Assembly: GCA_018712385.1 (NCBI GenBank)
Contig: DVHC01000062.1
Span: forward strand, 72,208 to 136,207
DNA from: Candidatus Onthousia excrementipullorum
GTDB taxonomy: Bacteria > Bacillota_I > Bacilli_A > RF39 > UBA660
Length of the DNA: 64,000 bases
Direction: 5' to 3'
Notes under the pieces: model-generated
The model's input: the letters and a program-made list of their open reading frames with translations, nothing else
Database searches by the model: none
What the model was told of the DNA's origin: nothing
Made by a program: the position numbers and the translations under genes
Part shown: positions 1 through 64,000 of the stretch, in pieces
Numbering within the stretch: the stretch's first letter is position 1
Layout of the letters: the number at the start of each line of letters is the position of its first letter

Positions 1-666
1 CATGGCACAGTCACCACAGAATATTTTAGCAGGATAGAAGTTATGAAGTAAAAATCCTAATGTTGCTCCTAACATTATAAATGTTAATATCATAACTAAA
101 CTACCACTACGTCCTTGGAAAAATCCTATAATACCTATTGTTAAGAAGAAGATGCTACTAATTCCTCCACTTAAGCCATCTAAGCCATCGATTAAGTTTA
201 TTATATTTACACATGCTACTACAAAGAGAATTGTTAAAGGATAGGAGAACCATCCAAAGTTAATAGTATAACCAAAGGCCGTTATGTTATTTAATAGGAA
301 TCCTCCATAAAATACTAGGATAGAGGCTGCTATTATTTGGCCAATTAATTTTGTCCTTGCACGAATAGATTTTATATCATCGGCAATACCAGTTAATATT
401 ATGATAAAACTTCCTATTAAGATAGAATTCATCTGAACACTTTCTGTTCCAAATAACATATAACCTATTAGGAAAGCTAAAAATATACCAACTCCTCCTA
501 ATTTAGGGGTAGCTTTAGTATGAATATGTCTATGCCCTTCATCACTTCTTGGTATGTCCATTGCTCCTATATGTTTTGCTATTCTTTTCATAAAGGGCAT
601 TATTAAAGCAGAGCATAAAAACGTTGTTATAACTATTTTTAGAGTCTCTATTATTTGTTGATTCAT
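1..666 (-). CDS. Glycosyltransferase family 4 (TagO/WecA/MraY-like polyprenyl-phosphate sugar-1-phosphate transferase). Only the N-terminal part is present; the gene runs off the window edge.
   Basis: Not in the ORF track because there is no stop in the window. Reverse translation from the ATG at 664-666 gives MNQQIIETLKIVITTF...KLGGVGIFLAF...GIADDIKSI...NIINLIDGLDGLSGG. It has several TM segments and the NxxNxxDGxDGL motif of this family. Confidence 0.75.
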   Translation of the reverse strand, partial: MNQQIIETLKIVITTFLCSALIMPFMKRIAKHIGAMDIPRSDEGHRHIHTKATPKLGGVGIFLAFLIGYMLFGTESVQMNSILIGSFIIILTGIADDIKSIRARTKLIGQIIAASILVFYGGFLLNNITAFGYTINFGWFSYPLTILFVVACVNIINLIDGLDGLSGGISSIFFLTIGIIGFFQGRSGSLVMILTFIMLGATLGFLLHNFYPAKIFCGDCAM

Positions 667-742
667 AGTTTTTCCTCTTTTCTAAAATAATTATAACAAG
701 TGGAATAGATTTTTACAATAAAAGAAAAACAACTTAATATTT

Positions 743-1738
743 TTAGTTGTTATCTTCTAATAATCTAATGTTATCTAAAAGTACTCCTGTTCCTTCTACT
801 ACACAAGTTAGAGGACTATCTGCAATTAGAACTGGAACTTTTAATTCTTTCTTTAAGACTTCATTAAGTCCTTTAAGCATAGAACCTCCTCCAGTTAATA
901 TTATACCTTTATCCACAATATCTGCGGATAACTCTGGTGGTGTTTGTTCTAAGACATTAGTCGCTGCTTTAACAATTTTATAAATAGATTCATGTAAAGC
1001 TTCTTCTGTTTCTTGTTCATTTATTTCAATGGTATTAGGTAGACCTGTTACTAAGTCTCTTCCTCTTACTTCAATTTTGTTCTTTTTATCAGGTTCATAT
1101 AGGTTTGCAAATTCTATTTTTATATCTTCTGCTGTTTTTTCTCCTATTAATAATTTATATTTTTCTTTAATGTATTTAACAATATCTTGGTCAAAAACGT
1201 TACCTGCTATGCGAACTGAGGCACTATTTACGATATCATTTAATGAAAGTATGGCAATATCAGTAGTACCTCCTCCAATATCTATTACCATGTTAGCACT
1301 AGGCTTAGATATATCCATACCTGCTCCTATTGCTGCTACTTTAGGCTCTTCTTCTAAAAATACTTTTCTAGCACCAGTTCTCTCAGCTGCTTCTTTAATA
1401 GCATTTTTTTCAACAGGAGTTACATTAGTAGGACAACATATCAATATTCTAGGTCTTGATAAAAAGTTCCTAGCATGGATTTTTCTTATAAAATAGTCTA
1501 ACATTATTTCGGTAATCTCAAAATCAGCGATTACGCCATCTTTCATAGGCTTAATAGCTTTTACTTTCTCAGGAGTCCTACCTAGCATTTCACTTGCTTC
1601 TTTGCCTACAGCTACTACTTTTTTATTATCAGTATCAATAGCGACTACACTAGGTTCATTTAAAACTATTCCTTGTCCTTTAATATAAATTAATACATTT
1701 GCAGTTCCTAAATCTATACCAATATCTTTTGATAACAT
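743..1738 (-). CDS. mreB: Rod-shape-determining actin homologue MreB/Mbl
   Basis: 331 aa. Starts IGIDLGTANVLIY, with DIGGGTTDIA and GGGSMLKGL actin-fold phosphate/adenosine motifs. Confidence 0.95.
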   Translation of the reverse strand: MLSKDIGIDLGTANVLIYIKGQGIVLNEPSVVAIDTDNKKVVAVGKEASEMLGRTPEKVKAIKPMKDGVIADFEITEIMLDYFIRKIHARNFLSRPRILICCPTNVTPVEKNAIKEAAERTGARKVFLEEEPKVAAIGAGMDISKPSANMVIDIGGGTTDIAILSLNDIVNSASVRIAGNVFDQDIVKYIKEKYKLLIGEKTAEDIKIEFANLYEPDKKNKIEVRGRDLVTGLPNTIEINEQETEEALHESIYKIVKAATNVLEQTPPELSADIVDKGIILTGGGSMLKGLNEVLKKELKVPVLIADSPLTCVVEGTGVLLDNIRLLEDNN

Positions 1739-1818
1739 TCTATCACGTCCTTTTACTGTTAATATTTTAGCAGAAATATAAACTATTGTAAATTACTTTT
1801 CTAAGAAAAAAACGGCAT

Positions 1819-2541
1819 TTACTCCGTTTCTTCATTAGTGTTACTATTATCGCTTGTATCTTCAGTAGTGGTATTATCAGAAGTACTTTTTTCAGTAGTA
1901 TCACTAATTACTTGATCAAAGTATTTGCTAGGGTCTACTACTTCACCTGATTTGTAAAGTTCAAAATGTAAATGGTTTCCTAAATCTTGATCAATTGTAT
2001 TTGTTCCACTTTTACCTATTACTTGTCCTTGTTTAACTGTATCGTTCTTTTTAACTGATACTTCACTTAGACTTTGATAACTACTAATGAAGTCATTATC
2101 ATGCTTTATTTCTACAACTGTTCCAAGAAGTTCATCTTCTCTTACATCTACTACTGTTCCATCTAAAACTGATACTACATCAAAGGTATTTTCTAGTCCA
2201 AAGTCCATACCAGAGTTTTGAATGTAAGTGTTTTCGTGATAAAGAATTGATTTTTCTTGGCTGTCGGCATTAGCTTGATAATCATAGAAGTATTTAAGAA
2301 CTTGGACATTTTCATCTGTATATGGCTTTACCATTTTAACGTCCTCTTTAATTACTTCTCTATCCTTTTCATCATCATCAATTATAGATGAATTAACATA
2401 TTCTATGTCTTCTTCAGTAGGATTATTCGCTTGCATATTTTGACTTACATAGAAAGCACTCATTCCTGTTAGTGAGAAAGCAATTAGGTATGCTCCGATA
2501 ATAGCTCCTTTTTTTAATCTTAATTTTTTCATTAACATCAC
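1819..2541 (-). CDS. Membrane-anchored M23 (LytM-domain) peptidase, SpoIIQ-like by size, topology and position next to mreB
   Basis: N-terminal TM segment, HDNDFISSY (HxxxD) and GNHLHFELY (HxH) M23 motifs, acidic/Thr-rich tail. Confidence 0.7.
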   Translation of the reverse strand: MMLMKKLRLKKGAIIGAYLIAFSLTGMSAFYVSQNMQANNPTEEDIEYVNSSIIDDDEKDREVIKEDVKMVKPYTDENVQVLKYFYDYQANADSQEKSILYHENTYIQNSGMDFGLENTFDVVSVLDGTVVDVREDELLGTVVEIKHDNDFISSYQSLSEVSVKKNDTVKQGQVIGKSGTNTIDQDLGNHLHFELYKSGEVVDPSKYFDQVISDTTEKSTSDNTTTEDTSDNSNTNEETE

Positions 2542-2593
2542 CTCATTAAGAGTTTTAACGAAAATCTTAAAATTATACTTTAAATTTTAATTT

Positions 2594-2791
2594 TTAAACA
2601 ATTATAGCAGATTCATATAAGTCATAGATACAGTTTGTTACTAGGTAGATTAAGGAAATTGCTAAAAAGAAATAAAATACTCTTGCTTGCCAAATTTTAT
2701 TTTTTTTAAAAATAGCATTTATGTTAATGGAATCTAAACTCCAAATAACAATAATTGTTACGATAAAATATAAAAAGTATTTAACGCTCAT
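2594..2791 (-). CDS. Small two-TM membrane protein, DUF1146 (YwzB-like)
   Basis: 65 aa with two hydrophobic helices flanking KKNKIWQARVF. This resembles B. subtilis YwzB, which also lies near murA/mbl (from memory). Confidence 0.5.
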   Translation of the reverse strand: MSVKYFLYFIVTIIVIWSLDSININAIFKKNKIWQARVFYFFLAISLIYLVTNCIYDLYESAIIV

Positions 2792-3227
2792 TTCCTACCT
2801 CATATTCTTTTATTTCATTTATTCTTCTAATATGTCTTTCTTGATTTGAAAATGGAGTTGTTATAAAGGTAATAATTAGGTTATATGCTGTATCTACTGA
2901 CATATTTTCATTTAAGCAGATGATATTAGCATCATTATCTCCTCTTGTTTCTATTACATCTTCTAGCGATAAAACTCTAGCGGCACGCACTCCTTTTACT
3001 TTATTGCAGGCAATAGATATGCCGATACCGCTACCACAGATAGCAATACCAAAATCTATTTCTTTATTAGCAAGAGCTTCTCCTAATTTAAATGCATATA
3101 AAGGATAATCTACATTTTCTGTTCCTTTAGCACCATAATCTATTATTTCGTAATCTTTTTTTAATTTTTCTAAAAGTTCTACTTTTAATTTATAACCTCT
3201 ATGGTCATTAGTTATTCCTAATCTCAT
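2781..3227 (-). CDS. rpiB: Ribose-5-phosphate isomerase B (RpiB/LacAB family)
   Basis: 148 aa; MRLGITNDHRGYKLK... and GIAICGSGIGISIACNKVKGVRAA are typical RpiB. Confidence 0.85.
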   Translation of the reverse strand: MRLGITNDHRGYKLKVELLEKLKKDYEIIDYGAKGTENVDYPLYAFKLGEALANKEIDFGIAICGSGIGISIACNKVKGVRAARVLSLEDVIETRGDNDANIICLNENMSVDTAYNLIITFITTPFSNQERHIRRINEIKEYEVGNER

Positions 3228-3313
3228 ATTCTCCTCTTTTCTATTATTGTGGATTTAAACACTTATATTATAACATAACATAAAAGAAAAAAGCAGTAGG
3301 CACTGCTTATTCT

Positions 3314-3523
3314 CTAATCTTTTTTATTAAAACCATATTTCTTATTAAACTTCTCTACTTGTCCTGCTTTAGATGCTCTTCCTTGTTTCCCTGTATAGAA
3401 TGGATGACAATTTGAACATACTTCAACATTTATTTCATCTTTATTAGACATTACTTCAAATGTTGCACCACAAGCACATGTTACTTTACATGGTCTATAG
3501 TTTGCTGGATTATTTTTTGCCAT
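3314..3523 (-). CDS. rpmE: 50S ribosomal protein L31 (Zn-ribbon type)
   Basis: CxxC...CSNCHPFYTGKQ motif. Start moved to MAKNN (ATG at 3523), which is preceded by AAAGGAGAG; the track start at 3562 lacks an RBS. Confidence 0.9.
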   Translation of the reverse strand: MAKNNPANYRPCKVTCACGATFEVMSNKDEINVEVCSNCHPFYTGKQGRASKAGQVEKFNKKYGFNKKD

Positions 3524-3597
3524 TTTTCTTCTCTCCTTTCGCCATGATAATTTATTTATCATAGAAATTATCCCCTTAAGGAACTAATTCGCTACTT

Positions 3598-3626
3598 AAT
3601 ATATCAAATTATTTAAGATTTGACAA
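3598..3626 (-). promoter_or_regulatory. Candidate sigma-A promoter for rpmE
   Basis: Minus strand reads TTGTCA, 17 nt, TATATT, with an upstream TG (extended -10). Confidence 0.4.
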
Positions 3627-3710
3627 GGTTTTTAACAGATTTTCATACCTAAATATTAAATCTAAAGTAGTATTTACGAAAATTCGTAACTAATTTATTA
3701 CATTTTTATC

Positions 3711-3739
3711 TTGCTATCTAGAAGTCAATATGATACTAT
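3711..3739 (+). promoter_or_regulatory. Candidate sigma-A promoter driving the small hydrophobic ORF
   Basis: TTGCTA (3711-3716), 17 nt spacer, TACTAT (3734-3739), with TG at 3731-3732 (extended -10). Confidence 0.45.
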
Positions 3740-3800
3740 TAACTTAGGAACATTTAATAGTTGGGTGAAGCCAAACTCTATAAACGAGGGAGGTGTTACA

Positions 3801-3884
3801 ATGAACAAGAAAGATTTTTTAATTTTTTCTTTAGTAATTATAATCTTCCTTTTACTATTCTTACTGTTTATAGTATTAATATAA
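3801..3884 (+). CDS. Unannotated 27-aa hydrophobic peptide (MNKKDFLIFSLVIIIFLLLFLLFIVLI); candidate type I toxin-like or small membrane protein
   Basis: Strong SD GGGAGGTG lies 6 nt upstream of the ATG. The peptide is a short charged N-terminus plus a single TM helix. It is below the ORF-track length cutoff. Confidence 0.35.
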   Translation: MNKKDFLIFSLVIIIFLLLFLLFIVLI

Positions 3885-3892
3885 AAGAAAGT

Positions 3893-3919
3893 CACCTAAC
3901 TCACAACGTGGATTAGGTG
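3893..3919. terminator. Imperfect hairpin; candidate terminator, better on the minus strand
   Basis: Arms CACCTAA and TTAGGTG with an inner CAC/GTG pair. On the minus strand it is followed by ACTTTCTTTTAT; on the plus strand there is no U-tract. Confidence 0.35.
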
Positions 3920-3927
3920 GTTTAACA

Positions 3928-3956
3928 ATTATATGTTGGCTCACTCAACACGGTAA
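3928..3956 (-). promoter_or_regulatory. Candidate convergent promoter for a short RNA antisense to the 3' end of the small-ORF transcript
   Basis: Minus strand reads TTACCG (3951-3956), 17 nt, TATAAT (3928-3933). The predicted start lies just upstream of the hairpin at 3893-3919. Confidence 0.3.
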
Positions 3957-4056
3957 TATTAAGTGTTCCTTTTACTATTGTATAAAAATTTTTCTTACAT
4001 ATACATCTTATCACATAAGTATCTTTTTAGCAAGAGGGTTTTCACTAGAATTTAAT

Positions 4057-4779
4057 CTATAGATAATCCTCTATTATTTTTGTTGCAATCATTTGATAAG
4101 CTTCTGTTGTTGGATAAATGTTAGTAGGATTATCTATGTAGTTTTTATTTCTTTTAAATAGATTATAAATATCTAAGTACTCTATATCATAAGTTTTACA
4201 AAGAGCTTTAGTTTTGGTTATTAAATAAGTATAGAGTCTTTCTGTTGTTAAACTTTCCTCTTCTAGAGGATTATAAAATCCTATAAATATTATATCTTCT
4301 TTAGCATATTTTCTTAACTCTTTAAAAAGAGCATCTAACTCTTCAATAATTTTATCTACTATAGTAGTTATTTCTTTGTTAGATAGGTTTTCCACAGTTA
4401 CTGTGGATAAAGTTAATTCTGTTAGAATATCATCCATTCCTACTGATAAAGTTACTAATTCAGCTTCACGGAGACATTTTTTTAAAGATAAAGATTTACC
4501 ATCTTTTTTTATAGTCCAATTTGTTTCTAATTTATTTTCTAAATCTACTATTCTTGTGCCACTTGTAGAAAAATAGTTATTATAGCTTTTTAGTAAGTCT
4601 TTATCTTTAAGATAATTAGATAGATAGTTACTATAACCATAGTTAGTGTTACCATTGGAGTCTATTCCAACACTTAAAGAATCTCCTATCGATATATATG
4701 TTATCTTATCAGTATGATTAAAGTAATAGATTGTATATACTAAAAGGCAGATGATTAAAAGACAAAGTATTTTTTTCAT
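4057..4779 (-). CDS. SGNH/GDSL-family hydrolase-like protein with N-terminal signal/anchor
   Basis: Block I ISIGDSLSVG is present. Start moved to MKKIL (ATG at 4779) because the GGAGG RBS lies inside the longer track ORF. Blocks III and V look degenerate (see findings). Confidence 0.65.
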   Translation of the reverse strand: MKKILCLLIICLLVYTIYYFNHTDKITYISIGDSLSVGIDSNGNTNYGYSNYLSNYLKDKDLLKSYNNYFSTSGTRIVDLENKLETNWTIKKDGKSLSLKKCLREAELVTLSVGMDDILTELTLSTVTVENLSNKEITTIVDKIIEELDALFKELRKYAKEDIIFIGFYNPLEEESLTTERLYTYLITKTKALCKTYDIEYLDIYNLFKRNKNYIDNPTNIYPTTEAYQMIATKIIEDYL

Positions 4780-4847
4780 TTTTACCTCCAAAAAAAGACT
4801 AGAGTCATATATTATAATTATATTTCTCTAGTCTCTTTTTAATGCTT

Positions 4848-6101
4848 CTATATGTCTTTTAATTCAAGATTTGCTCCTACTCCTAGGAGTTTTTCAACAA
4901 TATTTTCATAACCTCTTAAAATGTGTTCAACATTAGTTATCTTTGTAGTACCACTTGCCATTAAGCCAGCGATTACTAAAGATGCTCCGGCTCTAAGGTC
5001 AGTGGCAACTACATCTGTTCCTGTTAATTTGGTTGGACCAATGATAGTTGAAGTTTGATTTTTTACTCTTATATCGGCACCCATTTGATTTAGATATGGT
5101 ATGTGCATAAATCTATTTTCATAAATTGTTTCTTCTATTTTACTTCTACCATTACACATTGTAAGAAGTGGTGTTAGTGGTTGTTGAAGGTCCGTTGCAA
5201 AACCTGGATATGTTTGGGTTTTAACATTTACTGGTTTATAGTTTTCACCACTACTTACAATTATATAATCTGCTCCAATATCTAGGAAAACTCCCATTTC
5301 TTCTAATTTACTAGTTAAAGCTTCTATATGTTCTGGAATAATATTAGATATTTTTAAATTGTTACCGATGGCAGCGCCAAGGATTACATATGTTCCTGCT
5401 TCTATTCTATCAGGAATTACTTCGTGGAAGCATTTTCCTAACTTTTCAACACCAATAATTTCAATACTACTTGTTCCTGCTCCTCTTATTTTAGCACCCA
5501 TGTTGTTTAGTAGGGTTGCGACATTAACGATTTCTGGTTCTTTAGCAGCATTATCAATAATAGTTGTTCCTTTAGCAAGAACAGCTGCTAGCATGATATT
5601 AATTGTGGCACCAACGCTTGCAAAGTCTAGATAGATATTAGCACCCTTTAACTCTTTTGCTTCTACGGTATAAATATTTTCTTTGTTAGTAACTGTAGCA
5701 CCTAATGCTTCAAAACCTTTAAGATGAAGATTAATTGGTCTTGCTCCTATTGAACAGCCTCCAGGTAAAGCCATCGTTACTTTTTTAAATTTACCAAGCA
5801 TGGCTCCCATAAAGTAGTATGATGCTCTTAGTTTCTTAGTGTACATACTAGGTATTTCTTTGTTTACCATATCCCTTGGATTAATAACAAGACTTTCTGT
5901 CGCTCTTTTTACATCAACATTTAAAAACTCTAATATCTCACACAAAGCAGCGGTATCTGTAATATCAGGGACATTGCAGATAGTTACTTCTTCACTTGAT
6001 AGAATTGCTGCCGGTATTAATGCCACTACACTATTTTTAGCCCCACTTATTCTTATTGTTCCAGAAAGAGGATTGCCTCCTTTTATTTCAAGCATTTTCA
6101 T
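4848..6101 (-). CDS. murA: UDP-N-acetylglucosamine 1-carboxyvinyltransferase
   Basis: 417 aa; MKMLEIKGGNPLSGTIRISGAKNS... with the LPGGCSIGARPI active-site Cys loop. Confidence 0.95.
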   Translation of the reverse strand: MKMLEIKGGNPLSGTIRISGAKNSVVALIPAAILSSEEVTICNVPDITDTAALCEILEFLNVDVKRATESLVINPRDMVNKEIPSMYTKKLRASYYFMGAMLGKFKKVTMALPGGCSIGARPINLHLKGFEALGATVTNKENIYTVEAKELKGANIYLDFASVGATINIMLAAVLAKGTTIIDNAAKEPEIVNVATLLNNMGAKIRGAGTSSIEIIGVEKLGKCFHEVIPDRIEAGTYVILGAAIGNNLKISNIIPEHIEALTSKLEEMGVFLDIGADYIIVSSGENYKPVNVKTQTYPGFATDLQQPLTPLLTMCNGRSKIEETIYENRFMHIPYLNQMGADIRVKNQTSTIIGPTKLTGTDVVATDLRAGASLVIAGLMASGTTKITNVEHILRGYENIVEKLLGVGANLELKDI

Positions 6102-6139
6102 AGTTAATCACACACTTTCTACTATATTATATTATTAAT

Positions 6140-6997
6140 TTAATTTTTGGAACTAATATGATTTGGGTTAAAAACATCTACAAGCTCATTAATTTTATCT
6201 TTCATAGACATCTCTCCACTACCGATTACTTTCCTTGGGTCATATACACTAGGATTTTCTTTTATAAAGTCTACTACAGCTTTATGCCAAGTTACTTGTA
6301 ATTCTGTATTTATATTAATTTTACTAATTCCACAGCTTATTGCCTTTTTTATCATATCATAAGGAATTCCTGTTCCACCATGCAATACTAATGGAATAGA
6401 TAAAGCCTCATTTATCTCTTTCATTCTATCAAAGTCAAGATTAGGTTCTCCTTTATATAATCCATGAACAGAACCTAAAGCAGGAGCGATAGAGTCTATT
6501 CCTGTTTTAGCAAGTTCAATGCAGTCTTCTAGAGTTGCTCTAAAGACATCACCATAAACATTATCTTCAGTACCACCAACATGGCCTACTTCTGCTTCTA
6601 CGGATACTCCTTTAGGATGAGCATAATCTACTACTTCTTTAGTTATTTTCTTATTAGTTTCTAAGTCATATTTACTAGCATCTATCATAACACTAGAAAA
6701 TCCAGCATCTATCGCTTCTTTACAACTTTCAAAACTACTTCCATGGTCTAGATGTAGGCAGACAGGAATAGTTATATTTAAATCTTTAATTAATCCTTCT
6801 ACCATACATCTTACAGCATAAAAACCTCCCATATACTTTTTAGCACCTTCACTAACACCTAATATTACGGGAAGATTTTCTTCTTGCATTTTCTCTAAAA
6901 TATATTTTGTCCACTCTAAATTATTTATATTAAAATGTGGAACGGCATATTTCTTTTCTTTGGCATCTTTTAACATTTCATTAAAATTTACTAACAC
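6140..6997 (-). CDS. fba: Class II fructose-1,6-bisphosphate aldolase
   Basis: [18 protein letters not shown] and LVLHGGTG motifs. Start moved to the GTG at 6997 (xLVNFNEML), 5 nt after AAGGTGA; the track ATG at 7012 would sit at the predicted transcription start. Confidence 0.9.
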
Positions 6998-7016
6998 TAT
7001 TATCACCTTCATATAT

Positions 7017-7046
7017 ATAATAATGCATGTATCTAGTGTTTGTCAA
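7017..7046 (-). promoter_or_regulatory. Candidate sigma-A promoter for fba
   Basis: Minus strand reads TTGACA (7041-7046), 17-18 nt, TTATTA/TATTAT. Confidence 0.45.
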
Positions 7047-7107
7047 AAGAAAAAGAAAGTTGTTTCTTCCTTTTAATTGCTTATTATTTATTATATTTAA
7101 TATAAAA

Positions 7108-7183
7108 ATCACACTTTTGCAACTTTTTTTAGACTTTTTATCACACTTTTGCAGGTATTTTTGCTTTATTCATCACACTTTTG
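7108..7183. repeat. Three direct copies of ATCACACTTTTG with exact 32-bp phasing, upstream of the fba promoter
   Basis: Copies start at 7108, 7140 and 7172; the first two extend to ATCACACTTTTGCA. Confidence 0.6.
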
Positions 7184-7193
7184 TTTAAAATCA

Positions 7194-7221
7194 TAAAAAA
7201 AGAAGTGTTATTTAACTTCTT
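7194..7221 (-). terminator. Intrinsic terminator ending the spoIIR-mntP-small ORF transcript
   Basis: Minus strand reads AAGAAGT-TAAATAAC-ACTTCTT followed by TTTTTTTAT. The stem overlaps the stop codon of the 35-aa ORF. Confidence 0.6.
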
Positions 7222-7315
7222 TTACAAGTGGGTTTACAATATGAAATCTTAATGGAAGTATTTCTTTTTTCATAATCTCTTCCATCTCTTCATCTGTAAT
7301 TATTCTTTTTCTCAT
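7208..7315 (-). CDS. Unannotated 35-aa ORF (MRKRIITDEEMEEIMKKEILPLRFHIVNPLVKEVK), function unknown
   Basis: GGGTGAAG lies 6 nt upstream of the ATG and the terminator follows directly. It is below the ORF-track cutoff. Confidence 0.3.
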   Translation of the reverse strand: MRKRIITDEEMEEIMKKEILPLRFHIVNPLVKEVK

Positions 7316-7355
7316 AATACTTCACCCAAGTTTAGTTTTTACAATTTTTTTCTTT

Positions 7356-7901
7356 TTATTCAAAGAAATAAGTAAGTGCTAGTATAAATAGTAAAATACT
7401 TCCAATTATATTGGCGACTTTACCAAATTTTAAAGTTAAAAACTTACCGATATTAAGTCCTAAAAAGGTAAATATAAAACTTGTTATTGCAAAGATTGCT
7501 CCTGCTAAATAGATATTTTCATTATGAGTTCCTAGGGCAATTCCCACAGAGAAACTATCAATACTAACACTAAGACCAAAGAGAAAAGCATTCGCTAAAC
7601 TTTTAAAATCTTTTTTCTCTTCATCTAATTCTTTTATATTAAGTAACATCTCAACACTTAGAATAGTAAAGATTATTCCTACTAAAATATCGGGATTACT
7701 TATTATATGATGAACAATAAATAGTCCTAATATACTTCCTAAAAGGGGCATAAAAAAGTGAAATACTCCTACTGTTATACTTAAAAAGTTTTTAATTTTA
7801 TTAGATAGATTTAAGGTTCCATAGACAATAGATAAAGAAAAGGCATCCATACTTAGACCTATCGCTAGTATTATTAACTCTAAAATATCCAAAGTAATCA
7901 C
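7356..7901 (-). CDS. mntP: Manganese efflux pump MntP (DUF204 family)
   Basis: 181 aa with six TM helices and duplicated GLSMDAF / GLSVSIDSF motifs. Confidence 0.8.
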   Translation of the reverse strand: MITLDILELIILAIGLSMDAFSLSIVYGTLNLSNKIKNFLSITVGVFHFFMPLLGSILGLFIVHHIISNPDILVGIIFTILSVEMLLNIKELDEEKKDFKSLANAFLFGLSVSIDSFSVGIALGTHNENIYLAGAIFAITSFIFTFLGLNIGKFLTLKFGKVANIIGSILLFILALTYFFE

Positions 7902-7934
7902 CTATCAAATTTTATTCAGATAGGTAGATATTTA

Positions 7935-8462
7935 TTATAAGTATTTATCTATCATTTCTTTAACAAAAGATTTATACTCTACTTCATCAGTATTATTATC
8001 CTCACCTTCCATTAAACATAAAGGAGGAAATAAAACACACCACCAATTTTCACCATTACCACTTCCTAGAGTTACGACTAGTGACTCATAATAACCTTCT
8101 TCATATATAACTCCCTTATAGTTTTTCTCTGGGAAATAATTGATACCATAGTTTACTTTATAGCTCGTGTTTATCTTATTAGTTAGAAGTGTTCTTTCTA
8201 CTAAAGATTCAAAATGATTTTGATTTTCTTTTAAAATAGTTCTTGCCTCATCAATTGAAGTACTGTTTTTTAAAAGCTTATCTAAATCATCTTCTAAAGC
8301 ATCTTTAACAATAGTTTTCGCTTCTTGGTCTTCTTTAGTGTTTGATTCTGCTATTACTCTAAATCTTATCGCTTCATCAGGTATTACTATCTCATCACTT
8401 TCTTTATTTAAATTAGGTATAAATACTAAGATTAAACTTGCTAAGATTAAATATTTTTTCAT
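7935..8462 (-). CDS. spoIIR: Stage II sporulation protein R
   Basis: Signal peptide, IRFRVIAESN and GNGENWWCVLFPPLC signature. Same neighbourhood (prfA-prmC-spoIIR) as in B. subtilis. Confidence 0.9.
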   Translation of the reverse strand: MKKYLILASLILVFIPNLNKESDEIVIPDEAIRFRVIAESNTKEDQEAKTIVKDALEDDLDKLLKNSTSIDEARTILKENQNHFESLVERTLLTNKINTSYKVNYGINYFPEKNYKGVIYEEGYYESLVVTLGSGNGENWWCVLFPPLCLMEGEDNNTDEVEYKSFVKEMIDKYL

Positions 8463-8513
8463 ATAAAAATATCACCCTTTCTACACTTAATTAATGAGTG
8501 ATATTTTATATTT

Positions 8514-9341
8514 TTAATCAATATTTTTTTCGACAAAAAGCATTCTATCTTTAGCGCTTAAATCTTTTTTGATAGTTACTCTACTATTAGGAATAGTCTC
8601 TTTGATTAATTCTTTTAATTTTTCTCCTTCAAGATATCCTATTTCAAAGGCAATTAAATAATCATCTTTTAGGTAGTTATTAATATCTTTTAAAATACTT
8701 CTATAACAGTCTAGTCCATCGCTTCCTCCATATAGGGCAATGGCTGGTTCATTGTTTTTAACTATTTCTTCTATTTCTTCATCAGTCATAATATATGGGG
8801 GATTTGATACTATAACATCATATTTATCTAGAGAAACATTACTAAACCAGTCACTTTTTATAAAGTTAACATCTAGTCCTAGAGTTTTAGCATTAGACTC
8901 TGCTACTTTCAAAGCTTCTTCACTAATATCAACTAAAGTTACTAAAGAATTAGGAAAGAAATGTTTTAAAGTTAGTCCGATGACTCCACTACCACATCCT
9001 AAATCTAAGATTTTCGGATTAGTTATATTTTTCTTTTCAAGATAGTTTTTAATATTTTCAACTAATTCTTCTGTCTCAAAACGGGGTATTAACACATTTT
9101 CATTAACTTTAAACTTTAAGCCATAGAAATTAACATGACCTATTACGTATTGAATAGGTCTATTTTCACTTAAAGCTTTTAAAGATTCTTTATAAAGATT
9201 AACCTTATCAACTTCAACTACTTTATCTAAGATAGTTAATAGTTCTAGAGGATTAACTTCTAAAAGTATTGCAAGTAACATTTTAGCATGAGTGCTACTG
9301 GTATATTTTTTTCCTAAGACTATTAACTCTTCAACTGTCAT
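8514..9341 (-). CDS. prmC: Release-factor glutamine N5-methyltransferase
   Basis: [11 protein letters not shown] motif and NPPY catalytic motif. It overlaps the prfA stop by 4 nt. Confidence 0.9.
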
Positions 9342-10399
9342 TCTTCTTCTCCTGCTAGTTTTCTTCTTTGGTCTTCCATAGTTAAAGCTTCTATTATCTC
9401 ATCTAAATCTCCATTCATAACTCTATCTAGGTTATTAGTAGTAAAGCCAATTCTATGGTCTGTTACTCTATTTTGGGGATAGTTATATGTTCTTATTTTT
9501 TCAGCTCTATCTCCTGTACCTATTTTATTACGACGAGATTCACCTAATTCTTCTTCTTGGCGTCTTAATTCTTGTTCATAAAGTCTTGCTTTTAATACTT
9601 TCATGGCCTGCTCTTTATTTTGAATTTGACTTCTTTCATTTTGACAAGTTACAACTGTATTTGTTGGTAAGTGAGTAATACGAACAGCACTATCTGTAGT
9701 ATTTACTCCTTGTCCTCCACAACCAGATGAACGATAGATATCTATTCTAAGGTCTTGGGGATTTATTTCAATATTAACATCTTCTGCTTCCGGCATTACA
9801 AGCACTGTTGCCGTTGATGTTTGAATTCTCCCATTACTCTCAGTTACAGGTATTCTTTGAACTCTATGAGAACCACTTTCATACTTAAGCTTTGAGTAAG
9901 CACCATTACCTTTAACCATGAATTCTACTTGACTAAAGCCTCCTGCTGTTCCTTCTTCAGCATTGATTAATTCTGTTTTAAAACCTACTTTATCAGCATA
10001 TTTAGAATACATTCTATAAAGGTCACCTGCGAAGATATTAGCTTCATCTCCTCCAGCTGCTCCTCTTATTTCGACAATAACGTTTTTATTATCGTTAGGG
10101 TCCTTAGGTATTAAAAGTATCTCTAAATCATGTTCTAACTTTTCTTTCTTTGCTTCTAAATCTTTTAACTCTTCTTTAGCGATATCTTTTAATTCATCAT
10201 CTTTTAACATTTCTTTAGTCTCAGGAATAGCTTCAAGTACTTTCTTATATTCACGATACACATTAACTGTTTCTTCTAAATCAGACATCTCTTTTGATAA
10301 TTCTCTTGTTTTATTAATATCTTTTAAGACTTCTTCACTCATTAGTTCTTGTTGTAAGTCCATATATTTCTTTTCAGTAGCTTCAAGACGTTCTATCAT
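9338..10399 (-). CDS. prfA: Peptide chain release factor 1
   Basis: [21 protein letters not shown] (GGQ) and PVTES (RF1-type PxT) motifs. Start moved to MIERLE (ATG at 10399). Confidence 0.95.
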
Positions 10400-10494
10400 T
10401 ATAACCAGTCCTTTCTTTTTCTTTGTAATTATAGCATAGCTTCCCTTTAAATACAATCTTTGTTTTTAAAGAAAAAGAACTAAATATTTTAGTT

Positions 10495-10944
10495 TTAGTT
10501 CTCTTCTAATTCATCCTCATCGACAACAACTAAATCTTTTAAATCTTCATTAGCATCATCATAGTCATCATCTTCATCTGTATCACCAGAGTCATAATTA
10601 TCTTCCTCTTCTTCATCTGGTAAGATAGTATCTTCTTTTATTTCTTCTTCCTCATCTTCTTCGTCTTCATCTTCTGTTACTTTTACGATTTTATCAGAGG
10701 TATGACGACTTCTTAGGTCCCAACAACCATCTTCTAGTAAGATAAATCTCTTATCAGTTGTAAGAAGGGTATAATAGTCACCTATTTTTTCTTCAAAAGT
10801 TTTATCAGGAAGTTCTAGTAATGTTACTACTTTTTTGAAAAGGTCAGCAGTATTCATTTTACCTTCTTCTTCTAATATATAATATGTTATATCCTTATGT
10901 GACAGTAGTTCTAAATCTTCTTTTTTCATTTTAGCTAACTTCAT
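10495..10944 (-). CDS. rpoE: RNA polymerase delta subunit
   Basis: HARE-HTH-like N-domain (DITYYILEE...YTLLTTDKRFILLEDGCWDLR) plus a long Asp/Glu-rich C-terminal tail. Confidence 0.85.
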   Translation of the reverse strand: MKLAKMKKEDLELLSHKDITYYILEEEGKMNTADLFKKVVTLLELPDKTFEEKIGDYYTLLTTDKRFILLEDGCWDLRSRHTSDKIVKVTEDEDEEDEEEEIKEDTILPDEEEEDNYDSGDTDEDDDYDDANEDLKDLVVVDEDELEEN

Positions 10945-11094
10945 AAAAATTCCTCCTATAGCTTATAGCTAAGACATTATATGTAATAATTTTTTATTTG
11001 TGTATTAAATCAGATAAAGTTATAGCATGAATTAATATAAAAGGCAATACTTTTTTATACATTTATATATTTTTCTAAAATTTGACACTCATTT

Positions 11095-11838
11095 TTATTT
11101 TTTTAACTCTATATATTCATACATATATACACTTATTTCTTTTGTGCCATTTCTCATTATATTTTTATAAGGATTATGGATATGGCCGTGAATATGATAG
11201 GGAATTTTGTTTTTATATAAGTAATACGTTATTCCAAATAATCCTTGATGTGCTATATCATATGATGCTGTGCTGTCAAATCTATTATCATGACTTACTA
11301 AAATATCAACTTTAGGTTTATCCTTTAAAAAGTCAATACTTTCTTTTTGAGTAAATGAAGGAAAATCTTCTTGTTTATATTTATAACTTCCTTCTATTCC
11401 TAATAAAGATACACCTTTAATATTTATTACTTGCCCATTTAAACTATTTATAGCATATTCTGTTAAATAATTTCTATCATGATTTCCTAATAGTCCATAA
11501 GTCTTGGTCTTGTCTACACATTTTAATATCTTTTCAATATCAGATGAACTATGGTCTCCTAATAGAATACATATATCATAGTTATTATGTTTAGAAATAA
11601 ACTGTTTAAAATCATCAAAGTTTAAATCATTGTGTGTATCACTTATCGCTATTATTTTTAGGGAGTTATTAAAGTTATTACAAGCTCCAAAAATTTGATA
11701 CAATTTATCTTCTTGATTAGCATATTTATTATTAAAGCCATATGGTATATCTTTTTTTGTAGTTTTTTTTAGATATATATCATAATCTTCTTTAGTAGAT
11801 ATTTCTTTATTTTCATTTTTTTTGAAGAACTTAAACAT
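11095..11838 (-). CDS. Calcineurin-like metallophosphoesterase
   Basis: ISDTHND, LGDH and GNHD motifs. Start moved to MFKFF (ATG at 11838) after GAAGGA, which removes the overlap with argS. Confidence 0.75.
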   Translation of the reverse strand: MFKFFKKNENKEISTKEDYDIYLKKTTKKDIPYGFNNKYANQEDKLYQIFGACNNFNNSLKIIAISDTHNDLNFDDFKQFISKHNNYDICILLGDHSSSDIEKILKCVDKTKTYGLLGNHDRNYLTEYAINSLNGQVINIKGVSLLGIEGSYKYKQEDFPSFTQKESIDFLKDKPKVDILVSHDNRFDSTASYDIAHQGLFGITYYLYKNKIPYHIHGHIHNPYKNIMRNGTKEISVYMYEYIELKK

Positions 11839-11851
11839 ATATTTTTCCTTC

Positions 11852-13594
11852 TTACATTTTCTCTGGTACTTCAATCGCTAGTATATCAAGCAATTCTTCA
11901 TTAGTTTCTTTAACTAGTTTAGTTAATGTAAGCCAACTTTCTCTTACCTTTTCATCACTTTCAGTTAAGATGTGGTTCGCCTCATAAAATCTGCTGTATA
12001 AACTTGTCAAGTTATATAGGTAATCTGCTATAGAACTTAAATCTTTATTATTATAAGCTTTATGTAAAATATTATTCTTCTCCATTAATAAAAGTATTAT
12101 TTCTTTTTCAGTATCTGTTGGTTTATTATAGTAGTTATTATAGTTTATACCTTGTGCTTCTGCTTTATTCAAGATAGATTTCATTCTGATAGTATTATAT
12201 AAAATGTATGGACCAGTTTTTCCTTCTACATCGATAAACTTACTAGGTTCAAAGATATAATCTGTTGTTCTATTAGGTAAGAAGTCAGCATATTTAATGG
12301 CAGCGATAGCGATTTTTTCAGCAGTTTCTTCTTTATTATCAATATCTTTATTCATGTGAGTAAGTATTTCTTCTTTAACACTCTTAATAAGTCCTTTTAA
12401 TGTAGCTGCATTACCATCTCTTGTTTTAAATGGCTTACCATCTGTTCCATTCATTGTTCCAAAGCCATAATACTCTAAAACAGTATCTTTAGGGACAAGA
12501 CCTGTTTTATAAGATGCTCTAAATACTTGTTCAAAATATAATCCTTGACGCATATCTACTACATACCATATTTCTTTAGGATTAAATCTTTTCATACGAG
12601 ATGTAATAGTTGCTAGTTCCCTTGTAGCATAAAGAGTTGCACCATTACTTTTAATAACAACAAGGGGTGGCATAGGAGCTTTATCATCATCTTCTATTAC
12701 TTCAACTATTTTTGCACCTTCACTATCGATTAAATAGCCTGATTTTTCCATGATATCAATAGTTTCTTTAATATAAGGAAAAGCATCACTTTCTCCTTCC
12801 CATAAATCAAAGTCGGCATTTAATTCTTTATAAATACTTTTTATATCTTCTATAGACACTTCTTTTATCTTATTCCATAAAGCAACATAACCTTTATTTT
12901 TACCATATTCTAACTCAGCGGTTATTTCTCTTACTTCATTCATTATGTCTTCATTTTCTTTAGCTTTATTGCTTGCAGTAGGATAGATTTCTTCTAAATC
13001 TTTTCCTGTTATAGGTAACTCATCCCAAGTAGTTTCCTCTTTGCCACTAAAATAGTTAAGATTAGGATATCTTTGTTTTAGTTCATAGATTACCATTCCA
13101 GACTGACGACCAATATCGCCAAAGTGAACATCTGATATTACTTCTTTACCAAGGTGTCTTGCTAATCTTTTTATAGCTTCGCCAATATTTGCACTTCTTA
13201 AGTGTCCAACATGAAGAGTTTTAGCGATATTCGCACCACCATAATCGATGATAATTCTTTCTTCATTAAGTTTTTCCACATCTTTTGTGGAATCCTTAAT
13301 AACTTTTTCCACATATTCTGTTAATAACTCATCCTTAAAACTCAAGTTAATAAATCCAGCACCTGCAATATTTATATTTTTGAAGTATCCTGTTTCTTCT
13401 AGACATTTAACTAAGTCTTCGGCAATATCTCTTGGTGACTTATGCATTACTTTGGCAAGCTTCATAGCATCATTAATTTGATAGTCACCTAACTCTTTTT
13501 TACTACTTGTTATTAATTGTACTTCATCAAGGGGAATACCATTTTCCTTAAATTTATCTAATATATCTTTTTCCACAGTATTTAAAAAATTCAT
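11852..13594 (-). CDS. argS: Arginine--tRNA ligase
   Basis: The HVGH (HIGH) motif plus length and overall layout are typical ArgS. Start taken at MNFLNT (13594). Confidence 0.95.
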   Translation of the reverse strand: MNFLNTVEKDILDKFKENGIPLDEVQLITSSKKELGDYQINDAMKLAKVMHKSPRDIAEDLVKCLEETGYFKNINIAGAGFINLSFKDELLTEYVEKVIKDSTKDVEKLNEERIIIDYGGANIAKTLHVGHLRSANIGEAIKRLARHLGKEVISDVHFGDIGRQSGMVIYELKQRYPNLNYFSGKEETTWDELPITGKDLEEIYPTASNKAKENEDIMNEVREITAELEYGKNKGYVALWNKIKEVSIEDIKSIYKELNADFDLWEGESDAFPYIKETIDIMEKSGYLIDSEGAKIVEVIEDDDKAPMPPLVVIKSNGATLYATRELATITSRMKRFNPKEIWYVVDMRQGLYFEQVFRASYKTGLVPKDTVLEYYGFGTMNGTDGKPFKTRDGNAATLKGLIKSVKEEILTHMNKDIDNKEETAEKIAIAAIKYADFLPNRTTDYIFEPSKFIDVEGKTGPYILYNTIRMKSILNKAEAQGINYNNYYNKPTDTEKEIILLLMEKNNILHKAYNNKDLSSIADYLYNLTSLYSRFYEANHILTESDEKVRESWLTLTKLVKETNEELLDILAIEVPEKM

Positions 13595-13953
13595 AATATC
13601 CTCCATTCTACTTTAAACTCATGTTTAAAGTCATTACCATCTATTTGATATATAACTTCATAAGTTGTATTATCTTTATTTATATTAAATGTTTTCATCG
13701 GAACGAAACCTGTTTGTTTTAAATCTTTTAAAAACACTTCAAAATTAGTTTTTTCATTTTCCACAAATTTATAACTTAATATAGTATCTTCTGTTTCTCG
13801 TAGCATAATATTATCATCAAGAAAGATAGTTAGAACAGCTTTATTATCTTGATACTGTATTAAGTTTTTCTTTTCATCGAATGTTCCTTTACCTTCAAAA
13901 GGTAATTCTTCATCTTTGTTTTTTATTTTCGCTTTTATAAATACATCTTTCAT
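13591..13953 (-). CDS. DUF1934 (YwiB-like) beta-barrel protein
   Basis: 120 aa, overlapping the argS start by 4 nt. B. subtilis ywiB sits immediately upstream of argS (from memory). Confidence 0.65.
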   Translation of the reverse strand: MKDVFIKAKIKNKDEELPFEGKGTFDEKKNLIQYQDNKAVLTIFLDDNIMLRETEDTILSYKFVENEKTNFEVFLKDLKQTGFVPMKTFNINKDNTTYEVIYQIDGNDFKHEFKVEWRIL

Positions 13954-14070
13954 AGAGATTCTCCTTTTATCATAATTAATAGAAGCCGTCGCCGGCTGAA
14001 CAAACTACCTATAAAACATCGCTGTTTCATTTTTTAAATTATAAAACCTTTTATCTCTTTTTCTGCTAAG

Positions 14071-14099
14071 ATTATAACAAAAAAAAATTAAAGTTACAA
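14071..14099 (-). promoter_or_regulatory. Candidate promoter of the DUF1934-argS operon
   Basis: Minus strand reads TTGTAA (14094-14099), 17 nt, TATAAT (14071-14076), with TGT immediately upstream (extended -10). Confidence 0.45.
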
Positions 14100-14159
14100 C
14101 TTTTTGGTGTGAATGATAATTTTTTGGACATGATATATAAAGAAAGGATTTGATATGTT

Positions 14160-16121
14160 ATGAAAGTTTTAAAGAAGTGTTTAAAAATATTTATAATTCT
14201 TATAGGACTTTTTATTCTTGGGAACATTGGTGTTTATACTTATGCTAAGTTAAGTCCTAAGATTGAGATAAAGAATGCTAATAGTTTTATGTTGTTTGAT
14301 AGTGATAATGAGGTTTTCTTTCAAGGAAGTGGTTCTAGGGAATGGATTAGTCTTGATGATATTTCTCCATATTTGATAGAAGCGACTATAAACACTGAAG
14401 ATAAAAACTTTTATAAACATATTGGATTTGATTACTTAAGGATACTAAAGGCGATGGTTGTTAATATAACTAGTGGTACTACTAGTCAAGGTGCTAGTAC
14501 GATTACCCAGCAGTATGCTAAAAACTTATTTTTAGATTTTGATAAGACATGGAAAAGAAAATGGGATGAGATGTGGTATACAATAGAGATAGAGTCTCAT
14601 TATAGTAAGGATGAGATACTTGAGGGTTATTTAAATACAATAAACTATGGTCATGGTAAATATGGAATAGAGACTGCTAGTAAATATTACTTTGGGAAGA
14701 GTGCTAAAGATTTGACTTTGGCAGAAGCGGCTATGCTTACGGGTATTCCTAAGTCACCTAGTAATTATTCTCCTTTTGTTAATTTAAAAAAAGCGACACA
14801 AAGGCAACAGATGATTTTAAAGAGTATGTATGATGATGGTGTTATTAGTGAAGCGGAATATAATAAGGCTCTTGATGAAGAATTGAAGTTTGTAGGTGAG
14901 GAAGAAGAGGATGAACTAGAGAGTGTTATGTATTATCAAGATGCTGTTATAGAGGAGTTAAAAAGTTTAAAGGAAATACCGGAATCTTTTCTTGAGACGG
15001 GAGGTCTTAAAGTCTATACTAGTCTTGATATGGAGGCACAGAAACAGTTAGAAGAGACTGTTAAAAATACAATGCCAGATAGTGACTTAGAGACTGCTAG
15101 TGTTATGGTTAATCCTAATAATGGAAGAGTTATCGCTTTGGTGGGCGGAAAAGACTATAGTAAGTCAGAATTTAATAGAGCGACTGATGCGAAAAGGCAG
15201 GTAGGTTCTACGATGAAAGCTTTTCTATATTATGCTGCCTTAGAAAATGGATTTACGGCTTCTACTACTTTTACGAGTGAAGAGACTACTTTTACTTTTA
15301 ATAATAATCAATCATATTCACCCCAGAATTATAATGGTACTTATGGTAATAAACCTATTTCTATGGCTACGGCAATCGCTTACTCTGAAAATATTTATGC
15401 TGTTAAGACACATATGTTTTTAGGTGAAGATACACTTATTGATATGGCAAAAAGACTTGGTATTACTTCTAAACTTGATGAAGTACCTTCTCTTGCTCTT
15501 GGTACTAGTGAGATTGGTATGTTAGAAATGGCTGGTGCCTACTCTGCTTTTGCCAATGAAGGATATAAAGTAACACCTCATTTTATTACTAAAGTTGTTG
15601 ATAAAGAAGGAAATGTTTTATATGAAGCGGATGAAGAGAAAGACCTTATTCTTAATTCTAGTTTAACTTTTATTTTAAGTAATTTGTTAACCGCTACTTA
15701 CGATGCTAATTTTATTGATTATAACTATCCTACCGCTGTTAATCTTGCTAGTAGAATGACTCATAAATATGCTTTAAAAAGTGGTACTACTAATACCGAT
15801 AACTGGTATATTGGCTATAATAAAGATATTGTTACGGCAGTATGGTGTGGTTATGATGATGCTAGGGACTTAAAATCTAGCGAATATAAATATGCCCAAA
15901 ATATTTGGCTTAATACAATGGAAGGCTATATGAAAGATAAAGATGATGAATGGTATAAACAGCCTGATAATGTTGTTGGGGTCTTAGTTAATCCTATTAC
16001 GGGAAAACCTGCAACTGATAGTGATGAGAAGAAAATTATTGAGTATTATGTTAAAGGAACTGAACCGAGCGTTGATGACCCTGTCTTTGATGAGATAAGT
16101 GGAAATACTAGTAGTAATTAG
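14160..16121 (+). CDS. Class A penicillin-binding protein (glycosyltransferase + transpeptidase)
   Basis: N-terminal TM segment; GT51 motifs EDKNFYKHIGFD and TITQQYAKN; transpeptidase motifs STMK, SEN and KSGTT. Confidence 0.9.
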   Translation: MKVLKKCLKIFIILIGLFILGNIGVYTYAKLSPKIEIKNANSFMLFDSDNEVFFQGSGSREWISLDDISPYLIEATINTEDKNFYKHIGFDYLRILKAMVVNITSGTTSQGASTITQQYAKNLFLDFDKTWKRKWDEMWYTIEIESHYSKDEILEGYLNTINYGHGKYGIETASKYYFGKSAKDLTLAEAAMLTGIPKSPSNYSPFVNLKKATQRQQMILKSMYDDGVISEAEYNKALDEELKFVGEEEEDELESVMYYQDAVIEELKSLKEIPESFLETGGLKVYTSLDMEAQKQLEETVKNTMPDSDLETASVMVNPNNGRVIALVGGKDYSKSEFNRATDAKRQVGSTMKAFLYYAALENGFTASTTFTSEETTFTFNNNQSYSPQNYNGTYGNKPISMATAIAYSENIYAVKTHMFLGEDTLIDMAKRLGITSKLDEVPSLALGTSEIGMLEMAGAYSAFANEGYKVTPHFITKVVDKEGNVLYEADEEKDLILNSSLTFILSNLLTATYDANFIDYNYPTAVNLASRMTHKYALKSGTTNTDNWYIGYNKDIVTAVWCGYDDARDLKSSEYKYAQNIWLNTMEGYMKDKDDEWYKQPDNVVGVLVNPITGKPATDSDEKKIIEYYVKGTEPSVDDPVFDEISGNTSSN

Positions 16122-16168
16122 TATATTTTAAAAATAGACACATACAATTACTTTGAGAGGATGATTTG

Positions 16169-16516
16169 ATGAATAATAATTTTGAAACTTATCCTAATCA
16201 AAGTACTGACCCCCCTTATCAAAACTTTGATTATGATTACACTCCTAATATGAATAATGTTCCTAATAATACTGTTCCAATTAGTGGAGATATGGCCTAT
16301 GCTGAAAATATTTTAGAGTTAAATGTAGGGAAAGAAGCAAGTTTCTATATGTCATATTCTGACTCGTTGGAATGGCGTGATAGAGTATTTACAGGAACAA
16401 TTGTTGGGGCAGGTAGAGACTATGCAGTTGTTAGAGATAGTAATAACCATAATTTTCTACTTTGGACAGTTTACCTTAGTTATGTAGAGTTTAGAGAAGA
16501 TATTAATTTAAGATAA
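16169..16516 (+). CDS. gerQ: Spore coat protein GerQ
   Basis: N/P/Y-rich N-terminus, then AENILELNVGKEASFYMSY...FTGTIVGAGRDYAVVRD...LLWTVYLSYVEF. This matches the remembered B. subtilis GerQ C-domain (ENILRLNRGK...AAGRDHIIISD...YLDYITF). Confidence 0.8.
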   Translation: MNNNFETYPNQSTDPPYQNFDYDYTPNMNNVPNNTVPISGDMAYAENILELNVGKEASFYMSYSDSLEWRDRVFTGTIVGAGRDYAVVRDSNNHNFLLWTVYLSYVEFREDINLR

Positions 16517-16582
16517 TTTACCCTTCTCTTTTTCTTTGCTATAATATGGTTATATAACAATAGTAGGAAGTGAGAAAATTTT

Positions 16583-17137
16583 ATGGAAAAGAAAACTAAC
16601 AAGGGGTTGGTTATTACTATAATTCTATTATTAATCATTATAGGTGGGCTTGTATTTTATATTTGTTATGATAAAGGTATAGTTTTTAGTAGTAATGATA
16701 ATGAGAAAAAACAAGAAGATATTAAAAGAGTTGATGAGAATAGTGATACTGTTGATAATAACAATAACATGAGTGATAATAATGGACAAGATATGACTAC
16801 TGATGATATTTATAATCAAAAGAAATGTTATGGTACATATTATGGAGAAGGTTATGGTACTTATGAAAATGGTATATCTTGGTCTGAAAAAGCAACTTAT
16901 GTACTTAATACTGATGGTACTTTTACGGCTACTTTTGGTGATGCAGGAGCTTCTGCTACTCAAGGAATTTATGTTACCATAGGTAATACAATAATATTTA
17001 TACGTTCTAAAGATACTTTTGGACCAAAAGACCAGGACCCATATTATTATGCTGAAAGTTACGTAATGGCTGATGATTGTTCGTATTTTATAAAAAACAA
17101 CGGAAGTGGAGCAATATATAAAATACAATCACAATAA
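16583..17137 (+). CDS. Membrane-anchored hypothetical protein
   Basis: 184 aa: N-terminal TM segment, Asn/Asp-rich linker, Gly/Tyr/Thr-rich C-domain. No family recognised. Confidence 0.5.
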   Translation: MEKKTNKGLVITIILLLIIIGGLVFYICYDKGIVFSSNDNEKKQEDIKRVDENSDTVDNNNNMSDNNGQDMTTDDIYNQKKCYGTYYGEGYGTYENGISWSEKATYVLNTDGTFTATFGDAGASATQGIYVTIGNTIIFIRSKDTFGPKDQDPYYYAESYVMADDCSYFIKNNGSGAIYKIQSQ

Positions 17138-17223
17138 AGAGTTACATTAGTAGCTTTTTATTTTCCTTTCTTATAGATTTTAAGCTTTTCATTTGCTATA
17201 ATACTATTAAGGATGTGATACTA

Positions 17224-17754
17224 ATGATTTATGCTATTATAGGGGGAATTGTTGTATTAATTATTTTAATTTGTGTAATAATGGTTTTAGTTTATAAAAA
17301 TAAATATAACTTTTTATATATTAAGGTGAAGGAAGCCGATAATAATTTAGATATTTTATTACAAAAAAAAGAAGAGATACTTTTAAAGATTATTCCTATT
17401 TTAGAAGAGGCTAAAATAAAAGATATTCCTGAAGTTATTAAATTAAAATCTAAAAGACTTAATCATCATGAGTTATATCAAGAATTAATGGATATGACTA
17501 CTGAGATTCTAAAGATAATAGATGACTATGAGGATAAACTTGATTTTAAGAAACTAGATGCTTTAGTAGATAAATTAAACGAAAATGAAAATGATTTAAG
17601 AGCAGCTTTAAAGTATTATAATGATAATGGCGAAGAGATTATTTATCTTTCTCATAAGTTCCCAACTAATTTAATTAAAACCTTTTCTCATTATCAAGAT
17701 ATAGAGACTTATAAATTAGAGAAAAGAGAAGCTTTTGAAATATTAAAACATTGA
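17224..17754 (+). CDS. LemA-family protein
   Basis: N-terminal TM segment; YNFLYIKVKEADNNLDILLQKK... and ...ENDLRAALKYYNDNGEEIIYLSHKFP resemble LemA signatures. An extended -10 (TGCTATAAT) lies at 17194-17202. Start taken at the ATG at 17224. Confidence 0.6.
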   Translation: MIYAIIGGIVVLIILICVIMVLVYKNKYNFLYIKVKEADNNLDILLQKKEEILLKIIPILEEAKIKDIPEVIKLKSKRLNHHELYQELMDMTTEILKIIDDYEDKLDFKKLDALVDKLNENENDLRAALKYYNDNGEEIIYLSHKFPTNLIKTFSHYQDIETYKLEKREAFEILKH

Positions 17755-17755
17755 C

Positions 17756-18301
17756 CTAGTTGCCAATGTTTTTTTTATAAGTTTTACTATCTTCATATTC
17801 TTTTCTTAACTCTTCTAATGTTATAGCATCGTCTCCTATATTAGTCACGATAGTACCATTATCACAGTAAATAATTGATTCAGGAACTTCTAGATTTAAG
17901 TAATTAACATAGGGTATTAATCTAGCATCACTTTTACTTTTTTCTATTAATTCTTCATGACTTATTCTTTTTCCTAAATATATCTTTTTGGATATACTAT
18001 GCTTTTTAGTGTTATATCTTTCTCCATCTATTTCTACTTCTTTAGTATCATAATATTGAAAGGCAATAACATCACTAGTAAATTGTTCTTCTAATGGAGA
18101 TACTTTATCTACACTCCTAAACCTAGAATCACAACTGTTTAATCTTATTCCATTTGGAACAAATTCTTTTAGATATGTATCTACTGTTATATCTATTTTG
18201 ATATTATCTTTTTCAAAATGATAATGATTATTATCATGAAAAACTTGATATAGCCTTTCCATTAGTTTAGTTAACTCTTTTGCTTTTTTTACTTCTTCCA
18301 T
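17756..18301 (-). CDS. Hypothetical protein, no recognisable family
   Basis: 181-aa ORF in an otherwise ORF-free stretch, with a plausible AGGAG-like RBS (AAAGGAGAAG). Confidence 0.5.
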   Translation of the reverse strand: MEEVKKAKELTKLMERLYQVFHDNNHYHFEKDNIKIDITVDTYLKEFVPNGIRLNSCDSRFRSVDKVSPLEEQFTSDVIAFQYYDTKEVEIDGERYNTKKHSISKKIYLGKRISHEELIEKSKSDARLIPYVNYLNLEVPESIIYCDNGTIVTNIGDDAITLEELRKEYEDSKTYKKNIGN

Positions 18302-18413
18302 TTTTTTACTTCTCCTTTGAACTTATTTTAGTTGTTTTTAAGGATTATAGCAAGATATTTTGATTTAATTGTGTCATAAATAACGATATTTTTCCATTTA
18401 TTTCCAGTTGTTA

Positions 18414-18450
18414 TACAAAAAAAGTTACTGATAATTGTATCAATAACTTT
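18414..18450 (-). terminator. Intrinsic terminator after the 441-aa orphan
   Basis: Minus strand reads AAAGTTA-T-TGATA-CAAT-TATCA-G-TAACTTT followed by TTTTTTG. Confidence 0.6.
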
Positions 18451-18464
18451 AGTATAAATCTTTT

Positions 18465-19790
18465 TTATTTCAGTATTTTTGTATGGCCTTGTTCTAATTT
18501 TATATTTGTCGCATTATGAAACTGGTTTGAGATTAAATCAAAAAATTTATCTTTATCATTGCTGACTAATGTATAAATTTCTTCAAATGTTTTATTAATA
18601 AATTCCTTTGGTGATAATTCATCTATTGGTTCTTCTTTAAATCCTTTTTGAATTTCTAATTTATTAATAAAATTCATTAATTCATTGATAACAGTTTGAA
18701 TAAATATATTGTCTATATCCTCATTTTCTTTAGCGGTTAATTGTTCTAGAATACTTTGAATTTCTAGACTTGAAATATTATCATCATTAATTTTTGCGAC
18801 TTGAAGTTCTTTTTTAGCAATTATAACTTTTTCTTGGTCTGGTATACCATCTTCTTTTGTTATGCTTTTCCATTTTATCGCTTCATATTTCAAATGTATA
18901 TTATCATCAGTAGTTAAAGCATCGTCATTATTAAAAGTCTTGTTTTTGGAAATTGTTAAGAAATGATGAATACCTTCATCAGTACTACCTGTAAACATGA
19001 TAGCAGATTTACATACATTTTTATTAAAATATTTAGTAAAATCCTTTTTATTTATATTATATGGTAGATAACTACGGAATTCTTTATTTATCTTTTCAAA
19101 ACAAACCCCATTAAATTGATGTAATTTATCTTTTATTTCTATGTTATTTATTCCATAAATAATAGTTCCAAATTCATTATAACAATATTTATCTTGTCTA
19201 TCATTATAGTTTATTAAATGCTGTAAGTCATAAGTGTAATCTTGTTCAAAAGTATTACTATCTTTTATTTGATAAATTTTTGTTAATAGCGATTGTTTTC
19301 CTTTTTTTCTTCCTTCTTTTATGTTTTTCTTATATCGTATAACAAATCTTGTATCTGCACTAATACCAAAACCAAAATAATTCTCTCTTTCTTTTTCAAA
19401 AGTTAATTCATAATCATCTTTTATAAATGTTAGTTGCGAAATTATTGGTATGGTTGAATTTGTATAATACAAGCTTTCTATTCTATAGTTAGGATTAGTA
19501 ATAATTACATTAATAAATTTGGTATTACCACTATAGTTTAAAAGTTTTGCATCTTCTGTATATTTTGATGTAACTGTTGTATTGTCTTTCTTATCTACTA
19601 CTTTTATAGATGGAATATTATAATCGATTGATTCAATATCATAGTCTTCTAACCTAGTAGTATCTATGGAAATATTAAAAAATTTTAAGACATCAACTAT
19701 TGTTGCTTTTCCATCGGTTCTTTCTCCAATATATCTTTTATAAGTCCTTTTTATCACTCTTTTTAAATATTCTTCTTTGTCATTATACAT
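18465..19790 (-). CDS. Hypothetical protein, no recognisable family
   Basis: 441-aa uninterrupted ORF with a GGGAGG RBS upstream of the ATG, a Lys/Asn/Asp/Ile-rich composition and no signal peptide or TM segment. Confidence 0.55.
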   Translation of the reverse strand: MYNDKEEYLKRVIKRTYKRYIGERTDGKATIVDVLKFFNISIDTTRLEDYDIESIDYNIPSIKVVDKKDNTTVTSKYTEDAKLLNYSGNTKFINVIITNPNYRIESLYYTNSTIPIISQLTFIKDDYELTFEKERENYFGFGISADTRFVIRYKKNIKEGRKKGKQSLLTKIYQIKDSNTFEQDYTYDLQHLINYNDRQDKYCYNEFGTIIYGINNIEIKDKLHQFNGVCFEKINKEFRSYLPYNINKKDFTKYFNKNVCKSAIMFTGSTDEGIHHFLTISKNKTFNNDDALTTDDNIHLKYEAIKWKSITKEDGIPDQEKVIIAKKELQVAKINDDNISSLEIQSILEQLTAKENEDIDNIFIQTVINELMNFINKLEIQKGFKEEPIDELSPKEFINKTFEEIYTLVSNDKDKFFDLISNQFHNATNIKLEQGHTKILK

Positions 19791-19882
19791 AATAAACCTC
19801 CCTTGCTATATATCTTACCATATTTTTTATTAGTTGTGGTTAGGATTAAGATATAAACATATAAAAAACTAATTAGTTCTAG

Positions 19883-20545
19883 TTAATCTATTTTCCAATC
19901 TATTGGTTTTAGACCTTTAGAGATTAGGAAGTTATTAGTCTTAGAGAATGGTTTACTACCAAAGAAGCCATTGTAAGCAGATAGAGGTGAAGGATGGGCT
20001 GACTCTACTATATAATGATTTTTATTAGTTATTAGTTTCTTTTTATTTCTTGCAAAAGAACCCCAAAGAATAAAGACTACTGGCTCTTCTTTTTTATCTA
20101 ATAATTCTATTATTTTATCAGTAAATATTTCCCAACCTTTATCTTTATGAGAGGCGGCCATATTCGCTTGTACTGTTAAAACGGCATTTAGAAGTAATAC
20201 TCCTTGGTCTGCCCAAGGAATTAGACTACTTGTTTTAGGAAAAGGTATTCCTAAGTCATCATTTAACTCCTTAAAGATATTTTGTAATGATGGTGGCTTT
20301 CTAATACCATTTTTAACAGAGAAAGATAGCCCTTCTGCTTGATGTTCTCCATGATATGGGTCTTGTCCTAGTATTACGACTTTAACATCTTTATATGGAG
20401 TATGTCTTAAGGCATTAAATATCTCATTTTTAGGTGGATAAATAGTCTTTTCTTTATATTCCTTATTAACAAAATCTATTAATTTCTTAAAATAGTCTTT
20501 ATTATATTCATCTTTTAAATAAATATCCCAATCATTTCCAATCAT
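19883..20545 (-). CDS. ung: Uracil-DNA glycosylase
   Basis: VVILGQDPYHG and HPSPLSA motifs. Start moved to MIGNDW (ATG at 20545), 8 nt after AGGAG. Confidence 0.9.
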   Translation of the reverse strand: MIGNDWDIYLKDEYNKDYFKKLIDFVNKEYKEKTIYPPKNEIFNALRHTPYKDVKVVILGQDPYHGEHQAEGLSFSVKNGIRKPPSLQNIFKELNDDLGIPFPKTSSLIPWADQGVLLLNAVLTVQANMAASHKDKGWEIFTDKIIELLDKKEEPVVFILWGSFARNKKKLITNKNHYIVESAHPSPLSAYNGFFGSKPFSKTNNFLISKGLKPIDWKID

Positions 20546-20556
20546 ACTTCTCACTC

Positions 20557-21012
20557 CTACTTATGATAGTTTTCATTATTTCTTATTTTATATGTTCTAT
20601 AAAGTTGTTCTAGTAATATAACTCTAAATAGTTGATGAGGAAAAGTTAATTTAGAAAAAGATATACTATAATTCGCTCTTTTCTTTACTTCTTCACTTAG
20701 GCCATAACTTCCTCCTATTATAAAGGTTATATTACTATTCATCGCTTCTAAGGAACATAATTTAGTAGTTAATTCTACTGATGATAACTCATGTCCATTT
20801 ATGTCAAGAATAATAACATTATCAGTTTCTTTTATGTGCTTTAAAATGAGTTTACCTTCCTCTTTTTTTACTTTATCTATTTCATTGTAACTACTATCAG
20901 GTAGTTCTACTATGTCTAATTTTGTATATTTAGATAGCCTCTTTTTATATTCATCTATCGCCTCATTTAAGTATTTTTCTTTTATTTTACCTACACATAT
21001 TAACTTTATCAT
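20557..21012 (-). CDS. rlmH: 23S rRNA (pseudouridine1915-N3)-methyltransferase (SPOUT)
   Basis: 151 aa; MIKLICVGKIKEKYLNEAIDEYKKRL...FIIGGSYGLS...SFSKLTFPHQL. Confidence 0.85.
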   Translation of the reverse strand: MIKLICVGKIKEKYLNEAIDEYKKRLSKYTKLDIVELPDSSYNEIDKVKKEEGKLILKHIKETDNVIILDINGHELSSVELTTKLCSLEAMNSNITFIIGGSYGLSEEVKKRANYSISFSKLTFPHQLFRVILLEQLYRTYKIRNNENYHK

Positions 21013-21772
21013 ACATTACCTCTATTTCTTCTAATGCCTCATTTTGTTTGGCTACTAATATTTTAATATCACTTCTATCTTGTAGAGCAACTCTAGTTGT
21101 TGTATAAGCAAGTTCTTCTTTATTGTTATGTTCACTTAAATGAGCGAGAATTATGTACTTAGTACTATCTCCTACTAATCTCTTTAAATATTTTGAAGTT
21201 GTCTCATTAGACAGATGCCCTTCATCACTAAGTATTCTTTGTTTTAAGTAATAAGGATAAGGTCCATCCATAAGCATTTTCTCATCATGATTACTTTCTA
21301 TATAATAAATATTTCTGTTAGTAAGTAATTTAAAATACTTACGATTTAAGTATCCCGTATCTGTTATATATACTAAGGAACTTCCATCATCTGTTATTAA
21401 GAAACCAACTGAGCCTTTGGCATCATGACTTGTCTTAAAGATGGTTAGTTCTGTACTATTTAAGTGCATAATACTATCATAAAGTTCTATTCTTTCTTTA
21501 TCTATATCTACTGTTAGTTCTTTTATAATATCTTTATTTGCATAAATCTTAAAGTTGGTGTGTTTTAAAAGAACTTTAAGACCACTTGTATGGTCATTAT
21601 GAGCATGGGTTAAAAGGAGGGCATCTATATCATCTAAGTTTAAGTTCATCTTCTCTAATTCTTTTTTTAACCTTTGATAGGTAATTCCTATATCAATAAG
21701 AAAGCGAGCAGATGCTGTTTCTATTAAGGAACAGTTTCCTTTAGATCCACTCGCTAGTACTTTTATTTTCAT
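20987..21772 (-). CDS. MBL-fold metallo-hydrolase (YycJ/WalJ-like)
   Basis: LASGSKGNCSLIE and THAHNDHTSG (HxHxDH) motifs. Confidence 0.8.
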   Translation of the reverse strand: MKIKVLASGSKGNCSLIETASARFLIDIGITYQRLKKELEKMNLNLDDIDALLLTHAHNDHTSGLKVLLKHTNFKIYANKDIIKELTVDIDKERIELYDSIMHLNSTELTIFKTSHDAKGSVGFLITDDGSSLVYITDTGYLNRKYFKLLTNRNIYYIESNHDEKMLMDGPYPYYLKQRILSDEGHLSNETTSKYLKRLVGDSTKYIILAHLSEHNNKEELAYTTTRVALQDRSDIKILVAKQNEALEEIEVMYDKVNMCR

Positions 21773-23289
21773 TAGAATAGACTCATCGGATTCATAGAAG
21801 ATGAACCACGGCTATATGGAAAGCCTCGCCATAAACCGAAGTGTAAGTGAACTCCTGTAGCTGCTCCTGTCCTACCCATCGCTCCAATAGTATCTCCTTG
21901 CGAAACTTCTTGTCCTACACTAACATAACGTTCAGCAAGATGAGCATACATTGTATAGTAACCATTGTTATGATTAATAACAATATATTCACCATTATCA
22001 TATTTATAAGATGATGCTACTACTATACCATTATTAGAGGCATAAATTGGTGAGCCGAAACCGGCACCTGCTATATCCATACCATCATGAAGAGTTCCCC
22101 AACGATAAGCATATGGACTACTTATATAGTATGGAGTTCTTGTAGGCCATAACCAGTATCCTTCTACTTTACTGTTACTACTTAATCCACTGTTTACTCC
22201 TCCGCTGCTTCCTCTTTGTTTAGTACCTTTAACTACAATTCTCTTAACAGGCTCTTTTAAAACTTGAGTAGCATTATTATCAATAACAGCACTTTCTACT
22301 TGTCCATTAACCTTTTCTACTTTTGATGTTACTAATTGAGATCCATTTACTCCTTCTTGAATTGTTTCTTCATAGGTAGAATACTGGGTATTATCATATC
22401 TTGTCTCTGTTTCATAAGGTATATCCTGAGTTGTAACTTGGTGATCTATTTCTACTAATCTAAATTGTGGTTTAATAATACTTATTGTAACATTTTGTCC
22501 TTCATATAGAAGGTTATTAGCATCTGTAAACTCTGGATTAGCGATTAAGAACTCTTCATTAGATAGTTTGTTATTGAAGGCGACATCACTGATTGTATCT
22601 CCTGCTTGAACGGTATATTTTTGTTGTTCATCTAGAGTTCCAAATAGTAAGTATTTACTTAAATCATCAACATTTTCATAAATAGTTTCATCTGATGGAA
22701 TATTTGTTTCTTTTATAGTTACTTTGTTTTCTATATAAATATTTTCTATAACTGTTCCTGTTTTGCCACTTTCAATTTCTTTTTGGTCATTATTTAGATA
22801 TTTATCATAACTATCACTATCTACAAATGACCTTATCGTATTATCCATTGCTTCTTCAAAAACTTTTTTATCTAAAACATAGATAGTTTGGTCTTTTCCT
22901 TTTATTGTTTCTCCTTCTTCATTAGTACTATCAAGACCTTCTATTGTTATAGCATATCCTTTAATAGTAAATGGCTCGATGTCCTTAATTTTATTGTATA
23001 TTTCTTCTGTTGTAGATATGTTTTCATTATAGGTTACATCTTTTACTACTTCTAAGTCTTCTGGAGCATAGACTTTGTCAGCTTTGTATTTATCTTTTAA
23101 AGTCTGTTGTTCTTTATCTATATAATCGTCTAGTGAGTCTTTATCATCTATTAATCCTACTGATTTACCGGCTAGATAAACACGATAAACGTTTTTAGGG
23201 GTTAATGTTTCTTCTTTGGGAGTTATAAATATTATAATGAGACTTACCATTAAGGCAACTATGATTGTAATTATAGTTTTTATATTCAT
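21772..23289 (-). CDS. M23 peptidase with LysM and G5-like domains, N-terminal membrane anchor
   Basis: LysM (YTVQAGDTISDVAFNN); G5-like (YEETIQEGVNGSQLVTSKVEKVNG...VVKGTK); M23 (HDGMDIAG...YAHL...GVHLHFGLW). Confidence 0.75.
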   Translation of the reverse strand: MNIKTIITIIVALMVSLIIIFITPKEETLTPKNVYRVYLAGKSVGLIDDKDSLDDYIDKEQQTLKDKYKADKVYAPEDLEVVKDVTYNENISTTEEIYNKIKDIEPFTIKGYAITIEGLDSTNEEGETIKGKDQTIYVLDKKVFEEAMDNTIRSFVDSDSYDKYLNNDQKEIESGKTGTVIENIYIENKVTIKETNIPSDETIYENVDDLSKYLLFGTLDEQQKYTVQAGDTISDVAFNNKLSNEEFLIANPEFTDANNLLYEGQNVTISIIKPQFRLVEIDHQVTTQDIPYETETRYDNTQYSTYEETIQEGVNGSQLVTSKVEKVNGQVESAVIDNNATQVLKEPVKRIVVKGTKQRGSSGGVNSGLSSNSKVEGYWLWPTRTPYYISSPYAYRWGTLHDGMDIAGAGFGSPIYASNNGIVVASSYKYDNGEYIVINHNNGYYTMYAHLAERYVSVGQEVSQGDTIGAMGRTGAATGVHLHFGLWRGFPYSRGSSSMNPMSLF

Positions 23290-23290
23290 C

Positions 23291-24637
23291 TTATTCCTCC
23301 TCTATTTCGTTTTTGCTCATATTTAAGAATGTAGATGTATCTTTTTTAAATAGTAACTGAATGGTAGCTTGAGGTCCGGCACGATGCTTAGCGATTATAA
23401 ATTCACTGATACTTGTAGCATCGTTTTTAGCTTCTTTATTGTAATAATCATCACGATAAAGGAAACCTACAAGGTCGGCATCCTGCTCTATTGAACCTGA
23501 CTCCCTTAAGTCTGATAGCATTGGTCTTTTATCTTCTCTTCCTTCAACACTACGAGAAAGTTGGGCTAGGGCAATTACGGGAATATGTAACTCCATCGCA
23601 AGAGTTTTTAGACTTCTTGAGATATCTGCTACTTCTTGTTGACGATTGGCTCCATAGTTTTTACCACCTGATATTAATTGAAGGTAGTCGATTATTACAA
23701 GGTCAAGGCCATCTGGAGATGATGCTAAACGACGACATTTCGCACGTATTTCTCCAATTGTTATACCTGGAGTATCATCTATATATAGTTTAGAATTATC
23801 TAATCTACTAACTGCCTGGTCAAATCTCTTCCAGTCATTATTTAACATTTTACCAGTTCTAAGTTTGTATCCTTCTATTTGTCCAAGAGATGAGATAATA
23901 CGATTGGCAAGTTGTTCTGCTCCCATTTCAAGGTTGAATACAGCGACTGTTTTATCTGTGTGTGTTGTTACATAAGTTGCAAGATTAAGGGCAAAGGCAG
24001 TTTTACCCATACCAGGACGAGCGGCAAGGATTATAAGTTCATTTTCATGAAGTCCTGCTGTTACTTTATCAATATCATACCATCCTGTAGGGATACCTGT
24101 TATTTCTCCTTTCGCTTCGGCAAGCTTTTGTAAGTCTTCTTCAGTCTTTTTTAAGACTTCACCTATAGATTTAAACTCACTAGCTTTTCTATTCTTAGCG
24201 ATAGTTAAGATTTTACGTTCGGCACTATCTAAGATATCACCTATACTTTCTTCACTATTATATCCCATGGTAGCGATAGATTCTGCTGTTTCAATTAATC
24301 TTCTAAGAAGAGAAGCATTATCTACTTCTTTTATATAGTATTCTACATTAGTAGCGGTTGGAACAAAGGTTGTTATTTCTGTTAAATACGCAACTCCTCC
24401 TACATCATTTAAATAGTTTAGTTTAGTTAATTCTGTTGTTAAAGTAGTTAAGTCAACAGGTGTTTTTTCTTCAACTAATTTTTTTAATGCTGTAAATATT
24501 TTAGCATGTCTAGCATCATAAAAGTCAGTCTCATCTAAGGCTTCTATAGCCATTAATAAAGCATTATTTGAAAGAAAACAAGAACCTAAGACACTTTTTT
24601 CTGCTTCTAAATTGTGAGGGCTTGGTCTTACAGCCAT
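23291..24637 (-). CDS. dnaB: Replicative DNA helicase (DnaB family; DnaC in B. subtilis nomenclature)
   Basis: PHNLEAEKSVLGS, Walker A ARPGMGKTAF, IDYLQLI and RESGSIEQDAD motifs. Confidence 0.95.
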   Translation of the reverse strand: MAVRPSPHNLEAEKSVLGSCFLSNNALLMAIEALDETDFYDARHAKIFTALKKLVEEKTPVDLTTLTTELTKLNYLNDVGGVAYLTEITTFVPTATNVEYYIKEVDNASLLRRLIETAESIATMGYNSEESIGDILDSAERKILTIAKNRKASEFKSIGEVLKKTEEDLQKLAEAKGEITGIPTGWYDIDKVTAGLHENELIILAARPGMGKTAFALNLATYVTTHTDKTVAVFNLEMGAEQLANRIISSLGQIEGYKLRTGKMLNNDWKRFDQAVSRLDNSKLYIDDTPGITIGEIRAKCRRLASSPDGLDLVIIDYLQLISGGKNYGANRQQEVADISRSLKTLAMELHIPVIALAQLSRSVEGREDKRPMLSDLRESGSIEQDADLVGFLYRDDYYNKEAKNDATSISEFIIAKHRAGPQATIQLLFKKDTSTFLNMSKNEIEEE

Positions 24638-24645
24638 ATTATCAC

Positions 24646-25086
24646 CTACTTAACTAAATGTATTTTTACTTTGGCAGTTATGTTTTTATATAGCTCTACT
24701 TCGATATTATGAAAACCTAAAGATGAAGGAGAACTTGTTAGTTTAATCATACTTTTATCAAAGTCATAACCTTTTTCTTTTAGGGCTTCTTTTATTTGTT
24801 TAACACTAATACTTCCAAAGACTTTATCATTATCTCCTGTTTTAACTTTAAAAGTTAAAGTTACTTTCTCTAATTTTTCTTTTAAACTTATTGCTTCTTT
24901 CTTAGCTTTTTCCTCTTCTTCTTTTTTAGCTTTGTTTTCATCAGCTAGTTTCTCTAAAGAGGTTTTAGTAGACTTAATCGCATAGCCTTTTTTTATTAAG
25001 AAGTTTTCAGCATATCCATCTTTTACTTCTTTTATTTCTCCCTTTTTACCTTGTCCTTTTAAATCTTTTATAAAGATTACTTCCAT
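24646..25086 (-). CDS. rplI: 50S ribosomal protein L9
   Basis: [36 protein letters not shown] is a typical L9 N-domain. Confidence 0.9.
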
Positions 25087-25087
25087 G

Positions 25088-26080
25088 CTATTCCTCCTCT
25101 TTTTTTAAGATTTGTTTTAGTTTAGTCTCTACTTTACTAATAGTACTATCACTTATTCGTGTTGCCCCTACGGTCTTGTTTCCGCCACCACCTAATGGGG
25201 TAAGTATTTTAGAAATGTCATAGTTACCTAGACTTCTACCACTAATAGAGATGGTTTTAGAAGTAGTTTTGGCAATAACAAATGATGCTTCTATATCGTT
25301 AAAGAATAGAAGGGTATCGGCTATTTTAGCGATATCTTCTCTTCGATATACCATGTAAGGACTACCTTTAGCGATAGCGATTCTATTATTTATAATATCG
25401 ACATTAGTAATTACTTTTTGTCTTTCAATGTACTCTTTTAAATCTTGTTTTAATAGATACTGAACTTTCTTAGTACTGGCACCCATACTTGATAAGTAAT
25501 AGGCAGCATAGTAAGTCTCAGAATTTGTTTTTAATGTAAAGTTATTAGTATCTAAGACAATTCCTGATAATAAAAGAGTTGCATAATAAGGGTCAAGTTC
25601 CATTTTATAGGCTTCTATTAGATTAGTAATCATTTCACAAGTACTAGAAATATCATTATCTATTATCATAAGTCCAGCATCAATTGATGTTTCTCCTAGT
25701 TCATGATGGTCTAATATTACTATATTTTCTTTATCAAAATAATTAATAGCATCTCTTGCTTGGACCAATTCTTCTTTATTTGTATCTAATATTACTAATA
25801 GATTTTTCTTACTTCTTATATAAAGATTATCTTCTATTTCACTATCTTTAATTATATTTAGGCATCCTTCTAGTTCTTTAAATACTTTAGAGACACCAGA
25901 TTCATGCTTTGTATCATTAATAATTAGAAAACAATTTTTATTTAGTTTTTCTAAGATAATGTAAAGACCTATAGAACTTCCTAGGGCATCTAAATCTAAA
26001 TCTTTATGAGCCATAATAAAAACTGTTTTTGCAGATTTTAATTTTTGCTTTAGTTCTTTTTTTCTTTCTATTAATTTCAT
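25088..26080 (-). CDS. DHH/DHHA1 phosphoesterase occupying the GdpP/YybT position but lacking the TM/PAS/GGDEF part
   Basis: [14 protein letters not shown] (LDHHE) and [10 protein letters not shown] (GGGH-like) motifs. It is adjacent to rplI, as gdpP is in Bacilli. Confidence 0.7.
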
Positions 26081-26145
26081 TAGATCCTCCTTTTATCCCT
26101 TGTTAATATTATATACCATTTTAAGGTAGAAGTAAAACTTGTAAT

Positions 26146-26174
26146 GAAAAAAGTAAATAGATGTTTCTATTTAC
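26146..26174 (-). terminator. Intrinsic terminator after rpsR
   Basis: Minus strand reads GTAAATAG-AAACAT-CTATTTAC followed by TTTTTTC. The stem overlaps the rpsR stop codon. Confidence 0.6.
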
Positions 26175-26407
26175 TTAGTAAATGGTAATAGACCAATAGC
26201 TCTTGCTCTTTTAATTTCTCTTGCTATATGTCTTTGATGACGAGCACAAGTTCCTGTTACACGACGAGGAACAATTTTACCTCTATCATTAATAAATCTT
26301 CTTAATGTATCAACATCTTTATAGTTAACGTCTTTTCCAGCACACATTATACATACTTTCTTTTTACGACGTCCAAATTCTTTATGTTCTTTAAAGTCTT
26401 TAGCCAT
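26171..26407 (-). CDS. rpsR: 30S ribosomal protein S18
   Basis: [41 protein letters not shown]. Confidence 0.95.
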
Positions 26408-26426
26408 AGACTATTCCTCCCTTCTT

Positions 26427-26942
26427 TTAAAATGGTAATTCACTATCATCTATTTCAATACTTGCTCCAAAGTCTTTATATGGGTCATTTGAAATATCTG
26501 TTCCATTATTTGATGATGGTGTATCAGTAAAGTCATATGGAGTAGGTTCTGATGGAGTAGATGGAGCGGATGTCACTCCACTGTTATAGTTGTTAGTATT
26601 AGTTCCTTGAGAGCCATTATTATCTCTTCTTGAACCAATAAATTCAACACTATCAGCGATTACTTCTGTAACGTAACGACGTTGTCCATTTTGGTCATCG
26701 TAATTACGTACTTGAATACGTCCTTCTACTGCTACTTGACTACCTTGTGATAGATAGTTTTTAACGCTTTCAGCTTGTCTACGCCATACTACAACTGGTA
26801 TAAAATCTGCTTCACGCTCTCCTGCTTGGTTAGTATAAGTTCTATTAACAGCGATAGTAAAACTTGCTACTGCTGTATTATTACCTGTATAACGAAGTTC
26901 AGGGTCACGAGTTAAGCGACCTATTAAAAATACTTTATTCAT
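26427..26942 (-). CDS. ssb: Single-stranded DNA-binding protein
   Basis: [21 protein letters not shown]-fold, low-complexity linker and acidic tip IDDSELPF. Confidence 0.9.
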
Positions 26943-26956
26943 AAATACCTCTTTTC

Positions 26957-27244
26957 TTAATCGTCTAATTTAATAACTAAATGACGTAAAATGTTTTCAT
27001 TTAGACGAGCTAGACGATCAAATTCAGAAATAGCTTCATGAGTTGCTTCAACAACATATAAGAAATAATAACCATTTTTATATTTGTTCATTTCATATGC
27101 TAATTCTTTTTGTCCCATTGCTTTTTCTTCATTAATCTTGCATTTTCTATCAGTTAAAACTTTCTTTAGATTTTCTGCTTCTTTTTTTATAGCAGCCTCA
27201 TCTAAATCTGGTTTAACGATAAACATGATTTCATAATTTGTCAT
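26957..27244 (-). CDS. rpsF: 30S ribosomal protein S6
   Basis: [13 protein letters not shown]...GYYFLY... is typical S6, in the rpsF-ssb-rpsR order. Confidence 0.9.
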
Positions 27245-27415
27245 TAAACGTACACCTCCTTCTGGACATAAGACCTATTTCTAGGTAAGGAGTAATTAAA
27301 TACTCGCTAGTATTATAGCAAAAGAAAAAAGAAAAGTCTATCTTTTTCTTTAGTTTTTTGTAATTAATTATGAGACTTAATGTTAAGTCTTTTAGTATTT
27401 ATAAATTTATAGCAC

Positions 27416-28045
27416 TTATTTATTTTTCTTTGTATAACTAGTACCTTGAAATTCTTCAACTCTTCTAATAGTGTCTTTATCCATTCTATCAACTTCTGTT
27501 AAGGTTATACATTTCATTACATCATCATAATATATCTTATCATTTACTTGATTTTTATTAAGTTCTCTTTCTTCTTTTAAAGCTTCCAAACTATTAATAC
27601 TTTCTTTTAAAGCTTGTATTTCTATTTTCTCTAATGGCTCTGTTAAACATCTTCTTAAAGTAGCTTTCAATTCAATCTCCCGTTGTTTTACTAGTAGTAT
27701 TGGATTACATGATAATGAATAATCTTTTAATAAACTTATAATTTGGGCATAACCATTTAATAAGTAATCTATATAATTAACAAGAGGTGTGGGCATATAT
27801 TCATCATATTCTATCACATATGTTTCAAAATAATCTTTAGGTTCTTCAATTTTTCTTGAATGATAATTTTTAAAATAAATACCTTTTGGCATGTTAAAAT
27901 CTAATTCTGATTCATATTGATATCTATGATGAATGATATTACTACAGTTATTAATTATTTTTTCTCTTAACTCTATTAAATTTTCTTCATTGATTTCTAC
28001 TTCGTATTTTATTAATTCATCATCTGTTTCTTCTATATAATACAT
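27416..28045 (-). CDS. Hypothetical protein, no recognisable family
   Basis: 209-aa ORF with a GGGGGA RBS-like tract upstream. Acidic, with a predicted helical C-terminus. Confidence 0.5.
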   Translation of the reverse strand: MYYIEETDDELIKYEVEINEENLIELREKIINNCSNIIHHRYQYESELDFNMPKGIYFKNYHSRKIEEPKDYFETYVIEYDEYMPTPLVNYIDYLLNGYAQIISLLKDYSLSCNPILLVKQREIELKATLRRCLTEPLEKIEIQALKESINSLEALKEERELNKNQVNDKIYYDDVMKCITLTEVDRMDKDTIRRVEEFQGTSYTKKNK

Positions 28046-28056
28046 AAATAATCCCC

Positions 28057-29154
28057 CTATACATTAAATCTAAAATGACAGATATCTCCATCTTGCATTA
28101 AATAGTCTTTTCCTTCAAGTCTTGCTTTACCTGCTTCTCTTGCTTTTAATTCACTACCACACTCTATTAAATCTTCATAGGAGATAACTTCTGCTTTAAT
28201 AAAGCCTTTTTCAAAATCTGTATGGATGATACCAGCACAGCTTTTAGCATTCATGCCTTTTTTGAAAGTCCATGCTCTTACTTCATCAGGTCCTACGGTA
28301 AAATATGTGGCAAGTCCTAATAAGTCATAGGTTGCAGCGATTAGAGAGTCTAATCCACTTTTTTCTAGTCCTAGTGCTTCTAACATTTCTTTAGCATCCT
28401 CATCTTCTAGTTCACTTAACTCTTCTTCTACTTTAGCACATATTTCTATTACTTTAGCATTTTCTTTGCTAGCATATTCTTTAACTTTTTTAACATAGTC
28501 ATTATCTGTACCTAAATCACTTTCATTAACATTGGCAAGATAAATCAAAGGTTTTTCGGTTAGAAGATTAAAGCTTTTGATAATAGATTTCTCTTCTTTT
28601 GTTAAGTCAATTAGTCTTATTGGGGTATTTTCTTCTAGAGCTTTTCTTAATTTTTCTAGAGTTTCATACTCTAAAAGTTCATCTTTATCTTTACTCATTC
28701 TAGCTTTTTTACTAATTCTACCTATTCTATTAGTTACTGTTTCTAAGTCTGCTAGCACTAATTCTAGATTAATTGTTTCAATATCTCTTATAGGGTCTAC
28801 ATTACCATCGACATGGATTATATTACCATTATCAAAACATCTTACTACTTCGCAGATGGCATCTACTTCTCTTATATGTGATAAGAATTTATTACCTAGA
28901 CCTTCTCCTTTACTTGCTCCTTTAACAAGTCCTGCTATATCAATGAACTCATAACTTGTATAGATTGTTCTTTTAGGATTATACATACTTGATAATTTAT
29001 CAATTCTTTCATCTTTAACATTTACTATTCCAACATTAGGGTCAATAGTTGCGAATGGATAGTTTTCTGCTAAGATGTGGGTTTTTGTTAGGGCATTAAA
29101 CAATGTACTTTTACCTACATTTGGTAGTCCTATAATTCCTGCTTTTAAACTCAT
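28057..29154 (-). CDS. ychF: Ribosome-binding ATPase YchF (Obg-family GTPase fold)
   Basis: [19 protein letters not shown]-loop, [10 protein letters not shown] and a C-terminal TGS-like domain. Start moved to MSLKAG (29154). Confidence 0.95.
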
Positions 29155-29229
29155 AATATTACCTCTTTTCTTCTTCATATTATAGCATTGTTCTATACAA
29201 TTTAAAAGAAAAAAAATACCTTGCGGTAT

Positions 29230-30843
29230 TTAAATTGTGGCATATACTCCTGGACCTAGTGGTAGTCCTATTAAGTACCAACCTATTATTAGTAAAATCC
29301 AAGTTATGGCGATTATTCCAAAGTATGGTAAAAGATAACTTATACTTTTATGAATTGTTATTGGTTTTGTCTTATCTGGGTTATAAACATTTAAGTAACC
29401 TATATAAATGGCAAAGCATGCTAGTAATGGAGTTATACCTGCTGTTATTGAAGTGCCTGCTCTTAAGATAAACTGAGCGAATGGTGCTGATAAATTTGAT
29501 TGCATAAAGGCAGGAACCATAACTGGAGCGAATATTTGCCATTTAGCACTTGCAGTTGGAACAAAGAGATTAGCAAGCCCTATCATAATAATAGCGAATA
29601 TTATTAAAGGTAGGCCTGTAAAGCCAATATTACCTACAGCACTAGCACACCAAGAGGCAATAACTGTTCCGATATTTGTTTCTCTAAATACAGAAGTAAA
29701 CTGTGATACAACAAAGATTAACATTAATATTTCTCCCATAGGAGCGAATGTTTCTTTACAACCATTAATGATATCTTTATCGTTCTTAATACTTTTAGCA
29801 CCTATTCCATAGGCAATACCAACTAGAGTTAGAAGTAAAGCCATCATATAAGTAAAGCCATCTTGAAAATAAGAGTTAGTACCAAATAATTGACCAAGAT
29901 AAGTATCTTCTTCCATATCAAGTAACATTCCTGAATATGGTAAATTTGGTATTATAGAATAGATAAATAAAATTATTACTATTATTCCTGTTATGATAGC
30001 GGCTTTAAGGCCTCTTTTTTCATGTCTATCTTTCTCTATTTTTTGTTGTTCTAATTCTTTAGCATCTACTTCATCGACAACAACTAATTCTTCTGTTTTA
30101 GATAATTCTTCTTTTTCTTTATATTTACCAAGACGAGGAGCGATTATCTTTTCTATTATAATAGTTCCAACTATTGATAAAATAAGGGAAAAAGCGATTA
30201 TTATAAATAGATTTGAGGTTAGACTGACATGAGCGGAAGCATCTATTAGACGAGCGGCTGTAGTGGTATCTGGTATTAGATTAACTTCCATACTACCTAC
30301 AAAGATAGATACTCCATAACCAAAACTAACACCTGCAAAGGCTGCTATTATTCCTAGATATGGATTTCTATTATTAAGTAAAAATAACATAGCAGATATT
30401 GGTATTAAGATAACATAACCTACATCATTTATTAAAGATGAGATAGTTGCTATAAAAATAATAATAAATGTTAATATTTTTTTATCTATCTTAATTAAAC
30501 ATCTTTTACATAGAGTATCTAGAAAACCAGTTGATTTTGCAATACTAAGACCAAATAGAGTTAGTAATAACATACCTAGTGGTGCAAAAGATAAGAAGTT
30601 AGTCATAGCATTACTAAATATATATTTCATACCATCGAAGTTTAGTAAATTTTCTACTGTTACTAAGGTACTTTCTAATTCATTAGTTGTAGGACTTATT
30701 GTATTATAAGTCGCTTGCATTTGAAAGGCTGAAAGAATAGCACTTAGTACTAAAACAAGAAATGTTAATAGTAGATAAATGGTAATAGGATGGAGATAGA
30801 ATTTTTTTAATTTTAACTTTCTTCTATTATGATGCATCTTCAT
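29230..30843 (-). CDS. AbgT-family transporter (p-aminobenzoyl-glutamate/antimetabolite transporter family)
   Basis: 537 aa, polytopic. LLNFDGMKYIFSNAMTNFLSFAPLGMLL resembles the AbgT N-terminal signature. Confidence 0.7.
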   Translation of the reverse strand: MKMHHNRRKLKLKKFYLHPITIYLLLTFLVLVLSAILSAFQMQATYNTISPTTNELESTLVTVENLLNFDGMKYIFSNAMTNFLSFAPLGMLLLTLFGLSIAKSTGFLDTLCKRCLIKIDKKILTFIIIFIATISSLINDVGYVILIPISAMLFLLNNRNPYLGIIAAFAGVSFGYGVSIFVGSMEVNLIPDTTTAARLIDASAHVSLTSNLFIIIAFSLILSIVGTIIIEKIIAPRLGKYKEKEELSKTEELVVVDEVDAKELEQQKIEKDRHEKRGLKAAIITGIIVIILFIYSIIPNLPYSGMLLDMEEDTYLGQLFGTNSYFQDGFTYMMALLLTLVGIAYGIGAKSIKNDKDIINGCKETFAPMGEILMLIFVVSQFTSVFRETNIGTVIASWCASAVGNIGFTGLPLIIFAIIMIGLANLFVPTASAKWQIFAPVMVPAFMQSNLSAPFAQFILRAGTSITAGITPLLACFAIYIGYLNVYNPDKTKPITIHKSISYLLPYFGIIAITWILLIIGWYLIGLPLGPGVYATI

Positions 30844-31033
30844 TCTCCTTTTCTATTATTTTCTTTATCTTTTTATTTAACTCTATTCTTGGTATAAATA
30901 CTAATCTACCACAGTTTCTACATTTTAGTTTAATATCGGCTCCTAATTTTACTACTTCCCAGTCATTAGTACCACAAGGATGGCCTTTTTTTAATACTAG
31001 TCTATCTCCTAATTTATATGTTTTACTTTCCAT
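30827..31033 (-). CDS. DUF951 (YyzM-like) small protein
   Basis: 68 aa; GDRLVLKKGHPCGTNDWEVVKLGADIKLKCRNCGR. Same locus as yyzM in B. subtilis (from memory). Confidence 0.65.
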   Translation of the reverse strand: MESKTYKLGDRLVLKKGHPCGTNDWEVVKLGADIKLKCRNCGRLVFIPRIELNKKIKKIIEKENEDAS

Positions 31034-31829
31034 TACGAACCTCCATATGTGTTTGTGGCATCTTAATACCTGCTTTAGTTAAAGCATCTTGTAAGTCTTT
31101 TCTCATCTTTCTTTGAACATCAAAGTCTTTTCCAGTCTTAGTTTTAACTGCTAATTTATATGTTACAGCATTTTGTTCTAGCATCTCAACTCCCCATAGT
31201 TCAGTATTTCCTTTAAGAAAATCATAAGTTTTATCAATTGTATCCATAGTTTTTCTAATAATCTTCTCAACTTTATCTAAGTTATTATCAGAATCTACAG
31301 ATATTGTAACTTCGGCTAGGGATGGATTTAAACTATAGTTAGTAACTTCTGTTATCATGTGATTTGATATTATTTGGACTGCACCTTTATAATCTTTTAT
31401 TCTAGTTGTCTTAAGTCCCATTTCTATAACATCACCACGGAAACCATTAATCATGACATTATCACCTATTTCAAATTGGTCTTCCATAACAATAGAAATA
31501 CCAGCGATAAAGTCTTTTGCTAAGTCTTGGAAGGCTAGAGTAAGAACAGCAGCGACTATTCCTAAACCTGCTAAGATACTACTTACATTAATACCAAAAC
31601 TATTAAGTAGAATTAAGATTGTTAAAAATATTATTATATACTTTAAACAGTTATTTATAAGACTTAAAGTTGTATTTACACGTTTTTTATTCTTATTTTT
31701 TAAATATTTAGTATGTAAAGCTTTAGTAAGAAAAAATGTTATTACTTTGTAAGAAATATAAGCAAAACCAATATAGATTACAGGTCTTACTATATATATA
31801 AATATTTCAGAGTCTAAGAATTCTTTCAA
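31023..31829 (-). CDS. MscS-family mechanosensitive channel
   Basis: Three TM helices, then FEIGDNVMINGFRGDVIEMGLKTTRIKDYKGAVQIISN, a typical MscS beta-domain. Confidence 0.8.
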   Translation of the reverse strand: MKEFLDSEIFIYIVRPVIYIGFAYISYKVITFFLTKALHTKYLKNKNKKRVNTTLSLINNCLKYIIIFLTILILLNSFGINVSSILAGLGIVAAVLTLAFQDLAKDFIAGISIVMEDQFEIGDNVMINGFRGDVIEMGLKTTRIKDYKGAVQIISNHMITEVTNYSLNPSLAEVTISVDSDNNLDKVEKIIRKTMDTIDKTYDFLKGNTELWGVEMLEQNAVTYKLAVKTKTGKDFDVQRKMRKDLQDALTKAGIKMPQTHMEVRNGK

Positions 31830-31843
31830 GGGGATTACCTCCT

Positions 31844-32740
31844 TTATTTATCTAAATGCATTATTTCTAGTATTCTTGTTAAGTCATTAGCATTTGTAAA
31901 ACTTATTTCTAGTTTATTATTTCTTATCTTTACTTTTGTACCTAGTTTTTCACATAAATCACTTTCTAAGTAAGAGTATTCATTATCTTTAGCTTTTGAT
32001 TTATGAGGTGTTATTTCTTTTTTACGATGATATTCTTCTTTAGAATTGGTTAACTCTTCTAGTCTTCTAACACTTAGATTTTCATTTATTGTCTTTTCTG
32101 CTAGACTTATAGCTTGCTCTTTATCTTCAAGCTTACTTAGGACTCTAGCATGTCCCATACTTAGTTCACCTTTTACTACTTCATCTTTTATTTCATTAGG
32201 CAAAGTTAAAAGTCCTAACATATTAGTAATATGACTTCTTGATTTACCTACTTTCTTAGCAAGTTCTTCTTGTGTTAGATTAAGTCTAGTCTTTAAGGCA
32301 TTATAGGCTTCTGCTTCTTCCATAGCACTTAAGTTTTCTCTTTGTAAGTTTTCAAGTAAAGCTATTTCCATCATTTCTTCATCAGTAAAGTCTTTAATGA
32401 TGGCTGGTATGGTAGTTAAGCCTGCTAGTCTTGAAGCTTTAACACGACGTTCTCCTGCGATTATTTCATAGCCTTTAATACTTTTTTTAGCAATTATAGG
32501 TTGAAATACTCCATGCTCTTTGATAGATGAAGCTAATTCATTAAGACTTTCTTCATCAAAGTTTTTACGAGGTTGATAAGGGTTACTTCTTAATTCATCT
32601 AGATTTAGATTTACTATCTGGTCTTTTGGAGTGTTATTTATTATCTTTTCTTCTACATCGGCAATATTTAATTGTTCACTATTAAATAATTCTTCAAGAC
32701 CTTTTCCTAAAGCACGCCTTTTATTTTCCATTTCTATCAA
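31844..32740 (-). CDS. spo0J: Chromosome-partitioning protein ParB/Spo0J
   Basis: LGKGLEELF N-terminal peptide, IIAGERRVKASR CTPase box, HTH KSRSHITNMLGLLTLP...LSMGHARVL (Spo0J-type) and C-terminal dimerisation region KLEISFTNANDLTRILE. The start is ambiguous between the TTG at 32740 and the ATG at 32731. Confidence 0.9.
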   Translation of the reverse strand: MIEMENKRRALGKGLEELFNSEQLNIADVEEKIINNTPKDQIVNLNLDELRSNPYQPRKNFDEESLNELASSIKEHGVFQPIIAKKSIKGYEIIAGERRVKASRLAGLTTIPAIIKDFTDEEMMEIALLENLQRENLSAMEEAEAYNALKTRLNLTQEELAKKVGKSRSHITNMLGLLTLPNEIKDEVVKGELSMGHARVLSKLEDKEQAISLAEKTINENLSVRRLEELTNSKEEYHRKKEITPHKSKAKDNEYSYLESDLCEKLGTKVKIRNNKLEISFTNANDLTRILEIMHLDK

Positions 32741-33509
32741 TCACTTCCTTTGCTAAGTTTAGATAAGCTTCTGAGCCTTTACTCTTAGGGTCATATACTA
32801 TTATAGGTTCTCCATGGGATGGAGCTTCTGTTAATCTAATTAGTCTTGGTATAATAGTATTATATACCTTTTCTTTGAAAAACTTTCTAATATCATCTAC
32901 TACTTCAAAACCTAAGTTAGTTCTTGAATCTAACATCGTTAGTAAGACTCCTTCTATATCTAGATTAGGATTTAATTGTTTTTGAGCAAGTCTTATTGTA
33001 TTTAGTAATTGCATTATTCCTTCTAGAGCAAAGAACTCACATTGAACTGGAATAATAACAGAGTCACTTGCTGTTAGGGCATTTGTTGTAATTAATCCTA
33101 ATGATGGAGGACAATCTATTATTATAAAATCAAAATTTTCATCTTTTAGCTCTTTTAGATGATATTTTAATTGGGCTCCTTTTGCAAAACCAGGTTCACT
33201 CTGACTTTTTTCAAGTAGTTCAATATCAAGACCTGCTAAATTTATTGTTGCAGGTAGTACATATAGTTTTTTATATTTAGTTTTAATCATGGCATCTTTG
33301 GTACTGCATTTATTTGTTAGAACATCATATACACTTACATCTATATCCCCCTTATTTATTCCTACTCCTGTTGTGGTATTACCTTGAGGGTCTAAGTCTA
33401 TTAATAATACTTTTTTACCAAGGAATGCTAATGAGGCAGAAAGGTTAATACTTGTTGTTGTCTTTCCTACTCCACCTTTTTGATTAACTAAAGAAATTAC
33501 CTTTGCCAT
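32721..33509 (-). CDS. soj: ParA/Soj partitioning ATPase
   Basis: Deviant Walker A NQKGGVGKTT; DLDPQGN; 262 aa. Confidence 0.95.
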   Translation of the reverse strand: MAKVISLVNQKGGVGKTTTSINLSASLAFLGKKVLLIDLDPQGNTTTGVGINKGDIDVSVYDVLTNKCSTKDAMIKTKYKKLYVLPATINLAGLDIELLEKSQSEPGFAKGAQLKYHLKELKDENFDFIIIDCPPSLGLITTNALTASDSVIIPVQCEFFALEGIMQLLNTIRLAQKQLNPNLDIEGVLLTMLDSRTNLGFEVVDDIRKFFKEKVYNTIIPRLIRLTEAPSHGEPIIVYDPKSKGSEAYLNLAKEVIDRNGK

Positions 33510-33605
33510 TTTATCACTCTCTTCTTCTATTTGTCTTTTTTATTGTATCAAAAATATGTTATTATGGAAAGAATTTTATCTAAAAAAGTAGATTTAACTC
33601 TACTT

Positions 33606-35030
33606 TTAGCTGTTATTATTTTCTTTAGATATTTTAATAGTTATCTGATAGTTATTAACAAGGTCCATTTCTTCACTATCTACTTTAAAGCCTGACTCTT
33701 CTATTTTCTTTAGAGTTTCTCTTACTAGATTTATAGATTCATTTAGAGTATATTTTGGTTTATTTTCTTTTTGTTGTTCTTCACTCGCTTTTACATTGTC
33801 GCTAAAGATTGGATTATGAGCGAATGGATTATTAAATGTATCTATACTAGGTATTGATGGTGTCTCTTTAACAGAAGTATTGTTATTGGTATTAACTCCT
33901 GCTAGTAAGTTATCCATAGATGTACTAGTAGAATCTTTTAAATCTTTAGTCTCTCCTCCTAAGTTAAAAGGATTATCATTGATGAAAGGAGCATTGGTTG
34001 GGGCTGGGGTATCAAACATAGAAGTTGATGGTTCTTGCTTTGAAGGTGCCTCTTTAGCTTCTTCTTCCATAGGTGAGAAAAATTTAAAATTACTTTCTTC
34101 TTCTTTCTTTTCTTCTTTAGGGGCAACCTTTAAGAATTCATTAACATCAGTTGTTGGTTTTTCTACGTTGATATCTTGGGCCTTATCTTTTATAGCATTG
34201 ATATCAATAGATTTATTAGCAGTACTTTCTAAGTTATCATTTATATTTGGTACATCGTAATCAATAAATTTTGGAGGAGTGGAATAATCAATTCCTACAC
34301 TTGTATTAAAATCATTATTAGGATTTGAATTAGAATTGATATTTAGAGAATTAGTTTGAGGCATAGTAGCACTAACAGGTGATGGATTTAATAAGGCATC
34401 TATATCACTTTTTGTTATTTCTTCTTTAGGATTTATTTTTTCCTCTAATTCTCTTACAGTCATTTTTTTATCTATAACTTCTTTTAATAATTGTTTTTGA
34501 GTCTCAGGGTCTTTGGCATTTAATAAGGCTCTAGCATGACGTTCTGAGATTTGGTCTTTTAAAAGAGCATCTTGGACTTCATCTGTTAAAGATAAAAGAC
34601 GTAGTTTATTGGCAACAGCACTTTGACTTTTACCCATAGTTTTAGCAAGTTCTTCTTGAGTCATTTGGTCAAGTTCAAGAATTTTTTGATATGTTTTTGC
34701 TTCTTCGATTGGGTTTAAGTTCTTGCGTTGTAAGTTTTCAAGAAGAGCGACTTTGCTACTTTCTTTATCATCCAAATTACGAACAATAGCTGGTATAGTT
34801 GTAAGTCCTGCCATAGCTGAGGCTTTATAACGACGTTCTCCTGCTATTATTTCATACTTATTACCAATGTTACGAACAATAATTGGTTGAATTACACCAT
34901 GTTCTTTGATAGATACTGCTAACTCTTTTAAAGCTTTTTCATCAAATACTTGTCTTGGTTGAAATCTATTTGGAATTATATCATCTAAATGTAAATATAC
35001 TACTTCGTTTTCTTTATTATCCATATACAT
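33606..35030 (-). CDS. noc: Noc-type ParB paralogue (nucleoid occlusion protein family) with a long inserted low-complexity linker
   Basis: It occupies the rsmG-noc-soj-spo0J position. Motifs: IIPNRFQPRQVF, IIAGERRYKAS and the HTH KSQSAVANKLRLLSL...ISERHARAL (Noc-type, compare B. subtilis GQSTIANKLRLLKL...ITERHARAL). The C-terminus INLVRETLKKIEESGFKVDSEEMDLVNNYQITIKI parallels the B. subtilis Noc C-terminus ([35 protein letters not shown]). Comparisons are from memory. Confidence 0.8.
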   Translation of the reverse strand: MYMDNKENEVVYLHLDDIIPNRFQPRQVFDEKALKELAVSIKEHGVIQPIIVRNIGNKYEIIAGERRYKASAMAGLTTIPAIVRNLDDKESSKVALLENLQRKNLNPIEEAKTYQKILELDQMTQEELAKTMGKSQSAVANKLRLLSLTDEVQDALLKDQISERHARALLNAKDPETQKQLLKEVIDKKMTVRELEEKINPKEEITKSDIDALLNPSPVSATMPQTNSLNINSNSNPNNDFNTSVGIDYSTPPKFIDYDVPNINDNLESTANKSIDINAIKDKAQDINVEKPTTDVNEFLKVAPKEEKKEEESNFKFFSPMEEEAKEAPSKQEPSTSMFDTPAPTNAPFINDNPFNLGGETKDLKDSTSTSMDNLLAGVNTNNNTSVKETPSIPSIDTFNNPFAHNPIFSDNVKASEEQQKENKPKYTLNESINLVRETLKKIEESGFKVDSEEMDLVNNYQITIKISKENNNS

Positions 35031-35095
35031 ACCCTCTTTATTCTATTCTTTTATTTTTCTACTAATCTCATTATATCATTAATTGTACTAGTTTG

Positions 35096-35743
35096 CTAGG
35101 CTTTATTTTTAATTTCTAAAATTGTTCTTACATCTTCCTTATTTGGTAAAGTAAATATCTCTTTATTATTAATATACCAGTTATGTTTTTTCAGAATATC
35201 TTTAGATAGTTCTAACTCTTCAGTAACATTTCCTTTCATGGCAAGAAAACTACCATTTTTATTTACTAAAGGCATTGTCCATAATAGTAGTTTAGGTAAG
35301 TTTGCTACAGCTCTTGCTGTTACAATATCAAACTTTTTTCCCTCTTTTATTAAGTCTTCAGCACGATTATGATAGGCTTTTATACCTGTTAGATGTAATT
35401 TATCTATTAAGTTATTAAGATAATTTACTCTTTTTAAAAGTGAATCTACTAAAGCTATTTCTAAGTTAGGATAAAATATTTTTAAGACTAGACCTGGAAA
35501 ACCGGCTCCGGTTCCAATATCACATAGAGTTTTAGCTTTTGATAGGTCATATACTTTGGCTAGAGTTAGACTATCATAGAAATGTTTTAAATAGACATCA
35601 CTTTCTGCTGTTATTCTTGTTAAGTTCATAGTTTTATTTGTTTCTATTAAAGTATTATAAATAATATCTAACTTTTCTAATTCTTCATCAGTTACCTTTA
35701 AACCTAGCTTTTCTACTTCTTTTATAAACTCTTCCTTAGTCAT
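35096..35743 (-). CDS. rsmG: 16S rRNA (guanine527-N7)-methyltransferase
   Basis: DIGTGAGFPGL SAM motif; 215 aa; directly downstream of mnmG. Confidence 0.9.
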   Translation of the reverse strand: MTKEEFIKEVEKLGLKVTDEELEKLDIIYNTLIETNKTMNLTRITAESDVYLKHFYDSLTLAKVYDLSKAKTLCDIGTGAGFPGLVLKIFYPNLEIALVDSLLKRVNYLNNLIDKLHLTGIKAYHNRAEDLIKEGKKFDIVTARAVANLPKLLLWTMPLVNKNGSFLAMKGNVTEELELSKDILKKHNWYINNKEIFTLPNKEDVRTILEIKNKA

Positions 35744-37600
35744 TTAGATTCCCCTTTTCTTTAAATAAACAGAGATAATAGCGATATCTGATGGATTAAC
35801 ACCACTAATTCTACTTGCTTGTCCCAAAGTTACTGGTCTAATCTTGTCTAGCTTTTCTTTCGCTTCACTGGCAATATTAGGAATATCTTGATAGTTAATA
35901 TCTTCTGGTAAAGTTTTATCTTCTAACTCTAACATCTTATTAGCTTCTTCAAGAGATTTTTTAATATAGCCTTCATATTTTATATTAATCTCTACTTCTT
36001 TTAGAACTTCTTTAGAGTAATTTAACTCTTTAAAATTAGTTAAGTCTTCTATAGATAGTTCTGGTCTTTTTAATAAGTCATATAAAGTAATACTATCTTT
36101 TAAAGGAGATGTATTTAACTTTATTAAGATATCGTTTATTTCTTTTTTAGGAGTGATTTTAGTTTCTTTTAAAATATTTGTTAATTCTTCGATATCTTGC
36201 TTTTTCTTTAGAAACTTATTATAAATATCATCATTTATTAATCCTATTTCATGGCCATATTCTCTAAGTCTTAAATCAGCATTATCATCTCTTAATAAAA
36301 GACGATATTCAGCACGTGATGTTAAAAGGCGATATGGGTCTTTTACTCCTTTAGTTACTAAGTCATCGATTAGAACTCCGATATATGACTCATTACGTTT
36401 TAAGATTAAAGGCTTTTTATTTTCTAGCTTTAGGGAAGCGTTAATCCCTGCGATTAGACCTTGTCCTGCTGCTTCTTCATAACCACTTGTACCATTTATT
36501 TGGCCGGCTGTATAAAGATTTTCAATTATCTTGGTTTCAAGAGTTGGTTTTATTTGTCTTGAGTCAATGGCATCATACTCTATGGCATAGGCATATTTTA
36601 ATATCTTAGCATTTTCTAAACCAGATAGACTATGGACCATTTGTTCTTGAACATAGTGAGGCATACTTGTAGAAAATCCTTGAAGGTACAAATCATCATA
36701 ATAAATACTTTCAGGCTCTAAGAATAATTGATGACGTTCTTTATCACTAAATCTTACTACTTTATCTTCAATAGATGGACAGTATCTTGGTCCTACTCCT
36801 TCGACATAACCACCATACATACTAGATTCATTTAGATGTTCTTTAATTATTTTATGAGTTAAATCGTTAGTGTAGATTAAATAACAAGGTAATTGGTACT
36901 TATAGGCAAGAGCGGTAGTGTTATCATATGAGAAAGTTATATCTTCACTACTACCAAGTTCTTCTTGCATTTTAGAGAAGTCAACACTTGCTTTTTCAAT
37001 ACGAGGAGGGGTTCCTGTTTTTAGTCTTAAAATATTAAAGCCTAACCTCTTTAAGAAAGGACTTAAATAATTACTAACTTTTTCACCATGAGGACCACCT
37101 GCTGTTTTCTTATCACCTACTAATATTGTTCCTTTTAAATAAGTTCCTGTTGTTAAAATAACGGCTTTTGAAGATATTTCTTCACCATCTTCTAAAATGA
37201 CTCCACCTACTTTATTATCTTTTATAATAAGTTCTTTTACTAGTCCTTCTTTAATATCTAATTTATCTTGATTTTTTAAGGTCTTTAACATTTCCTTTTT
37301 ATAGATAACTTTATCGGCTTGGGCACGTAAAGCACGAACGGCAGGACCTTTTTTAGTATTTAACATTTTCATTTGTAAAGAACTCTTATCAGTATTTTTA
37401 GCCATTTCGCCACCTAAGGCATCTATTTCTCTTACGACTATTCCTTTAGCAGGGCCTCCTATGGAAGGATTACATGGCATATCAGCAATATTATTAATAT
37501 TACCAGTTACTAAAAGAGTCTTGTGCTTAAGCCTTGCGCATGATAGGCAGGCTTCTATACCAGCATGTCCTCCTCCTACAACAATTACTTCATAATTCAT
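35744..37600 (-). CDS. mnmG: tRNA uridine-5-carboxymethylaminomethyl modification enzyme MnmG (GidA)
   Basis: VIVVGGGHAGIEA FAD motif; GPRYCPSIEDK; 618 aa. Confidence 0.95.
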   Translation of the reverse strand: MNYEVIVVGGGHAGIEACLSCARLKHKTLLVTGNINNIADMPCNPSIGGPAKGIVVREIDALGGEMAKNTDKSSLQMKMLNTKKGPAVRALRAQADKVIYKKEMLKTLKNQDKLDIKEGLVKELIIKDNKVGGVILEDGEEISSKAVILTTGTYLKGTILVGDKKTAGGPHGEKVSNYLSPFLKRLGFNILRLKTGTPPRIEKASVDFSKMQEELGSSEDITFSYDNTTALAYKYQLPCYLIYTNDLTHKIIKEHLNESSMYGGYVEGVGPRYCPSIEDKVVRFSDKERHQLFLEPESIYYDDLYLQGFSTSMPHYVQEQMVHSLSGLENAKILKYAYAIEYDAIDSRQIKPTLETKIIENLYTAGQINGTSGYEEAAGQGLIAGINASLKLENKKPLILKRNESYIGVLIDDLVTKGVKDPYRLLTSRAEYRLLLRDDNADLRLREYGHEIGLINDDIYNKFLKKKQDIEELTNILKETKITPKKEINDILIKLNTSPLKDSITLYDLLKRPELSIEDLTNFKELNYSKEVLKEVEINIKYEGYIKKSLEEANKMLELEDKTLPEDINYQDIPNIASEAKEKLDKIRPVTLGQASRISGVNPSDIAIISVYLKKRGI

Positions 37601-37620
37601 CTAACATCACTACCTTTATT

Positions 37621-38190
37621 TTAATTTACTTTTATATTTAATTTATTTAACATCATTTCAGGTTTTCCTATATTTAATTCTTTAGAAACATCCAAACATA
37701 ATGAATCTATAAAATTTTGTATTTCTTCTTTTTTCTTTTTAATATCAATGTCTTTATCAGTACAAAACTCAACTTCTATAAAATATCCTAAATCTTTGAC
37801 TGTTTCTAAAACTATTTCATATTCTTTATATTTATAAGTTCTTTTTTTATTATGAATTGTAATTAATTCTTTTAAGCCTATTTTTTCTAAAATGTTCATT
37901 GCAATAGATAAATCATCAATTTTTGTTTCATATTCATTAGAATATAACCACCTACCGTTTTTATCAAATTCATCTGTTTTATATGTTATGAAATTATTAT
38001 TGTCTGTTTTTCTTAATCTTAAGCATTCATTTATTTGATTGTTAGAGTTAGGTTTTAAATTTTTTCTTAGTGGGTCATAATAGTATGTATCTACTACTTC
38101 TTTTATACCTAAGTATTCGAACTTATCTAATACATTAATAACTTTACTAATTGGCGAATATACTTCTACTAATATTTCTATTTCTTTCAT
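37621..38190 (-). CDS. CYTH-domain protein (class IV adenylyl cyclase / triphosphate tunnel metalloenzyme-like)
   Basis: 189 aa: N-terminal KEIEILVEV (EXEX motif), CLRLRK and the C-terminal YEIVLETVKDLGYFIEVEF pattern typical of CyaB-like CYTH proteins. Confidence 0.65.
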   Translation of the reverse strand: MKEIEILVEVYSPISKVINVLDKFEYLGIKEVVDTYYYDPLRKNLKPNSNNQINECLRLRKTDNNNFITYKTDEFDKNGRWLYSNEYETKIDDLSIAMNILEKIGLKELITIHNKKRTYKYKEYEIVLETVKDLGYFIEVEFCTDKDIDIKKKKEEIQNFIDSLCLDVSKELNIGKPEMMLNKLNIKVN

Positions 38191-38202
38191 CCATTTCTCC
38201 TT

Positions 38203-39558
38203 TTACTTTCCTACACAGAAGTTTGCAAATAACTCATCTAATAGCTCATCACTATAGCTTTCTCCTGTAATAGAACCTAGTATATCAAACACTTCTTTTA
38301 AATCTATTTCTATTATATCAACAGGTTCATCATTATCTAAACTAACTTTAGCTTGGCTTAAACTCTTTAGAGCTTGTTTAGCAAGGCTCAACTGTCTTTC
38401 ATTAGCAAGATAAGTGTAGTCATCTTCTTTTATCTCAGATAATTTAAACATACTCTTTATCTCTTCTTTTAGGGGTTCTATTCCATCTAGTGTATTAGTA
38501 TTAGTACTTACAATATGTTTAAAGTCTAACTTAGATTTATCTATTTTACTTGGTAAATCGTTTTTATTTAAAACTATGATTGGATTTTTGTCTTTAACTT
38601 TATCTAAGATAAACTTATCATTATCAGTTAATTCTTCACTAGAGTTTAATACCACTATAATAAGGTTAGCTTTATCTATTAAAGATAAACTCTTCTCTAC
38701 TCCTATTTTTTCGGCTAAGTTATCTGTGTCTCTTATTCCTGCTGTATCAATTAGGGATAATTCTATACCATCAAAGATAATACTTCCTTCAACAATATCT
38801 CTTGTTGTTCCTTCAATATCAGTAACAATTGCTTTATCCTCTTTTAAAAATCTATTTAAAATGCTACTCTTACCTACATTAGGCCTTCCTATTATTATAG
38901 TTTTTATACCATTTTTGATAATCTGTCTTTCCTCTGACTTTGTTACTAAGTTCTTTAAATCCTTTTCAAGACTAGTTATTACTTCTTTTAACTCTTTTCT
39001 AGTAACCTCTTCTATATCATAGTACTCAGGATAGTCGATATTAACCTCGATATTGGCTAGAACATGTTTTAGTTTATCTCTAAAACTATTAATATATTTT
39101 TTTAAAGAACCTTCTAAGGATGATAAAGCTAGTTTCCTACTATTATCAGTCTTACTTTCTATTAAATCCATTACAGCTTCAGCTTCGGTTAAATCTATTC
39201 TACCATTAAGAAAAGCTCTTTTCGTAAATTCTCCAGCTTCTGCCCTTCTTCCTCCGTTTTCTATTAATAAATCAAGAATTCTAAGTGTTGTAGCGATACC
39301 ACCATGACAATTTATTTCCACAATATCTTCTCTTGTAAATGTTTTAGGAGCCCTCATTACTGATACTAATACTTCATCTATATCTTCTTTACCATCATGA
39401 ATAAACCCATAATTTATAGTATGAGACTCTACTTTTGTTAAATCTTTTCCTCTAAAGATTTTATTTACTAAGGAAATAGCATTATCTCCACTTACTCTTA
39501 TAATAGAGATAGCCCCTACTCCTAGTTTCGTTGATATGGCAACTATGGTATCAGACAT
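38203..39558 (-). CDS. mnmE: tRNA modification GTPase MnmE (TrmE/ThdF)
   Basis: DTIVAISTKLGVGAISIIRVSG, G-domain GRPNVGKSS / DTAG / NKND and the C-terminal FCVGK. Confidence 0.95.
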   Translation of the reverse strand: MSDTIVAISTKLGVGAISIIRVSGDNAISLVNKIFRGKDLTKVESHTINYGFIHDGKEDIDEVLVSVMRAPKTFTREDIVEINCHGGIATTLRILDLLIENGGRRAEAGEFTKRAFLNGRIDLTEAEAVMDLIESKTDNSRKLALSSLEGSLKKYINSFRDKLKHVLANIEVNIDYPEYYDIEEVTRKELKEVITSLEKDLKNLVTKSEERQIIKNGIKTIIIGRPNVGKSSILNRFLKEDKAIVTDIEGTTRDIVEGSIIFDGIELSLIDTAGIRDTDNLAEKIGVEKSLSLIDKANLIIVVLNSSEELTDNDKFILDKVKDKNPIIVLNKNDLPSKIDKSKLDFKHIVSTNTNTLDGIEPLKEEIKSMFKLSEIKEDDYTYLANERQLSLAKQALKSLSQAKVSLDNDEPVDIIEIDLKEVFDILGSITGESYSDELLDELFANFCVGK

Positions 39559-40267
39559 TTTTCATTACTCCTATTCTTTTTACTTTATCTTTATCTTTAG
39601 ATATACCTAAAGCTTTATAAACTTCTGTTCCAAAGAATGCTTCTTGTTCTCTTTCTGTTAAACTATCTTTTTCATTTAAATATTCTAATTTTATTGATGG
39701 TAGTTCTTTTACATTCTTTATATCATAATTATGAGGATTTTCATATACCTTATAACTTAATATATCATTTACTACCTTATCATCTTCGTATACTTTATAA
39801 GCTTGCAAAGAGTTCCTTACAGCATTTATATAATTATTTAACTCTTCTATAGTAAAGCTTGCTGGTAATCCTTCTTGTTCCTTTAAATTAATTAAGTGTT
39901 TTAGTGCTGTTACAGGAGAGTATAAAACCTTGTCTTCTCTTTCTTTATTATATATTATACCATTTACGGAAATTAGATTTTCAAGATAATTTAATTTTTC
40001 TTGATAATATTTTATAGTTATGGGAGTTTCCTCATATTGTTTTACTACTACATAATTATCTTTCAACTCTTCTATTCTTTTTATTAATTCAATGGATTTT
40101 ATTATATTAGAAGTTTTATCTATTTCTTGTTTTAGGGCAATATATTCTTGTACTGCTTCTAAAGCTTCTAAACTTTTTATCCCATTCTTTATAACATCTA
40201 TTTCAGTAGTTAATTGTAACTTTAAAAATTCTAAATCATTAATTGTATCTGCAACTATTTCTTGCAT
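39551..40267 (-). CDS. Hypothetical, probably coiled-coil protein; its stop overlaps the mnmE start by 8 nt
   Basis: 238-aa ORF with a GGAAAGGAAGGTG RBS upstream of the ATG. Heptad-like Glu/Lys/Leu/Ile-rich N-half; no family recognised. Confidence 0.5.
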   Translation of the reverse strand: MQEIVADTINDLEFLKLQLTTEIDVIKNGIKSLEALEAVQEYIALKQEIDKTSNIIKSIELIKRIEELKDNYVVVKQYEETPITIKYYQEKLNYLENLISVNGIIYNKEREDKVLYSPVTALKHLINLKEQEGLPASFTIEELNNYINAVRNSLQAYKVYEDDKVVNDILSYKVYENPHNYDIKNVKELPSIKLEYLNEKDSLTEREQEAFFGTEVYKALGISKDKDKVKRIGVMKNV

Positions 40268-40370
40268 ATAACACCTTCCTTTCCTTTTTTCAGTCTTATT
40301 ATTATATAGATATTTTGTGATACTGTAAAGGTCAAATAAGGAAAGTTTTATAAATTAGTCAAAACTTTAC

Positions 40371-40395
40371 AAAAAAAGAACCTAGTCACGAGGTT
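40371..40395 (-). terminator. Weak intrinsic terminator after jag
   Basis: Minus strand reads AACCT-CGTGACT-AGGTT-C-TTTTTTT. The stem includes the jag stop codon. Confidence 0.4.
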
Positions 40396-40990
40396 TTATA
40401 ACAACACAACGATTAGGTTCTTCTCCTACACTCTCAGTATAGACATATTTATTATTATTTAAAATATTATGTACTAGCCTTCTTTGATATGAGTTCATGG
40501 AATCCATCTTTACTTCTACTTTTGTTTCTCTTACTTCTCTTGCTAACTTCTTGGCAAGGCGTTCAACTCTTCTATCATTCTTTTCTTTGTAGTCACTTAC
40601 ATCTATTAAGAAACGATAGTTACTATTTATCTCTTTTGTTAGTATAGCATTTACTACAGTTGTTAAGGCTTTTAAATTTTTACCATCTTTTCCTATTAAT
40701 AAGGCATCATTAGTAGAATATAAACGATATGTTGGGGTATTATTATTAACAGTTATTTCTATTTCAACATCAAAGCCCATATCTTTTAATAGAGTTTTAA
40801 TTAATTTTTTTAGATAGTCTTTTACTTCTCTTTTTTCTATTACTTCTATCTCTACTTTTTTAGATAGTAAAGTTTTCTTTTCTTCTTTAGTATTTATTAT
40901 TAAGTTTTCTTCTAACTCTTGTAAATCTATTTTAGCTTTGTTAACAGCTTCTTCATATGTTTTCCCTGTATACTCGTGTTTATTTACCAT
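40382..40990 (-). CDS. jag: Jag/KhpB RNA-binding protein (Jag_N, KH, R3H domains)
   Basis: 202 aa; KH-like LLIGKDGKNLKAL and an R3H region SYQRRLVHNIL. It follows yidC. Confidence 0.85.
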   Translation of the reverse strand: MVNKHEYTGKTYEEAVNKAKIDLQELEENLIINTKEEKKTLLSKKVEIEVIEKREVKDYLKKLIKTLLKDMGFDVEIEITVNNNTPTYRLYSTNDALLIGKDGKNLKALTTVVNAILTKEINSNYRFLIDVSDYKEKNDRRVERLAKKLAREVRETKVEVKMDSMNSYQRRLVHNILNNNKYVYTESVGEEPNRCVVIKPRD

Positions 40991-41909
40991 GTTTTTCCAT
41001 CCCCCTCATTACAACAATATTTTGAACAATAGCGAATATATTACCTACTGACCAATATATTCCTAGAGCAGCTGGCATGAAAAATGCAGTTATAATAATA
41101 ATTACACTCATCATGATAGGCATCATTTTCATTGATGGGTCACTTGCACTATTATTGGTTGTTTTAAACATTAAAATTGTTGAGGCACCTATTATAAGAA
41201 TAAGAATTATGTACATATAGAAGGTACTACTGCCAAAACCTACTAGTGGCGTTGTTCCTAACTGTATTCCTAGGAAGTTTTCTTCAAATATTGCAGGTAC
41301 CCTATTTATCGCTTCTAAGAATGCTAATAATAGAGGAAGTTGTATAAATGAGATTAAACAACTTGTTAGAGGATTAAAGTTATACTTTTTATAAACCATC
41401 ATCATTTCTTGATTTTGTTTTAACATAGAGTCTTGGTCTGTTTTACCTTCATACTTCTTTTGAATTCTAGCAAGTTCAGGAGAAGCTTTTTTCATCATTT
41501 CACTTTGTACTGCCATTTTTCTTGTGAATGGGAATAATATTAATCTTATTATAATAGTAATAATGATAATACTTAAAGCAAAACTACCAATATATTTACC
41601 TAATGTTAAGATTAAAAATGCTAGTGGTTTAACAAATATTCCAGTCCATAGTCCATCATATTCTGTTGAACCTGGTGTAAATTCTGAACACTTTGGTAAA
41701 TCTTTTAGTTTAACACCATTTTTTTCATATAACTTTCTAGTTTGTTCATTTTCTGGTTGGCAAAGAATATTTTCTGTTAAAGACTGCCCTGTTTCAGGAT
41801 TTTTTACCGGTTCATTATCTTTATTTACTAAAGTTGTAGTACATCCTGTTACTAGAAATAGTAACATTATTATAATAATTATCTTTGATTTTATTTTTCT
41901 TTTTTTCAT
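40980..41909 (-). CDS. yidC: Membrane protein insertase YidC/SpoIIIJ (lipoprotein type)
   Basis: Lipobox LFLVTGC; multi-TM; RLILFPFTRK and MMPIMM motifs. Sits in the rnpA-yidC-jag order. Confidence 0.9.
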   Translation of the reverse strand: MKKRKIKSKIIIIIMLLFLVTGCTTTLVNKDNEPVKNPETGQSLTENILCQPENEQTRKLYEKNGVKLKDLPKCSEFTPGSTEYDGLWTGIFVKPLAFLILTLGKYIGSFALSIIIITIIIRLILFPFTRKMAVQSEMMKKASPELARIQKKYEGKTDQDSMLKQNQEMMMVYKKYNFNPLTSCLISFIQLPLLLAFLEAINRVPAIFEENFLGIQLGTTPLVGFGSSTFYMYIILILIIGASTILMFKTTNNSASDPSMKMMPIMMSVIIIITAFFMPAALGIYWSVGNIFAIVQNIVVMRGMEKHGK

Positions 41910-41919
41910 ACAATGCTCC

Positions 41920-42246
41920 TTACTTAATTTTATCTAATAAATATTGTAAGCTGCTAGATAGTTCTTGATAAGATAGATTTAGACAGCTGTTTCTTATAAT
42001 TATAATACAATTATAGTTTTTTTCATAGTTTTTGTTGTAGTTTCTGATAATTGCTCTAACCTTTCTTTTTAGGTTATTTCTAATATGAGCCTTCCCTACT
42101 TTCTTTGGAACGGTTATTCCATACTTAGTAGGAGAATCTTTTTTTTCTTTATAAAAGATGACAAAGTTATAGTTCTTTATCTTTTTACCACTTTCTATTA
42201 CTTCATCAAAGACTCTACTTTCTTTTACTATATACTTCTTGTTCAT
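41920..42246 (-). CDS. rnpA: Ribonuclease P protein component
   Basis: Basic protein with ...KKVGKAHIRNNLKRKVRAI... (RNR motif region). Start moved to MNKKYIVKES (42246). Confidence 0.85.
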   Translation of the reverse strand: MNKKYIVKESRVFDEVIESGKKIKNYNFVIFYKEKKDSPTKYGITVPKKVGKAHIRNNLKRKVRAIIRNYNKNYEKNYNCIIIIRNSCLNLSYQELSSSLQYLLDKIK

Positions 42247-42291
42247 TTTATCACGTCCCAAATTTAAAAAACACTGCAAAAACAGTGAATT

Positions 42292-42420
42292 TTATTTTAC
42301 TAATTCTTTACGTCCCTTCTTACGACGAGCATTTAAAATATTACCAGCACTTGCTTTACGAGCGAAGAATCCATGTTTCTTTGCTCTTCTTCTTTGGTTT
42401 GGTTGATATGTTCTTTTCAT
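42292..42420 (-). CDS. rpmH: 50S ribosomal protein L34
   Basis: Not in the ORF track (42 aa). Reverse translation gives [42 protein letters not shown], with a GGAGGTG RBS upstream. Confidence 0.9.
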
Positions 42421-42450
42421 TATAACACCTCCAGACTTGAAATCTACATT

Positions 42451-42480
42451 ATTATAATAGTTAGTATCTTACTTTGTCAA
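42451..42480 (-). promoter_or_regulatory. Strong sigma-A-type promoter for rpmH-rnpA
   Basis: Minus strand reads TTGACA (42475-42480), 18 nt, TATAAT (42451-42456). Confidence 0.6.
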
Positions 42481-42489
42481 GAAAATATT

Positions 42490-42705
42490 TTAGCGACTTT
42501 TACCTTTTCTTTCTTCATTCTCATTTGCATCATCATTATTATAATTAAAGATAATTCCTTGAAATAAATCATCTTTTTCTCCTAATGGCTTTAAAGGCGC
42601 CACATATGTTAGTTTAATACCAAGTTCTTTATTAAGATTTGGGGCACATACTCTTCTTTTAATTCTCTCTATTTCCTCTAGAGGAAATTTACCTAAATAT
42701 GACAT
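42490..42705 (-). CDS. Hypothetical 71-aa protein encoded between the oriC DnaA-box cluster and rpmH
   Basis: ORF-track entry with AGAGGAG 10 nt upstream of the ATG. No family recognised. Confidence 0.4.
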   Translation of the reverse strand: MSYLGKFPLEEIERIKRRVCAPNLNKELGIKLTYVAPLKPLGEKDDLFQGIIFNYNNDDANENEERKGKSR

Positions 42706-42747
42706 ATAACTATCACTCCTCTTTAAATTTTATCATATTTCTTTTAC

Positions 42748-42923
42748 TTTTTCCACTATTTCCACATGATGTGGAAAACAGATATTAACTTGTGAATTAT
42801 AATTTTGTGGAAAATGTGGAAAACTCTGTTTTTTGTTGATATATGTCGATTTTAGTTGTGGAGAAATTTGTCGAAAAATTGTGGAAAACTAAAAAATTAA
42901 AAATACCTATTCCTTTTTCCACA
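42748..42923. promoter_or_regulatory. oriC left part: DnaA-box cluster upstream of dnaA (also the dnaA promoter/autoregulatory region)
   Basis: TTTTCCACA-type boxes, in either orientation, at 42748-42756 (TTTTCCACT), 42758-42766 (ATTTCCACA), 42770-42778, 42806-42814 and 42815-42823 (two abutting TGTGGAAAA), 42857-42865 (TGTGGAGAA), 42880-42888 and 42915-42923. Confidence 0.85.
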
Positions 42924-42974
42924 AATTTAGAGTATTATAATGGTAATTTAGGAATTCAGGTGGGAGGTGATAGG

Positions 42975-44348
42975 GTGAATGTCGAAATTCTATGGCAAAA
43001 TGTTCTAAAAGAGATAAAAGATGAACTTTCATCCCTAGCTTTCGACACTTGGTTTAGTGATGTTAAACTTATTAGTTTAGATAATGGGGTAGCGATTATT
43101 GAAGTACCTATGTCTATTCATAAAAAACATTTATCTGATAATTACTTTGAACTTATTAGAATGGCTTTAAATAAGGTAACAGGAACAAATTTTGAGTTAG
43201 AGTTTTTGTTGCCAGATGAAATTAATAACAGAAAAGTGGAAAAAGAGAAAGAAGAAGAACAAAAGATAGAGGAAGGTGTTCCTAAGTCTTTTAAAAATCA
43301 GTCTAATCTTAATCCTAAATATAATTTTGAGAACTTTATAGTAGGTAATAGTAATAAATTTGCCCAAGCGGCAGCCTTATCAGTTGCGGAAAATCCTGGT
43401 AAAATGTATAATCCTTTATTTATATACGGTAATAGTGGACTAGGAAAGACACATTTAATGCATGCGATAGGTAATTATATTGTGGAAAATTCTAATAGAA
43501 GAGTTCTTTATGTTACTAGTGACCAGTTTAGAGATGATTTTGTTGGTATTAATAAAAAAGACGAGAAGGGGACTAACTTTAGTTATATAGACTTCTTTAA
43601 AAATAAATATAGAAATATTGATGTCTTAATAATTGATGATATTCAGTTTCTTGGAGGAGCGACTCAAACACAACAAGAGTTTTTCCACACCTTTACTAAT
43701 CTTTATAATGATTCTAAACAGATAATTATATCTTCAGATAGGTCTCCTAATGATTTAAAACTATTAGAGGAACGTCTTAGAACAAGGTTTTGTTGGGGAC
43801 TTACTGTTAATATTTATCCACCTGATTTTGAACTTAGAAAAGAAATACTCCGTAAAAAAATAATAGCAGGTAACTTTGAAGCTGAAATACCAGAAGATGT
43901 TATTGAATACATTGCTTCTAATATGGGAAGTGATGTAAGACAACTAGAGGGCTCTATTACAAGACTTGTTGCTTATTCAACTATTATGGGAGGAGCGAAG
44001 ATAGATATTAACCTTGCAATTGAAGCTTTGAAAGACTTTATTAGTAAAGGACTTAGTGAAAAGAATGATATAACAAGAATTCAAAAGATAGTGGCAGAGT
44101 ATTTTCAGATATCAGTTGAAGATATAAGAAGTAAGAAAAGAAGTAGTAACATTGCTTTTCCTAGACAAATTGCTATGTATTTATGTAGAAAACTTACTAG
44201 TGAATCTTTTCCTAAAATTGGGACAGAGTTTGGAGGAAAAGACCATTCAACAGTAATGCATTCCGTTGAGAAAATTGAACAAGAGATTAAAAATAATAGT
44301 GATTTAGCAGGGATAATTAAGAAACTTGAAAATGATTTGAAACCATAG
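42975..44348 (+). CDS. dnaA: Chromosomal replication initiator protein DnaA
   Basis: Motifs: Walker A GNSGLGKTHL, IDDIQFL, and the C-terminal DNA-binding domain (FGGKDHSTVMHS). Start moved from the track ATG at 42843 to the GTG at 42975 (xNVEILWQNVLKEIK), 7 nt after GGGAGG. The longer ORF would read through the DnaA-box cluster. Confidence 0.95.
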   Translation: MNVEILWQNVLKEIKDELSSLAFDTWFSDVKLISLDNGVAIIEVPMSIHKKHLSDNYFELIRMALNKVTGTNFELEFLLPDEINNRKVEKEKEEEQKIEEGVPKSFKNQSNLNPKYNFENFIVGNSNKFAQAAALSVAENPGKMYNPLFIYGNSGLGKTHLMHAIGNYIVENSNRRVLYVTSDQFRDDFVGINKKDEKGTNFSYIDFFKNKYRNIDVLIIDDIQFLGGATQTQQEFFHTFTNLYNDSKQIIISSDRSPNDLKLLEERLRTRFCWGLTVNIYPPDFELRKEILRKKIIAGNFEAEIPEDVIEYIASNMGSDVRQLEGSITRLVAYSTIMGGAKIDINLAIEALKDFISKGLSEKNDITRIQKIVAEYFQISVEDIRSKKRSSNIAFPRQIAMYLCRKLTSESFPKIGTEFGGKDHSTVMHSVEKIEQEIKNNSDLAGIIKKLENDLKP

Positions 44349-44376
44349 TTGTTGAAAAGTTTTAGTTTTAAACTTT

Positions 44377-44488
44377 TTATCCACAAGCATTGTTAATAAA
44401 AAATATGATATAATATAAAGGAAAATTAGGGTTTTCCACATTTTCCACTCTATAAATAAAAATAATATATAAGAAAGAAGGAATAATA
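44377..44488. promoter_or_regulatory. oriC right part: DnaA boxes plus an AT-rich candidate unwinding region between dnaA and dnaN
   Basis: Perfect TTATCCACA at 44377-44385, TTTTCCACA at 44432-44440 and TTTTCCACT at 44441-44449, followed by an almost pure A/T stretch up to the dnaN RBS. Confidence 0.7.
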
Positions 44489-45616
44489 ATGAAATTTACA
44501 ATAAAAAAAGAAGTGTTAATGGAAGCGATTAATAAAGTAAGTAAGGCTATATCAAGTAGGAATGTTATTCCAGTTTTAGCTGGTATTAAATTTGAACTTA
44601 CTAGTAAAAAGTTAGTTTTAACTGCTAGTGATAACGATATTACTATTCAAACTCATATTGATTGTGATAATGAAGAGATTATTAAAGTAAAAGAAGAGGG
44701 TAGTATCATTATTCAAGGTAAGTATATTTCTGATATTGTTAGGAAATTACCAGATCCTTATATAAATATAGAAGTAGTTGATGAACTTAAGATTCTTATT
44801 TATACAGAAAATAGTGAATTTAACTTAAATGGTATTAGTGAAAGTGAATATCCTAATATAGATTTAGGGGAGAGTAAGAGTCATATAGAACTTTTACCTA
44901 GTGTTTTAAAAGAAATAGTTAATCAAACAGCATTTGCAACTTCTATAGATGAAAATAAAGCGATATTAAATGGTATTAACTTTAATATAACAGGAGATAT
45001 GCTAGAATGTAATGCAACAGATTCTTATAGATTGGCTAGAAAAGTTATAAAATTAGATAAAGTTAGTAAAGAAAACCAAAATATTGTAATTCCTAGTAGA
45101 AATTTAGTAGAATTTACAAGAATTATTGATGATAGTGATGAAATGATAGAAATTCATATCTTTAATAATAAGATTTTATTTAAATATCAAAACCTTTTGT
45201 TTCAATCTAGATTAATAAATGGAACATATCCTAATACATCTAATCTTTTACCAAAAGACTATTTAGTTAAATTACATTTTAATATTAATCAATTCTATGA
45301 TGTTGTTGACAGAGTTAGTATTTTAACTAGTGATAAAGATAAAAATACAGTAACACTTGAAACTGATGGCAATAATTTAATAATGAAATCATCTAGTGCA
45401 GAGATTGGTAGAGTAGAAGAGAAAATGACTATTACTAAAGACCAGGATATTGATGTTAAAGTATCATTTAGCTCTAAATATATGATGGATGCTTTAAAAT
45501 CATTTAATACAGAGACTGTAGAATTACATTTTGTAGGGGAAATTAAACCAATTTTATTAAAAAGTTCTGAAGATGAGACCCTAACTCAGTTAGTTTTACC
45601 TATTAGAACTTACTAA
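44489..45616 (+). CDS. dnaN: DNA polymerase III beta sliding clamp
   Basis: 375 aa; MKFTIKKEVL...VLAGIKFEL...ATDSYRLA...LVLPIRTY. Confidence 0.95.
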   Translation: MKFTIKKEVLMEAINKVSKAISSRNVIPVLAGIKFELTSKKLVLTASDNDITIQTHIDCDNEEIIKVKEEGSIIIQGKYISDIVRKLPDPYINIEVVDELKILIYTENSEFNLNGISESEYPNIDLGESKSHIELLPSVLKEIVNQTAFATSIDENKAILNGINFNITGDMLECNATDSYRLARKVIKLDKVSKENQNIVIPSRNLVEFTRIIDDSDEMIEIHIFNNKILFKYQNLLFQSRLINGTYPNTSNLLPKDYLVKLHFNINQFYDVVDRVSILTSDKDKNTVTLETDGNNLIMKSSSAEIGRVEEKMTITKDQDIDVKVSFSSKYMMDALKSFNTETVELHFVGEIKPILLKSSEDETLTQLVLPIRTY

Positions 45617-45754
45617 ATTTTGAAAATTTGAGGAAAAAAGTAAGGAAATTTTACTTTTTTTTTACTTTTGCGACAAAAAAATACCTTTTTCGACAATATA
45701 ATATAGTAGACTGATAGCAAAGCAAGGAATTGCTTTTTGAAGGGGGAAATTTTT

Positions 45755-46213
45755 GTGAAAGATTATGAAATTAATGATGAGACACTTGCGATTATGCCTG
45801 GGGGAGATTTATGGGATTCAGTTGTAGTTGAAGATGACTGTAATTATGAGGTTAAGATGAAACCTTTAGAAATAGTTGATTATAGTTGTAGGTACTTTGG
45901 AAGTTCTTATGAAGGAAGAAAAACGGGAGCAGGGGAAATACTAAACAGTTCTTATAAAGTTCCTGTTATGGTTGAAGATACTAAGAATTTAATATTTTTT
46001 CCTACTACTAGTCCAATAGATGATGACTGTAGTTGGATATCTTTAAAAAATATTAAGAGTTATAGTAAACTTACTAGTACTAAAACACAGGTAGAATTTA
46101 AAAATGGTAAGGTACTTACTGTTGATATATCTTATAATTCCTTTAATAATCAGGTAATGAGAGCGAGTAGATTAGAATCTATAATAAGAAGCAGAAAAGA
46201 AAAAGCAAAATAA
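45755..46213 (+). CDS. comK: ComK-family competence transcription factor
   Basis: MKPLEIVDYSCRYFGSSYEGRKTGA and ISYNSFNNQVMRASRL closely parallel B. subtilis ComK (MKPLQIVDRSCRFFGSSYAGRKAGT; ISYNSFENQVYRTAWL, from memory). Start moved to the GTG at 45755 after AAGGGGGA. Confidence 0.85.
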   Translation: MKDYEINDETLAIMPGGDLWDSVVVEDDCNYEVKMKPLEIVDYSCRYFGSSYEGRKTGAGEILNSSYKVPVMVEDTKNLIFFPTTSPIDDDCSWISLKNIKSYSKLTSTKTQVEFKNGKVLTVDISYNSFNNQVMRASRLESIIRSRKEKAK

Positions 46214-46321
46214 TTGCTTTTTTTCTGTTTATTTAGGGCTAAATATGGTATAATATTCTTGCGTGTATAGGAGTACTAAAATAGGGTGTAGGTGATTATA
46301 TGGTCGTTTTTTTGAGCAAAT

Positions 46322-47437
46322 ATGATAATTAGGTCCTTAAAAGTTACGAATTTTCGTAATTATGATAAATTTAATATAACTTTAGGTAGTAAAATGAATA
46401 TTTTTATTGGAAATAATGCTAGTGGTAAGACAAATATACTTGAAGCTATTGCAATACTTGGACTTACTAAATCCTTTAGAAATGGCTTAGATGCTGATGT
46501 TATTAAGTTTGATAGAAAGAAAGCTGTTATTGAGGGTAGAGTTTTGAATAATAAGCAGATTAAAGACTTGAAGATAGAGTTTTTAGAGAAAGATAAAAAT
46601 ATCTTTGTAAATAATAAAAAAGTTAAAAAATATGCTTCTTATATTTCTAATTTAAACATTATTATTTTTACACCTAATGATTTAGATATTATAAAGGGAT
46701 CACCTAGTATCAGAAGGAATTTACTTAATATGGCATTGTCACAAATTTCTTATTCTTATTTAGTTACTTATAATGAATATAATAAAATTTTAAAGACACG
46801 TAATGAATATCTTAAAATATTATTTACTAATGGAATTGCTGATAAAGCTTATTTAGATGTTTTAACAGATAAGTTAGTAGAGAAAGCTGTTTTGATTTAT
46901 AGGGAGAGATTTAAGTATTTATCTTTAATTAATAGTTATATTAGTGATATTTATAATAATATTACAGAAGATAAAAGATTATTAAAAATAGAATATAGTC
47001 CTAATATATCTATTAGTTCTTATGAAGAGGAAGAGTTAAGGAAAGTTCTTATTAATACTTATAAGAAGAATTATAGAAGAGAATTAAGTGCTGGTATGAC
47101 GCTATTTGGGCCTCATAGAGACGATTTTTCCTTTATTATGGATAATAATATAGATATGAAGATTTATGCGTCAGAGGGGCAGCAGAAATGCGCTGTACTT
47201 GCTTATAAACTTGCTTCTATTCCAATATTTAAAGAAAATAATGGAACTAATCCGGTACTTCTTTTAGATGATATATTTAGTGAACTTGATTTAACAAAGA
47301 GAAATAAGCTTTTAAAATATGTAAGTCGAGATATTCAGAGTATTATAACAACTACTGATTTAAAAAATATTTCTAAGAAAACTTTAGATAGTGCAGTTAT
47401 ATTTAAAGTTAATGAAGGAAAAGTAGAGAGGAGTTAG
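46322..47437 (+). CDS. recF: DNA replication and repair protein RecF
   Basis: LKVTNFRNY, Walker A GNNASGKTNILEA, the SEGQQK signature and LLLDDIFSELD. Confidence 0.95.
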   Translation: MIIRSLKVTNFRNYDKFNITLGSKMNIFIGNNASGKTNILEAIAILGLTKSFRNGLDADVIKFDRKKAVIEGRVLNNKQIKDLKIEFLEKDKNIFVNNKKVKKYASYISNLNIIIFTPNDLDIIKGSPSIRRNLLNMALSQISYSYLVTYNEYNKILKTRNEYLKILFTNGIADKAYLDVLTDKLVEKAVLIYRERFKYLSLINSYISDIYNNITEDKRLLKIEYSPNISISSYEEEELRKVLINTYKKNYRRELSAGMTLFGPHRDDFSFIMDNNIDMKIYASEGQQKCAVLAYKLASIPIFKENNGTNPVLLLDDIFSELDLTKRNKLLKYVSRDIQSIITTTDLKNISKKTLDSAVIFKVNEGKVERS

Positions 47438-47440
47438 AAT

Positions 47441-49363
47441 ATGGAAGAAAAAGTAGAAGGTAATTATGATTCTTCGGCTATACAAGTGCTAGAAGGATTA
47501 GAAGCTGTTAGAAAAAGACCTGGTATGTATATTGGTTCTACTAGTTCGAGAGGACTTCATCATTTAGTATGGGAAATTGTTGATAATGCAATAGATGAAG
47601 CTTTAGCAGGATATTGTACACATATTGAAGTTACTATTAATAAAGATAATAGTATTACAGTTAAAGATGATGGAAGAGGTATACCTGTTGATATTCATCC
47701 TAAAACTCATAAAAGTACAGTAGAAACTGTTTATACAGTACTTCATGCTGGAGGTAAATTTGGTGGAGGCGGATATAAAGTATCTGGAGGACTTCATGGT
47801 GTTGGAGCTTCAGTTGTTAATGCTTTATCTGACTGGTTAGAGGTTAAAGTATATCGTGATGGTAAGATATATTACCAAAGATATCAAACAGGAGGTAAAC
47901 CAGTTGAGCCTTTAAAAGTAATAGGAGAATGTGATAAAGATAGAACTGGTACAACTGTTACATTTAAACCAGATGACCAAATATTTACAGAAACTACTGT
48001 ATATGATTATGATACTTTAAAAACAAGACTTCGTGAGTTAGCTTTCTTGAATAGAGGTCTACGTATTACTTTATATGATGATAGAGAAACGCCTAGAAAA
48101 GATAGCTTTCATTATGAAGGTGGAATTAGAGAATATGTAGAGATGCTTAATAAGAATAAAAATCCAATTCATCCTACAATTATTGATGTAACTGGAGTTA
48201 TGAATGATATTTCAGTTGAAGTGGCTTTACAATATAATGAGTCATATAATGCAGCGATTTATTCATTTGTTAATAATATTACAACACCAGAAGGTGGTAC
48301 TCATGAAGATGGTGTAAGACGGGCTTTAACTAGAGTTTTGAATAAATATGCTGTTAGTCATAACCTTCTAAAAGATAAAGATGATTCTTTAAGTGGTGAT
48401 GATGTTAAAGAGGGTATTACAATGATTATTTCTGTAAAACATCCTAATCCACAGTTTGAAGGCCAGACTAAGACGAAACTTGGTAATAGTGAGGTTAGAG
48501 GAATAGCTGATAAAATATTTTCAGAACAATTTGAGAGATTTTTATTGGAACATCCAGATGAGGCGAGAATTATTGTAGAAAAATGTATAACAGCATCAAG
48601 AGCTCGTGTAGCTGCTAAGAAAGCAAGAGAGTTAACTCGTCGTAAGGGTGACCTAGATATGACTAATGTTTGGGGTAAACTTAATGACTGTAAGAGTAAA
48701 GATGCATCAGAATGTGAAATATTCTTAGTTGAGGGAGATTCTGCTGGTGGTTCTGCTATTAAAGGAAGAAATAGTATGACACAAGCGATACTTCCTTTAC
48801 GTGGTAAGATTTTAAATGTAGAAAAAGCAAGACTTGATAGAGCTTTATCTAATGAAGAGATTAGAACAATTATTACAGCATTTGGGACAGGAATAGGGGA
48901 AGAGTTCGATATTTCTAAGCTTCGTTATAATAAGATTATTATAATGACTGATGCTGATGTTGATGGTTCTCATATTAGAGTTTTACTTTTAACATTATTT
49001 TATCGTTTCTTTAAGCCTATTATTGAAGAAGGACATGTATATGCTGCTCAACCTCCTTTATATAGAATTACTCATGGTAAGACACGTAAATATGTTTTGG
49101 ATGAGGCAGAACGTGCTGAATATTTAGCAACTCTTTCTCCAAATACTAAATATGAGATAACTCGTATGAAAGGTTTAGGAGAAATGGATGCAGAAGAGTT
49201 AAATGAGACAACTATGGATATTAATAAGCGTGTTTTAAGACAAATTACAATAGATGATGCAGTTGCAGCGGATGAAGTATTTTCACAGCTTATGGGTGAA
49301 GAAGTGGCACCTCGTCGTGAATTTATTGAAACAAATGCTCCTTATGCAACGTTAGATGTTTAG
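47441..49363 (+). CDS. gyrB: DNA gyrase subunit B
   Basis: [43 protein letters not shown] and [12 protein letters not shown]. Confidence 0.97.
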
Positions 49364-49376
49364 GAGGTAAGTGGTT

Positions 49377-51821
49377 ATGGATAGATTAGAACAAAATAAT
49401 ATAGTAAAAGAAGTAAAAGACTCTTTTCTTGATTATTCAATGAGTGTTATTACAGCAAGGGCAATTCCTGATTTAAGAGATGGTTTAAAGCCTGTTCATC
49501 GTAGAATTCTATATTCTATGTTTGAATCTGGTTATACACCTGATAAGCCTCACAGAAAAAGTGCTAAGACTGTTGGTGAGGTTATGGGTAATTATCATCC
49601 TCATGGTGATAGTTCTATTTACGAAGCAATGGTTAGAATGGCTCAAGATTTTTCATATCGATATATGTTAATTGATGGTCATGGTAACTTTGGTAATATT
49701 GAAGGTTATGGGGCAGCAGCAATGCGTTATACCGAATCAAGACTTTCAAAAATATCTCTTGAACTTTTAAGAAATATTAATAAAAATACAGTAGATTTTA
49801 CTCCTAACTTTGATGAATCTTCAAAAGAACCTGTAGTTTTACCTTCAAGGTTTCCTAATATTTTAGTTAATGGTACTACTGGTATTGCTGTCGGTATGGC
49901 AACAAATATTCCTCCTCATAATTTAAAAGAGGTAATTGATGGTTGTGTTGCTTATATCGACAATCCTGATATTGATGTAGATGGCTTAATGCAATATATT
50001 AAGGGACCTGATTTTCCAACAGGAGCATCTATTCTTGGTAATAGTGGTATTAAAAAGGCTTATGAGACTGGTAGAGGAACTATTACTATTAGAAGTAAAG
50101 CTCAAATTGAAGAGAAAAATGGTAGACAATATATAATTATTGATGAAGTTCCATATGGTGTTAATACATCTGAGTTAAAAAACAAAGTAGCAGAACTTGT
50201 TCATAATAAGACAATTGAAGGTATTTCTGATTATCATTCTGATTTAAAAGATGGTATTAAGATTACTATTACATTGAAGAAGGATGCCAATGCTCAAGTT
50301 GTATTGAATAAATTATATAAACATACACAGTTTCAAACTAGTTATGGAATAATTTTCTTGATGTTAGACCAAGGTGTTCCTAGAACTTTAGGATTAAAGG
50401 ACATTATTGCAAAATATATTGATTTCCAAAGGGAAGTTATTATAAGAAGAACGCAATTTGATTTAGATAATGCGGAGAAACGTGTTCATATTTTAGAAGG
50501 TTTAAAGATTGCCTTAGATAACATTGATGAAGTAATTAAGTTAATTAGAGGTTCTAAGTCTGATGATGAGGCTAGAAGTGGTTTAATGAGTAAGTTTGGC
50601 TTAACTGAAATACAAGCGAATGCTATCTTAGAGATGAGACTTAGAAGATTAACTGGATTAGAAAGAGAAAAAATAGAGAATGAACTTAAGGATTTACTTG
50701 AATTAATTGCTAATTTAAAAGATATTTTAAGTAGTGATGCGAAGATTCTTAATGTTATTAAGACAGAGCTTCTAGAGATTAAAGATAAATATGGAGATGA
50801 CAGAAGAACTAATATTGATATGACAGCGATTGAGTATATTGAAGATGAGTCTTTAATTCCTGTAGAAGATGTTATTGTAACATTAACTAATAAAGGTTAT
50901 ATAAAGAGATTAAGAGCAGATACTTACAAGAGTCAAAATCGTGGTGGTGTTGGAATTAAAGGAATGGCTACGAATGAAGAGGACTTTGTTAAACATTTAA
51001 TCTCAATGAAAACACATGATTATATCTTATTCTTCTCTAATAAAGGAAGAGTGTATAGACTTAAAGGATATGAGATTCCAGAGTATAGTCGTCAATCTAA
51101 AGGTCTACCTGTGGTAAACTTATTATCGCTAGAAAATGGTGAGAACATTAGTTCGATAGTATGCTTAGACCCTTCTGTGGAAAACTATAAATATTTACTT
51201 TTTGTTACCAGAAATGGTCTTGTAAAACGTACGGAAATAAAGGAATTTGATAATATCCGTAAGAGTGGAAAGATAGCAATTGTTCTTAAAGATAATGATG
51301 AGTTAATAGCTGTGGATAAAACTACTGGTGAAGATGAAGTAATAATCGGTGCTAGCAATGGAAGAATGGTAAGATTTGTGGAAACTGAAATACGTTCTAT
51401 GGGTCGTGGTACATCTGGAGTTAAAGGAATTGACCTTGATGGAAGTGTCGTTGTTGGTGCTAATGTTGTAACTGGAAATCAAGAAGTTTTAATTGTTACT
51501 GAGAATGGTTATGGTAAGAAAACAGATATAAATGAATATAGATTAACTCATAGAGGTAGTAAGGGTGTTAAAGCTTTAAATATGACTGATAAAAACGGTT
51601 CTATGGTTTCTCTAAATTGCGTTAATGCTGATGAAAGTGATAAAAAAGATGTAATGATTATTACAGATAGTGGTGTTATTATGAGAATGCCAATGGAACA
51701 GATATCTACTTTAAAGAGAGCAACTCAAGGAGTTAGGTTAATTCATTTAAAAGATGATCAAAAAGTTGCAACAGTGACAGTTGTGGATAAAGATGAAGAA
51801 GAAAGTACTAATGAAGAGTAA
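49377..51821 (+). CDS. gyrA: DNA gyrase subunit A
   Basis: [36 protein letters not shown] and AAAMRYTE (catalytic Tyr). Start taken at the ATG at 49377, 9 nt after AGGAGG. Confidence 0.97.
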
Positions 51822-51836
51822 CTTCTTCTTTTTTTT
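51796..51836 (+). terminator. Candidate intrinsic terminator of gyrA
   Basis: AAGAAG(A)AAGT, a 14-nt loop, then ACTTCTTCTT followed by TTTTTT. Confidence 0.45.
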
Positions 51837-51852
51837 AAGCTTTATATATTGA

Positions 51853-51868
51853 TGTTTCACGTGGAACA
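51853..51868. promoter_or_regulatory. parS site, unit 1
   Basis: TGTTTCACGTGGAACA is the reverse complement of TGTTCCACGTGAAACA, a perfect fit to the B. subtilis parS consensus TGTTNCACGTGAAACA. Confidence 0.85.
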
Positions 51869-51909
51869 TATAGAGAGGTAGATAAAACTATATGGATAAG
51901 TAGTAAAAT

Positions 51910-51925
51910 TATTTCCCGGGAAATA
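51910..51925. promoter_or_regulatory. Noc-binding-site (NBS) palindrome, unit 1
   Basis: TATTTCCCGGGAAATA contains the B. subtilis NBS core ATTTCCCGGGAAAT. It is embedded in the perfect 24-bp palindrome AAATTATTTCCCGGGAAATAATTT (51906-51929). Confidence 0.8.
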
Positions 51926-51979
51926 ATTTAGGTAGAAGTAAGTATTAAAGTTATACTTTATTTAAAGCTTATATACTAA

Positions 51980-51995
51980 TGTTTCACGTAAAACA
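51980..51995. promoter_or_regulatory. parS-like site, unit 2 (one core mismatch)
   Basis: TGTTTCACGTAAAACA; the central CACGTG is changed to CACGTA. Confidence 0.5.
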
Positions 51996-52036
51996 TATGA
52001 AGAAGTAGATAAAGCTATATAGAGAAGTAGTAAAAT

Positions 52037-52052
52037 TATTTCCCGGGAAATA
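52037..52052. promoter_or_regulatory. NBS palindrome, unit 2
   Basis: TATTTCCCGGGAAATA within the same 24-bp palindrome. Confidence 0.8.
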
Positions 52053-52106
52053 ATTTAGATAGAAGTAAGTATTAAATTTATACTTTCTTTAAACTTTATA
52101 TACTAA

Positions 52107-52122
52107 TGTTTCACGTGGAACA
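52107..52122. promoter_or_regulatory. parS site, unit 3
   Basis: TGTTTCACGTGGAACA, a perfect consensus fit. Confidence 0.85.
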
Positions 52123-52163
52123 TATAAAGAAGTAGATGAAACTATATAGAGAAGCAGTAAAAT

Positions 52164-52179
52164 TATTTCCCGGGAAATA
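52164..52179. promoter_or_regulatory. NBS palindrome, unit 3
   Basis: TATTTCCCGGGAAATA within the same 24-bp palindrome. Confidence 0.8.
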
Positions 52180-52233
52180 ATTTAGGTAGAAGTAAGTATT
52201 AAAGTTATACTTTCTTTAAACTTTATATACTAA

Positions 52234-52249
52234 TGTTTCACGTGGAACA
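52234..52249. promoter_or_regulatory. parS site, unit 4
   Basis: TGTTTCACGTGGAACA, a perfect consensus fit. Confidence 0.85.
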
Positions 52250-52290
52250 TATAAAGAAGCTAATAAAACTATATAGAAAAGTAGTAAAAT

Positions 52291-52306
52291 TATTTCCCGG
52301 GAAATA
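52291..52306. promoter_or_regulatory. NBS palindrome, unit 4
   Basis: TATTTCCCGGGAAATA within the same 24-bp palindrome. Confidence 0.8.
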
Positions 52307-52360
52307 ATTTATAGAGAAATAAGTATTAAATTTATACTTTATTTAAAACTTATATACTAA

Positions 52361-52376
52361 TGTTTCACGTGAAACA
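52361..52376. promoter_or_regulatory. parS site, unit 5 (perfect 16-bp palindrome)
   Basis: TGTTTCACGTGAAACA. Confidence 0.85.
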
Positions 52377-52417
52377 TATAAAAAAGTGGATAAAGCTTTA
52401 TAGAGAAGTATTAAAAT

Positions 52418-52433
52418 TATTTCCCGGGAAATA
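52418..52433. promoter_or_regulatory. NBS palindrome, unit 5
   Basis: TATTTCCCGGGAAATA within the same 24-bp palindrome. Confidence 0.8.
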
Positions 52434-52487
52434 ATTTAGATAGAAATAAGTATTGAATTTATGGTTTCTTTAAACTATATATACCAA

Positions 52488-52504
52488 TGTTTTCATGCGG
52501 AACA
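52488..52504. promoter_or_regulatory. Degenerate parS remnant, unit 6
   Basis: TGTTTTCATGCGGAACA has a 1-nt insertion and a disrupted core. Confidence 0.3.
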
Positions 52505-52545
52505 TATAAAGAAGTAGACAAAATTATATAGAAAAGTAGTAAAAT

Positions 52546-52561
52546 TATTTCCCGGGAAATA
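52546..52561. promoter_or_regulatory. NBS palindrome, unit 6
   Basis: TATTTCCCGGGAAATA within the same 24-bp palindrome. Confidence 0.8.
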
Positions 52562-52590
52562 ATTTGATATCTATTTGTATTTTTTTCTGC

Positions 52591-52619
52591 TTGAAATAAT
52601 TATTATTTTCCTGTATACT
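52591..52619 (+). promoter_or_regulatory. Promoter of the SRP RNA gene
   Basis: TTGAAA (52591-52596), 17 nt, TATACT (52614-52619). The predicted start, about 52626, coincides with the 5' end of the SRP RNA helix. Confidence 0.6.
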
Positions 52620-52625
52620 TTAGTC

Positions 52626-52700
52626 GTGCAATAAATTAGTTTGGAATCAGGTCAGGATGGAAACATAGCAGCCTTAACAAATTTAATTTATGTGCACTTT
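52626..52700 (+). ncRNA. ffs: Small (4.5S-type) signal recognition particle RNA
   Basis: The domain IV core CAGGUCAGG-AUG-GAAA-CAU-AGCAGCC has the same layout as E. coli 4.5S CAGGUCAGG-UCC-GGAA-GGA-AGCAGCC. The closing helix pairs GUGCAAUAAAUUA with UAAUUUAUGUGCAC and is followed by a T7 run. Confidence 0.8.
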
Positions 52701-52728
52701 TTTTATACTATAAAAAGGAGATTGTTAT

Positions 52729-53187
52729 ATGAATGATTATCAATATATGTTGTTGGCTATAGAAGAAGCAAAGAAAGCTTATGATAACGATGAAGTTCCG
52801 GTTGGTGCTGTTATTGTTCAAAATGGTAAAGTTATTTCTTCTGCTCATAATAGAAAGGAAGAGTGCCAATGTTCTCTTGAACATGCTGAATTAATTGCTA
52901 TTAAAAGTGCCTGTGGAAAAAATAATAACTGGAGGTTAACTAATGCGGTGATGTACGTAACATTAGAACCCTGTCCTATGTGTGCTAGTGCTATTAAACA
53001 GTCTAGAATTAGTAAAGTTGTATATCTATTAGATAATAGTAATGATAATATACGAGAAATCGTTAATAATATTTTTAATTCAGAAGATGCAAATAAGCCT
53101 GTGGAAAAAGTAAAATTAGATATTTCAAAGTTTAAAAGTGAAGATGTAAGAATGCTAAGTGATTTTTTTAAGAAAAAGCGTAATTGA
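52729..53187 (+). CDS. tadA: tRNA-specific adenosine deaminase
   Basis: HAELIAI and PCPMCASAI zinc motifs; 152 aa; AAGGAG RBS. Confidence 0.9.
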   Translation: MNDYQYMLLAIEEAKKAYDNDEVPVGAVIVQNGKVISSAHNRKEECQCSLEHAELIAIKSACGKNNNWRLTNAVMYVTLEPCPMCASAIKQSRISKVVYLLDNSNDNIREIVNNIFNSEDANKPVEKVKLDISKFKSEDVRMLSDFFKKKRN

Positions 53188-53257
53188 ACAAATGTTTTAT
53201 ATGTTATTTTCTTCTTTTGTTTGTTATACTAATTGTGTTTAGTGAGGTGAAAACATT

Positions 53258-54949
53258 ATGTATCAAGCTTTATATCGTAAATATAGACCTACTGTTTTTG
53301 ATGATGTAGTTGGACAGAATGTAGTAGTTAATACTTTAAAAAATGCAATTAAATATAATCATATAAATCATGCTTATTTGTTTTCTGGTCCTAGAGGTAC
53401 TGGTAAGACAACAATTGCCAAGATATTCGCAAGATCTGTTAACTGTTTAGAACCAGTTGATGGTGTTGCCTGTGGGAAATGTAAAAGTTGCTTATATTCT
53501 TTTTCTAAAGAGTGTATGGATATTATTGAAATAGATGCTGCCTCTAATAATGGCGTTGATGAAATAAGAGAACTTCGTAGTAAAGTTAATATTTTGCCTA
53601 GTGAATTAAAATATAAAGTATATATTATAGATGAGGTTCATATGTTATCAATTGGTGCTTTTAATGCTTTACTTAAAACTATTGAAGAGCCTCCAGAACA
53701 TGTTATTTTTATATTAGCCACTACAGATCCAGAAAAAATACCTGCAACAATAATATCTAGATGTCAATGGTATTCTTTTAAGAAGATTGGTAATGATGAT
53801 ATAAAGAAAAGATTATCAGAGATAGTTAAAGCTGAAAATATAAAAATTGAAGATAATGTTCTTGATAAGATTGCTCAAGCTTCTGATGGGGGACTTCGTG
53901 ATGCGATTGGACTTCTTGATAAACTAAGAGCTTTTTGTACTGATGAGATTACTTTAAATGATTTTTATGAGATAAATGGGGAAGTTAATGAGGAAGAATT
54001 AAAAAAACTAGAGAATTTAATATTTTCTTATGAAATAAGCGATGTTCTTTCAACTATTGAAAGTTATTATCAAAATGGTAAAAATTTAATACAAGTAGTT
54101 AAACAGTTGATGATTCTTATAAAAGATGAGCTTTTTGACCATTATTTAAATGATTCTGTACTTTCTTTTGATGAAGAAGAACTTGTTAACTTTCTTAATC
54201 TATTAAATGAACATCTTGTCGAGTTAAAAAAAGCTGATGATGTTAGATTGTCTATAGAGATATTCTTGTTACATTATATTAATGAACATAAAAATAAAGA
54301 TTCTAAGGTGGAAGTTAGGAGTCAAGTAAATACTAATAATATAAAAGAAACTTCTTATGTAAGACCTGCAAAAGAAGTAAAAACTATATCCACAGAGACT
54401 GTGGAAAAAGAAAATAAAGAAAAAACTTTATCAACAGAAGTTGTTCAAAAAAATAATGAACAAACTCAAAAATATAAAGAGTTAATGTTAATAAGAAGTA
54501 AGAATACAATGATAGAAGCAGTTAAAGATGAACTTAATAAAGAAACTGCTAATCTTGAAAAGCTTAATGATTATACATTTGATCCTAATAATGGTTACCT
54601 TGCTTGTGAACTTTTAGATGGTAAGATTAGGGCTTCTAGTCCTAAGAATATTGTTATTAGTTATGATTATGAAGGAATGGTAGATAAGTTAAGCAATTAT
54701 TTTGATAAATTAAATGACTTTTATAATGAAAAGACAGGCTCATCTAAAAAAATTGCTTTTATTACAACAGCAAAGTGGAATGAGTTAAAATTAGAATACA
54801 TTAATCTACATAAACAAGGTAAACACTTTGAATATCAAGAAGAACCTGTATTGAATACTTTAGGAGAAGATGATAAAATAAATAGTGAATCTAACGACTT
54901 AATAAGTAAAACTATTGAGATGTTTGGAGATTTAGTAGAAGTTGAATAG
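53258..54949 (+). CDS. dnaX: DNA polymerase III subunit tau/gamma
   Basis: YRKYRPTVFDDVVGQ, GPRGTGKTT, the CxxC zinc module, IIDEVHMLS and SRCQ. Confidence 0.95.
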   Translation: MYQALYRKYRPTVFDDVVGQNVVVNTLKNAIKYNHINHAYLFSGPRGTGKTTIAKIFARSVNCLEPVDGVACGKCKSCLYSFSKECMDIIEIDAASNNGVDEIRELRSKVNILPSELKYKVYIIDEVHMLSIGAFNALLKTIEEPPEHVIFILATTDPEKIPATIISRCQWYSFKKIGNDDIKKRLSEIVKAENIKIEDNVLDKIAQASDGGLRDAIGLLDKLRAFCTDEITLNDFYEINGEVNEEELKKLENLIFSYEISDVLSTIESYYQNGKNLIQVVKQLMILIKDELFDHYLNDSVLSFDEEELVNFLNLLNEHLVELKKADDVRLSIEIFLLHYINEHKNKDSKVEVRSQVNTNNIKETSYVRPAKEVKTISTETVEKENKEKTLSTEVVQKNNEQTQKYKELMLIRSKNTMIEAVKDELNKETANLEKLNDYTFDPNNGYLACELLDGKIRASSPKNIVISYDYEGMVDKLSNYFDKLNDFYNEKTGSSKKIAFITTAKWNELKLEYINLHKQGKHFEYQEEPVLNTLGEDDKINSESNDLISKTIEMFGDLVEVE

Positions 54950-54963
54950 AAAGAAGGAATATT

Positions 54964-55260
54964 ATGAATATACAAGCGATGATGAAACAAGCTCAGAAAT
55001 TACAAAGTGATATGATGAAAGTTAAGGACGAAATCGATAAGATGGAGTTTTCTAGTACTAATGGTTTAGTAACAGTTAAAATTAATGGTAAGAAGGAAAT
55101 AATAGATGTTAAAATTGCCAACGATTCTGATTTTTCTAGTGATGATTTAGAAATGCTTCAAGATATGATAGTTATTGCAGTAAATGATGCAATGAAACAA
55201 GTAGATAAAGTTACAGAAGAGAAAATGGGACGTTTTAGTTCTATACCTGGGTTATTTTAA
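54964..55260 (+). CDS. ybaB: Nucleoid-associated protein YbaB/EbfC
   Basis: 98 aa; MMKQAQKLQSDMMKVKDE...; between dnaX and recR. Confidence 0.9.
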   Translation: MNIQAMMKQAQKLQSDMMKVKDEIDKMEFSSTNGLVTVKINGKKEIIDVKIANDSDFSSDDLEMLQDMIVIAVNDAMKQVDKVTEEKMGRFSSIPGLF

Positions 55261-55856
55261 TGTATCCTGATAGTTTAAAGAACTTAATAGAGAGTTTTGA
55301 AAATTTTCCAGGAATAGGGGAAAAGACGGCAGAACGGATGGCTTTTTCTGTTCTTGGGTTTGATGAAGATAAATTTAGATTGTTACAAGAAAATTTAGAA
55401 GATGTTAAAAATAATATTCATCCATGTAAGATATGTAATACACTTACTGATAAAGATGAATGTATGATATGTAGTTCTGACTTGAGAGAAAAAGGGACTA
55501 TTTTAGTGGTAGAAGATTCTAAAATAGTGTTCTTGTTTGAAAAGTTAGGTACTTATAAAGGTCTATATCATGTAATTAATGGACTTATTTCACCACTTGA
55601 TGATGTTAATCCTGAAGATATAGGACTTGATAAATTATTGGATAGAGTTAAGAATGAAAATATTAAAGAAGTAATACTTGCTTTAAAACCTAGTGTAGAA
55701 GGAGAGATAACTTCTTTATATATTAAAAAAATACTAGAAGGAATGAATATTGTTGTTACAAGACTTGCTAGTGGGGTACCTATAGGTGCTGATATGGAAT
55801 ATATAGATACTCTTACTTTGGAAAGAGCTTTAGAAGATAGAAAAGAACTTTCATAA
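55260..55856 (+). CDS. recR: Recombination protein RecR
   Basis: FPGIGEKTAERMAF helix-hairpin-helix, a C4 zinc finger (CKICNTLTDKDECMIC) and a Toprim domain. Confidence 0.95.
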   Translation: MYPDSLKNLIESFENFPGIGEKTAERMAFSVLGFDEDKFRLLQENLEDVKNNIHPCKICNTLTDKDECMICSSDLREKGTILVVEDSKIVFLFEKLGTYKGLYHVINGLISPLDDVNPEDIGLDKLLDRVKNENIKEVILALKPSVEGEITSLYIKKILEGMNIVVTRLASGVPIGADMEYIDTLTLERALEDRKELS

Positions 55857-55895
55857 TTATAAATACTTTGTCATATGCTTTATTAGGTGAAGACT

Positions 55896-56093
55896 ATGAA
55901 GCAAGTTATGAAGAAAGTATGGCATGTTTTACAAAAAATAATAATTAGTACTTTTATACTTTATGGATATAATTTAATTGCAACGAGATTTAACTTGGTT
56001 ATTCCTATTAATGTTATTACAGTAGGGTCTGTTAGTTTACTTGGATTTCCAATGCTCTTTGTTTTGGTTTTATTAAAAGTATTAATGTTTTAA
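55896..56093 (+). CDS. bofA: BofA-family small membrane protein (pro-sigma-K processing inhibitor-like)
   Basis: Two TM helices and IPINVITVGSVSLLGFPMLF, resembling the BofA GxN...GLPG region. Same position after recR as in B. subtilis. Start taken at the ATG at 55896 after AGGTGA. Confidence 0.55.
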   Translation: MKQVMKKVWHVLQKIIISTFILYGYNLIATRFNLVIPINVITVGSVSLLGFPMLFVLVLLKVLMF

Positions 56094-56108
56094 GAGGTGG
56101 ATATAGTA

Positions 56109-56936
56109 ATGGATTTAGAAGTAGAGTCTTTACAGCCTAAATTTTATAATGAGATAAATAAAGCTCTTGATAAGGGCTTTTTGTCACATGCATATCTAAT
56201 AGAGACTAATAATAATAGTTTAGAGGTTGTTAAGAAATATATTCTTTTCTTAGTAGAGAAAATATATGAAGACTCTTATAAAAATCATGATGTTACTATA
56301 TCTAAAGATAAATTATTTCATTTAATTGAAAATAAAGAGTTTCCTGATTATATAGAAGTTAATCCTATTAATAATCAGATAAAAAAAGAACAATTACTAT
56401 TTATTAGAGATGAGTTTTCTAGTAAATCTCTTTATAATACAAGAAAAGTATATGTTGTATTTGAATGTGAAAAGATGAATGTTAGTGCTTCTAATACAAT
56501 TTTAAAGTTTCTTGAAGAACCAAGTGATGACGTAGTGGCTATCTTTGTTACTAGTAATCAATATAATATTTTAGATACTATTAAATCTAGATGTCAGATT
56601 ATAAGACTTCAATATGAAGATAGTAGTGATATTAGTTTTAGTGATGATGTTCTTTCTTTTGTTGAAGATATAAATAATAGAAAGAATGAGGACTTGTTAC
56701 TTAAGTTTAATTATTATAACAATAACTTGTTTAAAGATAAGAGTATGGCAACTAATTTTATTAGAGAAGTACTTAAGTATTATGAAGTATTATTAAATAA
56801 AAAAGATGGCACTACTAAACTAGAAGAGATAATTAATATTGTCTCTATATTAGATAAAAGCTTTAAAAAATTAAAATATAATGTTAATATGAAGTTATGG
56901 ATTGATGATTTATTGCTTTCTTTGATGGAGGTGTAG
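56109..56936 (+). CDS. holB: DNA polymerase III delta-prime subunit
   Basis: LSHAYLIE, ASNTILKFLEEP and KSRCQ motifs. Start at the ATG at 56109, 8 nt after AAGAGGTGG. Confidence 0.85.
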   Translation: MDLEVESLQPKFYNEINKALDKGFLSHAYLIETNNNSLEVVKKYILFLVEKIYEDSYKNHDVTISKDKLFHLIENKEFPDYIEVNPINNQIKKEQLLFIRDEFSSKSLYNTRKVYVVFECEKMNVSASNTILKFLEEPSDDVVAIFVTSNQYNILDTIKSRCQIIRLQYEDSSDISFSDDVLSFVEDINNRKNEDLLLKFNYYNNNLFKDKSMATNFIREVLKYYEVLLNKKDGTTKLEEIINIVSILDKSFKKLKYNVNMKLWIDDLLLSLMEV

Positions 56937-56937
56937 G

Positions 56938-57717
56938 ATGAAGTTGTTAAAAATATCTTATATAGATGAAGTGTTTAACGATTATGATTATGTAAAATAT
57001 CCTGATAATGTATTTTTTAAAATTGGTTGGGAGATTATTGTTAAAAGTGATGATATGTTAAAGATTGCATCTATAGTGAGTATAGAAGATGAAGAAGATA
57101 TAGAAGTTACTACTTCTTTTGTTAGAGTTGCTACGAAAAGAGATAGGGAACAACATAATAAAAATAAAAAAGACAGTATAGAGGCTTTAACTTTTGCTCA
57201 AGAAAAATCTTTAGAGCTTAATTTGGATATGCATTTTATTTCATCTTTTTATACGTTTGATAGAAAACAATTATTTCTTTCTTATACAGCGGATGCTAGG
57301 GTTGATTTTAGAGAACTTGCTAAAGTATTAGCACAACGTTATAAGACAAGAATTGAACTTAGACAGATTGGGGTTAGAGATAGAGCAAAGAAAGTAGGAG
57401 GACTTGGTCCTTGTGGGTTATTTTTATGTTGTAGTACCTTTTTAACTGACTTTGCTAGTGTTTCTATTAATATGGCAAAAAATCAGTTTCTAGCTTTAAA
57501 TCCTACAAAGATAAATGGAAGTTGTGGTAGACTTTTGTGTTGTTTGAACTATGAAGATGAAGTTTATACAGAGTTGAAGAAAGGTATGCCTAATATTGGT
57601 AGTTTAGTAGAAACAAAAGAAGGTTTAGGTAAAGTTACAGAAGTAGATGTGTTTAAGAGAACATATAAAGCAGAGTTTAAAGATAAGGGAGTAATAGAGT
57701 TTAGTGTTAATGAGTAA
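56938..57717 (+). CDS. ricT: PSP1-domain protein YaaT/RicT (stage 0 sporulation / RNase Y regulator complex)
   Basis: Cys clusters GPCGLFLCCSTFL and GSCGRLLCCLNYE are typical of the PSP1 C-terminal domain. Confidence 0.85.
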   Translation: MKLLKISYIDEVFNDYDYVKYPDNVFFKIGWEIIVKSDDMLKIASIVSIEDEEDIEVTTSFVRVATKRDREQHNKNKKDSIEALTFAQEKSLELNLDMHFISSFYTFDRKQLFLSYTADARVDFRELAKVLAQRYKTRIELRQIGVRDRAKKVGGLGPCGLFLCCSTFLTDFASVSINMAKNQFLALNPTKINGSCGRLLCCLNYEDEVYTELKKGMPNIGSLVETKEGLGKVTEVDVFKRTYKAEFKDKGVIEFSVNE

Positions 57718-58414
57718 AAAAATGGAGTTTTTGCATAATGGTAAGAACTTAATATTCTATTATGATGATGACTACTTTAAGATTACTACTGATAACCTTG
57801 CTCTTGCTAACTTTATTAAAATAAAAAGCAAAGATAAATTATTAGTAGAGTTTGGTAGTGGACTTATGGCTATACCTTTACTTCTTTCTACTAGAACTAA
57901 TATAAAAATAGTGGGAATAGAAAAAGATGATAAAGCTTCTAAACTTTCAGAGATGACGATAAAAGATAATCATTTAGAGGAGAGAATTAAAGTTATTAAT
58001 GATGATATTAATAATTTAGATAAATATTTTCCTATTAACTCTATTGGTGTTATAGTTTGTAATCCTCCATATTTTCTTTTAGAGAATGAATCTAGTGTTA
58101 GTAATAAAGACTATTTAAAGATGGCTAGACATGAAGGTAATATGACTATTAGTGATGTGGCTTATTTATCAAAAATCTATTTAAAAGATGGAGGAAGTCT
58201 ATTTTTGATACAAAGAGCGGATAGATTGTTTGAAATTAGAGATGTTTTAATTAAGAACAATTTGGCGATTAAAGAGATTCAGTTTATTTATCATGATTTA
58301 GAGAAATGTGGCAAGTTAGTGTTAGTGGAAGCGAGGAAAAGTGGTAAGGAACATGGATTAAAGGTGTTAAAGCCTATTATTTTAGAGAAAGAAAGTAGTG
58401 ATGTTAATGGATAA
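57704..58414 (+). CDS. SAM-dependent N6-adenine methyltransferase (YabB / tRNA1(Val) m6A37 TrmN6-like)
   Basis: EFGSGLMAI SAM motif and the catalytic VCNPPYF. The start codon is ambiguous (57704, 57710 or 57722). Confidence 0.7.
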   Translation: MLMSKKMEFLHNGKNLIFYYDDDYFKITTDNLALANFIKIKSKDKLLVEFGSGLMAIPLLLSTRTNIKIVGIEKDDKASKLSEMTIKDNHLEERIKVINDDINNLDKYFPINSIGVIVCNPPYFLLENESSVSNKDYLKMARHEGNMTISDVAYLSKIYLKDGGSLFLIQRADRLFEIRDVLIKNNLAIKEIQFIYHDLEKCGKLVLVEARKSGKEHGLKVLKPIILEKESSDVNG

Positions 58415-59231
58415 ACCAAGTTTATATTTAATACCAACTCCAATAGGTAATCTAGATGATATTACTATTAGAGGGCTAAAGACTTTAGAACTTGTTGATG
58501 TTATACTTTGTGAAGATACTAGGGAAACTTCTAAATTACTTAGTAAATATAATATAAAAAATAAATTAGTTAGTTGTCATGAGTTTAACGAAGATAAAAT
58601 GAAAGCTAAAGTACTTGGCTTTTTAGAATCAGGTTTAAATGTAGGTTTAGTTACTGACCAGGGTACTCCTTTAATTAGTGACCCTGGGTATAGAATAGTT
58701 GACTTTATCTCATCACATGATTATAATATTGTGAGTTTACCAGGAGCGACAGCCTTTGTTCCTGCTTTAACTATTTCTGCTCTAGCACCGCAACCTTTTA
58801 CTTTTTATGGTTTTCTTAATGCAAAGAAAAATAAACAGATAAAAGAATTAGAGACTTTAAGAAACCATCCTTATACATTAATATTTTATGAGGCTCCTCA
58901 CAGATTAATAGATACTTTAAATAATATTAAAGATGTCTTTGGTGATAGAAATATTTGTGTAGTTAGAGAAATATCTAAAAAGTATGAACAAGCAGTTAGA
59001 GGTAAAATAAGTGAAGTATTGGCAAGGGACTTTCCTATTAAGGGAGAATTTGTTATTGTGGTAGAAGGTGCTAAGTTAGAATTTGACTTTAATAGTATGA
59101 GTATTGTAGAACATGTTAATTATTATATAAAAGATGGTAATACTAAAAATGAAGCTATTAAGTTAGTGGCAAAAGAAAGAGGTATTCCTAAGTCTATTGT
59201 CTATAAAGAATATCTTGATAATAATAAATAA
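58398..59231 (+). CDS. rsmI: 16S rRNA (cytidine1402-2'-O)-methyltransferase
   Basis: LYLIPTPIGNLDDIT, CEDTR and FYEAPHR motifs. The start is probably the ATG at 58407. Confidence 0.9.
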   Translation: MMLMDKPSLYLIPTPIGNLDDITIRGLKTLELVDVILCEDTRETSKLLSKYNIKNKLVSCHEFNEDKMKAKVLGFLESGLNVGLVTDQGTPLISDPGYRIVDFISSHDYNIVSLPGATAFVPALTISALAPQPFTFYGFLNAKKNKQIKELETLRNHPYTLIFYEAPHRLIDTLNNIKDVFGDRNICVVREISKKYEQAVRGKISEVLARDFPIKGEFVIVVEGAKLEFDFNSMSIVEHVNYYIKDGNTKNEAIKLVAKERGIPKSIVYKEYLDNNK

Positions 59232-59233
59232 AT

Positions 59234-59249
59234 TATTTCCCGGGAAATA
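59234..59249. promoter_or_regulatory. Solitary NBS palindrome at the rsmI/pth junction
   Basis: TATTTCCCGGGAAATA within the identical 24-bp palindrome AAATTATTTCCCGGGAAATAATTT (59230-59253). It overlaps the rsmI stop codon. Confidence 0.75.
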
Positions 59250-59270
59250 ATTTTAGAGGTGGTTTTAATT

Positions 59271-59834
59271 ATGAAATTAATTGTTGGACTAGGTAATGTT
59301 GGAAAAGAATATGAAAATACAAGACATAATATGGGATTTATGTTAGTAGATAGGTATTTAGAGTATAAAAATATTCCTTTAAAATTTAAAGAAAAGTTTA
59401 ATGCTATGTATGTAGAGACTACTATTAATAATGAGAAAGTTATCTTTATTAAACCTACTACTTATATGAATAATTCTGGTATTGCAGTTAGAGCTTTTCT
59501 AGACTTTTATAAATTAGACGTTCAAGATGTCTTAGTAATTAGTGATGACCTTGATTTAGATTTAGGTAAGTTTAGATTAAGAAGAAATGGTAGTAGTGGA
59601 GGACATAATGGGTTAAAGAGTATTATTTCCCATCTTGGAACTGATGGTTTTAAAAGACTTAGAATAGGTATTTCTAATGATAAAGATGATGTTATTAATT
59701 ATGTCTTATCTAAATTTAGTAAGAGGGAACTTAATGAGATAGATACAATGTTTGATACCTTAGTTAATGTTTTAGATGATTATTTTGTAATGGACTTTAC
59801 CTCTTTGATGAGTAAATATAATAGAAAGGGGTAA
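59271..59834 (+). CDS. pth: Peptidyl-tRNA hydrolase
   Basis: MKLIVGLGNVGKEYENTRHNMGF and GSSGGHNGLKSI. Start at the ATG at 59271 after AGAGGTGG. Confidence 0.95.
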   Translation: MKLIVGLGNVGKEYENTRHNMGFMLVDRYLEYKNIPLKFKEKFNAMYVETTINNEKVIFIKPTTYMNNSGIAVRAFLDFYKLDVQDVLVISDDLDLDLGKFRLRRNGSSGGHNGLKSIISHLGTDGFKRLRIGISNDKDDVINYVLSKFSKRELNEIDTMFDTLVNVLDDYFVMDFTSLMSKYNRKG

Positions 59835-59836
59835 TT

Positions 59837-62800
59837 ATGAAAATATTTGATAACTTCTTTGAGAAAATTTATGATAAAGATATCGCTCTTACAGGGATGA
59901 CTGAAGAGCTTTTTGGCATTTATGTAAATAAGCTTTATGATAATAAGAAAAACATTTTGATAGTTACTTCTAATCTAGTAGAGTCTAATAGTTTATATAG
60001 AAGTATTAGTAATTATACAGACAATGTATATTTGTTTCCAATGGATGATTTTTTAACTAGTGAAGCGATGGCGATTAGTCCTGATTTAATGGTTACAAGA
60101 CTTGAGACAATGGAAGCGATTAGTAAGGGTAGTCCTTCTATAGTTATTACTAATTTAATGGGTTATTTAAGGTATTTGCCTACAAAAAAAGAATATTTAA
60201 AAGGCTGTTTATCATTAAAAGTAAATGATGAGATTAGTCCTAAGGAATTAGTAGAGAAACTTACTAATATAGGGTATGAGAGGACTACTTTAGTTACAAA
60301 GACTGGAGAAATTGGTGTTAGAGGTTTTGTTATAGATATTTTTCCTTTAGGTGAATCTAATCCTGTTAGATTAGAGTTTTTTGGCGATACAATAGATTCT
60401 ATTAGATATTTTGATGGTAAAAGTCAAAAGTCTTTAAATGAAATAAAAAGTATTGAAATATATCCTTATACAGAAATATTTTCTAATGATACTTTTATTC
60501 CAGAAGAAAAAAGGAATACTAAGTATTTAAGTGAATATGGCGATGTAACTAATATTAGTGGTTATTTAGATAATCATGTAACTATTTATAAAGATAAAAG
60601 TGCGATATTGATAAATTATAAACAGATATGTACAGATATTTTAGAGTATAGAGAAGAGAAAGATACTGACTTTAAAGGTAGTTATATGGCATCATTTGAT
60701 GATATCTATGAAAACGATGCTCTACATTATTTAACGGTTGATAATTTAGATAAGTCTTTAAAGATAATAGATTTTAAGAGTAAGGAATTACCTTTATTTA
60801 ATGATGATGTTGAAGGTATTACTAAGTATATTAGAGAAAAGTTATATGCTAATTATACAGTTATTGTTTGCTTAAAAGATTATCAGTTACATAGTTTTAG
60901 AAGTAAGATATCTTTGCCTATTATGGATACTACTATGGATGAAATTTATCCTAATAAGCTTAATTTATTTAACTTTAGTTTAGATAGTGGTTTTCAGTAT
61001 AAGAATTATATCTTTTTAACAGGTAGAGAATTATTTAGAAATAATGAGAAGGTTAAGAAGTATAAGACTAAGTTTAAATATAATACAAAGATAACTGATT
61101 TAAATAAATTAGAGATAGGGGATTATGTTGTTCATCAAGTTCATGGTATTGGTATTTATAATGGTTTAAAGACTTTAAGTCAACAAGGTGTTTTAAAAGA
61201 TTATATAGAAGTTTTATATCAAGGTAATGATAAGCTTTATATTCCTGTAGAAAAGATTGATATGCTTTATAAATATACTGGTAAAGAAGGAGTTAGACCT
61301 ACTATTTATAAACTTGGTGGTAAAGAATGGGAAAAGGTTAAAGCTAGAGTTAAAAGTAAAGTTCAAGATATGGCTAATGACTTGTTAAGAGTGCAAGCGG
61401 AACGTGAAAGACAAAAAGGTTTTGCTTTTTCTCCCGATAATGAGCTACAAAAAGAGTTTGAGGACGCTTTCCCTTATGTGGCCACTAATGACCAGTTGCT
61501 TGCTACTAAACAGATAAAAGAAGATATGGAGAAGGTCTCTCCTATGGATAGATTGTTAGTAGGAGATGTTGGTTTTGGTAAGACAGAAGTAGCTTTTAGA
61601 GCAGCCTTTAAAGCGATTATGGATAATAAGCAAGTATTACTTTTATGTCCAACAACTATTCTTTCTAGTCAGCACTATAAAAATGCATTAGAGAGATTTA
61701 AAGATTTTCCTGTTAATATTGGGCTTTTAAATAGATTTACTAGTACAAGAGAACGTAATAGGATACTAGAAGAGTTAAGAGAAGGAACAATTGATTTTGT
61801 TATTGGTACGCATAGGATACTTAGTGATGATATTAGACCTAAGGATTTAGGATTATTAATTATTGATGAAGAGCAGAGATTTGGGGTTAAACATAAAGAG
61901 AAGTTAAAACAATATAAGAGTACTGTAGATGTTTTAACTTTAACGGCTACACCAATTCCTAGAACTTTACAAATGTCTATTGCAGGTATTAGAAGTTTGT
62001 CTTTAATAGAGACTCCTCCAAGAGATAGATATCCAATACAGACTTATGTTATCGCTTATAATAAACAACTTGTTAGAGAAGCGATAATGAAAGAGATGTC
62101 TAGGGATGGGCAAGTATTTTTGTTATTTAATAATGTAGAAAATATTGAGCAAGAAGTAATGGAGATAGAAAATCTTGTTCCAAGTGCTAGAGTTATTTAT
62201 GCTCATGGTAGAATGGATAAGACTAAGATTGAAGATGTTATGCAGTCATTTATTGACCATGAGGCAGATGTTTTAGTATGTACGACAATAATAGAGACAG
62301 GTATTGATATTCCTAATGTTAATACATTAATTATTTTAGATGCTGATAGATTTGGTCTTGCTCAGTTATATCAGATTAGAGGTAGAGTTGGTCGTAGTAA
62401 TAAAATCGCTTACTGTTACTTAATGTATCAAGAACATAAAGTATTAACAGAAACTGCTGAAAAACGTTTAAAGGTTATTAAAGAGTTTACAGAGTTAGGT
62501 AGTGGCTTTTCTATTGCAACTCGTGATTTATCTATTAGAGGAGCAGGTGATATTTTAGGTAGTAAACAAGCAGGCTTTATTGATAGTGTTGGTATTGACC
62601 TTTATTTAAAGATGCTTAATGAAGAAGTAGAACGTCTTAAAGGTAATGTTGTGGAAGAAGATAGTGAAGAAGAGTCTAATAAAACATTACTTAATGTATC
62701 TACTCATATTAGTGATGATTATGTAACTGATGATGATTTGAAGATTATGATTCATAGAATGATTAATGAGATAGATAGTAAAGAGAAACTTGAAGAAGTT

Positions 62801-63121
62801 AGAAGTGACTTAGAAGATAGATTCGGTAAACTTAGTGAAGATATCATTGTTTATATGTATGAAGAGTGGTTTGAGAAACTTGTTAAACAAGTGGGAGTTA
62901 CTAAAGTTAGTGAGACTAAAAATACTATTGAACTTTACTTTGATAAAGATACTACTAGTAAGTTAAATACAGAAGATTTATTTATGAATGCCTATACAAT
63001 TACACCTATGTTTAGATTTAAGAGTAGAGAGAGTGATTTAACTATTATCTTAGATATTGTTAAATTAGAGAAACATCCTATCTATTATTTAGTTGCTTTG
63101 TTATCTAGTTTGGTAAGTTAA
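59837..63121 (+). CDS. mfd: Transcription-repair coupling factor
   Basis: 1094 aa. CarD-like region (GDYVVHQVHGIG), helicase motifs GDVGFGKTEVA / DEEQRFG and the TRG motif region. Confidence 0.95.
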   Translation: MKIFDNFFEKIYDKDIALTGMTEELFGIYVNKLYDNKKNILIVTSNLVESNSLYRSISNYTDNVYLFPMDDFLTSEAMAISPDLMVTRLETMEAISKGSPSIVITNLMGYLRYLPTKKEYLKGCLSLKVNDEISPKELVEKLTNIGYERTTLVTKTGEIGVRGFVIDIFPLGESNPVRLEFFGDTIDSIRYFDGKSQKSLNEIKSIEIYPYTEIFSNDTFIPEEKRNTKYLSEYGDVTNISGYLDNHVTIYKDKSAILINYKQICTDILEYREEKDTDFKGSYMASFDDIYENDALHYLTVDNLDKSLKIIDFKSKELPLFNDDVEGITKYIREKLYANYTVIVCLKDYQLHSFRSKISLPIMDTTMDEIYPNKLNLFNFSLDSGFQYKNYIFLTGRELFRNNEKVKKYKTKFKYNTKITDLNKLEIGDYVVHQVHGIGIYNGLKTLSQQGVLKDYIEVLYQGNDKLYIPVEKIDMLYKYTGKEGVRPTIYKLGGKEWEKVKARVKSKVQDMANDLLRVQAERERQKGFAFSPDNELQKEFEDAFPYVATNDQLLATKQIKEDMEKVSPMDRLLVGDVGFGKTEVAFRAAFKAIMDNKQVLLLCPTTILSSQHYKNALERFKDFPVNIGLLNRFTSTRERNRILEELREGTIDFVIGTHRILSDDIRPKDLGLLIIDEEQRFGVKHKEKLKQYKSTVDVLTLTATPIPRTLQMSIAGIRSLSLIETPPRDRYPIQTYVIAYNKQLVREAIMKEMSRDGQVFLLFNNVENIEQEVMEIENLVPSARVIYAHGRMDKTKIEDVMQSFIDHEADVLVCTTIIETGIDIPNVNTLIILDADRFGLAQLYQIRGRVGRSNKIAYCYLMYQEHKVLTETAEKRLKVIKEFTELGSGFSIATRDLSIRGAGDILGSKQAGFIDSVGIDLYLKMLNEEVERLKGNVVEEDSEEESNKTLLNVSTHISDDYVTDDDLKIMIHRMINEIDSKEKLEEVRSDLEDRFGKLSEDIIVYMYEEWFEKLVKQVGVTKVSETKNTIELYFDKDTTSKLNTEDLFMNAYTITPMFRFKSRESDLTIILDIVKLEKHPIYYLVALLSSLVS

Positions 63122-63186
63122 GCTTTTCTTTACAAAATGAAGAAAAATATTGTATTATATGTGGCAAATGAAGGGAGAGAGGTTTT

Positions 63187-63669
63187 GTGAGAGAAAATAC
63201 TTTTGATGTACTAGCTTATAAATTTTTTGCTTGGAAGATAAATGATGGGAAAAAATCTCATACATGTGATGAGTATAAATTTTCAATTTCTAATAACAAT
63301 AGTAGTATGATAATTATTCCTTTTGAAAATGTTGATGGATTAAAGGTTCAAGAGGTTCAGTCTTTATTATCTACATCTGAGATAATTATTAGTGCAAGTT
63401 CATATTATAGCTTTAACTATGATAAAGGCAATGTTTCTCATAATCTTGACAGTTCAAATTGGTTTTATTTTGATTCTGACTATCTTGATGAACACAGAGA
63501 AGAAACTATTGATAAGTTATTAGAAGAACTTATGGAACGTTATTATATGCAGGTTGATGATATTTCTAAAAGAATGTATAGATGTTTCTTTGAAAGATAT
63601 CAAGATGGTAGTTATGAGAAAACTAAAGAAAGAGTTAAGAGATTAGAAATGCAAAGTAATAATAAATAA
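63187..63669 (+). CDS. Hypothetical protein, no recognisable family
   Basis: 160-aa ORF with a GTG start preceded by GGGAGAGAGG. Confidence 0.45.
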   Translation: MRENTFDVLAYKFFAWKINDGKKSHTCDEYKFSISNNNSSMIIIPFENVDGLKVQEVQSLLSTSEIIISASSYYSFNYDKGNVSHNLDSSNWFYFDSDYLDEHREETIDKLLEELMERYYMQVDDISKRMYRCFFERYQDGSYEKTKERVKRLEMQSNNK

Positions 63670-63762
63670 TAATATTCTAAGAGTGGAGCTTAGGCTCTTT
63701 TTCTTTTGTCCTCTTGACTAAACCCTTTTATCTTCTTATACTTATTAGTAGAATTGGAGGCT

Positions 63763-64000
63763 ATGAATATTGTGGTTAAAGAGGATATTTTGAAGCAACA
63801 TAAAGAGATTTTAATGACAGCAGGACTTGAACTTGCTACTAATAATACTAATTCTTTAATAGAAGATGATATTATTAATGGAGTTATTGAAGTACCACTT
63901 GAAGCGATGGATACTGTTAAGCAAAGAGTTCTTAATATCGCTAAACATAACAACTTAATCTTGAATAGTGATAAATTTAATGAAGTTTTAACTAGTTATA
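63763..64000 (+). CDS. Hypothetical protein, N-terminal part; continues beyond the window
   Basis: Not in the track because there is no stop in the window. The ATG at 63763 lies 2 nt after GGAGG, which is tight. Translation: MNIVVKEDILKQHKEILMTAGLELATNNTNSLIEDDIINGVIEVPLEAMDTVKQRVLNIAKHNNL... The antisense track ORF 63690-63953 is probably its shadow. Confidence 0.4.
   Translation, partial: MNIVVKEDILKQHKEILMTAGLELATNNTNSLIEDDIINGVIEVPLEAMDTVKQRVLNIAKHNNLILNSDKFNEVLTSY

Follow-up and report, generated by a model that had tools for sequence, protein, structure and literature searches.

The noc gene studied here raises the question of how a Noc protein may act when it begins after the N-terminal membrane-targeting helix and carries a long acidic linker ahead of its C-terminal domain. 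The gene lies in a window of 64,000 nucleotides from Candidatus Onthousia excrementipullorum, whose family consists of small-genome (0.6–1.6 Mb) uncultured gut Bacilli. A first-pass annotation of this window had described the protein as a helix-less Noc paralogue with a low-complexity insertion. We compared the gene, its binding sites and its linker with those of related genomes and of solved Noc proteins.

Identity and start of the Noc protein

The open reading frame list places a 474-aa protein at 33606–35030 on the minus strand, in agreement with the length first given. We found that this protein is the single, syntenic Noc orthologue of its genome and not an extra copy. The gene order is rsmG(gidB)-noc-soj-spo0J (rsmG-noc-parA-parB), with rsmG ending at 35096 upstream of noc. 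The genome holds only two ParB-family genes, those for Noc and ParB, and since each genome carries just this pair a further paralogue is ruled out. The top NCBIfam family was TIGR04285, which scored 293.9 bits for Noc, in two stretches, and 234.3 bits for the neighboring ParB. The curated cut-off of 315 bits was not reached by Noc, probably because the insertion splits the match. The best structural and sequence matches were the Noc entries 7NFU, 7NG0 and 7OL9 (49–57% identity over the N domain and HTH), the closest solved relatives being Noc of G. thermoleovorans and B. subtilis, and a Foldseek search with the folded parts matched solely Noc and ParB. The genes and folded domains are as follows.

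33606..35030, minus strand: noc orthologue of 474 aa, with a probable start at the second ATG (35024) that gives 472 aa (open reading frame list and TIGR04285)
35043..35045, minus strand: in-frame TAG stop, five codons ahead of the first ATG
34728..35003, minus strand: predicted ParB/Noc N-terminal CTP-binding domain, residues 10–101, with PNRFQPR, GERRYKAS and ENLQR (Pfam PF02195, E 3.6e-35)
34431..34724, minus strand: HTH DNA-binding domain, residues 103–200, with Q136, K142, S147 and R164 (Pfam PF17762, E 1.1e-34)
33621..33755, minus strand: Noc-type C-terminal dimerisation domain, residues 426–470 (hhalign; AlphaFold2 helix-strand-strand, pLDDT 82–88)
32721..33509, minus strand: parA (soj), directly downstream of noc
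31844..32740, minus strand: parB (spo0J), downstream of parA, with the N-terminal peptide ALGKGLEELF and the parS-type Arg (GKSRS, where Noc has GKSQS)

Residue-by-residue alignment to 7NFU and 7OL9 recovered the CTP-binding motifs (PNRFQPR, GERRxRA, ENLQR), which are invariant within the genus, as are almost all columns of the N domain. The box IIPNRFQPR begins at residue 18 and had been misplaced by one. The specificity residues, mapped by alignment onto Q158/K164/K169/R186 of B. subtilis Noc (PMC7383237), read Q-K-S-R against the Noc consensus Q-K-K-R, with S147 in place of the second Lys; one permissive Lys at either position is enough for NBS specificity (PMC7383237). Across the family the N domain and HTH have a mean identity of 85%. 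When the C-terminal domain was compared with canonical Noc by pairwise BLASTP, no match was returned, and a profile-profile comparison was needed. By hhalign the family profile matched canonical Noc C-terminal domains with a probability of 96% (E 3e-9, 48 columns) and did not match ParB C-terminal domains (probability 0.5%). The Noc-type C-terminus, first put at some 55 residues, was thereby borne out for about 48.

The ParB/Spo0J encoded two genes downstream has the same fold and CTP motifs as Noc. However, Noc is without the LG[KR]GL ParA-stimulating peptide and has Gln where ParB has its parS-reading Arg. The two C-terminal domains are also unrelated at the profile level, PF23552 matching the neighboring ParB but not Noc. 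The marks of a chromosomal ParB/Spo0J, namely the ParA peptide, a parS-specific HTH and ParB_C, are not those of this protein.

Direct reading of 35043–35045 confirmed the TAG that excludes a longer N-terminus. An AGAGGG ribosome-binding site lies 1 nt from the first ATG and 7 nt from the second (35024), and gene callers annotate 472-aa products for identical proteins. On the basis of this spacing and these products, the real start is probably M3. The choice between the two starts leaves the conclusion on the missing helix unaffected.

Residues 4–6 of the protein align to residue 24 of the solved Bacillus and Geobacillus Noc structures. Because the protein begins at about that residue, α1 (the membrane-targeting sequence) and α2 are, by this alignment, absent; we did not find at its N-terminus the amphipathic helix of about 10 aa followed by α2. 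In 60/60 distinct orthologues from independent assemblies the N-terminus was equally short and a stop preceded it by a few codons, which rules out a longer N-terminus, an alternative start or a frameshift. Thus the missing helix noted at first sight holds, and neither a frameshift nor an extension upstream can restore it. In four other families of the class, Noc has a hydrophobic N-terminus (MGLFDFLG, MASLFNIL, MNIFSG and (V)FNIFL). The crystallized NocNΔ26 (PDB 7NG0; Jalal et al. 2021, PMC8429893) has nearly the same start, residue 9 of our query being residue 3 of the construct. However, NocNΔ26 is a truncation engineered for crystallography, whereas in this family the wild type itself lacks the helix, is conserved and carries a new linker.

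NBS sites and the parS array near the origin

A genome scan for NBS sites returned two locations, both in the window.

51830..52569, no strand: 127-bp tandem array of six perfect NBS (TTATTTCCCGGGAAATAA) interleaved with five parS
59235..59248, no strand: seventh and last NBS of the genome

The 1.5-Mb genome thus has seven perfect NBS, all of them 9–16 kb from dnaA, near oriC, and the link to a parS/NBS array that had been proposed is real. No further NBS within two mismatches was found in the genome, a MAG 90.7% complete in 75 contigs from which a few sites could be missed. The hexamer CCCGGG occurs only 8 times in the 1.5 Mb, and 7 of these occurrences are NBS. The array is presumed to be the loading site of Noc, and presumably ParB loads there as well. 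NBS are present in 56/61 family genomes, mostly one to seven per genome and often in a cluster on the contig that carries noc. Outgroup genomes with a canonical Noc likewise have few NBS (0–5 at no more than one mismatch), so the contrast with the outgroups lies in the clustering of the sites and not in their count. Whereas the cognate sites of textbook Noc are scattered round the chromosome outside the terminus, all seven sites here are origin-proximal. Since NBS are found only beside the replication origin, this Noc probably works in a mode different from that of textbook Noc.

A 238-aa coiled-coil orphan (39551–40267) was considered as a co-distributed partner and ruled out, as it was present in just 2/151 genomes of the order.

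The linker and its motifs

Between the HTH and the C-terminal domain lies a stretch with the following features.

33756..34430, minus strand: acidic disordered linker, residues 201–425, net charge -18 (composition and AlphaFold2)
34254..34295, minus strand: motif M1, GIDYSTPPKFIDYD, residues 246–259; family form [KQ][FY]I[ND]YGEI with an acidic run after it; 33/37 members; contains genus-invariant residues
34167..34208, minus strand: motif M2, IDINAIKDKAQDIN, residues 275–288; 29/37; AlphaFold2 helix at 277–283
34125..34151, minus strand: motif M3, TDVNEFLKV, residues 294–302; family form DLDSLL[NK][IV]; 36/37; short predicted helix at 296–299
34062..34091, minus strand: motif M4 (FKFF), NFKFFSPMEE, residues 314–323; family form [FY][KR]F[FIV]x[PS]..E, often F[KR]FITPAEEIVK; no predicted helix
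34002..34022, minus strand: motif M5, SMFDTPA, residues 337–343; family form [DE]YF[KS][TA]PD[LI]; 24/37
33795..33842, minus strand: genus-level motif DTFNNPFAHNPIFSDN, residues 397–412; in the genus and its nearest relatives only, not family-wide

The linker is rich in N (13.8%), S (10.2%), P (9.8%), E (8.9%), K (8.9%), T (8.0%) and D (8.0%) and has zero R, W and C. Across the family it spans 151–352 aa and its net charge is invariably negative (-4 to -48). In an AlphaFold2 model of the full protein, built on a 30-sequence alignment, linker pLDDT was mostly below 50, with short helices only and no searchable fold. All the short motifs quoted by the first-pass annotation were found (NFKFFSPM at 314–321, SMFDTP at 337–342, DNPFNL at 352–357, NNPFAH at 400–405 and HNPIFS at 405–410). 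Its description of a low-complexity insertion holds for the N/P/S/T/E-rich composition but not for the whole, which contains conserved islands with five motifs.

These five motifs, M1 to M5, recur across the family in a fixed order; they were counted by regular expression in 37 non-redundant members. Within the genus the invariant or nearly invariant linker residues are I247, D248, Y249, S250, P252, P253, F255, I256 and D257, then D286 and I287, and F315, K316, F317 and F318. The pair D286-I287 in M2 is invariant in the 30-sequence alignment and nearly so across the family. M4 is nearly invariant in the genus and recurs in other genera; about 25/37 family members match the strict pattern and others show looser forms.

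A profile of the cassette searched against 1.84 billion representatives matched only 41 proteins, and those inspected were Noc of this family, fragments, and one spurious tandem-repeat protein (P0124). Judged by this search, the M1–M5 cassette is unique to Noc of this family. Pfam returned nothing for the linker (best DUF6730, E 1.3), a profile search against the PDB returned only flotillin (E about 0.1), which we took as chance, and in other proteins of the genome nothing like M1–M5 was seen beyond chance short matches. M1 (PPKFIDY) was compared with the C-terminal peptide of FtsZ (DYDFPPFLRD here) as a possible mimic, an idea that was rejected, as the likeness is confined to the genus and the family form [KQ][FY]INYGEI is unlike it. 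By eye, and as speculation, M3 (DLDSLL) resembles the GL(E/D)xL(F/L) peptide at the ParB N-terminus; it is short and without a basic residue.

Possible modes of action

We lean, with modest confidence, toward an origin-restricted Noc clamp whose acidic linker docks partners through its motifs. Noc would load at the origin-proximal NBS, next to the ParB-parS complex, and act as a sliding clamp that depends on CTP. Loaded Noc would then display a brush of acidic linkers whose motifs could dock at least one partner, the candidates being division proteins, segregation proteins or the membrane, and FKFF (M4) is one candidate docking motif. The task would be to organize, anchor or guard the origin region, and not chromosome-wide nucleoid occlusion by an N-terminal lipid-binding helix. 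Two points were counted against this reading: the third specificity position is Ser and not Lys, and short conserved motifs could act in intramolecular regulation instead.

It was proposed at the outset that FKFF is a membrane- or partner-binding element moved into the linker. The motif is under selection: within the genus it hardly varies, and it represents the local version of [FY][KR]F[FIV]x[PS], which is found family-wide. An amphipathic membrane helix at this place is weakly supported, as the AlphaFold2 model, the hydrophobic moment and the charge speak against it. If [FY][KR]F[FIV] inserted in the membrane, the linker would tether Noc-bound DNA there, only around the origin. We regard this as unlikely, though it has several points in its favor. 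The motif recurs across genera whose linkers have otherwise diverged, and it contains a basic residue together with two or three that are aromatic or aliphatic. The FtsA of this organism has a comparable Lys-Phe-Phe tail (NKFFGHFFDN), and the N-terminus of the organism's SepF, MALDKLKKLIG, likewise precedes an acidic run. The N-termini of B. subtilis Noc (SFSRFFGL) and SepF (KLKNFFSMEDEE) also look similar. However, AlphaFold2 shows no helix at FKFF and pLDDT is below 50 over 301–366. The peptide ESNFKFFSPME has a hydrophobic moment of 0.33 and a net charge of -1, while the comparator membrane-targeting sequences have 0.41–0.56 and usually a positive charge. In a hydrophobic-moment scan of the linker FKFF was unremarkable; the top values fell on M2 and M3, and none combined a high moment with positive charge. 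The strongly acidic flanks, and indeed the whole linker, disfavor anionic membranes, and Pro or Ser follows the motif immediately. Its commonest form, F[KR]FITPAEEIVK in most sister genera, has a T-P-A-E-E conservation that is typical of protein contacts, and the strict match is missing in about one third of genera. Moreover, the CTP-controlled helix release described for Noc (PMC8429893) could not work alike from the linker.

The genome of the organism has Spo0A/SigE, FtsZ/FtsA/SepF and two DivIVA homologues, and no MinD was found above the TIGR01968 cut-off in 41 family genomes. In such a Min-less family Noc may have been rebuilt as an origin-tethered division or segregation regulator that loads only at the parS/NBS array and whose motifs engage FtsZ, FtsA, SepF, DivIVA or Soj. 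We consider this specific form doubtful. If true, septa would be kept off origin-proximal DNA and the poles, or origins would be anchored during sporulation, and a MipZ- or RacA-like logic would be run by a CTP-switch clamp without lipid binding. Direct action of Noc on FtsZ is a hypothesis only.

Still less probable is a passive or intramolecular linker, that is an entropic spacer or bristle, a larger clamp lumen, a control on condensation, or a DNA mimic that gates DNA binding, with motifs that contact Noc's own domains. Such a linker would agree with the constant negative charge and widely variable length, with a cassette found in no other protein, and with the extreme conservation of the N domain and HTH expected under co-evolution with an internal ligand. 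The tethers of model Noc and ParB, which are short and basic, are unlike this acidic linker, and this was counted on the same side. However, a spacer would not need five different motifs that keep their order and contain invariant residues, and the single-chain AlphaFold2 model, judged without inter-residue error values, had low confidence in the linker, no compact fold and no sign of docking onto the folded domains.

Finally, an artefact or a decaying gene (a mis-called start, frameshift, assembly error, or pseudogene drifting to low complexity) could be read from a few shorter close relatives in public data (357, 329, 310 and 297 aa), from two proteins that stop inside the linker (P0090 and P0093) and from a degenerate sister-family Noc (G025; PNRFQPR to SNRYKTR, ENLQR to TNLHD) in a genome with zero NBS, but the conservation data effectively refute such a reading. 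An intact long frame was present in 25/25 genomes within the genus and in nearly all of the 151 sampled from the order, the N domain and HTH hardly vary, the C-terminal domain is kept downstream of every linker, and perfect NBS sites are maintained. The order sample covers 86 genera, and open frames of 323–764 aa hold nearly all of its Noc-type matches; two genera, g54 and g101, have lost Noc and show a lone ParB-family match. The architecture is thus not a peculiarity of this organism, as it was common to the whole family, with more than 80 genera sampled.

Compared with Noc of B. subtilis and G. thermoleovorans (7NFU, 7NG0, 7OL9 and 6Y93), this Noc shares the gene position, the N domain and HTH, the NBS residues and the C-terminal domain, and the identical site ATTTCCCGGGAAAT occurs in this genome. 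It differs in being without α1 and α2, in a tether from HTH to C-terminal domain of 225 aa that is acidic and bears motifs, against about 20 aa and basic in the model proteins, and in NBS that are few, origin-confined and parS-interleaved, against sites scattered round the chromosome.

RacA-ram of B. subtilis, RocS of S. pneumoniae and RicO-ricS of S. aureus are likewise sequence-specific binders with sites only near the origin, and each also has a separate element that contacts the membrane or a polar partner. For RocS this is a terminal amphipathic helix. A terminal amphipathic helix has also been reported for RicO (bioRxiv 10.64898/2026.03.06.710092). These three families are unrelated to ParB, whereas this Noc is a CTP clamp of the ParB/Noc type, and any contact element would consist of the motifs in its disordered linker. 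ParB-MipZ of Caulobacter and SlmA of E. coli are division regulators positioned by specific chromosomal sites, those of MipZ at the origin. The logic of a site-positioned regulator is shared, but the present case involves neither a MipZ-like ATPase nor a TetR-type SlmA.

The docking clamp that we favor can be tested without culturing the organism, as recombinant protein, the 127-bp array and laboratory hosts suffice. The natural series of linker lengths, from about 150 to more than 350 aa, could probe the effect of tether or lumen on the sliding and bridging of a ParB-family clamp. In this family an NΔ26-like start, an acidic motif-bearing linker, interleaved parS and NBS at the origin, and the lack of MinD go together, which suggests a two-protein centromere. 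A helix-less Noc is strongly kept in more than 80 genera of abundant uncultured gut bacteria, which implies either a Noc activity independent of the helix or a contact element rebuilt elsewhere in the protein.

Identity, start and N-terminus of the window Noc

33606-35030, minus strand: noc, an uninterrupted frame of 474 codons in the ORF list
35043-35045, minus strand: in-frame TAG, read directly from the DNA

The 474-aa frame of the first-pass annotation was borne out by both the ORF list and the DNA, and the TAG it had placed five codons 5' of the ATG was seen there. Together with the end of the preceding gene, rsmG, at 35096, this stop precludes any N-terminal extension. The first four codons are ATG TAT ATG GAT. 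The spacing from an AGAGGG ribosome-binding site is 1 nt for the first ATG and 7 nt for the second (35024), and public gene calls for identical proteins are 472 aa. This suggests that the true start is probably methionine 3, at the second ATG, giving MDNKENEVV and 472 aa. The IIPNRFQPR box begins at residue 18 rather than 19, and every short aromatic motif quoted in that annotation was found in the product.

We found noc in the classical noc slot of Bacillota, in the order mnmE, CYTH-like gene, mnmG, rsmG, noc, parA, parB. Pfam detected a ParB N domain and a ParB HTH. The top NCBIfam model was the Noc model TIGR04285, which matched in two stretches at 293.9 bits, slightly below its cut-off of 315 bits; interruption of the match by the insertion probably accounts for the shortfall. 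On this model the neighbouring ParB scored only 234 bits. The closest solved relatives by sequence and fold were the Noc proteins of G. thermoleovorans (55-57% identity) and B. subtilis (49%), with all ParBs ranking lower. It has been shown that four residues, which in Noc are Q, K, K and R, switch ParB from parS to the Noc-binding site (NBS), and that one lysine at either middle position suffices (Jalal et al., PMC7383237). The window protein carries Q136, K142, S147 and R164; in the ParB encoded two genes downstream the first of the four is Arg (GKSRS). In profile-profile comparisons the last ~48 residues matched the canonical Noc C-terminal domain (probability 96%, E 3e-9) and gave no match to ParB C-terminal domains. 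The genome holds only two ParB-family genes, noc and parB. Taken together, these comparisons identify the protein as the sole Noc orthologue of the organism and not, as first described, a Noc paralogue.

In Noc, residues 1-10 form alpha1, the amphipathic membrane-targeting helix; alpha2 and a loop of eight residues come next (PMC8429893). In alignments with the solved structures, residues 4-6 of the window protein fall opposite residue 24 in both Noc structures, and its residue 9 falls opposite residue 3 of NocNdelta26, an engineered helix-less construct. The alignment thus opens at Noc residue 24, and the membrane-targeting helix is missing as annotated, with alpha1 and alpha2 both absent. 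Noc proteins sampled from four other families of the class have hydrophobic N-termini (MGLFDFLG, MASLFNIL, MNIFSG and (V)FNIFL), so the helix-bearing form appears to be ancestral in the class; a fifth comparison protein, from genome G037, begins MKINNISIDK, without a hydrophobic N-terminus.

Distribution of the long-linker form

The long noc was present in 25 of 25 genomes of the genus, at 62-100% full-length identity. We then sampled 151 further genomes of the order RF39, covering 86 genera. All 151 had a ParB-family match, and nearly all carried a Noc-type gene, within open frames of 323-764 aa. All 60 distinct orthologues start 13-20 residues ahead of DDIIPNRFQPR, with a stop just upstream. 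Genomes carrying the long noc are publicly labelled as uncultured Bacilli or Tenericutes, Clostridium sp. CAG:417 and CAG:451, or Candidatus Onthousia. An artefactual origin of the helix-less, long-linker architecture was ruled out for practical purposes.

The sister family was sampled through one genome, G025, whose Noc, L045 (contig C29), is degenerate and short, with a frame of 262 aa. In L045 SNRYKTR replaces PNRFQPR and TNLHD replaces ENLQR, so that the CTP motifs are lost, and the HTH recognition helix is altered; no NBS was found in that genome. By its sequence L045 looks like a Noc in decay. The sampled genomes showed no intermediate form.

Two public relatives at 88-92% identity, P0090 (357 aa) and P0093 (297 aa), end inside the linker without a C-terminal domain, on long contigs of 1.09 Mb and 312 kb. 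They may be genuine truncations, or low-complexity sequence may have led to frameshift errors. A third public protein, P0132 (330 aa), has an unrelated 150-aa N-terminal part fused to the Noc linker motifs and C-terminal domain, and is probably a chimera of assembly or gene calling.

The acidic linker and its motif cassette

The linker (residues 201-425) has a high content of Asn, Ser, Pro, Glu, Lys, Thr and Asp, lacks Arg and has a net charge of -18. Across the sampled family, linkers span 151-352 aa and are always negative (-4 to -48); the tether of B. subtilis Noc is basic and about 20 residues long. AlphaFold2, run on a 30-sequence alignment, placed the N domain, HTH and C-terminal domain at pLDDT ~80-88 and modelled 201-405 as disordered apart from short helices at 207-214, 277-283, 296-299 and 372-377. 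The linker is nonetheless constrained, and more than the low-complexity stretch first described: several blocks are invariant within the genus and five motifs, M1-M5, recur in an order that never varies across 37 family members of mutual identity below 75%.

Linker motifs: family pattern; form in the window protein; strict matches among the 37 members
M1: [KQ][FY]I[ND]YGEI plus acidic run; PPKFIDYD; 33/37
M2: [IV]D[IL]xx[IL]KxxxxDI; IDINAIKDKAQDI; 29/37
M3: DLDSLL[NK][IV]; DVNEFLKV; 36/37
M4: [FY][KR]F[FIV]x[PS]..E, often F[KR]FITPAEEIVK; FKFFSPMEEE; ~25/37
M5: [DE]YF[KS][TA]PD[LI]; SMFDTP; 24/37

M2 contains an Asp-Ile pair that does not vary in the 30-sequence alignment, and looser versions of M4 are found in other members. 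Conservation of the NNPFAHNPIF block is limited to the genus and its closest relatives. Compared with the window protein, mean identity was 85% over residues 1-200, 35% over the linker and 58% over the C-terminal domain; the Noc clamp core is conserved. A profile of the cassette matched only 41 of 1.84 billion representative proteins, and those inspected were Noc or Noc fragments of this family, save one spurious tandem-repeat protein; profile searches of Pfam and PDB returned nothing significant. On this evidence the cassette is a lineage-specific invention confined to Noc.

The FKFF of M4 had been named as a candidate for a membrane- or partner-binding element moved into the linker. It is conserved, basic plus aromatic, and resembles both the C-terminal tail of the organism's own FtsA (NKFFGHFFDN) and the N-termini of B. 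subtilis Noc and SepF. However, AlphaFold2 gave no helix there, at low confidence, the hydrophobic moment is modest with a negative net charge, the surrounding chain is acidic, and Pro or Ser directly follows the motif. The commonest form keeps Thr-Pro-Ala-Glu-Glu, which suggests a protein interface. Moreover, N-domain packing of the kind described in PMC8429893 could not gate a helix situated between the HTH and the C-terminal domain. We therefore regard a relocated membrane helix as unlikely.

NBS at the origin and a proposed role for Noc

51830-52569: tandem array, 127-bp period, 5.8 copies, six perfect NBS alternating with five parS
59235: seventh NBS, outside the array
39551-40267, minus strand: 238-aa coiled-coil orphan ORF between jag and mnmE, no Pfam match

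In the assembly (1.50 Mb, 27.5% G+C) we counted exactly seven perfect copies of the 14-bp NBS consensus ATTTCCCGGGAAAT, and no further site was found within two mismatches. CCCGGG occurs eight times, seven of them as NBS, and each NBS lies inside an 18-bp palindrome, TTATTTCCCGGGAAATAA. The array lies just downstream of gyrA, between it and a tadA-like deaminase gene, ~8 kb from dnaA. NBS sit at the origin only, interleaved with parS. NBS were present in 56 of 61 family genomes (61 genera), mostly one to seven each, often clustered and often on the noc contig. One genus (G208) has 23 in tandem arrays of ~79-bp period (C1:89140-90102, C53 and C68), a much larger version of the window array. Outgroups with canonical Noc have 0-5 sites at up to one mismatch, on separate contigs or far apart, so what sets the family apart is less the number of sites than their clustering and perfect match. 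In some genera (G159:C10:27044 and similar) noc is preceded, at a distance of a few hundred bases, by an NBS-like site, which could serve autoregulation; the window has no such site.

The genome encodes FtsZ (C-terminal peptide DYDFPPFLRDKNF), FtsA, SepF (MALDKLKKLIG, then an acidic run), two DivIVA-family proteins and Spo0A (above its curated cut-off). SpoIIGA- and SigE-like genes follow ftsZ, and FtsK/SpoIIIE-, SMC- and MurG-like ORFs were found by motif search only. The KGGVGKT Walker A occurs in Soj alone. None of 41 genomes (this one and 40 of the family) exceeded the MinD cut-off of TIGR01968; by this measure the family lacks MinD, and probably the Min system. A ComK-family gene (45737-46213, plus strand; PF06338, E 1e-48) lies between dnaN and recF. 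The coiled-coil orphan was ruled out as a family-wide Noc partner by its presence in only 2 of 151 order genomes, and is thus fast-evolving or genus-restricted.

Most likely, Noc would load at the origin array as a CTP-dependent clamp beside ParB and present many linker copies, through whose motifs at least one partner would dock. That the linker is instead passive, or acts within the molecule, has a low probability. Through clamp loading and docking Noc may organise, anchor or guard the origin region, and chromosome-wide membrane tethering would not be its mode. RacA, RocS and the recently reported RicO are functional analogues in origin anchoring, as is MipZ in origin-positioned division control, although all are unrelated to Noc. 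Our literature search found no description of a helix-less, long-linker Noc, and this form is relevant to research on ParB-family CTP switches and division-site selection.

Follow-up and report, generated by a model that had tools for sequence, protein, structure and literature searches.

ParB (Spo0J) and Noc are the classic example of how a DNA-binding protein can switch specificity after duplication; in model organisms their sites lie apart and their jobs are different. In the model species the parS sites of ParB are single and dispersed in the origin region, and about 40-70 Noc-binding sites (NBS) are spread over that half to two-thirds of the chromosome which is nearest the origin. Canonical Noc needs an N-terminal helix for nucleoid occlusion. 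In Staphylococcus aureus, Noc regulates replication initiation, which is a precedent for an origin-tied function of this protein beyond division-site selection.

Clustered centromeres are known from other systems. Those of Corynebacterium glutamicum (with 10 parS), Caulobacter crescentus, Streptomyces and Myxococcus have their parS sites clustered near the origin, where the cluster acts as one loading zone for ParB and SMC; to our knowledge, these chromosomal clusters contain neither regular unit repeats nor sites for a second paralogue, and they occur in phyla without Noc. The iterated centromere sopC of the F plasmid is made of 12 repeats of 43 bp, binds one protein and adjoins sopAB on the plasmid.

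The window studied here (the whole 64-kb stretch of DNA that was analysed) shares with Bacillus subtilis and S. aureus the same two 16-bp palindromes of the Spo0J-parS and Noc-NBS systems, the residues that set specificity (R..G versus Q,K..R) in paralogous CTP-binding HTH proteins, and the gene order rsmG-noc-soj-spo0J next to oriC. In contrast to the model species, both types of site are found in one intergenic region, often in tandem, and NBS are concentrated around oriC. S. aureus Noc differs in that it keeps the membrane helix and scattered sites, with only a minor site by dnaA and no parS/NBS array. Like the chromosomal clusters of C. glutamicum, C. crescentus and others, the locus has several parS in a short origin-proximal stretch, and like plasmid iterated centromeres such as sopC it consists of head-to-tail units, variable in copy number, that carry a palindromic ParB-family site. 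Unlike sopC, it offers two predicted sites for two paralogues, is chromosomal, lies 17-20 kb from soj-spo0J, and its unit is absent from the plasmids and phages searched. The preliminary description of this DNA knew of no earlier regular alternating parS/NBS array, and full-text literature searches, limited in part by 'pars' matching unrelated words, returned none either.

The array occupies positions 51830..52569, between its conserved left flank gyrA (49371..51821, plus strand) and, on the right, the small SRP RNA gene ffs (52622..52703, plus strand; Rfam, 54.7 bits), which is followed by tadA (52729-53187) and dnaX (53258-54949). Tandem Repeats Finder detects a 127-bp unit in 5.8 copies with 88% matches (score 1119). 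In the alignment of the six units, each with one parS and one NBS, column identity averages 90% over the whole unit, and, measured between centres, each parS is followed by its NBS after 57 bp and each NBS by another parS after 70 bp. The array had been placed between a gyrA terminator and the ffs promoter: the flanks are those described and a promoter-like element (TTGAAA-17-TATACT, 52591-52619) stands ahead of ffs, but no terminator-like hairpin was detected 3' of gyrA. The proposed distance of about 9 kb from oriC is borne out by a cluster of DnaA boxes at 42770..42923, upstream of and overlapping the start of dnaA (42843-44348), and by the GC skew, which switches sign at 42-44 kb, at this cluster.

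Five predicted parS sites match the 16-bp palindromic consensus TGTTNCACGTGAAACA with at most one mismatch. The first (51853..51868; no mismatches, minus strand), third (52107..52122) and fourth (52234..52249) read TGTTTCACGTGGAACA, the second (51980..51995) reads TGTTTCACGTAAAACA with one mismatch, and the fifth (52361..52376) is the perfect palindrome TGTTTCACGTGAAACA. The sixth (52488..52504), TGTTTTCATGCGGAACA, is decayed by a 1-nt insertion and two substitutions. Ten strand-matches to parS were observed versus 0.05 expected, a number reached in none of 100 shuffles, and outside the array no parS was found at up to two mismatches in the 64-kb origin window. The predicted NBS, the 14-mer ATTTCCCGGGAAAT, recurs without mismatch in each of the six units (51911..51924, 52038..52051, 52165..52178, 52292..52305, 52419..52432 and 52547..52560) and in one isolated copy (59235..59248) in the rsmI-pth intergenic region, so that 7 matches stand against 0.15 expected in the window; this sequence is the NBS consensus of B. 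subtilis and S. aureus. The array site sits in a 24-bp palindrome, AAATTATTTCCCGGGAAATAATTT, which the isolated copy has as well. In the array this palindrome falls within columns 75-100 of the unit, 26 columns that are invariant in all six units, and no other part of the unit is as well conserved as the NBS block. Both kinds of site occur far more often than chance would give, and the two palindromes are indeed matches to the parS and NBS consensuses. The earlier count of six parS/NBS units needs correction on one side: NBS is perfect in six of six, but parS is intact in only five. Similarly, the formula given for parS, TGTTTCACGTG[G/A]AACA, is exact in four of the six units, but not in the second, with its mismatch, nor in the decayed sixth.

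The spo0J/parB, soj and noc-like genes that had been reported are all encoded in the window, on the minus strand: ParB/Spo0J at 31844..32740, the Soj/ParA ATPase at 32721..33509 and the Noc-like ParB paralogue at 33606..35030, so that both paralogue genes are 17-20 kb from the array. ParB carries the CTP-binding motifs GERR and ENLQR and has B. subtilis Spo0J (6SDK) as its closest solved relative; the closest structural relatives of the Noc-like protein are Noc 7NFU and 7OL9. At the four specificity positions ParB has RTAG and Noc has QKKR, and an NBS-specific protein requires Q173, R201 and K or R at position 179 or 184 (Jalal et al. 2020). Aligned to solved structures, the window ParB reads GKSRSHITNMLGLLTL..SMGHARVL and is assigned R, M, T, G (parS type), its R and G being equivalent to positions 173 and 201; the Noc-like protein reads GKSQSAVANKLRLLSL..SERHARAL and is assigned Q, K, S, R (NBS type), with Q134, K140 and R162 invariant across 16 diverse homologues. 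The residues thus match the claim that the two paralogues discriminate between the two sites, which they are predicted to do.

The Noc-like protein differs from Noc of the model species by the absence of the N-terminal amphipathic membrane helix and by a linker of about 200 residues. Helices alpha1 and alpha2 are missing: in the alignment with 7NFU, residue 6 of the window protein stands opposite residue 24. The open reading frame has no room for an upstream extension, gene callers begin two codons later (472 aa), and the start point is identical in all 16 homologues. The linker carries conserved motifs, among them an invariant FKFF, and the C-terminal domain is of Noc type; the predicted structure (mean pLDDT 61; below 50 in the linker) confirms the linker as a region of predicted disorder. 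Against the NCBIfam Noc model (TIGR04285) the protein scores 293.9 bits versus a cut-off of 315, the linker splitting the match in two. Lacking the membrane helix, having a long and disordered linker and scoring below this cut-off, the window Noc is, to judge from its sequence, not a canonical one. A Noc devoid of the helix was not found described in full-text literature searches, and the evidence points to a Noc subfamily, marked by conserved motifs in the linker, that had escaped notice. The FKFF motif could be a relocated membrane-binding motif; Noc would then still be able to tether DNA to the membrane.

Conservation of the locus was examined by scanning 596 Gb of sequence for the pattern parS-N40-70-NBS, whose chance expectation is about 0.01 (own arithmetic, assuming uniform base composition). 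At least 119 loci were obtained, from at least 116 assemblies. Among the loci listed, 116 of 119 adjoin gyrA and/or tadA-dnaX-recR, the same gyrA-(ffs)-tadA-dnaX position as in the window, and GyrA at these loci is 36-100% identical to the window protein (at least 52% except for one partial match). More than 110 related uncultured species have mixed parS/NBS clusters at this locus. One of them, represented by the long-read circular metagenome-assembled genome (MAG) L003, has six alternating parS/NBS pairs. Regular alternating arrays among relatives have periods of 126-127, 115-118, 109, 120 and 95 bp, and species with flanks that are 84-98% identical have anything from 3 to 11 or more copies, copy numbers from short reads being uncertain because many MAG contigs break inside arrays. 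Spacers, period and copy number vary among species, and the spacers have diverged beyond alignment; in cross-species alignments of the units nothing is kept but ATGTTYCACGTGRAACAT and the NBS core ATTTCCCGGGAAATA, the latter extending to AATTATTTCCCGGGAAATAATTT in closer relatives.

Segregated layouts also occur, for example an NBS followed by a run of parS. Alternation exceeds chance in the set of parS+NBS pairs (z = 6.2), which is biased, and does not reach significance (z = 1.5) in the irregular clusters ascertained through NBS; for these two reasons we do not claim strict interleaving as conserved. The search of related genomes proposed in the preliminary description consequently has a double outcome: the array locus is conserved, but strict alternation is not general, whereas co-clustering is. 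As judged from these comparisons, strict alternation is a lineage-specific product of tandem amplification and the conserved feature is the co-clustering of predicted parS and NBS. Since the arrays differ in period and in unit structure, amplification would have taken place repeatedly and independently.

The distribution of NBS points in the same direction as their position in the window, where all of them are on the right-hand side of oriC at a distance of 9-16.4 kb. The isolated rsmI-pth site is kept at the same relative position in relatives, L059, L063 and L087 included, and in five metagenome loci. In an NBS-only metagenome scan, whose query was an extended 20-mer that may favour origin-type sites, origin-region genes were present on 101 of 114 low-GC stretches bearing NBS, and at least seven long low-GC stretches bearing NBS had no gene of the origin window. 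Recurrent positions were gyrA|tadA, recF|gyrB, two intergenic spaces towards mnmG-mnmE, dnaX|recR and rsmI|pth. These counts point away from scattering and towards an NBS set that, in this clade, would cluster around oriC; weaker scattered NBS, or parS at distal positions, may exist besides.

Taken together, these features are best read as a composite ParB/Noc loading centre assembled from known parts, and the conservation of mixed clusters at one spot suggests a two-protein centromere without earlier description. We give a probability of roughly 0.6 to the reading in which the gyrA-ffs array is the main centromere-like loading zone, an amplified module of one parS and one NBS. ParB-CTP and Noc-CTP clamps would form at sites about 57-70 bp from each other and, sliding outwards, share the oriC-proximal domain. 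ParB would provide ParA/Soj-driven segregation and SMC loading, and the Noc of this clade would be a second origin-domain protein instead of a chromosome-wide nucleoid-occlusion factor, because it has no membrane helix, its long linker carries conserved motifs and its sites lie around oriC. More copies of the module would mean a higher local loading rate for both proteins. Against this reading, copy number varies widely and one unit in the window is decaying, as might be expected if the array itself were under weak selection.

Other explanations have to be weighed against this loading-zone reading. ParB and Noc might have their separate textbook jobs, and a neighbouring parS and NBS might have been co-amplified by neutral unequal crossing-over into an array without function. 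The range from 3 to 11 or more copies between nearly identical flanks, the decay of the sixth parS in the window, the many irregular or segregated layouts and the non-significant alternation in NBS-ascertained clusters are all what such an incidental co-location would leave behind; it is nonetheless unlikely, given that mixed clusters persist in 116 of the 119 listed loci while their spacers diverge beyond alignment, that the differences in period and unit structure mean that arrays were amplified independently and more than once, that the NBS block is the best-kept part of the unit, that NBS are concentrated around oriC instead of being scattered, and that this Noc is without the helix that canonical nucleoid occlusion requires. 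An artefact of assembly and a dispersed repeat had been named beforehand as outcomes that would speak against the array. We regard as scarcely credible both the former, in whose favour is the breakage of many short-read MAG contigs inside arrays (L026/L059, L082/L087), and a dispersed or mobile element unconnected with chromosome biology. The array has unique flanks on both sides within the window and its units can be told apart by their divergence of about 10%; the same architecture is present in independent assemblies, including the long-read circular chromosome L003; and the unit was not found a second time in the 64-kb window nor matched in the plasmids, phages and viral contigs of the searched collections. 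The array is confirmed as a real observation, beyond artefact or dispersed repeat.

The remaining alternatives concern who reads the sites and how. Mutational libraries do contain ParB variants of dual specificity, so that the NBS-like palindrome could be read by such a ParB, or by an unrelated regulator, the Noc-like gene being irrelevant to the array. This is very improbable: the window ParB has the parS-specific signature R173 and G201, the NBS-specific Q, K and R are present in the Noc-like protein and do not vary within its family, and the site equals the NBS consensus of both B. subtilis and S. aureus. Alternatively, the interleaving could, instead of building a joint complex, adjust how large the ParB (or Noc) domain becomes, one bound protein acting as insulator or road-block that limits the sliding clamps of the other. 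Both ParB and Noc load at their sites as CTP-dependent sliding clamps and then diffuse along DNA, and at related loci parS and NBS are 21-84 bp apart, centre to centre. Moreover, the raw distances peak at about 25, 36, 47, 57-58, 68-70 and 79 bp, and a Rayleigh-type test with only near-identical spacers collapsed gives a period of 10.8-10.9 bp (p <= 0.001), which hints at stereospecific placement. The periodicity fades as related spacers are collapsed (p = 0.035 at an identity threshold of 0.75, not significant at 0.70), so helical phasing of the two sites is a hint, short of a finding, and layouts with NBS at one edge would allow at most one-sided blocking; we consider the road-block rather improbable. 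A bolder proposal builds on the same phasing: in this large clade of uncultured low-GC Bacilli, Noc would be no nucleoid-occlusion factor but a second centromere/origin-domain protein which, helix-less and with its long linker, forms a mixed CTP-clamp complex with ParB at oriC from stereospecifically phased sites (about 10.8 bp), and the locus would represent a co-localised stage of the divergence of Noc from ParB, in which NBS mutated from duplicated parS within the array. We put it forward tentatively, as a possibility more doubtful than the loading zone itself.

Several questions become testable at this locus: whether two CTP sliding clamps can share one DNA or compete for it, what role Noc had before, or has without, membrane tethering, and how NBS arose from parS. 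The natural units of 95-127 bp, with their varied spacings, are ready substrates for in vitro work on loading and road-blocks. The parS/NBS cluster may also be a simple sequence marker for the putative centromere in a group of gut bacteria that is abundant but little known; the host of the window is described as a small low-GC gut bacterium.

Other contents of the array were also looked for. An Rfam search gave no RNA gene between gyrA and ffs, and coding potential was rejected because 127 is not divisible by 3. Enrichment of 7-mers over 115 loci, from which a universal third site might have emerged, returned only generic AT-rich intergenic words. Each unit of the window has, twice, a sub-repeat of 21-22 bp, ATATARAGAAGTAG.TAAAA.T, which is common to its near relatives.

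The six-fold repetition of a 127-bp unit between gyrA (49371-51821) and ffs, the small SRP RNA gene (52622-52703; Rfam RF00169, 54.7 bits), as claimed in the preliminary description, was borne out: a tandem array with a period of 127 bp, 5.8 copies and 88% matches occupies positions 51830-52569, and no Rfam family matched within it. Searching the window for the parS consensus TGTTNCACGTGAAACA with at most one mismatch gave 10 strand-matches against 0.05 expected, with sites at 51853, 51980, 52107, 52234 and 52361; the 14-bp NBS sequence ATTTCCCGGGAAAT gave 7 matches against 0.15 expected, six of them perfect sites in the array (51911, 52038, 52165, 52292, 52419 and 52547). Each unit had been credited with one parS and one NBS, which is true of the NBS in all six units but of the parS in only five, one of which (unit 2) carries a substitution, the sixth being decayed (52488-52504, TGTTTTCATGCGGAACA). 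The distance from parS to NBS is 57 bp centre-to-centre, in agreement with the 57-58 bp first reported, and that from NBS to the next parS is 70 bp. The NBS is the best-conserved stretch of the unit; in fact, mean column identity in the six-unit alignment is 90%, and columns 75-100 (26 columns), which include the 24-bp palindrome AAATTATTTCCCGGGAAATAATTT, are invariant in all six units.

The gyrA terminator that was thought to border the array is not confirmed, as the 3' side of gyrA (51822-51852) contains a T-run only and no terminator-like hairpin, and transcription may read through the array from gyrBA towards ffs; the ffs promoter on the other side is matched by a promoter-like TTGAAA-17-TATACT upstream of ffs. 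The location of the array about 9 kb from oriC is also confirmed by a DnaA-box cluster (42770-42923) and a GC-skew sign change at 42-44 kb, both to its left. No tRNA or rRNA genes are present in the 64-kb window, and therefore no rrn operon follows gyrA, in contrast with B. subtilis.

The pattern parS-N(40-70)-TTTCCCGGGAAA was scanned in one genome per GTDB species and retrieved at least 119 stretches (L001-L119), from 116 assemblies among the matches listed, where chance would give about 0.01 in 596 Gb assuming uniform base composition. With few exceptions the hosts are uncultured Bacilli of low GC content (about 27%), which carry labels as varied as Bacilli, Tenericutes, Mollicutes, Erysipelotrichaceae and Clostridium sp. 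Using tblastn with the window proteins, the same locus was recognized in 116 of the 119 stretches among the matches listed: gyrA is present in 94 of them, its product sharing 36-100% identity with that of the window (at least 52% in all cases except one partial match), and in a further 22 the cluster lies at a contig edge and is accompanied by tadA, dnaX or recR. The three exceptions are two stretches without a match to the tested proteins and one Acidaminococcales parB-soj locus. L059/L026, L082/L087 and L084 share 96-98% identity with the window. The unit is not dispersed within the 64-kb window, where it has no further copy; moreover, distant-mode searches of 72,556 plasmid and 50,697 phage records gave no match to it, and none of 2.9 million viral contigs contains the pair pattern.

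The layout of the cluster is variable. Strictly alternating arrays with a spacing of 58+68 occur in L003, L018, L025, L027 (10 parS and 11 NBS), L028, L067, L069 and L111, and those with 57+70 in the window, L082 (at least nine units), L084 and L087; other spacings are 60+67 (L095), 57+58 (L063), 53+56 (L092), 68+49 (L042), 48+69 (L098), 36+84 (L029) and 73+22 (L072). Two stretches carry parS-only arrays, of nine sites with a 36-bp period (L110, 724-1063) and of six sites at 105-107 bp (L004, 2328-2923). At the same locus a unit of two NBS and one parS is repeated five times in L237 (3764-6212), and several loci among L165, L127, L146 and L230 are segregated, with one or two NBS ahead of six or seven consecutive parS; irregular mixed clusters are found in many stretches. 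These different periods and unit structures indicate repeated amplification. In irregular clusters ascertained through their NBS, sites do not alternate significantly more than a random order would (z = 1.5); this, together with the segregated layouts, makes strict alternation a mark left by tandem amplification in certain lineages, that of the window among them. What the whole clade shares is that parS and NBS cluster together in the gyrA-tadA gap.

Alignments of unit consensuses revealed that only ATGTTYCACGTGRAACAT and the NBS core ATTTCCCGGGAAATA, extending to AATTATTTCCCGGGAAATAATTT within a closer group, are conserved across species; spacers can be aligned among close relatives only, and no universal third motif was found across loci. 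Centre distances of adjacent parS-NBS pairs in L001-L119 peak near 25, 36, 47, 58, 69 and 79 bp. The corresponding period of about 10.8 bp has p <= 0.001 after mild de-duplication; collapsing related spacers further weakens it to p = 0.035 and finally removes its significance. This periodicity, which would place the two proteins at a fixed rotational offset, is a lead, not a result.

The genes for ParB (31844-32740), Soj (32721-33509) and a Noc-like protein (33606-35030, minus strand) were all found in the window as described, along with rsmG. Specificity depends on four residues, which are RTAG in ParB and QKKR in Noc (Jalal et al. 2020, PMC7383237); NBS-specific variants require Q173, R201 and K/R at 179 or 184, and parS-specific ones need R173 together with a small residue at position 201 (PMC7383237). 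The window ParB, whose nearest solved structure is B. subtilis Spo0J (6SDK), has R, M, T and G at these positions (from GKSRSHITNMLGLLTL...SMGHARVL), and the Noc-like protein, aligned to its nearest structures (Noc 7NFU, 7NG0 and 7OL9), has Q, K, S and R (from GKSQSAVANKLRLLSL...SERHARAL). The GERR and ENLQR CTP-binding motifs are kept in both. These residues predict one protein per site type, ParB for parS and the Noc-like protein for the NBS.

The Noc-like protein is nevertheless unusual, scoring 293.9 bits against a TIGR04285 cut-off of 315. Its residue 6 aligns with residue 24 in Geobacillus Noc, and no upstream extension of the ORF is possible. Helices alpha1 and alpha2 are consequently missing, and with them the amphipathic, membrane-targeting helix of 10 residues on which nucleoid occlusion in B. 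subtilis depends (PMC8429893). The DNA-binding and C-terminal domains stand about 200 residues apart, joined by a segment that is disordered in the AlphaFold2 model (mean pLDDT 61). A protein search recovered homologues of 450-520 residues with identity down to 56%; all 16 that were aligned begin at the same point, without the N-terminal membrane helix, and Q134, K140 and R162 are invariant. The same alignment contains short conserved linker motifs (IDYSTPPKFIDY, an invariant FKFF, TSTSMDNLLAGV and NNPFAHNPIF), which may be partner- or membrane-binding. FSRFF is part of the B. subtilis Noc membrane helix, and FKFF resembles it; FKFF could be a relocated membrane or partner-binding element.

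One isolated NBS lies between rsmI and pth (59235-59248), about 6.7 kb downstream of the array, with a 24-bp palindrome identical to that of the array and without the rest of the unit; this position is also occupied in L059, L063 and L087. Scanning metagenomes with the NBS 20-mer ATTATTTCCCGGGAAATAAT alone, without parS or locus condition, retrieved at least 120 stretches (L120-L239), 114 of those listed being low-GC. Homologues of genes of the 64-kb origin window are present in 101 of these 114 among the matches listed, a proportion to be read knowing that so extended a 20-mer may be biased towards one kind of NBS, and only 7 low-GC stretches of at least 3 kb have no such gene (same matches). 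The gyrA-tadA gap recurs at least 38 times, plus further contig-edge cases; the other recurrent positions, among the matches listed, are recF-gyrB (11), two intergenic gaps on the mnmG-mnmE side (9 and 7), the inside of dnaX (9), dnaX-recR (7) and rsmI-pth (5). NBS thus bracket oriC on both sides in the relatives. The window has none at the recF-gyrB, mnmG-mnmE-side, dnaX or dnaX-recR positions; relaxing the NBS search to three mismatches added nothing within its 64 kb, and no parS with up to two mismatches lies there outside the array. In contrast with this location near the origin, in the metagenome stretches and the 64-kb window, the NBS of S. aureus (approximately 41) and B. subtilis (about 70) range across the half to two-thirds of the chromosome that lies nearest the origin.

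The best-supported reading, with a probability of roughly 0.6, is that the locus serves as a putative composite ParB/Noc loading centre. Loading of ParB-CTP at parS is known to lead to Soj-driven segregation and SMC recruitment; here the array, the only parS cluster in the window, would be the principal one where these clamps load, and the clade-specific Noc paralogue would load at the interleaved NBS. As the latter has no membrane helix and NBS are concentrated around oriC, a role in the origin domain is more probable for it than one in chromosome-wide occlusion. For all these functional steps the basis is inference from sequence, in organisms that have not been cultured.

Neutral co-amplification of two sites acting independently is the least improbable of the alternatives, though still unlikely; sites are kept while spacers turn over, which argues for selection on the sites. 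A role as road-block or insulator is somewhat more doubtful. Recognition of the NBS by another protein is very improbable, the Noc-like protein having NBS-type residues, and an artefact even more so: L003, a long-read circular chromosome, has an alternating array, which rules out a short-read artefact. parS and NBS, ParB and Noc, clusters of parS on chromosomes and tandem centromeres on plasmids are all known already. As the preliminary description supposed for the parS/NBS array, our search of the full-text literature yielded no account of parS and NBS mixed in a cluster or array, of NBS restricted to the origin or of a helix-less Noc with a long linker. A mixed locus would surprise specialists, and it opens to experiment both how ParB and Noc diverged and how two clamps coexist on the same DNA.

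Between parS and NBS, at the same place in every unit, there are two copies of a 21-22-bp sub-repeat, ATATARAGAAGTAG.TAAAA.T (for example at 52249-52293 and 52504-52548), for which we know of no binding protein; it is common to the near relatives L003, L018, L027, L063 and L095 and absent from distant arrays. Elsewhere in the window, two plus-strand ORFs of 158 and 160 residues, between dnaN and recF (45737-46213) and after mfd (63187-63669), have no NCBIfam match at E <= 1e-10, and the sole other Rfam match is an L31-Firmicutes ribosomal-protein leader (3533-3564, minus strand; RF03156, 36 bits).
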